DNA of 64,000 nt from Bigelowiella natans CCMP2755 (lineage: Eukaryota; Protista; Cercozoa): the NCBI GenBank assembly GCA_000320545.1, contig ADNK01003372.1:1-64000 (forward strand), given 5' to 3'. This document shows positions 1-64,000 of this stretch, one piece after another (positions within the stretch are counted from its first letter, which is position 1; each line of letters begins with the position of its first letter). The translations under genes and the position numbers were made by a program. A model generated the notes under the pieces. The model did not search any database. It saw nothing but the letters and a program-made list of their open reading frames with translations, and was not told where the DNA came from.

Positions 1-640
1 GGGGGGGGGGGGGTTGGACGGCGGCTTGCATATACTCGCGATTTAAAGATCACTTCGCATGTACCGCTGAGTATATATTTGAGGATGGGAAGGTAAGAGG
101 GAGGGGGGGTTCTATACTCGCGCTCTCAAGCAAAATCCACATGTTCCGCTGAGGGTGAATTAATTTTTATGGAGAGACTTACAAAGCGCGCTTGTCGAGC
201 GCCTCCCCCCGCTCTGGCTCGATCCTATCCTCGCCATACGGCTTCGTCTACAGGGTGAAACTTTTCATCAGTCTCTAGTAAAACAACTCGGAGAAATCGA
301 TGGATGGAAAGATAAGGTTGGATAAAGTGGGAGGGATGTGAGCGTTGTTTGAGACGAACCCAGTAGGAGCTGGAGAAGTCCGGGAGGATGCACCAGAAGA
401 CGATGACGGGTTCATTTCTGATTATTCAAATGTATTCCATTGATGGAAGCTTCTTTGCCCTGCTTTTTGGGGGGGAGGGGGAATCCCAAAAATGATCACT
501 TTAACGCTTGTCTTTGGCTGCGACAATGACTGTCTCTTTGTAATAAAAAGAAGCGTTTTTGCCGAGCGACAAAACTTTTTGAAACTTAAATCTGAAACGC
601 CTCCAGTCATCGCACGAGTTTGTACTATATTTTGCACCTG
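1..640 (-). CDS. Partial spliced gene of unknown function, running off the left edge
   Basis: Minus-strand GT-AG exon-like segments: about 505-637 (GAKYSTNSCDDWRRFRFKFQKVLSLGKNASFYYKETVIVAAKDK), about 360-418, about 183-247 with a gtaagt donor, and 31-nt mini-exons at 118-148 and 36-66. No recognisable domain. Confidence 0.35.
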
Positions 641-823
641 AAACTACCACTAGAAGGAGCAGAAAGAAAAGAACGTTGTAGTTGTTTTACCCGATAAACA
701 CGAAAATTCATAAATGAATCAACTTTATACTGTTTATATCCTACCAGACTCTAATATCTCCGGAATCTTTCGTTGAAGTGAGCGGAAACCGACTTGTAAC
801 GGCAACACGCTCGAGTAGAGACA

Positions 824-3800
824 ATGGGGGCAAAAGGGCTTACCTTGCCCAAAGCTCCCAAGGAGGTGCCCGAGAGTAATCAGTCGCTATTTGCCTGGCC
901 ACCCTCTCAGGTAGATAGCGAATTAGCGAGATTTTCAAGATATGTTGATGTCAGACCCACTTTGCTTTATCGATGATCAGTGTATGGGAATGATGGCGCA
1001 GTTCCCGCGAGTTCAGAAACATTTCGGATATGAGATGAGCAAGGATAATTTCATCAAGGTGGCTGTGTATGTGTTTGTACGTGTACATGTGTGTGTGTGT
1101 GTGTGTGTGTGTCTGTGCGTGTTTATCATAAAAATACGCCCAGAGTTGCTTCTCCGTGCATCCTTCAGTTGCTAAACGTGAATTCGGCCAAAGCTGATGA
1201 AATATGGAAAGCTTGGGGTGGCGATGCTGAGGTAGTATTAAACTTATAAGTTGCTATCTAAATCATGAACGCTGGTCGATCACATGCTGATACGCAACAT
1301 GGCTACGACGCCATTATTTCTCATGAAAATTATGTGATGCGTTCACGATACTTCTCGTTCTTCAGCTTGTTTCTGTCTGCGTCTGTTTGTCATCTTCCCT
1401 CCTAGTCATCATCCTGGGCATGAAGCATATAATTTTCCAAAAAAATCAAAACAAAAATAGGGACTGTGCACAGTGAATCTACTCGAGATATTTTCCGCTA
1501 TCATTCTGGCCAGTAGCTGCAAGATGAGAGAAAAAATCCAAGCTTTATTCAAGTTTTTCAAGATAAGAGCCGGGCCCGGAATGGTCTGTAATGTATTGTA
1601 CAGAAGAGTGCTTTATATGTTCTTTGTCGATCCTTTCATATCCACTTTATGAATCAGCATGTTCGTGAAAGGATGCAAACAGCGTTGAATAACACAGGGT
1701 CTTTCGGACTTCAAAATTTTGTTCAAAAACGCGATCACCGGATTCCATCGCTTTATTAGCATCGAATGCGAAAAAGGTAGCGATAAAGGTTGAGAGAAGA
1801 TTTCGTGAATCTGCGAGTGGTTCTGAGTTTTGATCAAGGAGAATCGACAAACTTGATTCCAAATCCCAGTTCAAAGATGAACGTGATGAACGTGTGGGGT
1901 TTTGATAACTTTCATGCAATACCTGTCTCCTTCTTCTTCCCGCACCCCTTCTTTTTCACGTCATATCTTCCACTTTCTCTCTCATGTCAACCAAAAAAGG
2001 TGAAATGATTTTGTACTATCACTGTGCAGACGATATGGAGCTGCTGCAATGGGGTGCAGCAGTTTTTTCGGAGGTTGCTCAGCCAAATTCAATGAAAGAG
2101 CTTTCGGTGCGTCATCAAGGCAGCAGAGAACATCAAGATAATTAGGAGATAACCTTGAACTCTTTAGAATGGAATTTTCCGTTTTATTCAAAGTTGAATC
2201 CAAGTTTCGTGTACTTCGATTACTTAATTTTACATACATATGCGCACCCCCCCTCCCCGCTCCCCCCCCTCTTCAGATAAGTAGAGGGAGATTTGAGAAA
2301 GTTATAAAAGATGACAAGGGTTTGTTTGAGTTATTCACTGCATACGGCACGACGGATGGCAAAATACTTCGAAAGGTGTTCGGATGGCCTGCATCATCTT
2401 ATAAGCATAATCACATGTTTAATGAAAAAATACGTCATTGGAAAGAGCTATATGTGAAGGGAATCACATATTTTTCTCTCAATACTTCTCAGAAACGATC
2501 CCGTGCTGAAGCAAAGACGTCAACAGTAAGAATTGCACATACAGAAACGTATTGTGATTCATTGCAATTGTACTCATAGCAAATTCGCACGTGCACCCAC
2601 TCACACGCATGCACACGTACATGCATACACATACGCACAGGAACATATTCATGTATCGATTCGAAAGTGCTAGGTATCTAAATTATAAAAACAACCTGAT
2701 GCTTCCTTATACACCGATGATAGTTTTACAACAGATCAAAAGTAGTCGTTCAGCTACCCCTACACCCTCGCTGCTCTCAATAATCATGCTCATTACAGAT
2801 ATTTGAAACTATAACCTCGCGTTTTTATTTTTTACTTGTGATAAAGGCCATTGATATCGACACCATTAAATCGGTTGGTGGGATGGGAAGCACTTCTGTT
2901 TGGGTATAGAAGAAACACAGGCTAGAGGAGGGGGGGAGGAATATGTACTAGTTTTTTACTCACTAATTACCATGAAATCACTAATTACCATGAAAGAGGG
3001 GGTTCGGGGAGAGAATTTGTGCTTTTTCCCACCTACATGTGTTCTAATGTCGCCTTGAAGATATGGATTCTATGGGGGTTAAGGAACTGGAGAAGAAGAA
3101 AATCATGTTGAATTAGAAAACGACGCTTCCAGCAACAAACACATTAGCGATCGATCAGCCTCAAATTCAGTGTGTTTGGTATTATTGTGTAGTGTGGACT
3201 TAAGCCTCGATCGCATCGATGGAACATGCCAAACAGAGATAGGGACAAGAAGCAAAACGTTTTCCCAAAGACGAATGACATAAACCAGTGGCCAAGGTTT
3301 CAGAAGAGATACGCTCACATACACACGCATCTATGTGTTAAGATATAATTTACCATCCGTGAAACCAAAATCTATCGTAAGTTTCACAGCTCACGTTCTC
3401 CTATGAGCGCTAGTAATAATGGCTGGATAATGACACTTGCAAAGGAAAGTGGGGCGATCCAATGTGATTTCTCGTGAAATCTCTAGCTGATTCTGAAATT
3501 GTTGGTTTGGTGTTCTTGTCGTCCTTCGCCTCCGCAGTCACCTCATAGGGCTTGCATTTAACATGTGGGAACTTCACTGCATGTGGCGCAGCGGGATGCT
3601 CAACGAGGACGACGCCTTTAAAGAGGAAGATGCGAAAAAGTTTGAAGTTAAGAGGGAGAGATCGTCCGTGATCATGAAACGGTAAGTATGCAGCAGCAGA
3701 TCTACGGAGTGGGATGAGAATGGCATGTGTAGAGTTATATATGAGAACCCATGGGAATTATGCATTTTCACTGATCAGGAATTTAGTAAGTAAGATGTGT

Positions 3801-3824
3801 ATAAATGTTTCTAAATACCCTCAC

Positions 3825-3865
<41 letters not shown>

Positions 3866-5033
3866 ATCCTTTAAAGGAAAAGGTGCCTGAAGCTCGTACG
3901 TAATCTAGGATTGAATATGATTGACATAAAGATTTTGCCGGGAACTCGCTTCAAAGAAACCGTGCAGCTCCTTTACCCGAATCTCACGTAAGTTGATGAA
4001 TGCCCCTCCCCCCCTTTATTTTTGGTAGAAGACGGGTGGATGGTATGATAGTTAAGGCGGTGATGGCAATTTCGAAAAAGAAGAGAAGCGTACGAGTAAA
4101 TAGGTGTAGGAGTTCATGATGATTATACAAAGGCATCTATGCCGCGTATAATCGCAGTGTTGGCAAATGCTATTTCTAAAAGTCGTTCTCTCGAGGTCTC
4201 AAGCGTTTCAAGAATTTAGTACAGCTGTGAATCGCTGACTTGCTCGCTGCACGATTGTGCACGATTATGATCTGCGGTGCGTTTCTGAATGGTATGTCAA
4301 AATGACGATGCATATATGCGCAACAGGGTCCACGAATGCAATAAACTGGTGCAATGCATGAACAACCACTACAATCTCTCCATCGACAAGGCGAAAATCG
4401 TCAGAATGCAAGATCTCTTCATAGAGGTTGCTCCCCCCCATTCTAACACCGACCTTAAAAGGGCAACTTGGAAGAAGATGTAGCAGCCCGATTATCATTC
4501 TGAAATAACGATGATTGTCCTTTTGATGGGAAAATAACCAATGATGTTTTGAGTACCGTGGGCGTTTTTCGTGGAAATATAGCGGAAGCATTTAGCATTA
4601 CCCCCGATCCGCCTCCATTTTTGCGAATGTTGTATCTTTTTTTGTGTATCAATTTGTGAGTGTGCGCGTTGACGCCTGTACGACTCGTTTTATGTCTAAG
4701 TTTGATTCCCATCTTCTTCTCACTAGGCCGATAGAGACTTCGACTGCATAGTGCAATTCCATGCGTTCTTGGATTTGCTGGAGCGTGACAACCTCATCGA
4801 CCCAATCTACACCGATTTCCTCTCGAAAAGGTAGTATTAGACGTCCCAGAGGGAAGAGGATAGGGAGAGGGATATAATGCTACCCTGTCCCTATGTTTGA
4901 GTCGTAAGAGGGGAGGATAACAGGCAGGGAATGAGGGGGAGAGAGAGGGAGAGAGAGACGTCCATAGATGTTGTGTCGGGAACCGGTAATTGTATAGAAT
5001 TAGGATTTTACACACAAAGAAATATGTTGTGAG

Positions 5034-5071
<38 letters not shown>

Positions 5072-5206
5072 TGATACCGTAAATGACACAACTCGAACGT
5101 ATCTTTTAGGACAGAATTGCTCCACCGTAAAGTTAGCTTTCCGGAGGTCCTCGAGATAGTGTTCGGGAAGACGCACATGTACAACATGCAGGTTATCGCC
5201 AGTATG

Positions 5207-5239
<33 letters not shown>

Positions 5240-5720
5240 ATTTATCACTGTAGAGACTAATAAAGAGTGCTTCCTTCCCTTGCTATTCGAATATATTAGC
5301 TATTCAAATCGTACATACGCCGTATAAGACCGTTGACAGCCAAGGAGTGGGAGAAGGCGCGAGGGTATGTTCAGAAGAATGCATGACACACATCTTTCAC
5401 CAAAAAGCAAAAAATATGGAAATCATAAGGCATTGAACATAAGGCACGCAAATACACCCTGCATCATGGCTTAGGATCGATACATCCCGATTCTACCTAA
5501 ATACACTTTTACGAAGTCGAGTAGTAGTAATACCTCTTCTAGGGCCTTTTCCAAAGAGGATGACACGGGACATTCACTGCACGCTTTGTATGCTCTTGTT
5601 GCTTTGGCAGTCTTTTCGATATGTACGATCGCGATAGCAGCGGCGAGATCGACCGTGAGGAGATGCAGGCTGTTTACAAGGATCTGAAGGACCACTCCAA
5701 GAAGGTGGCGGAAAGAGGAT

Positions 5721-5754
<34 letters not shown>

Positions 5755-6777
5755 CACACGCAGGTGTATTAGAATATCATGTGTGTGCGTTTGATAGAGC
5801 ATCTCTATGATGAATCGGGTTTAGGCTATAGACGAGATTTTTGACAAGATCGATTTGGATGGAAGCGGAGAGATCGACATAGATGAATTCGTCAACTTCT
5901 TCAGACTGGTAGTGGGGAACAAAACAATATATACATTATGTTTTTATGGGAACAAAACAATATACATTATGTTTTATGTATTATAATATAATATGTACCT
6001 GTGTGCATGTGCGCTTGCACGGCTGAGTTTCCTCCCTCTCCTTCTATCTCTCCTTCTGCAGCTACTAGACCGGAAAGATAGCGCGAGGGGGAGGGAAGAG
6101 CGCAAACAGCGTCGACTTTTATTCGAACAAATGGACATCGATCAACTCGAAGACCTCGCCTACTCGGTTAGTCTACCGGGAAATCACTCCCTGCTGATAT
6201 TGTTTCTGTATGCCGTTGTAGCGAATATCCACTGTCAGCGATTTGTTTCCCCCTCGCCATCTGTGCTTTATAGATAAACAAAGAGGATGAGTGTGGGTGG
6301 CATGTGCATAAAACACCTAGCATTCAGTGACGATGATAACTCTACTAATTCCCTCAGGCAAGGCTGATCGACGGCGAAACGAAGCTGAAGCACTTGCAGC
6401 GAGAACAGCTTATTAATCTCCTTACGGAGAACGTCAACATCCCAATCCCCGTCGTCAAGAGAAAGCGGGTGAGGAAGAATCCAATCTGTGCTTGCACATG
6501 GACAAATGTGTACACGATGGAATCTCTTTTGTAGAGCCCATATAGATGACCATGAATCCGTAGCAATGAAATTATTCGTCTCCGTTTTCCCCCGTCATTT
6601 TCATTCCCCTTCCTCATCTAACCATTTTTTCAAAAAATTAGGAAATGTTTGAAAATTTATCATGAATTCACATTTCTTTAGCCGAGTTTCAAGGAGGGGG
6701 ATGTGCACGACGACGATGATTCCGACAAGCTGGTTTTCGATGAATTGGAGGAGTTCATGCTGGGACAACTAGTGTGA
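824..6777 (+). CDS. Multi-exon EF-hand Ca2+-binding protein with a putative N-myristoylation start (MGAKG...)
   Basis: Spliced exons encode EF-hand loops DRDSSGEIDREE (~5626), DLDGSGEIDIDE (~5852), DRDFDCIVQFHA (~4730) and a terminal DDDDSDKLVFDE...GQLV* ending at 6777. GT-AG introns carry (GT)n and (TA)n. Confidence 0.75.
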
Positions 6778-6784
6778 AGCATCA

Positions 6785-6822
<38 letters not shown>

Positions 6823-7392
6823 CCTCCCCCCCCCACGCACACACGCAGACACACTGCTGGTGGGATACATGTGTATATTTTGATGTTCCATCTTTGAGCG
6901 CTTCGCCAATAATGCGCGTCGTCATTCATTATTGACAAGTCAGCTGCATTGTCATCATTATTGTCACAATCATCATCGCCGCCTTTACATATCATCGCAC
7001 GTCATCATCGCTCTTCAATAAACCAGTCGATGATTGGGCGAGCGCCCCAGCAATGCTTCGCTCTTTTTACAGTAAACACGACATCGCTCCGCGGAATGTA
7101 GCAATGACCATGATGTGTGTATGCGGGAGCATAAGCAGCTAGGCACTCTAGCACTACACTTGTGCCTTGCATGCTTTATAGCATCAACAAGTCGAAGGAC
7201 ACATCGATCTTTGTGTCTTATTTTATATGCAATAACATTGGCAATGAGATGCATGCATCGATACATAGTAACTGCATCAAAATCCACCGGTCGTTGGTGC
7301 ACGTTATTTTCTCGTTGAGCAATTCGATCAGCTCGGGATTTTGCGGCGGCGGTGTACACATACATTACAAGTTCCAATTTTGGAGATGATCA

Positions 7393-8485
7393 TCATTCAG
7401 CATGCTCCTCAACCCGGCCCGAGTACTGCTCCAAAGTCATTAGCTCGACATCTTTGTCAACTGTAATCATCGGCAAAGGTGGTGGTGGCCTCTGCCGCCT
7501 CACACGGTCGTCATGAACATTGATGTCAAGCTGAGAAGCAATGAAAAAGTTTGTTTATCATCATGTCGAGATGAGGTATTGAACGGAAACAAATTCCCCT
7601 TTTCCTATTTGAACATACATCACATCATAAAACTATTATTTTCTATTTATCTTGGACCTGTACGCCACAAACGAGCCTTTTCATCTCATGATAGTATTTG
7701 TCCTAAGAAAATAAGACTAATTGGAACTGAAGCATGAACAATGCTACCCAGCACTTAGAAATTTGTATTGCTTATACTAAATTCTAGTTCTTATTTTTAA
7801 ACTTGTAATGTTTGGTATTACCCCCTCCAGGTTGTTATAATTGTGAGAACCATTATCGACACTCTTTCTTGCAGACTTAACTTCTTTTTGAACTTCCTTT
7901 TGCTATAGATATCACGCATATACGCAGAAACAAAGGCTGCTTACAAAATATCACGTAGAAATAAAAAATGGGAGAAGTGGTAGTAGCAGTAGTAGTATAA
8001 TCTAATTCCTCCTCCATAATCATCGATTTCATATCATACCTCCTTCAGTAAGGAATCCATGAAACTAACTCTTTGCTTTTTCACTTTCTGTAGTAGTTAG
8101 GTACATCACTTCCCAATTACATTTATTAAGAAAAGAAGGGCGGTGAAGGTGTGTGATGAGAACTCAATGAGTTTTTAGTTATATAGAGTCACCAAACTGA
8201 CGATGATCGTAGAAAGTTAAAAATGAATACCTCGCCAGCTTGTTTCTTCTTGTTCTTTGTTGCATCATCATTCTTTTCTCTCTTCAACTATGATGATGAC
8301 AATGACAAAAGGAAAAAACGGATCATCATTCGACAAAAAATAAAAAGTAATATATATATCCCATTAAACAGCAGCCTTACAATAATAAATAAATATGACT
8401 ACTACCCTTTCTTCTTCTCGAGTTTCTTCAACCCCGCCGCTCAAAACCATTCCAGAAGAGGTTGTTTGACTGTTTATGGTTGTGG

Positions 8486-8527
<42 letters not shown>

Positions 8528-10522
8528 GCTGGAAGTTGGAAGGATTTAACAGAGATGTTGTTGTTGATGATGATGACGATGATGATGATGACTCTACGTC
8601 GAATATGCAATAATTGTATACATATTGTCCAGAGGGTTTGATGAAACAACACATAAATGGGAAATCTGTGATGAAATTTCACTTGGAAGTCATCACACAC
8701 TCTAAATGTAAAACACTTTAAATATAAAACACTTATAATAATGCAACATAGTATTATTACGTCCTAGTAAAGACATCTTCCTTCCTCTTCTTGTCAGAAG
8801 GATTCGCACGTTTCCTTTTTTTGGACATGTATAATATCTCTTTCCTGGCCGCATTCTCTTTCATCACTTTCTGCCTGATATTATGCAACCTACAACCAAT
8901 GCAACAATTGAATCAATGATGGCTCTGGTATGGTACTCAACCAGCTCATATAGTACCAAAACAACATCTCTCTAATGTACTGTATGTCGATAGCCAAGTT
9001 GTAATTGAGAAGAGAATATTCAAAATCCACCATTATTTATGATAATCTTAATACTACTAAATCAAAATCACAAAATCATAAGAAAAATATCGATGATGAG
9101 TGGCTCCGTCCCCCCTTTTTTTGATTTTTTAGCAGAAGAGACGAAAACAACAACAACAACAACAACAACAAGAACCATATTGGCCACGATGACACAACGG
9201 CATGGCAAATAACACTACACTACTTACTCCACGTGCGCACTGAAATTATAGTCTTTTTTTTCACGCTCCTCCTGCTCGAGCAGCCTTTCAAGCCTACGAC
9301 GGATAAGGAAGAAGAGAGGAAGAAGAAGGAGAAGAAGGAGAAGAAGAAGAAGAAGAAGAAGAAGAAGAAGAAGAAATACGACAATTATGATGATGTTTTC
9401 AATAATAACTGTACAATAATGAAATCAATATAGAACACAGCCAAAATCATCATCCTCTTCAGATTTCAGTAATGAATGAGAAGAAAAAAAGAAGCTCCCA
9501 AAATTAAAATGATCTAGAGACTGCTGAATATCACTAGTTAGACATAATACATGACCACCACACAGTTAATACTACTACTATTACTGCTACTACATTGTTC
9601 TCAAGTACCATAATCTAACATACAAAAACTGCACCACCACCACCACCACCACCACCACCACCACCATTTACCTTGCTTTTAGTTTTTCTATTTCTGGCTT
9701 ATCTTCCTCATCGTCTGGATCTAGCTCGCGTATCCTGTACTCTAGCTTTGCCTTTTGTTTTGTGAGGTTTGTGACGTATCCTAAATAATGGGTGATTGAT
9801 TGGGGAGGGAGATGGTGGGAAGGAGAAAAGCAAGGAAGAGAAAGTTGAGCCGTCGATGTAATTAGTGATCTGGGATTTCCTTTTCTTTCATCATCATCAT
9901 CATGATCTTGTTCTTTGGTTGCATGAGTAACTTTGTTCATCATCATCATCATCATCATCATTAACGTGACAGTAGGTATGTCGTTACCATCATTGTTGCT
10001 AAACCGGGTGGAGAATAATAACCGCACAGATCATCACTTATAACAATTGTTACAGCAGCAAACAATTTAGAACCTGCTTCTTCTCTTTCTTTGACCATCT
10101 GTGCCATAATCTGGGGGGTGATCTTGAAAGCTCTGCGGTATTTCTCTCTCTGTGCTCTCTCATAGGATAACTCCTCCACACACGGGATCTTCAAATCGCC
10201 TTTTCGCAACATCTATTTGTTGTTCATGTATCATGTAAAAGAAAATCAAAACATTTATTTTGTGTAACACTCATTTAGTTATTGACTGGCAAAGCCAACG
10301 CAATAGAAAACAATTATAGATCACATCAAGGCACATGAGCATGCGGGCACCTTGATCCAAAAGTCCATCTCATTTGAGGTAATGGACTTTGTTGACATTT
10401 GCGTGATTCGATATTCCATTTTGGCCTGTGAGAATACAAGTACATAGAATTTTAGTGGGATGACGATGATGATGATCTTTGAATGTCAGACCATCGATTA
10501 AAAAGTAATAGTCGCATACGTA

Positions 10523-10605
<83 letters not shown>

Positions 10606-13173
10606 CCCCATGATATTAATCACAGCTACAACTGAAGGGAGAAAGAACATGTGATCGAAGAATAGAAAAGAAAATCTAAGAAAACGGACCTTTCCAACAG
10701 AAAGTATAAGCTTATATTTAGTATATTCGCCATTGGGTAGCTGGTAAGGACTAGAAGGGGTAGTTCAATCCATTATTTGAAAACATGAAGAAACAATAAG
10801 AAACCCTTTATTTAAATCAGATGACTACCGTTGATTCAATAGGTGTAAAATTTGAAATGGAACGCACGCATAATCATACATGTGGCATTATAAATCGTCA
10901 TTTTTGTTACTTCTGAGACTTGGTGATCCCGCTAATCTGGGCCATTCTATATCTAGAATAAAAATATGAATTAGAGATAGATTTAATTTTATGAGAGGAA
11001 TCATCGGTGTAGCAATCAATTCTAAAAAGATGAACCAGTCTAGGCAGCACTAACTAATAAACCAAACCAAAGTTATAATGACTAATATTTATATGTAACC
11101 TCCCCCCTTCAATAACATTGGTGCTGCATGATAACGGGGTACTACATGAATGACTGGTGATCATCCGTTCTTTATAAAGTCAAATCATCCGTTCTTTTTA
11201 AAGTCAAACTTACATTGGCCTCCCTTCCTTGTTACCAACCAACACGCGCACAAACATACCTTGGATGTAGTCTAAAAAGGAATTTGTGCATCAGTATGGA
11301 CGATGAGCTTAAAAAAAGGCAAAAGGAGGGGAATGAAGTGATGATGACACCGAACAAACTGCTGGCAACTTAATCGCTTTCCCTTTCTTGCTTGCATGAG
11401 AAAATGATTAAATGTTTACATATTGTGCTTTACTGCATAACAAACAGTTGTCTTTCATGTTGCAATAGTTTGGAGCTCATAAGCATGAAAGATAACCATC
11501 ACCACCACCCCCACCACAACCCAGCCGTGTAATCTCTAGTGACATCATCATCATCACAACCATCACCTTTCATATAGGGTTTTTTGATCAGTTTTTCCAA
11601 CTCATTACGACGAATCTAAATCCAGCATACTATATTGAAGACCAAGTATCTTCAAATAAATAAATAACACATTGTGTCTACCGTGCAAGCTTTTACAGTT
11701 TTAAGATTTAATGGAGTCTCTGAGAACCATTTCTGCAAATTGAAAGAAAGATATTTGTCAGGGCTTCTAGAAGTATACTACGGCAATCTTTCAGTAACAA
11801 CCGTAGCCAACGACGAGAGAAAGTCTTTCCATAACACCTCTACCATACGATGGAAGAAAATACCTTCCTTTCCGAAACTACTTGTTCTTCTTCGATCTCA
11901 TCACCATACTCTTGATAATCATCCTCTTCTTCAACCTGTTAATGCAATTGTTGCTTCAAATATATGATGATGATGACATGGGTCTGCCGCCCCTTCTCTT
12001 AACATTTCTATTCTCATAATGCCAAATTATAATTATTTTCTCTCCTCTCTATGACTGCGAATAACTCCACCTACCTCTTCATCATGCTCTTCCTCCTCCT
12101 CCCTCTCGTCGGGCAATTCTTCATGGTCTTGTTCTGATGTATCACATTGTTGGCGTGCCATTGTGAAACCGACGAGAAGTATTACTTTTTACTAGGTTAC
12201 CTTCATAAGCCTCATCGATTTTCTTTTTTTTTTTAAGCTCATTCCTGAATAATAAGCAATGTGTTATCCCCACAGAATTTTAATTTTTGATTCAGCCGAA
12301 ATTATGATTTGAAATTATGTTTTGACAATCCTTACCTCTTTTTAATTTGCTCCAAAGCATATGCTTCCCTTTCCTGTTGTTGGGTCAAATGATCTCGTCG
12401 GGGCCTCTGCTTCCTAGCCTTTGATTGTCTTCTCTAAAGAAGAAGGGAAAGTGAAGTGGAAACCAGATTGGGATTAGCAATGCGTAGTAGTATCTATCTA
12501 TCTAATGATGCTGTCAGTAATATAGTGAAACAATCATTCTGATACATCATGTGACAACACGCAATTCACATGTGGTTGCCAACATACTCGAGCAGCTGCT
12601 TCTTTGCGCTCCTGTCTTCGCTTACGCTCCTCACGACGTTCATAAATTAACTCTAAGAAGTTTTGGCATCCAATATTTTTCAAATGAAGAGCAATGTGAG
12701 AAGTATTTTGTTAATCTAGAATATATTACCTTCCCTCCGAGCTTCCGGAAGTCTTAAGAGTTTCTCCCTTTCTTCACCCTAAGCAGTGTTTGTAGCAGTG
12801 TTTGTACTACTACCTCAGAGAAATCAAATTGTTACGCAACAAATAATCGTCGAGTGCATATTCCACATTTCATATTACCTTCCCCATGAAGTCTGCCCCC
12901 CATCCATCGCTCTCACTCATCTCAGATTCACTGAAAAAATAATGTCGATTGGTAAGATCAGAGAAAAATGTCCAGAATAGAATGAGCCATTCCTCCATCC
13001 TCCAAATAATGCGTATGATTTTACCTTTCTTCCTTTTTATCCTCTGAATCATCAGAAGTGTCGTCCTCGGACTCTCGACTCTTCCCCAAAAGATCACTGA
13101 CAACAAAGAGCATTGTCAAACAATTCTGTGAGGCACAACATAACGGCCACTATTTACTCGATCTCGTCGCCAT
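7393..13173 (-). CDS. RTF1: RNA polymerase II-associated PAF1-complex subunit RTF1 (Plus3 domain), multi-exon
   Basis: Exons give ELIYERREERKRRQERKE (HMD-like) and a Plus3 domain IRRNELEKLIKNPYMK/DYIQGMFVRVLVGNKEGRP/YRMAQISGITK/PYQLPNGEYTKYKLILSVGK/AKMEYRITQMSTKSITSNEMDFWIK, followed by coiled coil and C-terminal LMTLEQYSGR...*. Confidence 0.85.
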
Positions 13174-13429
13174 CTTTATTCCTGCTCGACGATACCGGTA
13201 CATCCTAAAAAGAATCGTCAAATGAGTGATATTTGAAAAGTGAGTGTAGGTTTTGATCATTACATCTTCGGAACTAGACATCGATCCTGTTCGTTATGCC
13301 AAATCAAGAGGTAGTTGACAGCAGTAAGGTCTTGACTAAAAGAGGGTGGTGTCCTCCTGTCCAGCTTCCCCGCACTTGTTGTCTACCAGAGCCGTACAAG
13401 GGACAAACCCTTTTTTTTTGGGATGAGAA

Positions 13430-13532
13430 TGTGCGAACTACTACTAGATCTACTCCCTGGAGATTCTCCGAGATTTGGATAACAATGTGCGAACTACTAC
13501 TTGATCTACTCCCTGGAGATTCTCCGAGATTT
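13430..13532. repeat. Tandem duplication, about 56-bp period, 2 copies
   Basis: tgtgcgaactactact[a/t]gatctactccctggagattctccgagattt occurs twice. Confidence 0.9.
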
Positions 13533-13596
13533 TTAAGTTGCTCACTGACGGATGGACCCATCATTGGAACAGTTGATTCCTTTTGGTTTCACTAGA

Positions 13597-14230
13597 TGGT
13601 CCTCACTAAAGTTAGTTCGAGGCACTGCGTTTCGTACACTGCAAATGTCTTGTTACATTTTGGAAATGTAGTTCTTTGTCATTGTTCATTGTTCTGCTTC
13701 ATTGTTCATTGTTCTTCTAGGAAAAAGTGGTCATGCTTGTTTGAGCTTCTTGAACATCGGCTAGAATTTGCAATCTGCCTCCCTCTTCCTCGATTTGTCC
13801 TCTTTGCAATGCTGAAGTGGCTCAAAGTGTCAACCACCTCATCCATCATTGTGCTCACTTGAATGCTGCGAGAAACAAACCACTCTCGAGCACAAGAATG
13901 GCTCTGGGCCCAGCTTCTCCTGTCTGCTCCTCACCCTTTGATGCTTCTGACTCAGCCAAAACTGAAGTTGTTCTGGGTGCCCCCTCGGATGATCCGAACG
14001 TGGATCATCGTGCAGATGCAGCCTTTGGGGAGTTTTCACTTGGAGCAGATGCTTTGCGTCGCCGCCACATTGCTGCTAGTTGCATTGTTCCACAATGGCT
14101 GAATCACCAATTCAAAAGTGCTCTGCTGGTTTGGCAGTTGGTCCTCACTGAAGCTAGTTCGAGGCACTGCGTTTCGCAAACTGCAAACGTCTTGCAACAC
14201 TTTGGAAATGTGGTTCACCATCATTGTTCT
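13597..14230 (+). repeat. Diverged direct repeat of about 90 bp (13597-13688 vs 14139-14230)
   Basis: tggtcctcact(a/g)aag(t/c)tagttcgaggcactgcgtttcg...tcattgttc, with 13 differences. Confidence 0.9.
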
Positions 14231-14990
14231 TGGACAATGCAGTGCAAAGAACAAGCTTCATTGCGTGTGTCGCACGGAGGTGCTGTGCGAGCAGTGCCTG
14301 CACACTGACAACTGACTTGGTTTCCCAAGTCTGGAAATGTGCTTGCGCGTGGCAGTGATCGCTGCCAAGGCTTGCAATCTGGCAAGTGTGCTGTTGCTCA
14401 ATGACAACAAAGTCCATGACTTGGTGTGACACGCGCGCGCTTTGCTGCTTGTGTCAGCCACGTGCTGCTAGCAGAACACCCAGACATGCAGAAAAGACGA
14501 TCGAGCTCATCATTGTGGCATGACAGTGCCGCTTCCGATGTTTTGCAAGCATCAACAACATCAATCGTCGCATTGTTGCTGCCTCCAAGCCTTCGCGGAC
14601 TCAAGAGCTTGTCATTTCATCAAAGCTTTGTTCGTTTGACGCTTCACAGCATCGCATCCATGGCAACATCAAACAGCCAGCGCCATTGCTTGTCACATTG
14701 CTGCCACACACACACTCTGCTCTGGAGAACCACATGGCGCCGCTAGCTTGTCCTCGCAGCGTCAATGTGACTCCAGAACCACACGCTAGCAGCCCACGAT
14801 GCATGCATTTTTTTTCAAGGCCGTCGAAGTGTAGAGAAGCAACGTTTGAGGCAGAGCCAACCGCACGCAGCAATCTTCCAAGATGTGTAACTCGCTCCTT
14901 TCTCATGTCACTTGCATTTAGTTGCTCGCCACATCTTGGTCGTGATTCACAAATGTGTGGCACTGCCGCATGACAAAAACAACATGCACA
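13671..14990. mobile_element. TpA-depleted degenerate element (probable mobile or foreign relic), island A
   Basis: From 13671 to 14830 all 7 TA dinucleotides seen are in CTAG. Many overlapping Tyr-free, Cys/His-rich pseudo-ORFs. No recognisable host gene. Confidence 0.55.
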
Positions 14991-15022
14991 AAATGATCAA
15001 ATGTGCACGGCTTGAAATCGGA

Positions 15023-16444
15023 TTATGAATTGTTAACTTTACTGTTTGCTTTGGACCAACTTTCAGGAAACGGTCTCATGTTGGTGTTGCCAACCATTAT
15101 GTCAATTGTTTTTCTTGTTCTCTCGAAGACATTCTCTTTTATGTATGGCACATTGTGCTTCTTACATATCTCTTCCACTTCCTTCTGACTCTTTTGATAT
15201 GAGAGCATTGACAGGTTTGGCCACAAGTGGTGCTCAACCTGGTAGTTGAGCCATCCATGTAGAAAATCTACCCTATCGTTCCCAAGATTGAAATTTGCGC
15301 TGGACAGAATTTGTCTGAGATAAAACTCGCCACTATTTGGGGGCGTGGAAGACGAAAATTTATACATGTCTTTTCCTGTATGATTAGGTACAATGGTGAT
15401 AAACGCGTGTACATTTGATAGAAGATCTGCCAAAAACAGGTTGATGACACCATGTAGGTAAATTGGAGCTCCGAAGATCGCGAGAGGGGCCGGTAAGAGT
15501 AAAAACCGGATCAGGAAGTAAGGACCGATAACATTTTGAATCACCTCCTTCCCACTTACAAAGCTGGGGTATGGGTCTTTCAAAGCCGTTGAAAGCATGA
15601 AGGGCTTGTTCGCCAAATCCTCTGGTATTTCTTTGCCCTGTTTTCTTAACTCGTGGAGTTTAAGTTCCTTATACGTGTTCGGTGCGTAATACGTCCACTT
15701 CCAACCCAAAACTGCCCCAAAAACATAGAGGTACTTGAAGGCTTTTGGCCAATTGTTCTGTCGAATATGCTCAAGGTTTCGCTCCACTAGGTCGGGATCG
15801 GTTTTCTCTCCGAGGTTGTAATGGTGAAGGTTATTGTGTTCAAGATTCCATGCTTCTGGCAACATCCAATCAAACCAATCAAAGACACGGCGCTGCAAAC
15901 TACCAATTGCGAATTTCCCTCTGTTGAATCTTCCTGAATCGTCTAATTTTGTGTAGCCACCGTGGCATGTGTGATGCGCGATCATTGTCCACCTGGAATA
16001 TGTCCAGAGGCTCAGCATCAGAATCGAGAAAGGGTTTGGTGCTAGTCCCATCGTCGCTAGACCAGCAATTCCGCATGCGTTGCTCCATCCAATAATCTTG
16101 TTTAAATGTTGCATATCCTCTGGCCCCTGTTGTTCCTCGAGTTTCTTCCCAAGAGAGCGAATGTCTTTTCTGAAAGCCTCAACGTCAAAATTATTAAGCC
16201 AGGCCTCATCACCGACATAGCGTTGTGGTGTTTCTTTTCTCGTATCAACTTCGTCTCTGACTTCACGCTGCGTGGTAGTGGGTGGTGGAGAGTATACTAC
16301 TCTTGGCTTCGTATTTAATGAACGCTTTCCGAAGAAATTTCGAGATCTAAGAGGACGCACGTTAGCCAACGGCGAAGTCTTCGACAAGGCGCCGCAGGAG
16401 ACTAGAGATACCAATGACATGAGTATCAGAGAAGTAGCGCTCAT
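15023..16444 (-). CDS. Membrane fatty acid desaturase (FA_desaturase family, no cytochrome b5 domain), with a predicted bipartite plastid-targeting leader; intronless
   Basis: Uninterrupted ORF with His boxes HHTCH, HNNLHH and QVEHH. The N-terminus MSATSLILMSLVSLVSCGA is signal-peptide-like and is followed by an S/R/K-rich transit-like stretch. ATG at 16444. Confidence 0.9.
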   Translation of the reverse strand: MSATSLILMSLVSLVSCGALSKTSPLANVRPLRSRNFFGKRSLNTKPRVVYSPPPTTTQREVRDEVDTRKETPQRYVGDEAWLNNFDVEAFRKDIRSLGKKLEEQQGPEDMQHLNKIIGWSNACGIAGLATMGLAPNPFSILMLSLWTYSRWTMIAHHTCHGGYTKLDDSGRFNRGKFAIGSLQRRVFDWFDWMLPEAWNLEHNNLHHYNLGEKTDPDLVERNLEHIRQNNWPKAFKYLYVFGAVLGWKWTYYAPNTYKELKLHELRKQGKEIPEDLANKPFMLSTALKDPYPSFVSGKEVIQNVIGPYFLIRFLLLPAPLAIFGAPIYLHGVINLFLADLLSNVHAFITIVPNHTGKDMYKFSSSTPPNSGEFYLRQILSSANFNLGNDRVDFLHGWLNYQVEHHLWPNLSMLSYQKSQKEVEEICKKHNVPYIKENVFERTRKTIDIMVGNTNMRPFPESWSKANSKVNNS

Positions 16445-16962
16445 CTTGATTGGCGGTTGAGAGTCACTCTGAAGTATCACGAAGCAGCAATAGTAAAAGC
16501 ATGGTCTTATAGGTGTTGCATGTAAGCTGGAACAGTAATTAGACGAGGTCCTTTGTTTGTTACAATGACTGGAAAGGAATGTAACATTGGGTGTTGAGTT
16601 AATGACCTTATGTTCGTTACTTGCTTCGTTGATGTGAGCCCGATGATAGTTTTCTACTTTTGGCCGTGATTAAGTTCAGATCCGGATTGCTCGCGTTCAG
16701 ACGACGAGGACGGCAACTTTCTTCTCGTGCAATTTGCACCAGAAGATAAAAGAGTGTCCGTAGTTGGCCATAGCCAGGTGACGTATCCCCCAAAATACAG
16801 GGGGTTTTAATTGCTGCGCCATAGTCTTATTTCCGGGGTACGATGTCGCTTGCTGAGACGCTGATGAAATTACTTCATCTCAGTTTGGAAAAATCGGAAA
16901 TAGTTAAGTCGCATCCTTGGCTTCCCAACTCTAGGAACCCAACCACTCCTCGTTGTAAAAGC

Positions 16963-17512
16963 TATTCTGTTCGCGTCCTTGACTTCACAGCTATGTTTTT
17001 TCACCGAATTTTCGCAGTGGATGTAGTCTCATAACGGTCATTGCGAAAGTCAAAAAATCTTGAACAAATATCATGAATTTCCATGGATTTCTTGGCTCAT
17101 AGAACTAACATTTTTTTTTTTTTTTTGAAGGTGTCATCCTCGACTGCCCATATTGGTGAAGAAATATTAGGGCCTCAACCTGATGCGTGGAGAGATATCC
17201 TACACAGGTTCAAGACAACTTCATAACAACAACAATAACATGACAACAACAACAACAACAACAATGACCTCTGCTATCCAAAATTGTTCCACTGTTAGTA
17301 GATCTAGTAAAAAAATTATGATATTTCATCGAAAATCTACTTGGTAACTAAGAATAACTAAAACTAGAATAACTAAAAATTTTGCTATGTTCTGCCATAC
17401 AATTTTTGACTTTCGCAATGTCCGTTATGAGACAACATCCACTATGAAAATCACTTCGGTGTAACAACATAGCTGGGAAGTCAAGGGCGCGAACAGAATA
17501 ACTAACTAACTA
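16963..17512. repeat. Inverted pair of a ~100-125 bp dispersed repeat (16963-17058 on +, 17376-17500 on -), MITE/TIR-like
   Basis: tattctgttcgcg(t/c)ccttgacttc(a/c)cagctatg...ttgcgaaagtcaaaaa is present on opposite strands. The right copy abuts (TAAC)n. Confidence 0.8.
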
Positions 17513-18437
17513 CATGGCAAGGATGCAACTCCTGACAATCATGAACCTGGCAACATGCACATTGTTTCTTTCTTGATGAGTTCCTCATAGGAAGGGTAGA
17601 ATCAATCTGACCTCGCATTCCCTTTTTTAAGTCATTGTCGTAATTTGAGAATAGCATGTATTTGTGCATTCGGAGGTTTGAATGATATATTCTCCGTTTC
17701 AGGTAATATGACAGCAAGAAATTTCCCACTGTTAGCAACAAAGAAGGCTCAATATTTATTCCATTTCTTCTGACCAGCTAAAAACCCGCACCACGTGCTT
17801 CTACGGTAGGCAGGTAAAGCAGTTTAAGATCCCCTTTAGCTTAACGACATGATATTTTTGAAGTCGTCACAGTAATATCCCCACCATTCTTGCCAATGCA
17901 GCAAGTTTTACCAACTTCCATCTGAGAATAAGACAAGAAAGACGAAGGCGCGAAGTGAAAAAGAACATAACACAAGCCATCCACCACAACCCAAAAGGAA
18001 TACACATACATCTACTAGAATAGAAGCTAAGAAGAAGAGAAATTATTGACGATGCCAAAGAAAGGAAAGAAAATGTTACTGAGCGATTTCAATGGCCCAG
18101 AGGCTAACCAGTCCTTCCTTCCAACAGGCCCATCAGGGTAGCTATTCCTTCCTCTTGTTGGCACATGATTCGCCATATCAATAAAAGAATTCGACGTGTA
18201 GAACTTCCTAATGATTATTTTGTTGCAACGGATTGCCAAATGGAGACCATTTCTGAGCTTTGACACACAGACACACACTCACTAACACGCATATGCACAC
18301 ACACACACACACAAACACACACCACACACACACACACGCGTGCGCGCGCGCATATGGGGATATACATTTTTTATATACCGTACCTGGTCATTGCACATAT
18401 ATGAAGAGTCTTCGATTCGATCATTTCGAGGAACAAG

Positions 18438-18702
18438 ATGAACACCTCTACTACTTTGAGGCAGGCCTAACTTCCCTTCCTCTTACTCTCTTACTCACTG
18501 TGTAGGCTAGATCGTTTCTCCAGAGGTGACCGCTTCGGTGATCATCGAGGAGGATCAAGTCGTTTCGGTGATGATGAAGGACGCTCAGAAGGAAATTGGA
18601 GAGGCAGTAGCAGAGGCAGCCGTTTCGGTAGTACCAGTAGGGCCAGAATGAATCCCCCCCTCCCTCCCTCCTGTGCGTATCTTTCTTTCTCTCCATGCGC
18701 GC

Positions 18703-18753
<51 letters not shown>

Positions 18754-21140
18754 GTGTGTGCTATTACATTTTGCTGGAATATTGTTGGTAACAAGCTTTA
18801 TCCTATTGAGATACTTCCAATATTCAAATGGAACAGGAGGAGGTGGAAGCAACAGAGATGATGACGGTAATTACCGAAATATTTTGTTTTTATCTATACT
18901 TTAAAAACTTGATAGAAGAAAAGGTGGGTTGTTTTACATGCTTGATAGGGCAGAGAATGATGATACCATGTGCTTCATGATGCTTGAAACTTAATATTAA
19001 TCTTTTGGGATGATGTTTCGTAGTTGGGGAACCGACTTATTCAACCAACCATCCAAAAGTGCACATACGTAGCGCAATAATTTTTTACACTGCTGTCGTG
19101 CTTGTTTCATTGACACTACCACCGCTACTACTACTACTACTGCTACTTCTGACCTGTGTAACTATTGGTTTGTCGATGGTGTTGCAGGTGGGGACATGGG
19201 ACGTTCTGACCGTGGACAGTGGAGACGAGGAGGAGGTGATAATAAGATATATCGAGGGAGAGATGGAACAAAGAGGGTGATTTATCGTCAAGGGCACATC
19301 CGAAAGTGCATAGACTAAAGGGGTGAACATGTCCTTATGTGGTAGTCTCGTAGTTAGCCGGGTATTCTCCATTTCTTCAGGAAGTACGAGAGATGAAGCG
19401 AGGATGATTTTTTGTCAGTCAAGTACAATAATTTTGAAGGGATATAGATCTAGGAAGTAATTTTGTCCTTATGTACTCCTAGTTTTCTGTGGCATTTTAC
19501 ATTTAATTGGGCATTCCTTTTGAAGTTTGGATTAGATATCTTCCTATCTCTTCCACGCACATTGTTTACTTCACTCTCTTCTCTCACATCACACAGAAAG
19601 AAAAGGAGGTTTCGGCAGCGATCGTTATGGTGGTGGTGGATACGGTGGAGGAGACAGAGACAGAAGAGGATATGGAGATCGTGGTGAACGCGACACAGGA
19701 GGAGGATTCAGACGTAGTGGTGGTAGCAGATTCGGGAATGATGATGGTGGATTCTCTAGGGATAGATTTGGCAGAGGAGGAGGAGGAGGAGGAGGAGGAG
19801 GATATTCGTCTTCTCGATTCGGGGGCGATAGAGATCGGGGAGATTCTTCGTATTCCTCCTCAAGATGGGGCGGTGGGCGATCTTCATATCGAGATGAACG
19901 TCCTGCTCACCTGAGAAGGTTCAGGAAACAGACGGATGAGCAGTCAGACTCACTACAAAATCGAAACACATTCGGGGCGCTCGGATCTCAAGATGTCCGG
20001 ACGAACGACATTAACTCGCTTGGACGAGCCCCTGTCAGAGGCGCTCCTATTTCGTCGTCTTCGGAGCAAGTGAAAGGGAAGGAGGGGCAGTCCGAGGATG
20101 GCTCTCGTCGTCAAGGTGGTTCAGCTGGAAAGGGAGCAGGCAGCACCCCTTCAAAGGGGCAAGGTCCTCAAGTAGCGAATAAAAAGAAAACGGCCTTCGA
20201 ACAGGCTTTGGAGGACGGGGAAACACTAAGTAACAAACAGCTTAAAAATGGTCTCAAGAAGCTGGATCTTAATGACGCGGATACAGAAGCAAAGCTTTCG
20301 ATTTCCCTTGCTAAATCCCTCAAGGAAAAAAAGCTTTCCCTATCACAAGTGCAAGAGAACCTCCTTAAGGTGGCCGACTCGGAGGGCATTGCAATCCGCG
20401 TATTGGCTAACACTCTCTCAAAGCTCAAGGGGATTGAGGGAAACGACGACGACGACGAGCAAAAAGGCGAGGAGGTAGTCTCGGGGCTCCTGGAAGAAGA
20501 GAAGTTCACAGTAGAGCAGCTTCTGAAAGGGAAAAAAACAGGTGCTGAGTTCAATGAATTTTTGAAGAAGGTCGGCCTTGAATTTCTGAAAGGAGGCGCT
20601 GATAGTGGAAGCTTGATCGAGGCAGCACTTGAAGAAGATCAGAAACCAGAAGAGATATTGGACGCCATCAATAGTGTCGTGGGAGAGGACGAGGATGTGT
20701 CTGCTCACACAAGGATTGTTGCGAATTATGTCGCGAAAAAGGTGATTAGTAGTAACGTGAAGCTACTGGATCAGTACCATCCTCTACTCGCACGCTGTAT
20801 CAAAGGCAATCCAATGGCGGCTGTGCAAATCTGTTTTGCTTTGCAAGGTGAGTGGTTCGCACAGAAGCCTAAGGAGAAACAATTGATTATCACTGCTTTC
20901 AAGAAGATTCACGAATTGAAACTCTGCGATCACGAGGAATTCTACGCATGGCAAACGGACCGAAAGGAAAAGACCAAAGGCAAACAGAAGGCGCTATTAG
21001 CCGTTTTCAAGTTCCTCTCCGAAGTTAAGGCAAAAAACAAGCCAATTGAGGATTTTGACGAGGATGAGGATGAGGACCAAAATGAAGATCAAGATGAGGA
21101 TGAATTTGATGCTGATGCACAGCCACATTTCATCAAATAA
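18438..21140 (+). CDS. RGG/RG-rich protein with a C-terminal W2 (eIF4G/eIF5/eIF2B-epsilon type) domain and acidic tail
   Basis: Spliced RGG/FG/DR-rich exons lead into a long exon from about 19596 to 21140 ending FKKIHELKLCDHEEFYAWQTDRKEKTKGKQKALLAVFKFLSEV...DEDEDED, like the AA-boxes of the eIF4G W2 domain. The start is uncertain (possible GC-AG first intron). Confidence 0.7.
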
Positions 21141-23128
21141 GTACTAAATAGATAAATCGATTTATCGATTAATATCTATTGTGAAGAAATTAGGAGTTGT
21201 TTGGATGGTGTGCTAGATTGCTGCTACTCATACTATCCCGTCGATGACGCACCAATTGCGATTTAGTGTTAGCGATAAAACGAAGATGAGAGATCCAACA
21301 TTCAGATTGGAGTTGAGAGCCGGTGGGAATAAATCTCAAGAACTTCTAATAATATTTTTGGGCTAAAAGAAAAGCGCGTTTGTATTGTTGACGCGGTGCA
21401 TCATGCAATGTTTCTAACAACACAATGAATGCCGTCATTAGATGTGCGCATCATCAAAATAACTTCGTTTTTTTAATTCCTATCAACGCCACGTTGCAGT
21501 GTATACGACGCGCACACGCTAGACAACGCGCAGTATGCTGTGTCAAATTATCTTGTTGTGGACTATAGTGAACATATAAACACAATGCGGCCGTTTCATG
21601 CGAATCGGACTAGCGGATGCATCGTTTGAGGCGCTGCCACATGTCGCATCATTGTTACGCAATACAATCTGTAGCAATGCTAGAATGCCTGCGTTGCACA
21701 TACACCAGTCTAGCAGTGTGCATACACAGGCCGATCAATAAGTTGCATTAATCTATTCAAACAATTGGAGAATGTAGCATAGCAGCAGCGTGCGATGCGA
21801 ATGACAAAAACTAACCTAGGCTGCACTAGTAATGTGATGTAGCTACACATGGATGCGTGCAGCACGATGTACGTACAAGATGTGATGTGAATGCTATGCA
21901 TGCTAAACGTACTTTATGCATACATCGTACGCATATCTATAGTCTAGTAGATACGATACGTACTGTGTAGGCATTTATTTGTGAGGACAATCGCACGTGT
22001 CGTACAAAGCATGTACATATGTGACACACGTCACGTGTGTACACAGTTCGTGAATGCGTGCAGAGTTACCAGATTGACTTGCAGATGTAGTCGACCTAGC
22101 TAGCCGACAACAAGCAATGATGATTGTGACATGATGCTAGCGCCGCTAGCTACGATGCTTGGATGCGCCGCCAGCATGCAAGACATGCATCACGTACAGT
22201 TCACCCCCGCCATGCGCCACGCATGCAATGCACTAGTCTGTAGTGCGTTCGCGTATGACATGATGCATATACATGTGTGACTGCTCTATAAGCGAATCAT
22301 CTTCGTGCCCACACTGATTATATTTGCAGCATTTGATATGCTAGTTACATGTGTAAGCTGGAATGCAAAGGCTTGGTCCGCATGTTACTGATGACGACAT
22401 CGATCTAGCGATCTAAGAATCTACTACTGAACTCGTGTGTCAATCCAACTCATATACTTATCTTCCCCTGCGCGTAATGCAAAGGAAATAATATCCTATG
22501 CACTTCATTGTATTTCCTCCATTGATTGATGAAAAATTCTAGTGTGCTGTACATTTGTCGTTGTTTGCCTGTAGTCAAGATTTTTGATCGAGTCTGACAG
22601 GTCTATGGTTAAAGATAGCAAAGTTTTTCCTATAGCTGAGAGAATCAAAGGTTTTCTTAGCGGAGTATGGAGCGGCTTTGTTGGTCATAAAATTTCCCGC
22701 TCTTGTAACAACGGCAATAATGCAAAGACTCATCCCAAGAAGGCACTCCAAGATAATCTGAGTGAATAATGGATTATCAGCGAGTTCAAGAAGAAATCTA
22801 CGAGATAAATTACATCTAGGGGGGGAGATTCTCTGCTTTCGGTCGCCATTGCAAATTCTTTGACTGAAAAACACAGCAGAAGGGATATTTAGTTTACCCA
22901 CTCCTCGATTTTTTCGAAGGCTTCAAAGCCTCCTTATGCGTACAATAAATTCCATATGGAATCCGAACCTCAGCCTTATGAAATAAAAGAAATGTTTCAT
23001 GAACATACAGTGCTGCATGGAAACGAGGGAGTGGATCATGAGAACAGCGCCAATGCCAGCCTGGAAGGTATCCATTGAAGGCATGATCCTGTTGCGTAGA
23101 AGGTGCGTCGTTGCCTGGTCGGCTGTGG

Positions 23129-23169
<41 letters not shown>

Positions 23170-23310
23170 AGTTAGTTAGTTAGTTATTCTGTTCGCGCCC
23201 TTGACTTCCCAGCTATGTTGTTACACCGAAGTGATTTTCATAGTGGATGTTGTCTCATAACGGACATTGCGAAAGTCAAAAATTGTATGGCAGAACATAG
23301 CAAAAATTTT
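23170..23310 (+). repeat. Third copy of the dispersed repeat, preceded by (GTT)n(GTTA)n
   Basis: Near-identical reverse complement of 17376-17512. Confidence 0.9.
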
Positions 23311-23453
23311 GACTTGTTGTTAATAAACTTTTTTCTTTTTACTTTTAGGTTTGAGGCGTCTATTTTTTAGGTTTGAAGACCGATTTAGGCCTACGAACTA
23401 ATAAGTATTTAATAATAATAACACTTATTATTATGTGTCATCGCAACACTAGT

Positions 23454-23486
<33 letters not shown>

Positions 23487-23535
23487 ATCTCACTAGGAAC
23501 CTCCACCATTATTCTTCAAACACATTCTTCAAACA

Positions 23536-24380
23536 ATGACCATTTGCAGAACCTTTGCCACTCTCTTCTTCTCTCTCTTCGTATCTCCAGCTGCATCGTC
23601 CTCCTCACCATTCGGCGGCCCAAAACATTGGGGAATGCCTCGCTTTAGAGGGAAGCGCGTGATGGTTACTGGGGGGGACTCGGGCATAGGATTGGCAGCT
23701 GTGCATGCTTTCTACCAGGAGTGCGCTAATGTAATGATGGTTGGCCATAACGAAACCAAGACTATGTTAGCGGCCCAGAATGTTACATCATATACTCCTT
23801 CGAAACAATTCTGCCCGGAGCCCCCTCAGCTGCATTGGATCGCGGCGAACACAGCCAACCGCACAGAGTCATCCTTTGTAGTGTCGGAAACCGTGAAGAT
23901 ATTTGGGGGGCTTGATATTGCCGTAAACAATGCTGGAGTTGCAGGAGTAAGTACTGCAGAAATTGGGGATGCCGCCTTTCTCGACCACTTTGATAAATCA
24001 CTCGAGATGTCCGTAAATGTTTATGGCACTCTGAACTGCATGAACGCACAGCTACAAGTTTTCAATAAGTCAGGAAACGGTGGAGTCATGGTCAACGTAG
24101 CCTCAATCTGCGGCGAGTCTGCTGTCTGTGGGGCTGCATACACAACCTCCAAATTTGCAGAGATTGGATTTAGCAAACAGGCCGCGCTCACTTACGCGGG
24201 CAGTGGTATTCGAATTAACATCCTAGCCCCGGGTCCTGTCGATACCCCGATGATGCGAGATGGAAGGCCTGAGGTAGTAGGTCACTTGTTTTCATCTCTG
24301 CTGCTGCAAGAGTAGTCTATGTTACTTCCAACAGGGGGGGGGAAATCTCTATTTTCAAGTGAGTACGTATATAATACCGT

Positions 24381-24414
<34 letters not shown>

Positions 24415-24662
24415 GACGTCATAGGACGATCCAAGTTGGCAAAAGGATAAGAAGAAAGTCGAGGCTAAAGTACCAATGGGGCGTATCGCGGACCCTTGGG
24501 AGATGGCTGGTCCCATTCTCTTCCTCTCTAGCGACGAATCGTCATTCATGACTGGTTCTATTACACTCCATCATTTTTTTGAGTGTGGTATAATAACCGA
24601 TCATGATGTTGATGTTATCAGGATCTGTCGTCACAGCTGATGGGGGATATTTGCTACGCTAG
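23536..24662 (+). CDS. Short-chain dehydrogenase/reductase (classical SDR) with an N-terminal signal-like peptide, 3 exons
   Basis: Motifs TGGDSGIG, NNAG, YTTSK (YxxxK), APGPVDT, then PMGRIADPWE and VTADGG. Introns at about 24274-24424 and 24555-24621. Confidence 0.9.
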
Positions 24663-26163
24663 TAAGACGTGAAGCTGTGCTTCTTCAACAAGGATAATGC
24701 TAACATTGGCATTCATAGTATTTTTCTAGAGAGTTTTTTTAGTGTAGTTGCTTCGAAGAAGTCAATCACTAATCGATTTTCATTCGTGTGACATGTTTGT
24801 TGCCAAATTGTGCTACAATATTGCAAATCATGTTACGTAGTATCCGATAGAAACGGGATACCACGGTTTCGCTGCTGTGTTGATTGAATTTCATGCGACG
24901 ATATTACATTCAATCCGACCCGTCGTTCGCTGTTAAAGCCCAATCTAGCAATGCATGTGTCAAGCTAAGTTGAACGCAATATTATGCCGACGACTGAGTA
25001 GCTCAACTAGACAAAGTACGCGGTCTCTTCTCACAGCGATCGCCAATGACGTTTGATTGTACTGATCTATGGTAGAGAAAGAGACATCTGGTGTAAACCC
25101 CAAACGCACATACATGCATGTTGTGTATCGTAGCTACGCTAGCAGTACGTACGCATTGAGACGCTATGGCCACACAGTGACAGAACACGTATATGATTCA
25201 ATTCGCTCATTGGCTTGGCATGTGTTTTGCAAATATGAATTGTTGTTGATGTCATAGTATGTGTAATATAACAAAGGCGAGTGTACACATGTCGCCCCGC
25301 TTAACCGTGCTTACATCTGCTATAGATACCTAGACATGTCTGATCGTCAGCAGTGGCACTAGCTCGCCATTGCACTTTTTTGCGCGTATCGAGCGCTAGA
25401 GCGCATTGCATGCACCCATATAATACGTCATCTAGACGTGCAAACAAAGCTGCACACCCTTCACTTTTGCATGATCTTGCTTTATTGCATTGGCTGGTGT
25501 ATCGATTAAAGAAAAGCACAACTCTTACACTCAAATCAACAGAAGTAGAAATTGTGACACTGACCGATGTGGGATATATAACAAATAAAAAACTTTTGTA
25601 TAGAACATGACAATATATTGCTAAACCATCTCCATCTCATCTTATGAAACTTACGTGTCGCTGGATGGTGGTACGGCAGATTGGACACTTAGCGGTGACC
25701 ATTTTAAGTAAACATTCCCTGCACGTGCACATGTGTCTGCAAGGAAGAAGTATTGTATCTCTAGGTTCTGAAAGACAGACTAAACATTCACCCCCTTCAT
25801 CTTCACCAAAGATTTCCTAATCAAGTATAAAATATACCACATAAGGCGTAGTAAAAATAATATCATGTGGTATGAAAAATGGAATATGATAAAGGCAGCA
25901 GCATGGCTGTGACTTGTTGTTTTAATACCCGAATGTGTACTGGTTGCTTCCCTGTCGCAATTGCACATTGCATGTCTGTTTGAATCCCAACCAGCTTCGA
26001 TATTACTCGCTCATTTTCACTTGATTTCATACTGAATCTAATGATAGTGATTTCGTCTCCAACGTTCGCTTTGTATTGTAAATACAAAATCAGCTTCACA
26101 CTTCAAGAACGTCACTAGTATTTTTTAGCTGAATACCATTAATTTAACATCATGTAATATATT

Positions 26164-26207
<44 letters not shown>

Positions 26208-26219
26208 ATATATAGTGTC

Positions 26220-27108
26220 ATGTTCGGTATCCAGAAAATTCTCATCCACGCGAAACGCTGCGCCTTCTTTCTTATCCATACAACTTACTTGTATTCAGGC
26301 TACTCGTCGCCGATGTAGTATGTATCACCGCCATGAACCTTGAAACATGGTTCTGTAGACATTTAGCAATCGCTTCCTCCCCGATTTTAACTTCAGCTTT
26401 CACTTCTACGCCAGCAGCGCTATTATTTAATTATAAAGATAACACTTAACAGAGGAAATGGGAAAATGTTTTGCACATGTCGTGTAAATGATGAAGTACA
26501 TGTTCAATGAAAGAGATGAAATAAAACATGGAATATACACGGGGAAAGGGAACTCATAATCGAAGCTTGTTGAAAACATACACGTCGATGTGTTCTTTTG
26601 TGTATTATTATATACACGTAACCGTGCGTGTATAGTAGGTAGGTCTGCATGCCACGATACATTCCTACTGTTGTAGATACGTAGTAGTGGTAGTAATAGT
26701 AATGCTAATGGTAGTAGTAGTAGTAGTAGTAGTAGTAGTAATGCTAATGGTAGTAGTAGTAGTAGTAGTAGTAGTAGTACATTTTAAGCGACTCCTTCGT
26801 GAGATAGGCTTCATGGTCAAGGAATCCTCCTCCTCTTCCTCCTCTTGAGAGAGACTTGAGTTCTTCTTCTTTGAGGTGGTGTTGTGTCCTCCTCATCCTT
26901 CTTCTCCGAGCACTATGTAGACCATCCTGCGAAGGACTGATATTCTTCTATCAAAGTAACATTATCTATGAGCAATATAACTGAATTCAACTAACAGCGT
27001 CAATCGAACGATGAAATCAACAATTTTCACATGCAAAATGCTATGCAATGGAAACGTTTATGACTACTCAATAATATATACTAGCGCCTGCCATTTCCCC
27101 ACAAAGCT

Positions 27109-27143
<35 letters not shown>

Positions 27144-27502
27144 GTTGTTTGATCCAATCACGTAATGACTCTTTAATTGGTCCAAAATATACTGCGGCCT
27201 GACTTGGAGCGTCGCTGCTTACCTGAACGAACAAGTCGGAGAGTGAGGAATAAGCCTCCCATTCGGTGTTTACGTAGTAGTAGTAGTAGTAGTTGTTGTT
27301 GTAGTAGTAGTAGTATTTGCAGTATCTCCTGCCCTCTCCTTCAATGTATAATTCTCCAAACAACTTACGTGAAATCTCAAAATTGACGATGATGAATTCG
27401 ATGATGATCTCTTGGTTTCTGTGGATATCGTCGATGATGATACCGACGGCAGTGGCAAGACCTACGAACATAAATCACATTGGTTTCTCAACGAGAAGCA
27501 TG

Positions 27503-27541
<39 letters not shown>

Positions 27542-27702
27542 CATAAAAATATTATAGAGCTGCAACTTGTATTAATAACACGCTGGGAAGGCGGCGAGTC
27601 AATCATGCTCTCCTTCTGCGTCCTTCTTCTTTTTCTTTTACAACCCTAATCGTCTTCGGCTCTACATGGGCAAAGGTACGAACTTCAGGAACAGGCCTAA
27701 AA

Positions 27703-27736
<34 letters not shown>

Positions 27737-28201
27737 CACATGACTACAAGAAGAAATATAAGAAAATTATTTCTTCCCTCAATAACCAAATAATCATTTT
27801 TTGAAGAATACTACTCTCTTTGACATACAGGCAATTATTAGAAGTACGTTGAGGTTTGCGTGAGGTTGGCATTGAGAATCTGCTGCATATGTGAGAGACT
27901 GATGGCATCCAAATGTTGGTTACTATCTACTTCTCCGTCGAGACGAATCACCACATTCCTAATACAGCAGCCAAGAATCAAGCGATAACTTATTACTATT
28001 TCCGCCTTGAGCTAAATCTCAGATTCTCAGCCCTCGGAAGAATTATTGCGAGGGCCAACATACAATAATTTCCTAATGTAGTTGTACCGATTGAGAGCAT
28101 TGTAGAGACGATATAACTTCCGTACACGTACCACGACCTGTGTATTTCAGTAAAGGAAAACTGATGATCATTCAACCAGTTTTGAACATGAGGACCCCGA
28201 T

Positions 28202-28235
<34 letters not shown>

Positions 28236-28900
28236 CATCATCATCATCCTTTAGACGCACGCAGCATTACCCACCTTGACCATCCAAAGAACACCCATGA
28301 AGAAGATCATCAGTATCACAAAATTGAAGGTCTGAACATTGGGAAGCATTTCTCCCCGTTTCGCAAGCCTGTGATTCAGAAACGGTGGTGTCAGTAAGCG
28401 TCATCGCGCGTAAAATGTAATCCCTTTCACCCATTGTTATCTCGTGCAGCCATCTTCTTTTTCTCCACTCCCTCCTTCTCCTAGCTAAAATGTGCATAAA
28501 ATGGTTATCTATCTATATTCGTAACTGTAATGATTGCTCTCCTCTCTTCTTTTTATCGTGTGTGCATTGTTACAATACCCTTATTGATACTATTGTTATT
28601 GGTGATCTTTATTTGTTTGATGTGAGTATCGTTAATGGTCGTCACGACCATGATGATGATGAGGAAAGATTTATCCATGTTATTCTTGCCTACGACTTAT
28701 ATTATATCCTTGTCGCTGCTGCACTACGGACTAAGAATCATCTCGAGAATGATGTAACAAACAAAGAAGAAAATATATCGAAAAACATCGTAGATTGTGC
28801 GAAATTTATTAAGAGGAATAAGTTGTTGCCAAACTGTTGCCGTAGATCGGAATGGCGCTGCTATCTCGATTTTAAGTCACTCACACCACCTTCTCATAAA
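26220..28900 (-). CDS. Probable multi-exon hypothetical protein
   Basis: Exon-like complex segments between microsatellite introns on the minus strand (e.g. EWEAYSSLSDLFVQVSSDAPSQAAVYFGPIKESLRDWIK, GPHVQNWLNDHQFSFTEIH, PVPEVRTFAHVEPKTIR). No family recognised; ends are approximate. Confidence 0.35.
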
Positions 28901-29072
28901 CCCACTCCGTCCCTTTCCGCACTCGCTTTAAGTGCCCCTTACTGCAACAATAAGAGCAGCCTGTACTTGATTAAGAATACATCGGAGGAGAATAGAGACA
29001 AGGACTGGCAAAGGACGGTGCTACTACTACTACTACTTTAAGTGAGGAGCTTCAAAGAGGAATACGGCGAAG

Positions 29073-41755
<12,683 letters not shown>

Positions 41756-42369
41756 TGCATGAAATGGAAAGCTGGTACAGTGAATGATTCCGTTGTACTT
41801 CTTCCATTTCTGAGTAGAATTCATTAGATGTGAAATTTGTAAATCCATGAAGGTTAGTTTCAAATTGACGCATCTTCGTCATTTAGTGCATGGCAATGAA
41901 TGCCATGTTGTTTGGCACAGTCAACTTGCGCTTCTGTTTCACAGTGAGTTCTTCTCACGATGATGGCGTCATCATATCTGAGCTCATTGCTGCAGCGCAC
42001 AAGGTAGCAAGGCCAAGATTGGGTGCATGCACTTGGCCCGCAAGTTCGATCATTGTTTGCTTCTTTTTTGGAGAAGCATTGTGAATGACTGATGCGCAAC
42101 ATTGTTTGTGCTGTCATTCGCGCCACAACATGCATGATGTGCGCGAGTGCATCGAAGTTGACTCCACATCGATCCCCACATGAAAATGCACACGAACGGA
42201 TTGATCAGACGATGCGACAATCGGTGCATGCTCACAACTCATGCTGTCAGGCTGATCTTGCCAGCCACTTGTGATGGCTGTGCACTGGCCGTGGCAAACC
42301 TTCTGTTTGTTTCAATGCGATCTCAGCTGCTGCGTGGCTGGCTTGCACACTGCCAGACTTTGGGACTGC

Positions 42370-43900
42370 TAGACGACTAGCTGAGGCACTGCTGCAATGT
42401 GACCTGGTTGGTGATGGTGAACGCGCACACAGAACAAACAAAGCACACCTGCCAGGTTCGTGTCCAACAGTGACCCTTGCATGTCCAGGTCCACAACCAC
42501 ATGTCGACGCATGTCAATGTGTCCTGGCGCTAGCGCCACACCAGCAACGCAGCAGCGCTGCGCAGCGCATGAAAATCGATCGCAGCGCTGATGTGATCGC
42601 AATGCAATCATTTTGAAACACATCATCAATCACATTTCTCCATGTTGGCCATGTTTGGGTCACAAAGCTAGCTGTGGAAGCCCAGAAATCAGCATGAGCG
42701 TGCACACACACACACACACACACGCACACACACAAACACACACACGTGCAGCTAGCAGATGCACCTGGACAATGGAAAGGATGAGAAGTCCCGTGCTCCG
42801 CAAAATTCCAGCGTCTCACCATCTGAAAGGTGAAAAGAAGTTCACTGACGAAGTGAGCAAACACACACCTGCATCAGCAATGCCATCAGGCCACACGTTC
42901 GCTTCGAGCTGAAACTCGAGCTCATTTGTGACAGACACAGCAACACAAAAAGCAGCAGGAACCTTGCCTCTGATGGTTTTGTCAATGAAACTTCGCTTCT
43001 GACTGACACTTGGTGCCACCACCACAGGCTGGGACGATCTGACTCGATGCTCATTGATGCATGCAAGCTGCTGGTTCGAAGAAGATTTTTCCTTGCTCTT
43101 CCGATTTCTGATTGAATGCATCACAGATTGAGCAGTGAACGTTGCTTTGATTGGTTTCAACAATCAACTCACCTTTTGGAAGCTTTCTCAGCTTTCTTGG
43201 CGTTGAGCTCCTGACACTTTGGCCTTTGTTCAGCATTCAATTTGGTGGAGCAAGGCACAAGATTTCCAGGAAAGCGGAATGTCATTCTGCTCTTCGATGC
43301 AACCCTTTCCGTCCCTCGAATGTCAATCTGTCGAAGTGTTTGACTCTTCCACATCACCTTCACGTTTTTTTCATCAGCGTGAGACTTTTGAATGTGAATG
43401 CAACTGCAATCTCTCCTCTTCAAAGGATCCAATCCACACATCCTGCGAATCACTCAACTTCCCTCGTTGGGCTCAATGCCGAGTGCTTCTGCCAGCTTGT
43501 TCGATGTGTCTCGTTGCCTCTCACCACCTGTGGTTGCCAACAGGACGTCTTCTGTGTCATTGCTCTCCACTTTCGCGCATCCTTTCCAAAGTTGGAGAAA
43601 GTGTTCCTTCGACATGGGAAGACTGAAAGAAGCTGTGGCTCTTTTCCTGAGGGTGCATCTTTTCAATGCCTGCTGTGCTCCAAATGCCACATTGCAAATT
43701 GTGGCCCCCAGTCCGTGTCCATCGCATTTGCAGCTTTGTTTCTCCTCGAAAAGCGTCTTGCACACTTTGCGTGAAATCCTGCGTGTGAGATGACGACAAT
43801 TCTCTCTCCTTTGGAGTTTTTTTTCGCATCTTCGAATTGACAGTGGGGCATTTTTCAATTCCAATTCTTCCCTTTGCTCTGCTGCCAGGCGAAGCGCCCT
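42370..43900 (-). pseudogene. Decayed unidentified ORF of the relic, divergent from the transposase
   Basis: K/R/E-rich reading frames 43454-44014, 43169-43453 and 42816-43163 joined by TGA stops or frameshifts. Intron-like (TG)n tract at about 42700-42765. Confidence 0.45.
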
Positions 43901-44049
43901 TGGGAAACCTCGGCTCCGTGCAATCCGAGCTCGAGCCCCATCCCCCCCCCATTCTTCCTCGCATCCTGTGCGTTGGGTCCACACCCACCCACCGCTGTGC
44001 CAAACACCTTTCATTCAAAAATTCGCTCAGGTGAAATCACATTGAAAAA

Positions 44050-44453
44050 GAGTTGATGACGGATCAGCAGGCCCCATTTTTGCAGATGACGACTTTCCAT
44101 GAAAAATCCAGCGCGTTCAATTTCAACTCTTTTTTCATGCGGACTTCGGCATTCGCTTGCTCTGCGCCTGCTGATTGTCCATCTTTGTGGGACAACACAG
44201 GCTTTGAAAATTGAAAGAGCCAAGACAAATTGAATTTTCATGAAAGTGTGGCGGGAACTCTCGTTTCATGTGATGCAGCAATGCTTGCACAAGTCCCCCA
44301 AAACTTCACACTGCGCAGGCGCAGGTGACAGCAGGAGAAGCGAATGTCGAAGTCCGCGTGAAAAAAAATTGAAAATTCGTGGTGCTGGCACATTGCAAAG
44401 TTGCTGTTGCTCAGGATCAGAGGGAATGGGGGCTGCTGATCCGTCATCAACTC
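44050..44453. repeat. Imperfect inverted repeat (arms about 44050-44158 and 44338-44453)
   Basis: gagttgatgacggatcagcaggccccatt matches the reverse complement at 44425-44453 at 28/29 positions. ttttttcatgcggacttcggcattcgctt pairs with aagcgaatgtcgaagtccgcgtgaaaaaa. Confidence 0.85.
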
Positions 44454-44759
44454 AAAAGTGTCCGAATTGACACTTGTCAACCTTTTTTTTCATTCAAAAG
44501 TTCGGAGGCGCCTGCAATGGGGCGAAGGCCTCTCATGGCCGTGGAAGAGGCGATGAATCTGGTGAAATTGCTTTCCCTGCCTCGAGCAGGAGAACACAAG
44601 GTTCGATGAAAATGCAGTGTTCGATTTGATCTCTCTTGCGAGAGAAAAAGAGAATTGTGTTTTGATCACTTTGTGAGTTTTCGGTGTTGGTTTGTTGTGT
44701 TCATGACAGCCACTTGTGCATTCTGAGCAGACGTTCCCCTGGCTTCGGACGGGATTTCG

Positions 44760-47540
44760 ATGTTGCGAAGGATCACGTCCTTCGAATGCAAGGGACACCA
44801 TGGCGAAAACCCACGAGAAGACCCTTTGCTTGGTGCCAGGTGCAACTGTGATGGGAATTGTGCTTCCGGAAAAAAATCAAAGAAGATGTCAGCCGAACTT
44901 CGTGCTTCGAGCGCTCGGGTTTCGGGGTGGAAAGAGAAAGCCACCGAGGCACTGTCGCAGGTTGATGAGGTGAAAAAAAATTCCAACGAAGCTGACATTG
45001 AATTGAAGCTGAGCAAAAAGAGAGAAGCTCGGCCAAAGAGGCAGCTAGAAAAATCGAAAAAAGAGCTTGCACGCGCCCAAAAAGAGCAAAAGGAGGCTGT
45101 GATGCAGCGCACCGATGCCATTGCTTCAGCCACTGCATCCAGAGCCAAAGCGAGGAAGCTCACAGAAAAAGTTGAGGCTCTCATCTCAGAAAAGAAACAG
45201 AAGTGCTGAAGCTCGCCATGTCAAGAGATGGAGATCGCCAACAAAAAGTGATGGGTGCTGCCAGCTTCAAGCTCAAGACTCAGAAGTCCAAGTCGGAAAA
45301 GCTCCTGTCATCCCTCAACAGCAAAGCCACTCAGCTCTCCATCCAACTCCAGGCATCGAAGTCTGCTGCGAAAAAGAATTCAGAAGAGTTGTCGAAGCTC
45401 AAACGCAAGCATCAAGTGGTGTCAGATCGTTCCAAAAACAGAGGGAGAGCTTTGAAGAAAATTCGAGCCAAGCTCTCTTCAATGAAGCAAGAAGTGAGGA
45501 GTTCGTGTTTGATCATGGGTCCAAAACGCAAGCTGAAGGATGATTCCAAAATCAAAACGCACCGCTTTGATTGCGCGCCGCAAAGCAGCAGAAGCTGAAA
45601 TTTCTCGCTTGACATCTCGGGTGGCAGAAAAATGGTGCATGCAGCTCTCTGGATGTGGAGCATTGGAATTCGCTGCTGAAGAAGAGTGCTCCGTGAAGGT
45701 GGCTTTTCGAAAAGGCACCAAAGCAGCTGATGTGGTTGGCAAGTTTTTGCATTCAGTTGGTGGTGGACCATCGAAAAAAAAACTTCACGAAGTTCGAATG
45801 CTCTCGCATGCTGTTCCATCCACGTGCTCGGTCAAGAAAGTGCAAGACAAAATGGATTTGGCCATGTGACAGACACAGCAACAATGGAGTCCATGTTTGA
45901 TCCATCTTTTGATGCTCATCACTTCGCAGTGCATCCAGAGAAGTGTTTCAAGCACACTTTTGAGCATCGAGGGCTCGAAAATCACACGACGCATGACGCA
46001 CTGCTCGAAGGTGATGGGCGTGGAACAGGGAATTCTTTCAAGTCTGTCACATTTCAATTTGGAATTCTCAATGAGGGCCGCCCAATGCACAGGGAGGACA
46101 GACAGTGCGTGTTGGCGCTGCTTGTTGGGGATGGAAATGGACCGATGCTTCAAAAACATCCAACTCCGTTGTTCACCAAACTCAAGGACTTGCAAGAGTG
46201 TGGCTTCACGTGGAAAGGGTGCCAAAGGAAAGTGGGGCTGCACCACACTGGAGACGCAAAATGGATGAAAATCATCCACGGCATGGTTGGTTTCCACTTG
46301 AAAAACCACAATGACTGCTTGCACTGTCACTGTCATGCTGAGGACAGAGCGGACACGACTGTGAAGTGGGCCACAGAAAAGCAGCGCTTCTCGGGACCTC
46401 TGAAAGAGTGCGGAAGGCAGCACAAAGATCTTCTTCCATTGTGTGCCAATGGAGCGTCGCTGGAGTGAAAACATGCACCTCGTGTTTCGGTTTCTTCGTG
46501 ATGAGATCACAGCTCGTGTGTTCACTGACATCACAAACACAGAGTTGGGCACCCCTCAGGAGGGCATGAAACAGACAGAAAACGACTTGCAAGCAGCTCC
46601 ATTTGACATGACCAAGTTTGAGTTCAGGGCGTGTGAGGTGAAAGACAGATCAGCAGTGGGAGGATTCACTTGGGCCACTCCGAAAATGGCGAAGATGCTG
46701 CAGATTTCAGAGGAATGGGACTTCGAACATCTGTGCAAAGTCAATCCTGGGAGAGGCGAGCCATTGCAAAAATCGGCAAGAAGCTGGGTCAAAATGCATC
46801 GCAGACTGATGGTTTGGCCAGGAGACGGGCCAGAACTGACTTGTGAAGAAACATGGAAGGAGCATTCGGATTTCATGGAGGCGCTCATGGAAGAAGGGTG
46901 ACAACAACGAACAACATGCATGCACATGTGCAGTGTGAGTGTGCGTGTGTGTGCAATTCATGACAATCATCACGTTGAAAATTTTCATTTGTGTGTGCTT
47001 GTCAGAAATGGAGAACCAGGCATGGATGACGTGGAGATGAAGGGTCTTCCTGGCACGATTGTGACTCCTTGTTGTGCTCACACTTGGGTCAATCACATGG
47101 GGGAGCAACACGGAAGAAGTGCTGCTCATTCCAACCACTTTTCAGAGAATCCTGGACCAATTGAATCAAACATGGATTCTGATGACTCATCTGATGAGGT
47201 TCAGGAGCTGACAGCTTGCTCAGGCGGGCTGAAATTTGCTCGGACAGACGCACTTGAACGGAAAATTTTGGCGTTTTTTCACAGTTGTTTTCAGACACTT
47301 GGCAGGCGAAATGATCATGTCATGCCAGACGCCGGGTTCCAAGAGCTCAGGAAACTCATCAATCCACACAAAAGTGGCAGCTCCAGTGGACACAAACATT
47401 GGTGCGAGTGGTGCGGCAAAGGACACGTTGGAAAAAAATTTTGCGCAGCGCATCAGCTCGAATGTGCCCAAGCACCGTGGACAGCATTGCAATTGTCATG
47501 CATGATGCACTTCAATCACATTTTGGCAACGTTTGTGTGA
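44760..47540 (+). pseudogene. RAG1/Transib/Chapaev-like DDE transposase pseudogene (N-terminal coiled coil, catalytic core, C-terminal zinc finger)
   Basis: Core motifs LLEGDGR...FGILN...LALLVGD...GDAKWMKIIHG...CLHC...ENMHLVFR...VTPCCAHTWVNH match the pattern D-G / D-x-K-x6-G...CxxC / (D/E)xxH / TPYxH. An in-frame intron lies at 46898-47005. C-terminal CEWC-x12-H-x3-C finger. Several frameshifts and TGA stops. Confidence 0.7.
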
Positions 47541-48778
47541 CATCTGATGGCTTCAATGTCAATTGCAGTGATTTTTCCATGCATGTCCCATGCGCTTGCT
47601 GCTGGTGCAGGCTCATTTTGACATGCGTCGACACATGAATGGAAAACGAACAAAACTTGTTCACAAGATTTTGTGGCACGTGCCACCGACCCGCTTCAAG
47701 CAAATTGCGATCGATTTTTCGAAAGCTTGCCGCCTGCGCAACGCTGCAGATGAGGCCTTGCCTCACACGCACACTCGTCTAGTCGTGGTTGCCGCGCCAG
47801 TGCAGAGCAAAAGTTCGTCACGTTCCTGACAGCTTTCCTGAACTTTGATGACCAGTTCACTTTTGAGCACTTTCCATCTGCACTCACACCAGACTTGTCA
47901 AAACCAGAAAAACGAACAAAAACCACGCGAAAAAGGTGCGGCAAGAGCTTGCAAAGTCTGCAAAAAAAAACAAAATCCGAGCAAAATTGCAGCCAAGCAG
48001 GTGTCAAGACAAAACTTGGTGTCACCACAACAACAGACACCCTGACCCTGGCAGGTGTGAAGTGGCAAAAAATGGCTGACGCACGCACTTCTTCCCCGCG
48101 TAAGTGACGAGACCACGGGACAACCGCACGAAAAGAAGGGTCGATCACAAGTGAATTGCAAGCTGAATGAGTGATTGGATGAGTGAAGAAGAAGGCGAAG
48201 TGCACGTGCGAGTGAAGTTGAAGTGCCCACGGGGCCCCAAGCCAGAAAGGTGGTTTGCAAGACAGAGCAAACAAAGTTTCCAAGCGGCGATGTGTCTGAT
48301 CGAAAGGATCAGGAGTGCCGTGCCAACTCATCCACTCCCTTCCCCATTGACAAGGCAGCCAATGCAGGGAAAGTGAAGGCTGAGAGAACGACCGTGAGCT
48401 GGCGGTGCGCGTGCGTGCAGCCCGCCAGCCCGGAAGTCAACTTGCCAGCAGTTTGGCGTTGATCGATCGAACGTGCGATGTGTTGTCCATGACTAGATGA
48501 TTCCGAGATGACGATTGAAGCTTGTTTCTCATCACTCTTTCCCCCCATCATCATCGTCGCCATCGTTTTCGTGAACAGCAGCCAGCTTGCAGCAAGCACG
48601 TGGGTGTTCTTCGAGTTGTCGCAGTGGAAGAATGGCAGCAGGTTTCCTTCAATGGACGTTGTCGCAAGTGGTTTTTCGCTTCTATTTCAAAGTTTCTCGC
48701 ATCGCTTCTTACGTTGTGAATACCAACGCTTATTAGTAGATCTCTCAGTTTGCCCCCCTCCTCCTCAAACGAACGAAG

Positions 48779-50029
48779 ATGGGACAGGTTCAGTGCTGTC
48801 GAGCTCATCACCACGGAGAAAAACCAGCGGATTTGAACAGCAGGGTTATCCTATCTGTTCTACTCTGTCGAATTCACAAGGACCTAATGCTTAAAAAATT
48901 CCTGAGGAACAACAACTACATCGTTTACTAACATCCTTCTTTCTCTTCTTCTTGTAAGGTTACTGACTGGGAGGGTAGCGAGAACAAGGATGACGGACCT
49001 CCCATCCCAAGTGGGGAGGTATTAAAGCCCGAAACTAAAATTTTAACGCCTAAATCTGCAAAGATAATACATTCGCGGCACGTCTCTCGAGGCGGGAAAA
49101 CTCCAGCATCAAGCGTGTACATCTGTGCAAGCAGCGACGATGAGGAGGTATAATACCAAATAGTGCATAAATTCTCATTTGATATTTTATTTTTTAAGTT
49201 AAAATGCTGTGTTTTTGTGTGAATTGGCGGGGAGAATGCGATGATAAGAAGGTTATTTATATGGTGCAACTACTACTTACTTACTAGGGCGAGAATGTGC
49301 TACCACCACACAGAATGAGTGGCCAAGGTGGCATTGAATCCCGCTCTTCTACAAGCCGTAGTACCTCCCATCATAGTCGTCGTCCCTCACAAACAGCAAC
49401 ATCAGGTTGGTAAATGAGTGGTGGTAGTAATAGTAGTAGTAGCTGTAGGATATAGTCATACCTGAAAGTAAATGTGCTATCATTGCTGTAGGATATAGTC
49501 ATACCTGTAAGTAAATGTGCTATCATTGGGCAAAAATGATCCTCATTTGTCCTTCTTCTCTCTATAATCTTGGATACACATATCATTTTTTCATGGTTAA
49601 TATATGGAGAATAATCGTCGATATCTGCTGCATCGCGTATTATTATAATTCTTGTTATTATTATTATTACTATCGTTTGTACATAAGGAGAATAATCGTC
49701 GATATTCGCTGCATCGCATATTAATATTATCTTTTTTACACTTTTATACTTTTTCAATGAAAGGAGGAAATATTTGCCATATGACTCAATATAAAAAACG
49801 AATGCTTATGACGAATAGGCGCTACATCCATGGCAGAGACTACAAATATCGAGGCTTCTTTTGCTCGACTTCCAAGCCGGATGGATTTGGACGCCCTTCA
49901 CCTTGACTCTCCTGTTAACCGTCGAGATCCAAAAGGAATAACGGTGCAAACTCCAAAATTGCCTACTGCTGGCAAGAAATGGGTTACTACTAGCATTATT
50001 ATAAAATCAGAACTACATCATAGTACATA

Positions 50030-50065
<36 letters not shown>

Positions 50066-50683
50066 CAGGTCCTAATGTTAACAATGAATATGTGTTATTA
50101 TCAAGTGCTGATGTTGATGTTTCTTTCTCTTGCCTATGGTTTTAATTGTTCAAGAGCAAGGAGAATGAGGAGAAAGAGAAGATTGAAAAGTCTTTAGAAC
50201 CTGATGGTAGTAATAGCAGCACTGAGGAGATGAAGATGGTGATGATCATGGGAAAAGACGGAGGAGGAGGAGGAGGAGGAGGAGGAGGAGGAGGAGGAAA
50301 TACTTTAGAAGACGATAATAAGACTGGAGTAGTTGCGGCAGCTGTGGTGGTAGCAGGTGATGATGCGAAAGCAGTTGAAGATGAGAAGAATTCTGCCACC
50401 CATAACGGAGTAGCCAAAGAGAAAGAGGGGATTAACATTGCTGCAGAGAGAACACAAGATAAAAGAAGGGAGGAGGAGAAGGAGGAGGAGGATGAGGAGG
50501 CTTCTGTGGAAGAGGACTTGGATATTGAACTAAAATTAAAGACCCAGATAAAAGTAAGAAGCCGCATTACATCTATCGTCTCGTCAATCTCACAGGCTGG
50601 ATGTCAATGTGTTGCAGGTGTCTAATAATAAATCTATATTGATTTTCTCCTAACCCTTAAGTTTCCATATATTTCTCTCTGTT

Positions 50684-50728
<45 letters not shown>

Positions 50729-52595
50729 CTGTCTGCACCTTTTACCTTCTTTTCTACTCTAAATCAGGCACAAATGACGGCCAACTAGTGATCATCGAAC
50801 AGGGAAACAGCATTGTTTCAAAGCAGATCCATACGCGTTCAGTGACATGCATCAACCAACTAGACAATGATCGGTTGATTTGCATCCCTCCTCCTCCTCC
50901 CTTCTCTCCATCATCGTTTTTAGCTCCCTTTCCTTCCTTCCATCATCACGGCACTACTGCAACCTACTTGTAACCGTATTTCACAATAACTGCATGATGA
51001 TTATTCTCCTCTTTCCTCCTCTTCCTACTACTACTGATACGTTACCTTCACTACCATCCTCCTCCTCTTTCTACTACTACTACTGATACCGTACCTTCAC
51101 TACCATCATCATCACAAACACCCTCCCCCCCCCCCCCCTACCAGGTACGTAGTCGGATTTGTCGATGGATATGTGGTGGTGTATAATGTCCGCAAGGATT
51201 CAAAGTACGAGATTCGTCCATCAAGGGACTCTATTACTTGTCTTTCATGCTGTTGCGAAGGAACATACATTGCCATTGCGGTTGGAGACACTGTTGTTAT
51301 ATTCTCTCACAAAAAAAAGGCCGAAGTTGCTCGAATTTCAGCCAATAAGATTCTGAATACGACGACGCGAAAAAATGAAGAGGAGGATGCAATAACTACA
51401 GTCAAGTTTATCCACAAGAAATTGCTTCTCTTTGGAACGTTAGTGCAACGAAGAATGTTTGAGAGGGGATGGGAGGGAGTTGTGAGAAAGGGAGAAGAAG
51501 AAAATAAAGACTTTGAAGAAGACAATAGGGTGGTGGCTGCCCTACCACCTTTTTCTTCTTCTATTGGCATACCTCACCTTACCACTGTATCCATATCTTA
51601 CCTTGCTATTATTATTACCTTAGAAGAAAGAAGAGATCTTTTTACCTTATTGATACCTCCTCCCCCATTATAATCAGCTACAACGGTAATGTAGCCATGA
51701 TCACTTTGGAGAAAAAACGCATCGCATTTCGGCAGAAAATTCGTCCAAAACTGAGATATAGAAAGCGCATTGGAAGGCGCATTAGAGACCTAGTTACTCG
51801 AGTGGATCAGGTTGCTTGCTTTTGTTGATGATGTTGAAAATGATAATGATAATGATGATAATGTTGAAAATAACAGTAATAATGATAATATTCTCAATAT
51901 TATTAATGGTAAATCATGAAAGGCATTGAAGTCCTCCATAACCATAAGGAGTGTTTGTTTGGGAAGTTATGGAAAATATCATCGTTATTGCCGACTCACT
52001 GCATGACTTTTTTTTTTCAGATTCGTAAGAAACGTGCTCAGGACTTTAACATTAGAGTTTTATTCGACTCCAAGCCCACTGTTGGATCGTCTTCATCTTC
52101 CTCCTCCTCCTCCTCCTTCCACATCTCCTTAGGAACTACCGTAATTGATCTCAACTTCACCAATTTCTATGCGGGGAGACCTACTGAAAAGATAGGTGTC
52201 GTCGGTGTGTCTAAGCTGGCGATGCGACATCCATTCATAGTGGAAGAAAGGCAATACCATTACATTTTCTCTTATTAATAGAAAACATTTTGCCTGATCA
52301 TCCACCAATTTTCATCAATTTTGTGTGTGATTTGCTCTTGTTATTTCCTCCTTTTATCAGCTTATTAACTGCAACAAAAGAAGGCTTGCTGATCTGGAGT
52401 GGCAACGACTCGAGCGGTTCAGAAAGGCTTTTCATTTGTGGTAAGAAGGGAATTGGTAGCTATGCATGGGCGGATGGAAAACTCTACACGGTGCAGAAGA
52501 ATACTATTTTTGTGTGGGACGCCCCCCTCGCTCTAATAGTCGAGCCACCCCCCTCTCTACAGAGAAAGGAAAAGGAGAACACTGAGAAGAAATGA
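48779..52595 (+). CDS. WD40-like beta-propeller protein with a disordered N-terminus and dual-acylation motif MGQVQCC
   Basis: Spliced exons: MGQVQCCRAHH..., an acidic/Gly-rich linker, then propeller blades (VAGTNDGQLVII, IHTRSVTCIN, VVGFVDGYVVVYNV, ITCLSCC..IAIAVG, LYTVQKNTIFVWD). Stop at 52595. Confidence 0.65.
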
Positions 52596-53471
52596 TCGTA
52601 CTTATATTACAACTACTTTGATAAGATTGTATACAACCAAACTACCCGAACGGCTCTTGTGCGAGTTCAATGAGTAGTATGTGAGATCGAAAAACGGAGA
52701 TGATTGCATAGAGTAGAATCTGGCGTTATTGACATACGAATGATGATGTAGCAACAGATATAACCAAAAAGTGTGCATCGATTTGCGCATTATTCGTTTT
52801 TTAATCAATGGCTAGATGGTGTTCAAAGTGATGCAATTTCGTCTGAAATGGACTTTGAGACAAATGGTTGAATTTTCATACTCAGCCACCTTGTTACTTG
52901 CGACAAGCCAAATTTTGATGCATGTACGCACGTCGAGCAAATGCGCGAGCTCTGCGGTAGAGCAGCCCATCAAATGAAATCGTGTGAAAATTCACATGTG
53001 CTCATTTTTCAAATGGCGATTTTTGTTGGGCACAAGACGTCTAGACGTGCAGAGGCGAGGCATGTGTCATGCACGTGATGCGCGCGCGCGCGCGATGTTG
53101 TTGCTGCGCATGCACTAGTGCAGTTGAACAGTTGAAAACATCCGCCTCGGTAGGCACTAGCGCAGATGAATTTGGGGAAAAAAATTGTGCCAAAATTCCA
53201 TCTGGAACCCGCAATCCCGCCATGCGCGCGGTTTGAACAAGCTGCTGTGTGTGTACGTGCGATGAGCACGCCGCGTGCAACGTATAAACGCAGAAAGTGC
53301 AATGTCAGCAGGCTAGCAGGCTAGCAGGTGCATGTGCGTCACGATGCATGCGAACAATTTGCATCGAAATAGAGGCTTTTGGTACGTTGACTTCCCATTC
53401 GTTCAAACTTTGCACATGACTATTAACTAATAATCACTTAATTTTGAGCGACAACATTCGATGGTATGGCA

Positions 53472-55172
53472 TCAGTAGTAACTAGTAATATGCTTGGCAA
53501 ACATCCCATAGTTGCCTATACTCTGCTAAATTTATACTACCTTGTGCTTCTTAGATTTTGCTAATCGCGCCTCTCTGCGCTCCTGAGTTTCTCTCCAGAA
53601 GCTTGCATGATAAGGACAAAACGAATACACGCACGGGCCCGACCTATTTTTCAATAGTATATATGAGTTGCAACAGGTTCCAGTAGCTAGCTAATTTTGC
53701 GTGTTCGAGTATAAAGGCAAACCTTGTTTCTTCATAGTTTAAGTGGCATCGTCTTCTCAATCCGCATGTCAGATGGAATTTGTTGGTACACCCATCGTGA
53801 CTGCATTCAAGGCAAGCGCCTTGTGGAATCTGTTTGTTTCAAGGGAGAGATATTATAATAGTAAAATGGGTGCGAACATGTGTCTTAATTTCTATCGAGA
53901 AGACCTTGCAAATAGAGCACATATTCATCCAACGTCGTTGGTTAACTTGGAAAGTATCGATTGCTTCCATCCCCATTCCGTTTCTGAAGTAAACTTCCGG
54001 TACCCACATGGCACTTGAAGAAGAATGGATCAGGTGGATTTGCTTGCAAGAAGAAATGCAAATTTGGAAAAAGCACCACGACTACTACTACTACTACTGC
54101 TATTGCTATTGCTTATTACAACCATGCGAGATGAGCCCATTTTCCATCAGTTGTCCTTTTCATCATCCCAGTCTTCATAGGACAGAGCACACAACGCTCG
54201 TCTTTGGCCCCCATTCTTTTTAAGGACCAAAGAAGAATCAAAACTAATCACTAATTTAAAGCCTAAAACACAATACCTGCATTTCTCGCAGATCCATTCT
54301 CCTTCTGGAATTTTTTCGCTTAATGGGTAACCATAACCTTTGCACAGAGTAAGCTAATGTTACATCAATGTTAATTTTAGTATTACTGAGGGTTATCGTG
54401 TACAAGAGGCATGAACTCCGTAGTTGCAGCTTTCGCAATAAACGATGGGGTCCTCCTCGTCGCTTCGGCTCTGTGTTAATAAATTTAGAAGTTTAGCATT
54501 GTGTACTTCTGGGAGTAAAAGCCTACGCATGTCTGTCTGTCGTGTGCTTGTTTGTGTGTGCTTGCGTGCGCGCGTACGTATGTGCGTACGTATGTGCGTG
54601 CGTATGTGCGCATGTGCGTATATGCGTATGTACATATGTGCGTGCGTGTCCGAATTTAAAATTGTGAGAGACCTCAAGGCAGACTGAACAATTTCCTTTG
54701 TTCTTATTTGTGATGTAGTCCATATCGTCTCCGGCGGAAAGTGGTTGAGCTGTCAATGCGCCATTCTCTCAGTGTTCTCCATTTGTGTGTGAAATCTTTA
54801 TTGTCTAAAGTATTGTTTTACACTAAAGATATACCAGCTTTTCTTTTTTTCCCTTTCGGTCTGCAGCAGCCTTTCTCATCGTGATAGACATCTAAGGCCG
54901 GATTTTCAGAGAGGGTACTTTGCAAATATCAAAACATGGGGAAACAAACAAAGGGAGAAGAATTTTGCTTAAATTTTTGGGCCGAAATGAAGACTTTTGA
55001 ATTATTACCTGTGCTTTTCCCACGAGACTACTTTCGATGCATTTACGTCATCACCATTCCAGGAAACCTTATATTCAACCTCTCCGTCCTTCGTGATGCG
55101 GTGCTCCAAAATTAAGGGTGGCGATGCTTTCTGAGGTGTTGATGCTTTTGGCTTCGCGTTTTGGACTTCCAT
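53472..55172 (-). CDS. Chromodomain-like + PZP (PHD-Zn knuckle-PHD) chromatin reader, BRPF/JADE/AF10-type PZP
   Basis: ILEHRITKDGEVEYKVSWNG...SWE (chromo-like); CSVC..DPIVYCESCNYGVHASC..WICEKC; CVLCPMKTGMMKRTTDGKWAHL.CATWVPEV; GACLECSHDGCTNKFHLTCG..FCPYH. Confidence 0.8.
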
Positions 55173-55437
55173 GGTAACAAAGGAAGGCAGGTATGAATGG
55201 CGAGTTGGATGTGGATATGAGGGTTTGGGATGTCTCTGTTTCGTTTTCCAGAAGTTGCAACTCCTTTCCCGCGGTTTTCCTCGAGAGTCTCGTGAGATTA
55301 TTAAATGGATGCCATATCCAGAGAGTTTCCAGAGATTAGAATCCAGAGAGTTTCCAGAGATTAGAGCTCACAGACGAGCTTACGACAGAGCGGGAGCAAG
55401 GGCATACAATTACGGTTGCAAGCACACGTGTTCGAAG
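55173..55437. promoter_or_regulatory. Putative bidirectional promoter (265 bp) with a tandem tccagagagtttccagagattaga x2
   Basis: Head-to-head ATGs at 55172(-) and 55438(+). Duplicated motif at about 55317-55364. Confidence 0.5.
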
Positions 55438-56457
55438 ATGTCCTCTTCTCAAGAAGTTGCGCAAGATGCTGGGCCATCATCAAGTGCAACTTTCAACACC
55501 AGAATGCTTCCTAACGCTTCAAGGTCAACATCAATTAATGGAGTGCAAAAAATCCTCATTTAACTTTCGTCTTGCTTCGTCATTTTTGGAGCAGTTCATC
55601 ATCATATTCTTCGGAGCTATTCAATCTCAAAGTAATGAGGTTTCCTCAACCATTCCTCAAAACCGGTTCCTGTGTCGTAAGCTCGGGTGTTGAAGAGGAC
55701 TCTCCACAGATGGTGAGATAACTTTTTAAATTCTTCGAGTAAATCTCTGCATTTTCCCAAGAAATAATTGCGCTGATGATCAAAATCATACATCGATCAG
55801 GCGCTACATAAGCCTGGGAACACGTACCTTGACAATGGCGCCCTTTCAAATGCTCTCCGTTTGGTTGCTGAGAGAAAAAAAGTCTACTTGGTATCATCGT
55901 CCTAGCTCAATGATGATAATGATGATGCAAATACTATAATGATGATCATTTTCATTTAGCTTTAGCAGTGAGTACTAGTATCTTTGATATGTATTATCAC
56001 TCTTTTATTTCAGGGAGAAGATTTTTGGTTGTGCGATAATAAATATCCCGGATAGTACTCCGTTGTGCGATAATAAATATCAAATACTCCAACTACTACT
56101 ACTACTACTACTACTACTACCAATAATAATTCACACAATCCTGCATCATATACAACAACATTATATGTATTCCTTCTAGGGAGAAAATTCTAGGATGTGC
56201 GTGATAATATCCCATAATTCTGATCGCGCTGGTAAGTACTCATACCAACTAATTATAAATCATAGTGAAGGAAGGTCAGTTCTGATATCACAGAATAATG
56301 CGTAGCGCTGCTGCTACTTTGATCCTGATTCGCATGCTAAATGTATTTTCATACGCTGCTGCATATATATCTTAAAAGTAGTACTGATAATCCATCAAGA
56401 AATTAATATATTATGTGAAAAGAGGATTATTCAATGTACGTAGACATACGTGATCAT

Positions 56458-56495
<38 letters not shown>

Positions 56496-57726
56496 GTACT
56501 CACTTTCGTCGCGCAATTGCCTGGTTTATAATATCATGACCAGTATCGAGCGTGGGAGTCAGAATTGAAGTTCAAACGCAGAAATCGAGGCAAATACTTG
56601 TTGATACCATCAAAAGCCCCCAAAATCTCAAGGTCTTGATATTCTGCTGCTACAAATCATGGAATTGTTCAGAAACGTCAAGTTGACGATGCATGTTGAC
56701 GATACTTATTGTTACCATGACCATGCATGTTGACGATACTTATTGTTACCATGTTATGCTGTAAATGATCGTCATCGTCGTCGTCTTTTCTTCTTCATTA
56801 ATTTGATTCTATTCTATTCGGGTGATTGGTTTAATAGTTTTATAATATCACTCTCATCGTGATGATCATGATCACACTACGTGCACACAGGCTGGGCAAA
56901 CCATGGACTATATGTTGGATTTCAAGCTTACAGACGCTGGAGAAAATGCCCTTGTGTGTTGCGTGTTTTACAGAGACGAAGACAACCAAGTTAAGAACTT
57001 CCAAAAGTTTTTTCGATTCGCCGTTGATGGTAATAATAATTGTTAGCAAAGAGATAGCAGCAGCAGACACTTATGAAAATAATCAAAATGAAAATTAACA
57101 CAACTACTGATTTGAATGTTGTATATGTTTGTCAATCTTCAATATCCACCTAAGTCCAGGGCCTTCCCCCCTCATTATTATTAATGCAAGAATTGAATTC
57201 AATTGAAATGAGTCGGACTGTTTATTGATTTATTTAGAGCCGTTCCGAGTGGATACGAAACTGAGCACTGGCAGTGATAACAGCACGACGATTGCAAGAC
57301 TTGCTATTACAAACCTTGCTGATGTATGGAGTAGTAGCAGCAGCAGTAGTAGTCGTAGAAATTATCTCGACGATAAATAATCATGACAACGACGACAATC
57401 AATCATCATGAAGAGCCACCTTCTCATTTTTATTCTTGATTTTGATACCTTTTTATACTTGATTTTGATACTTTGAATAATGGGGAAAGTCGAGCAAAAA
57501 TGTGATCATCTTTCGATATGATCAATCATAGCTACATGATGTGATGCGACCATACGCTGGTTGGCATTGGTTGTTTTTCATAGTCATCACCATCATTATC
57601 ATTATCATTGAAATAATCATTATTATTTTATTTGTTGTTACTACTTACTGTGTTGTTGTAATCACTCACTAAATTTAGGATCCAATCTTCATCGAAGCGC
57701 TTAAATTCCGTACTACGATTTGTCTA

Positions 57727-57764
<38 letters not shown>

Positions 57765-57824
57765 ATGTGTGTGTGTGTGCGTGTACAATTAGAGACATAA
57801 GTGATGGAAGTGGTAGTGGTGGTA

Positions 57825-57855
<31 letters not shown>

Positions 57856-59816
57856 TATTGACATGTTACACTACTATTTAAGCATCATCATAGTTGTCGA
57901 GACGATCAAGCATCATAGTTGTCGAGACGATCAATGAACAAACACAGTAGTAGTAGTGTGATATTATTTTATTTTTATGATGACGATGATGATGATGAAT
58001 ACAGGAGAGATATTGATAAACTACCACTATGTACAGATGATGAGCTGCAACACTAACAACACAGTAGGCTGCTACTACTATACGACGTCAATAATACGTA
58101 AATATCTTGATGAGTACTAATAAAAGATAATGTAGAAGCTGTACTCATCATCATCACCACATATGAATACCAGACAATTGTTCTTACTTATTAGGCCATA
58201 GAGAGAATATAGCGGTTGAGGATCTCAATCATCATATTTTCGAAGACAAAGACGACGACAAGTCGGGGGGGAGGGGGAATTCCAAAGAGATTAAAGTTTA
58301 CCACGATGATGTTCCCACCTCCCCCAATACTATCACTTGTTCCTTTTCCTCTTCATCATCATCAACCCAGCTACTCAATACCAATGTCAGTAAGTAAATA
58401 AATAATATTATATAAAGCTGTGAAATCATTTTGTCTTGTTCTTTCAAGATAAACATCATGATTGATATCATCATCATATTAATATCATCATTATGAAGCT
58501 ACTGCTACTGCTGCAGTAATAGTAATAGTGCTACTGCTACTACTTACTATTACATACCAACATGCTACTATCGCCAAAGCTCCTACTCCACCAAAGGCAG
58601 TAGTAGCACCACCAGCAGCAGTAGTATTCTTTTTGAGGTTTTATAATGAGTCGTGATTGTGTGATTACAATGGACTAATAAAGGCTGTAAGTTGCTTTGC
58701 TTTCAAGTTAACGAAGAATCCGAAGATGATTAACACCAATATAGGTAGGTAGGTAGGTAGATGGTGGTGTTCAGATAAAGCGGAAGGATCCATTCATCCA
58801 TCCATCCAATGCTAATGCTGATTGCGCTATTTAATAGTTGACCATGCGTACGACTAGTTTCTGTTTGGTGCTCACAAGTAAAGAAGAAGAAGAAAAAGAA
58901 GAAATTATGATGATGATTATCATGATGTGGTTGATGATCATGATGGAACGATCTTGTTCATGGAATGGCAACTATCGTCAAGCAAATTCGGCTGAGCTTG
59001 GGTGTGTGGAGATTCGCTGGAGACGCTCCGGGTTTCTGTTATACTTGTTATCATTAATGATTTCTTGCATACATTCGTTAGTAGCGTACTACCTACTACT
59101 ATAACTACTACTAATACGACTACTAGTAGTAGTAGTAGTAGTTATTATTATGAACTGATGCTGTTGATGCTGCTACTACTACTACTTACTATGAGTGTGG
59201 TGTATCCATTATCATCATCATCGTCGTCATCATCATCATCATCATCATCATCATTATCATCATCCTCTCTTGTTGTATGGACTTCCTACTGCTACTACTA
59301 CCACTACTACTACTACTACTACCACCTGTAGGCATGTGGGGGTCTTGAAGACGAAAGCGTTAGTAAATCCTCATCGGTCAAATGAAAATGCGAGATGTAC
59401 ATTGTCCATCGTGGAAGCTCCTGACAAGTGAGTAACCACTGTAGTAGTGTACTGCCCTGCATTTGACTAAATGCAACCGAAGAGTACCTGCTACCTACTA
59501 AGAACAGTATTGATCATCGATTACTAGTAGTGCTAATTTTAGTGGTAGTACACCATGAAAGGGGGGGAGGGGGGGGAGAATATTTTGCATGGCGATTTAC
59601 CACACACACACACACGCACACACACACACACACGTAACGGACAAGATGATGGTGATTGTATTCGTCGTGTGTAAGCATTATTGCGATAGGATAACACGAA
59701 CCGATGATGACGCCTGTTTTGCCCTTGCCATCATATTTATGATGTTGATGATGTATATTGTTATCTCTTTCTTATTGCATGTTGTCGATATGTCATCATA
59801 ATTATCATCATCATCG

Positions 59817-59849
<33 letters not shown>

Positions 59850-60692
59850 CAGGGTCTTGATAGAGAGGGTGTTCCACACGACTGTGGAGATAGAGAGTAA
59901 GAGTGCGAGGCCTCTTCACTTGCGCCTTTCAATTCCAAGGTGGTAGTATAAGTAGTATTGGATCTATCTTTCATGTACGATGAATAATGGGATGATGATG
60001 ATGGTGATGATGATACTGCTGCACTCTGATCGTCACCATCATCATCATCATCATCATCAGCCACAAGCACTTATCCATCGTTCCAGCTGGAGTTTCTAAC
60101 TATTCATGTGGAGTTCTAAAGATGAATGAGGTCAGAAGAAGAAGAAGAAGAAGAAGAAGAAGAAGACCTGTATGTCGTCTCAACAGCAATGATGATTATG
60201 AGGAGGAGGAGGAGGAGCATGGTCAGATGATATGTATATTCTTAATAAATATATGATGCATGCAGAAACGGAGGGTGAAAGTGGCTCTGCTTCCATTGGC
60301 TCTTGGGATTCAAAAGATATCGGGATTTAAGCTTAGATGCCCAGAAATTGGCTTCACTGCAGGTATCTTCTTTCTTACATTCATGATCATCCTTAATCAT
60401 GAGAGGGGGGGTTGATGCAGCAACAATATAGCGACAATGTTTGATTCATCATTTTATAAAAAGTACAGCGCTCGCACACACATTACTAGCTAATGATTTT
60501 TGTTCAGCAGTGCAGTGATAATGCTATATCAATGGATACGGCGTTGTTGTTATCCTCCTCCTCCTCCTCCTCTACCTTCCCAACAATCTAAGTTTGAGGA
60601 GCAATAAAAGATACTGACATTGATATGTATGTGTTATTGCAGATTTCGATGATTTGCATCAGTGTTGCGTAATGAAGACTTCGACGGATTAG
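55438..60692 (+). CDS. TRAPPC13: Trafficking protein particle complex subunit 13
   Basis: FNLKVMRFPQP, VYLGE..MCVIISHNS, MDYMLDFKLTDAGENALVCCVFYRDEDNQVKNFQKFFRF, EPFRVDTK, DPIFIEALKF, LGCVEIRWRRS and terminal FDDLHQCCV* follow the TRAPPC13 motif order. Confidence 0.85.
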
Positions 60693-60999
60693 ATGAAGAA
60701 GAATGCACTAAACAACAGCTACAGTGTGTGAAAATATCTCTATCTAGCTAGCTGCTTCAGCATTCATAAAGAATTTCTGCCGGTTGTTATCTGCAAACCT
60801 TATGCGATTATCATATGCAGATAACGACCGAAAAAAACAATAGTACTACATCTCTGACCGAAGATTATAATCATGATGCAAAAAACTACGATGGGAGGGC
60901 CACTGAATTACTACATCATGCCCGCATCGTTGCGTCGCCATGTAACAATGGTGTAAATTTACACGAATGATCAAATGTGCAACAGATGATAGACTGACA

Positions 61000-62150
61000 T
61001 GCATGATCTTCCGGGCGTTCACGTTGAGTCGCTCATGTGCAGCGCCAGTCAGCACGCACTCGCAAAATCTTCGCGAATGATGCTAGAATGCAAGAAACTT
61101 CCACTGCTGGCTGTATGATTCCAGAATTTCCTGGCACAGTTCCTTTGATGGGTTCCGCCGAGACCCAATTCACCAATGCGTATGCGCACACACAGCATGC
61201 TATGCATGAAAAATCCCAAACAAGTGTGTCAAGTGCTGGCAATTTGCATGAAGAACACTCAAATTAGCTCTGAGCTTCACTGCTCTAACACTGCTGTGGA
61301 CCACCACAGCAATCACAGACTCAACTAGTCAAGTAGTAAATGTCTGCAATGCGTGTGTCCACAGACTCATTGATGTCTTTGACAACGCACTTCACTAGAT
61401 CATGCAAGCCACGCTAGCACGCGCTACGCACACGATTCTGGGACCATCGATTGGCCACGTTGCAAAGACGTTCGTGCCTCCTAGCAAACCTCATCAATCA
61501 ACCAAAAGATGATGATGCAGCACACGCACAGCACACAGCATACTAGCATGCATGCGCGTGCATGTGCGAAATGGCGTGCACTGGTGCACTTTGGCACTCT
61601 AGCACTCTCTAGCTCTGCACGTCCTGCATGGAAGAATGCAGGCTAGCAGGTAGCAGGCTAGCAGGTGAGACGCCTGCTGCCAGCAGCCCAGTCAGCTAGT
61701 TGACTAGCTGTGCGCTGATGCACGCACGCGCCGATCGAATCGAACGCAGGCGGTGGCAAACACAACTCTCAAGGGAGCAGAGTGTTTCCATGCAGGCATG
61801 ATCATCATGCAATCAACAAAGCTAGAAAGGCCGCCACCATGCCAACTTGATCACGTTTCCACAGATCTAGAGATCTAGATGCACGCGGCTGCGCTGCGCT
61901 GAGAAGTTGAAGTCGCCTACAGCGGCCCATGGCTGCGTCTGACGCACATTTTCATCACAATGTGCAACATGCATGCGAAAGAAGATGACAGATTCGAGAA
62001 CTTTCAAGACCAACGATCGATCTCATGCACGCCTCACTTGATCATGCTTGCTGCCAACCAGCGGTGCGTTTTCATCATTTCCTTGTGCTGTCAATTTTGT
62101 CCATTTCTTCTCAATGACAAGCATGAATGGCAGCATTGGGTCTAGAGGTG
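61000..62150. other. Partially TpA-depleted, CTAG-enriched intergenic island
   Basis: More than a dozen CTAG sites, few other TA, and abundant TGCA/CATG/CACA. Shares the motif gcaggctagcagg with 53308-53330. Confidence 0.65.
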
Positions 62151-62157
62151 GGGCTCA

Positions 62158-62701
62158 TTAGATGTCATTAAACTTCATGAGCACCCCGGCAGAACCTAAT
62201 TGGTGATGATAGAACACAATTGCAAATCACCATGAGCATTGAACAACAACGATTTGGAAACGATCACTATGAATAGGATGTGATTTGATGTTAGTCTTGC
62301 ATCACGAACAACCACCACCTAATATGAAGCCCCTTTTGTCGTCATAAAACTTAATCTTGTAAAAGTTGGCAGGTTGGTTATCGCCGCTAGAATCTGCAAA
62401 TGAGGATGATGAATGTCAGATTGTGTCAATAAGTGTTGCTAATGTTCAAAGGAGGAGTCGATCGTTAATAACAAAGCAGTAGCAGTAGTAGCAGTAGTAG
62501 TAGTAGTAGCATCGAAGGAAGCAGCAGCAGCGCATCCATCAACAGTTTTAACAACAGCACCAGTGCTAAAAACTACCTGCCGTCCACGTCTTCCCGTTAT
62601 TACGGGATAAGAAGATCTTTCCTACAGAGATGTAGATCGGTATATGTCGATTTTGTAGAAGAAGAGGAATGAATGAAATGAATGCAAGAAATTCACAAGG
62701 A

Positions 62702-62735
<34 letters not shown>

Positions 62736-62994
62736 TCATTATTTATCTGTGTGGATAGAATCATTTAAGACAGAACAATGCTGGTGATTGATTGAGATGC
62801 TACGTACTTATTACTACTTATAGTATTTAGGCAGCAGCAGCAACAACAGCAGCATCGAGAGCACCCAGTAAAGTATGAGTAGTGGTGTTGTTGAAAGGGC
62901 TGCTGCTAGCTGGTATTTACTACCTCCTCCTCCTACGCACCAAAGATCACCGTTTTCTCTTCGCGTCACATCCTGATTTATATACGAATAGAAT

Positions 62995-63027
<33 letters not shown>

Positions 63028-64000
63028 TAGTCGTAGCTGCTGCTTGTGCTGCTGCTGCTGATGATGATGATGATGGATTTGCTAAGGAAGTTAGGATAAC
63101 GACAACGACATCATCGCCCAATTATCATCATTACAGCATCATCATATCATCGTCATCATGATCAACAACAACAACAACAACACCATCCAAGAAATAAAGC
63201 AACCAAGATTCCATATCCCCCTGAATTGATGCTTGTCTCGTAGAAATCGATCTAGGAGATAATATATAGGATGGAGGATACATGACAAGAAGATGTACAA
63301 TAGTAATGAGAGACCGACATTATCAATAATCAATAGAATGTAGACCAAGCGTAAGAACAATACTTTGTGTTCTTCCTCTTCTTTTGCATGGTTGTAATGT
63401 TACATAAATGCTGCTGCTTACTAGGTAACATAACACTAACTAAACAACCTCTGGTTCATCAAGATTTGCATCACCCTTTACGAATGATACTCCCCCAGCC
63501 TAAAGGAGGAGGAAGAAGAAGAGTAGCATGATAATATATGATAAGAGCACGATGTAGTAGTACTTGTAGTAGTAGTAGCATCAGCAGTATTGCTTGATTC
63601 AATAAGTGGGATGGATGTATTACTTCTACTACAACAACAACAACTACTACTACTACTATTACCTAGTATTATATTAGTTATGCAGTCGTATTGATTACCC
63701 TTGTCGTCATCCACATACTATTAGTCAAGTCATCTCCAACAACTCCCATCGTCACGATTCGTCGGATAGTTCTCCTAAGAAAAGAGATCAGTTATATTAA
63801 TATTTAATTACAATACCAACCAACGACGTATCACATAAATACAAATGCAACTGTATGTATGTGTATATGTATGTGTATGTGTATGTGTCTATACTGTTGG
63901 TGATATTATTGCTGTTCTCTGCGACTACTACTTACTCCCTGCTATTTACTAGCTTCTTCTCTGTGCTTTAACATAATCATCATCATCATCATCATCATCA
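62158..64000 (-). CDS. HCF136: Photosystem II stability/assembly factor HCF136/Ycf48, 3' part (5' end lies beyond the window)
   Basis: Exons RTIRRIVTMG, GGVSFVKG, DFYETSINSGGYGIL|DVTRRENGDLWC, KIFLSRNNGKTW and DNQPANFYKIKFYDDKRGFILG|SAGVLMKF* match the HCF136/Ycf48 C-terminus. Confidence 0.85.

Follow-up and report, generated by a model that had tools for sequence, protein, structure and literature searches.

Repeat-induced point mutation (RIP) of fungi introduces near-saturating, dinucleotide-specific transitions into repeats and destroys their coding capacity, making TpA from CpA. Stringent LINE/SINE pairs, in turn, consist of a LINE and a non-autonomous partner with a common 3' end. In Bigelowiella natans, de novo TpA>CpA/TpG hypermutation has been described by Mettrop et al. 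in two integrated viral regions, with 231 de novo mutations, all AT>GC changes in hypermutable regions at TpA, and a rate near 1e-7 per site per generation; in its main text, this preprint further reports that coding sequences depleted in TpA are enriched in RT, endonuclease-RT, and DDE domains, lists 124 depleted clusters, and proposes an ADAT2-like deaminase (10.64898/2026.01.13.699255).

Here, we analyzed a 64,000-nucleotide stretch of B. natans CCMP2755 (contig ADNK01003372.1; hereafter, the window), in which two islands (A and B) are almost devoid of TA and a third (C) is partly stripped (Table 1). A repeated unit of about 90 bp at the left edge of island A had been read by the initial annotation as a local duplication, whose inner copy would have lost TpA in place and depending on position. 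Our data point to another reading, which we hold to be clearly the most probable: two non-LTR retroelements would have inserted separately, the copies being the 3' tail that they have in common. One of them, a LINE carrying copy 2, would have been stripped by TpA>CpA/TpG hypermutation, in part within its ancestors and in part once inserted, and copy 1 would be younger and less hit.

Table 1. Features of the window at and around the TA-poor islands.
Feature	Position	Strand	Basis
Spliced host transcript, left-hand boundary of island A, reaching to ~135 bp from copy 1	12500..13438	-	Three CT..AC introns; probable RNA contig 13263-13438
Copy 1, 3' end (5'-truncated) of a SINE-like, apparently non-coding retroelement whose tail is of the (CATTGTT)n type	13573..13714	+	Matches to L001 and L003
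5'-truncated LINE relic, left half of island A	13715..14229 (5' end approximate)	+	ORF matches, P0024 alignment
LINE ORF2 C-terminus with C-x2-C...H...C motif, 0 Tyr	13760..14098	+	Protein alignment
Copy 2, natural 3' end of the LINE	14139..14229	+	Copy alignment
Right half of island A, 0 non-CTAG TA (34 expected), 3 CTAG	14230..14831	.	Depth, counts
Flank toward the desaturase 3' end, partly TA-poor	14832..15022	.	3 TA in 191 bp
Host fatty acid desaturase gene, right-hand boundary of island A	15026..16444	-	PF00487; clusters with Bigna1 model; RNA contig, intron 16469-16606
Island B, 1 non-CTAG TA and 8 CTAG in 6,676 bp	42007..48682	.	TA counts
Broken, Tyr-free putative DDE transposase in island B	~44535-47498	+	Alignment of relatives
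Island C, partly stripped, 16 CTAG and 11 other TA	60991..62158	.	Counts

Two retroelement tails at the edge of island A

Between copy 1 (13597-13688) and copy 2 (14139-14230), which match well beyond chance (BLAST E 4e-21), 14 of the 92 columns differ, or 13 without the last column, which lies outside the repeat. Thus the 13 differences of the initial annotation were exact, and so was their split into nine T>C or A>G changes toward copy 2 (13608, 13612, 13635, 13646, 13653, 13658, 13670, 13676, and 13677), one G>A (13678), and three transversions (13637, 13654, and 13675), as well as the count of five TA in copy 1 and a single one, within CTAG, in copy 2.

The duplication itself did not hold. 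A local segmental duplication should comprise two copies only, with shared flanks, and the unit departs from this in both depth and upstream sequence, being a very high-copy repeat, even though the window contains two copies only. Summed DNA contig depth on the unit was 15,147 against 15.5 for single-copy DNA in run X11, and 47,681 against 49.6 in run X4 (run X18, with 2 contigs only, was left out of the depth analysis), i.e., about 1,000 times single-copy depth; summed contig depth being different from copy number, just the order of magnitude (~1,000 copies) is taken from it. In X4, 479 contigs lay on 109 bp of the unit. Five public metagenome copies (L001-L005) have the same tail and differing 5' ends, and pattern scans of viral contigs and genome contigs returned 0 matches. 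Moreover, 91 RNA reads on the unit fell on the + strand against 8 on the - strand, under a convention that puts - strand genes on -, and reads running from the tail into an A-run were found in each of two counts (11 and 12 reads, respectively), any copy being a possible source.

Copy 2 is the 3' end of a LINE, whereas copy 1 terminates another element, a partner with a common tail. The LINE ORF had eight matches at 60-72% identity, seven of them Bigna1 models and two with RVT_1; PF00078 scored above cut-off in the paralogs P0024 and P0026, the window itself having only the ORF2 C-terminus, whose cysteine-histidine motif we take to be zinc-knuckle-like. Furthermore, P0024 aligns unbroken over 13760-14227, and the relic combines 5' truncation with a simple-repeat/poly(A) 3' tail, as expected of a LINE. 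At 14096-14098 a TGG occupies the place of the stop codon of the relatives, and is probably a former TAG, judging from the alignment. No loci related to the intact ENA relative (P0020) were found in viral contigs, and the searches recovered no TA-rich DNA of the LINE 3' end.

Regarding the partner element, the segment 13573-13714 matches L001 with 94.8% identity along 134 bp and, starting at 13573, L003 with 94.3%, with loose ends ahead of 13573 running on into the upstream sequence of L001/L003. In these two loci the element exceeds 1 kb and has internal repeats. Like a SINE, it has a 3' end common to a LINE; among fragments without the element's 5' end, ARAGORN predicted 0 tRNA genes in five loci and Rfam gave one chance-level match in three loci. 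In L003, phage-like lysozyme and 3TM holin genes (L003:34-1008 and L003:1361-1545) lie directly before the retroelement tail, an arrangement due to either insertion into phage-like DNA or chimeric assembly. A TnpB/Fanzor-like ORF (PF07282) adjoins the element in L004 (61-546), whose far end (2301-2460) has no TA except CTAG, and a methyltransferase-domain ORF lies downstream of the tail in L002 (331-1617).

By eye, the same two element types stand side by side in three of the seven Bigna1 models (P0019, P0024, and P0025). In the window, both elements meet at 13714/13715, where island A begins on its left side. A search for target-site duplications around both insertions yielded no match other than those to the tail motif. 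A true local tandem duplication of ~48 bp does lie immediately left of copy 1 (approximately 13427-13532), with both units TA-rich and differing at one CTAG site.

Island A holds no non-CTAG TA between 13669 and 14832; 66.7 would be expected from base composition over 13715-14831 (1,117 bp), of which 32.5 in the LINE relic. Its right half (602 bp) is single-copy at 80% likeness, with a depth of one contig in X11 and X4, and had no tblastn match to proteins P0001-P0051; it could be an old unrecognized element. TA-rich relatives of stretches without a match were also sought by BLAST with CA and TG collapsed to TA, which returned compositional noise at 57-70% identity. Compared with host rates of 0.055-0.078 TA per bp, the flank beyond the island is partly TA-poor (p 0.007-0.0002, Poisson), and the desaturase gene has an ordinary TA content (68 TA in 15026-16441). 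Bigna1 model P0041 and a host gene in the window agree at 100% over 414 aa, which identifies the window as B. natans nuclear DNA.

In island B, the stretch between 42005 and 48683 has one non-CTAG TA, where 422.6 would be expected. No class emerged for its putative transposase: P0003-P0005 had no Pfam match, there was no meaningful PDB match, and one of 30 relatives scanned, out of at least 150, had a RAG1 match below cut-off (E 0.002), a weak hint at most. The family has 279 relatives at E<=0.001 and no Pfam model, and 7 of the 127 relatives of at least 200 aa are Tyr-poor. Terminal inverted repeats were not found for the island; an inverted repeat of ~70% identity (44050-44453) lies just upstream of the transposase. 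Undusted self-BLAST of the window was swamped by microsatellites, and the window has many [AT]n repeats, at odds with a report that such repeats are largely absent from B. natans (PMC12730881), to which we give less weight than to the protein identity.

Direction and timing of the TpA losses

That TA is the ancestral state and CA/TG the derived one is supported by the public copies, by Tyr>His/Cys changes among paralogs, and by published mutation accumulation, although L001-L005 offer no outgroup to both families. All five belong to copy 1's family and were found with a pattern built on copy 1 that preset the state of 13637; they carry copy 1's base at 10 of the 13 sites (nine unanimous and 13635 in four of five) and copy 2's base at 13675 (four of five) and 13678 (all five), and are split at 13677. 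The fullest TA state is that of L003/L005, with 8 TA in 91 bp; against it, copy 1 keeps five of eight, and copy 2 lost seven, six via CA/TG, the remaining TA being the CTAG. Here the supposed reverse transition at 13678 dissolves, representing a TA>TG change in copy 1 and a CA in copy 2, from one ancestral TA. Just four of the nine transitions of the pair have a TpA context (13608, 13635, 13670, and 13677, the last counted from the TA present in L003/L005); the tTAc site lost its TA through a T>A transversion and the tTAg site kept it.

The coding DNA of the LINE body gives the stronger evidence. P0020 has nine Tyr in this region and all seven Bigna1 paralogs have none. Of the 63 paralog cells at these sites, 26 are C, 25 H, 6 L, 4 R, 1 S, and 1 a gap; H and C both occur at six of the nine. 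The window LINE differs from P0020 at 31 residues, and among single-step transitions 15 are A/T>G/C and three the reverse, 10 of the 15 fitting a TA (p 0.0015). Likewise, L004 and L005, 97% alike, oppose TA to CA/TG in 7 of 22 differences (p 0.0008), and in island B the Tyr of intact relatives aligned to His/Cys in 10 of 17 and 17 of 25 cells, some off-frame stretches included. In the family depth, all five TA sites of copy 1 have both CA and TG alleles, and such a mixture at the same sites requires a TA ancestor.

AT>GC changes off TpA amount to five of nine in the pair and five of 15 in the LINE body. They may reflect divergence between lineages, or ordinary substitution during a long period. 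The non-TpA transitions at 13612, 13653, 13676, and 13764 adjoin a TA (T before or A after), and three of the five non-TpA T>C changes of the pair affect a T directly preceding a TA, which could be bystander editing or survivor bias.

The proposal that TpA was lost in place is supported for the LINE as a whole, whose paralogs resolve the same TA differently, and is not carried by the pair. Copy 2's bases are common in the family depth (75% at 13608, 53% at 13612, 78% at 13635, and 54% at both 13653 and 13654; depth-weighted contig values among the rows listed, with related copies not independent), and were therefore perhaps inherited from a master element. By eye, the P0024 translation implies copy 2's bases at 13608, 13612, 13653, and 13654, and the 13653C/13654A pair, which includes a transversion, looks like a state of the LINE lineage. 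Among the TpA sites, 13670 (15%) would be the only good candidate for a change within copy 2 itself. In the LINE body, four of 10 TA-type changes are common to the closest paralog (P0019) and six are not; consequently, editing went on after their split. As for a dependence on position, the pair cannot separate it from age, since the island edge is the element junction; the better hint of a regional effect is the TA-free single-copy DNA to the right.

Under the two-insertion reading, the LINE would have been inserted by reverse transcription from its 3' tail, becoming 5'-truncated, and the silenced locus would then have been exposed to a mutator converting A:T to G:C at TpA, on either strand, until the targets were exhausted; silent chromatin would guide this mutator. 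The element of copy 1, borrowing the LINE 3' end, would have arrived beside the LINE later, hence an island edge that coincides with the insertion junction.

A rather less probable, although serious, alternative is that copy 1 is old enough to be stripped, but that the active gene lying ~135 bp to the left protects it, a regional mutator stopping near genes. Spreading would indeed give a LINE followed by 602 bp of TA-free single-copy DNA and 191 bp of TA-poor DNA, and copy 1 keeps TA where most of the family depth lost it (~12% left at 13607-8 and <5% at 13635-6). In addition, one H3K9me3/H3K27me3 state covers TEs and repressed genes in B. natans (10.1101/2025.03.17.643675), and among the many viral insertions the preprint saw hypermutation in two only (10.64898/2026.01.13.699255). 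However, over 91 bp copy 1 departs from L001 at just four positions, as a young insertion would; of the three TAs that it lost, one (13597) faces the gene; the island edge coincides with the element junction; and the single-copy stretch may itself be an unrecognized old element. Very improbable is the opposite polarity for the pair, with the LINE tail ancestral and the copy-1 family gaining TA by C>T/G>A decay after borrowing. LINEs do supply non-autonomous elements with their tails, and at several sites most of the family depth has the copy-2 base. The background spectrum is described as AT-biased, and decay of CpG can be seen (13629 G>A, 25%). Against this, CA and TG both occur at 13607-8 (13%/75%), 13635-6 (78%/18%), 13654-5 (19%/10%), and 13669-70 (20%/15%), and the LINE body lost Tyr codons and a stop relative to an intact relative; at the single non-TpA sites 13612, 13654, and 13658 the opposite polarity can still hold. 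Finally, the adjacency of copy 1 and the LINE might be an assembly join through the high-copy repeat, for among the contigs listed none spans 13603-13842 or 14003-14179. We regard this as the most far-fetched of the alternatives, because in both DNA runs exact contigs enter copy 1 on its left side, ending at 13602, and others leave copy 2 rightward from 14180, with an exact middle piece (13843-14002), and the two element types adjoin elsewhere. Unique X11/X4 contigs had 0 other letters over 12500-13602, 13843-14002, and 14180-17000, a coverage outside which the TA sites of copy 1 lie.

Survival of CTAG in the stripped islands

Of the 16 TA that remain in islands A and B, 15 stand within CTAG, against 95 of 4,005 outside; in island C the figure is 16 of 27. 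A G before or a C after the CTAG was found in 12 of the 15 survivors of islands A and B, compared with 29 of the 95 outside (p 0.0004). CTAG is not fully protected, since eight are present in island B against 15.6-26 expected; island A has seven against 2.6-4.3 expected. CTAG seems to act as a sink, in which new CTAG arises and persists. Indeed, TTAG/CTAG or CTAA/CTAG pairs occur at 13612 and twice between L001 and L004/L005, and codon 13763 encodes K in P0020, E in four and K in three paralogs, and R within CTAG in the window, states that would fit one ancestral CTAA resolved three ways. In mechanistic terms, CTAG would be a poor substrate and so survive, a chance CTAA>CTAG or TTAG>CTAG change taking the site out of reach.

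A one-sided rule (protection by a 5' C only or a 3' G only) was rejected, GTAG (15:20), the ATAG at 13597, and the former stop being misfits. At CTAA sites editing favors the CTAA strand (75:13 and 53:6), shares that are confounded by inheritance, and the 17 Tyr sites of island B are too few for a context rule. Elsewhere in the window, CTAG accounts for 15 of 92 TA in 21400-22600, 10 of 80 in 24400-25500, and six of 17 in 52800-53400, against ~2.4% in the remainder; TA is still present in these stretches, which might be repeats edited in part, or lineages in which the escape motif has accumulated.

In a literature search we found no earlier report of a CTAG rule; the word is absent from the preprint's main text, and its supplements may bear on the rule (10.64898/2026.01.13.699255). 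Simulations describe CTAG as structurally unusual and flank-sensitive (PMC6511876), a shape that would suit an enzyme reading DNA shape. Viral methylation motifs have been listed, and among those in the excerpt none equals CTAG (PMC13196603). Tentatively, and with more doubt than confidence, we put forward a mutator that reads more than two bases and erases every NTAN but CTAG, most spared with G/C flanks; CTAG would be an escape state accumulated by mobile lineages, and the process would have spread from the retrotransposon through adjoining single-copy DNA as far as the next gene's end. It would thus mirror RIP, with guidance by chromatin and a recognizable substrate rule.

It is improbable that CTAG is not spared and is instead continually remade from CCAG/CTGG by methylcytosine deamination. 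Family copies do often differ by C>T/G>A (34 and 24 places, X11), and RNA loose ends suggest a CCAG at 13612 in some copies. Yet a Dcm-like CCWGG source predicts CTAGG/CCTAG, seen in one of the 15 survivors, which mostly have the preceding G or following C mentioned above, and from a general CHG source DTAG should be remade as well, yet there is none. The chemistry is harder to separate, since TpA is its own reverse complement and an A target cannot be told from a T target in these data. Following the preprint's proposal, it would be adenine deamination in DNA, toward which we lean only slightly over thymine modification. Oxidized thymine causes T>C mutagenesis, and a route through 5-hydroxymethyl- or formyluracil at TpA in silenced repeats, followed by mispairing, is a possibility of lower probability. 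5hmU is stated to mark dinoflagellate TEs, and preferential T replacement in TA and TC is cited (PMC11572971); on the other hand, among the matches listed, literature on 5hmU/TET/JBP made no mention of Bigelowiella.

Comparison with LINE/SINE pairs, RIP and viral hypermutation

As in stringent LINE/SINE pairs, the two elements have a common 3' end of ~90 bp, a short tandem-repeat tail, variable 5' truncation, and polyadenylated RNA 3' ends. Unlike a SINE, the partner exceeds 1 kb with internal repeats and, in the fragments examined, all without the element's 5' end, has no tRNA or Rfam head, so that the term SINE is not established for it. For such high-copy tails a caution applies: look-alike copies lying near each other may belong to a huge family, and alone they neither date nor place mutations.

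The likeness to RIP lies in near-saturating, dinucleotide-specific transitions within repeats and the loss of coding capacity. The direction, however, is opposite, and the C:G to T:A excess of RIP was not found, with 15 A/T>G/C changes against three of the reverse. RIP is triggered by duplicates; here the LINE part of island A is repeated, yet 14230-14831 is free of non-CTAG TA while single-copy at 80%. The main target described in the preprint is single-copy too.

The closest system is thus the hypermutation of Mettrop et al., which has in common with this locus the species, TpA>CpA/TpG changes on both strands, and foreign or mobile DNA as target, as its main text presents them. Host genes are spared here as well, the LINE of island A and the putative transposase of island B being stripped and the desaturase keeping 68 TA. 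The process is therefore one already reported in B. natans, and our finding opens no new system. The differences, relative to the same text, are saturation in short TE relics, the survival of CTAG, and some T>C changes outside TpA. Where the preprint's main text inferred from composition only, the paralogs provide evidence that LINEs and DNA transposons, beyond integrated viruses, reach saturation, and the sparing of CTAG, as a sequence rule, adds a substrate fingerprint for the mutating enzyme.
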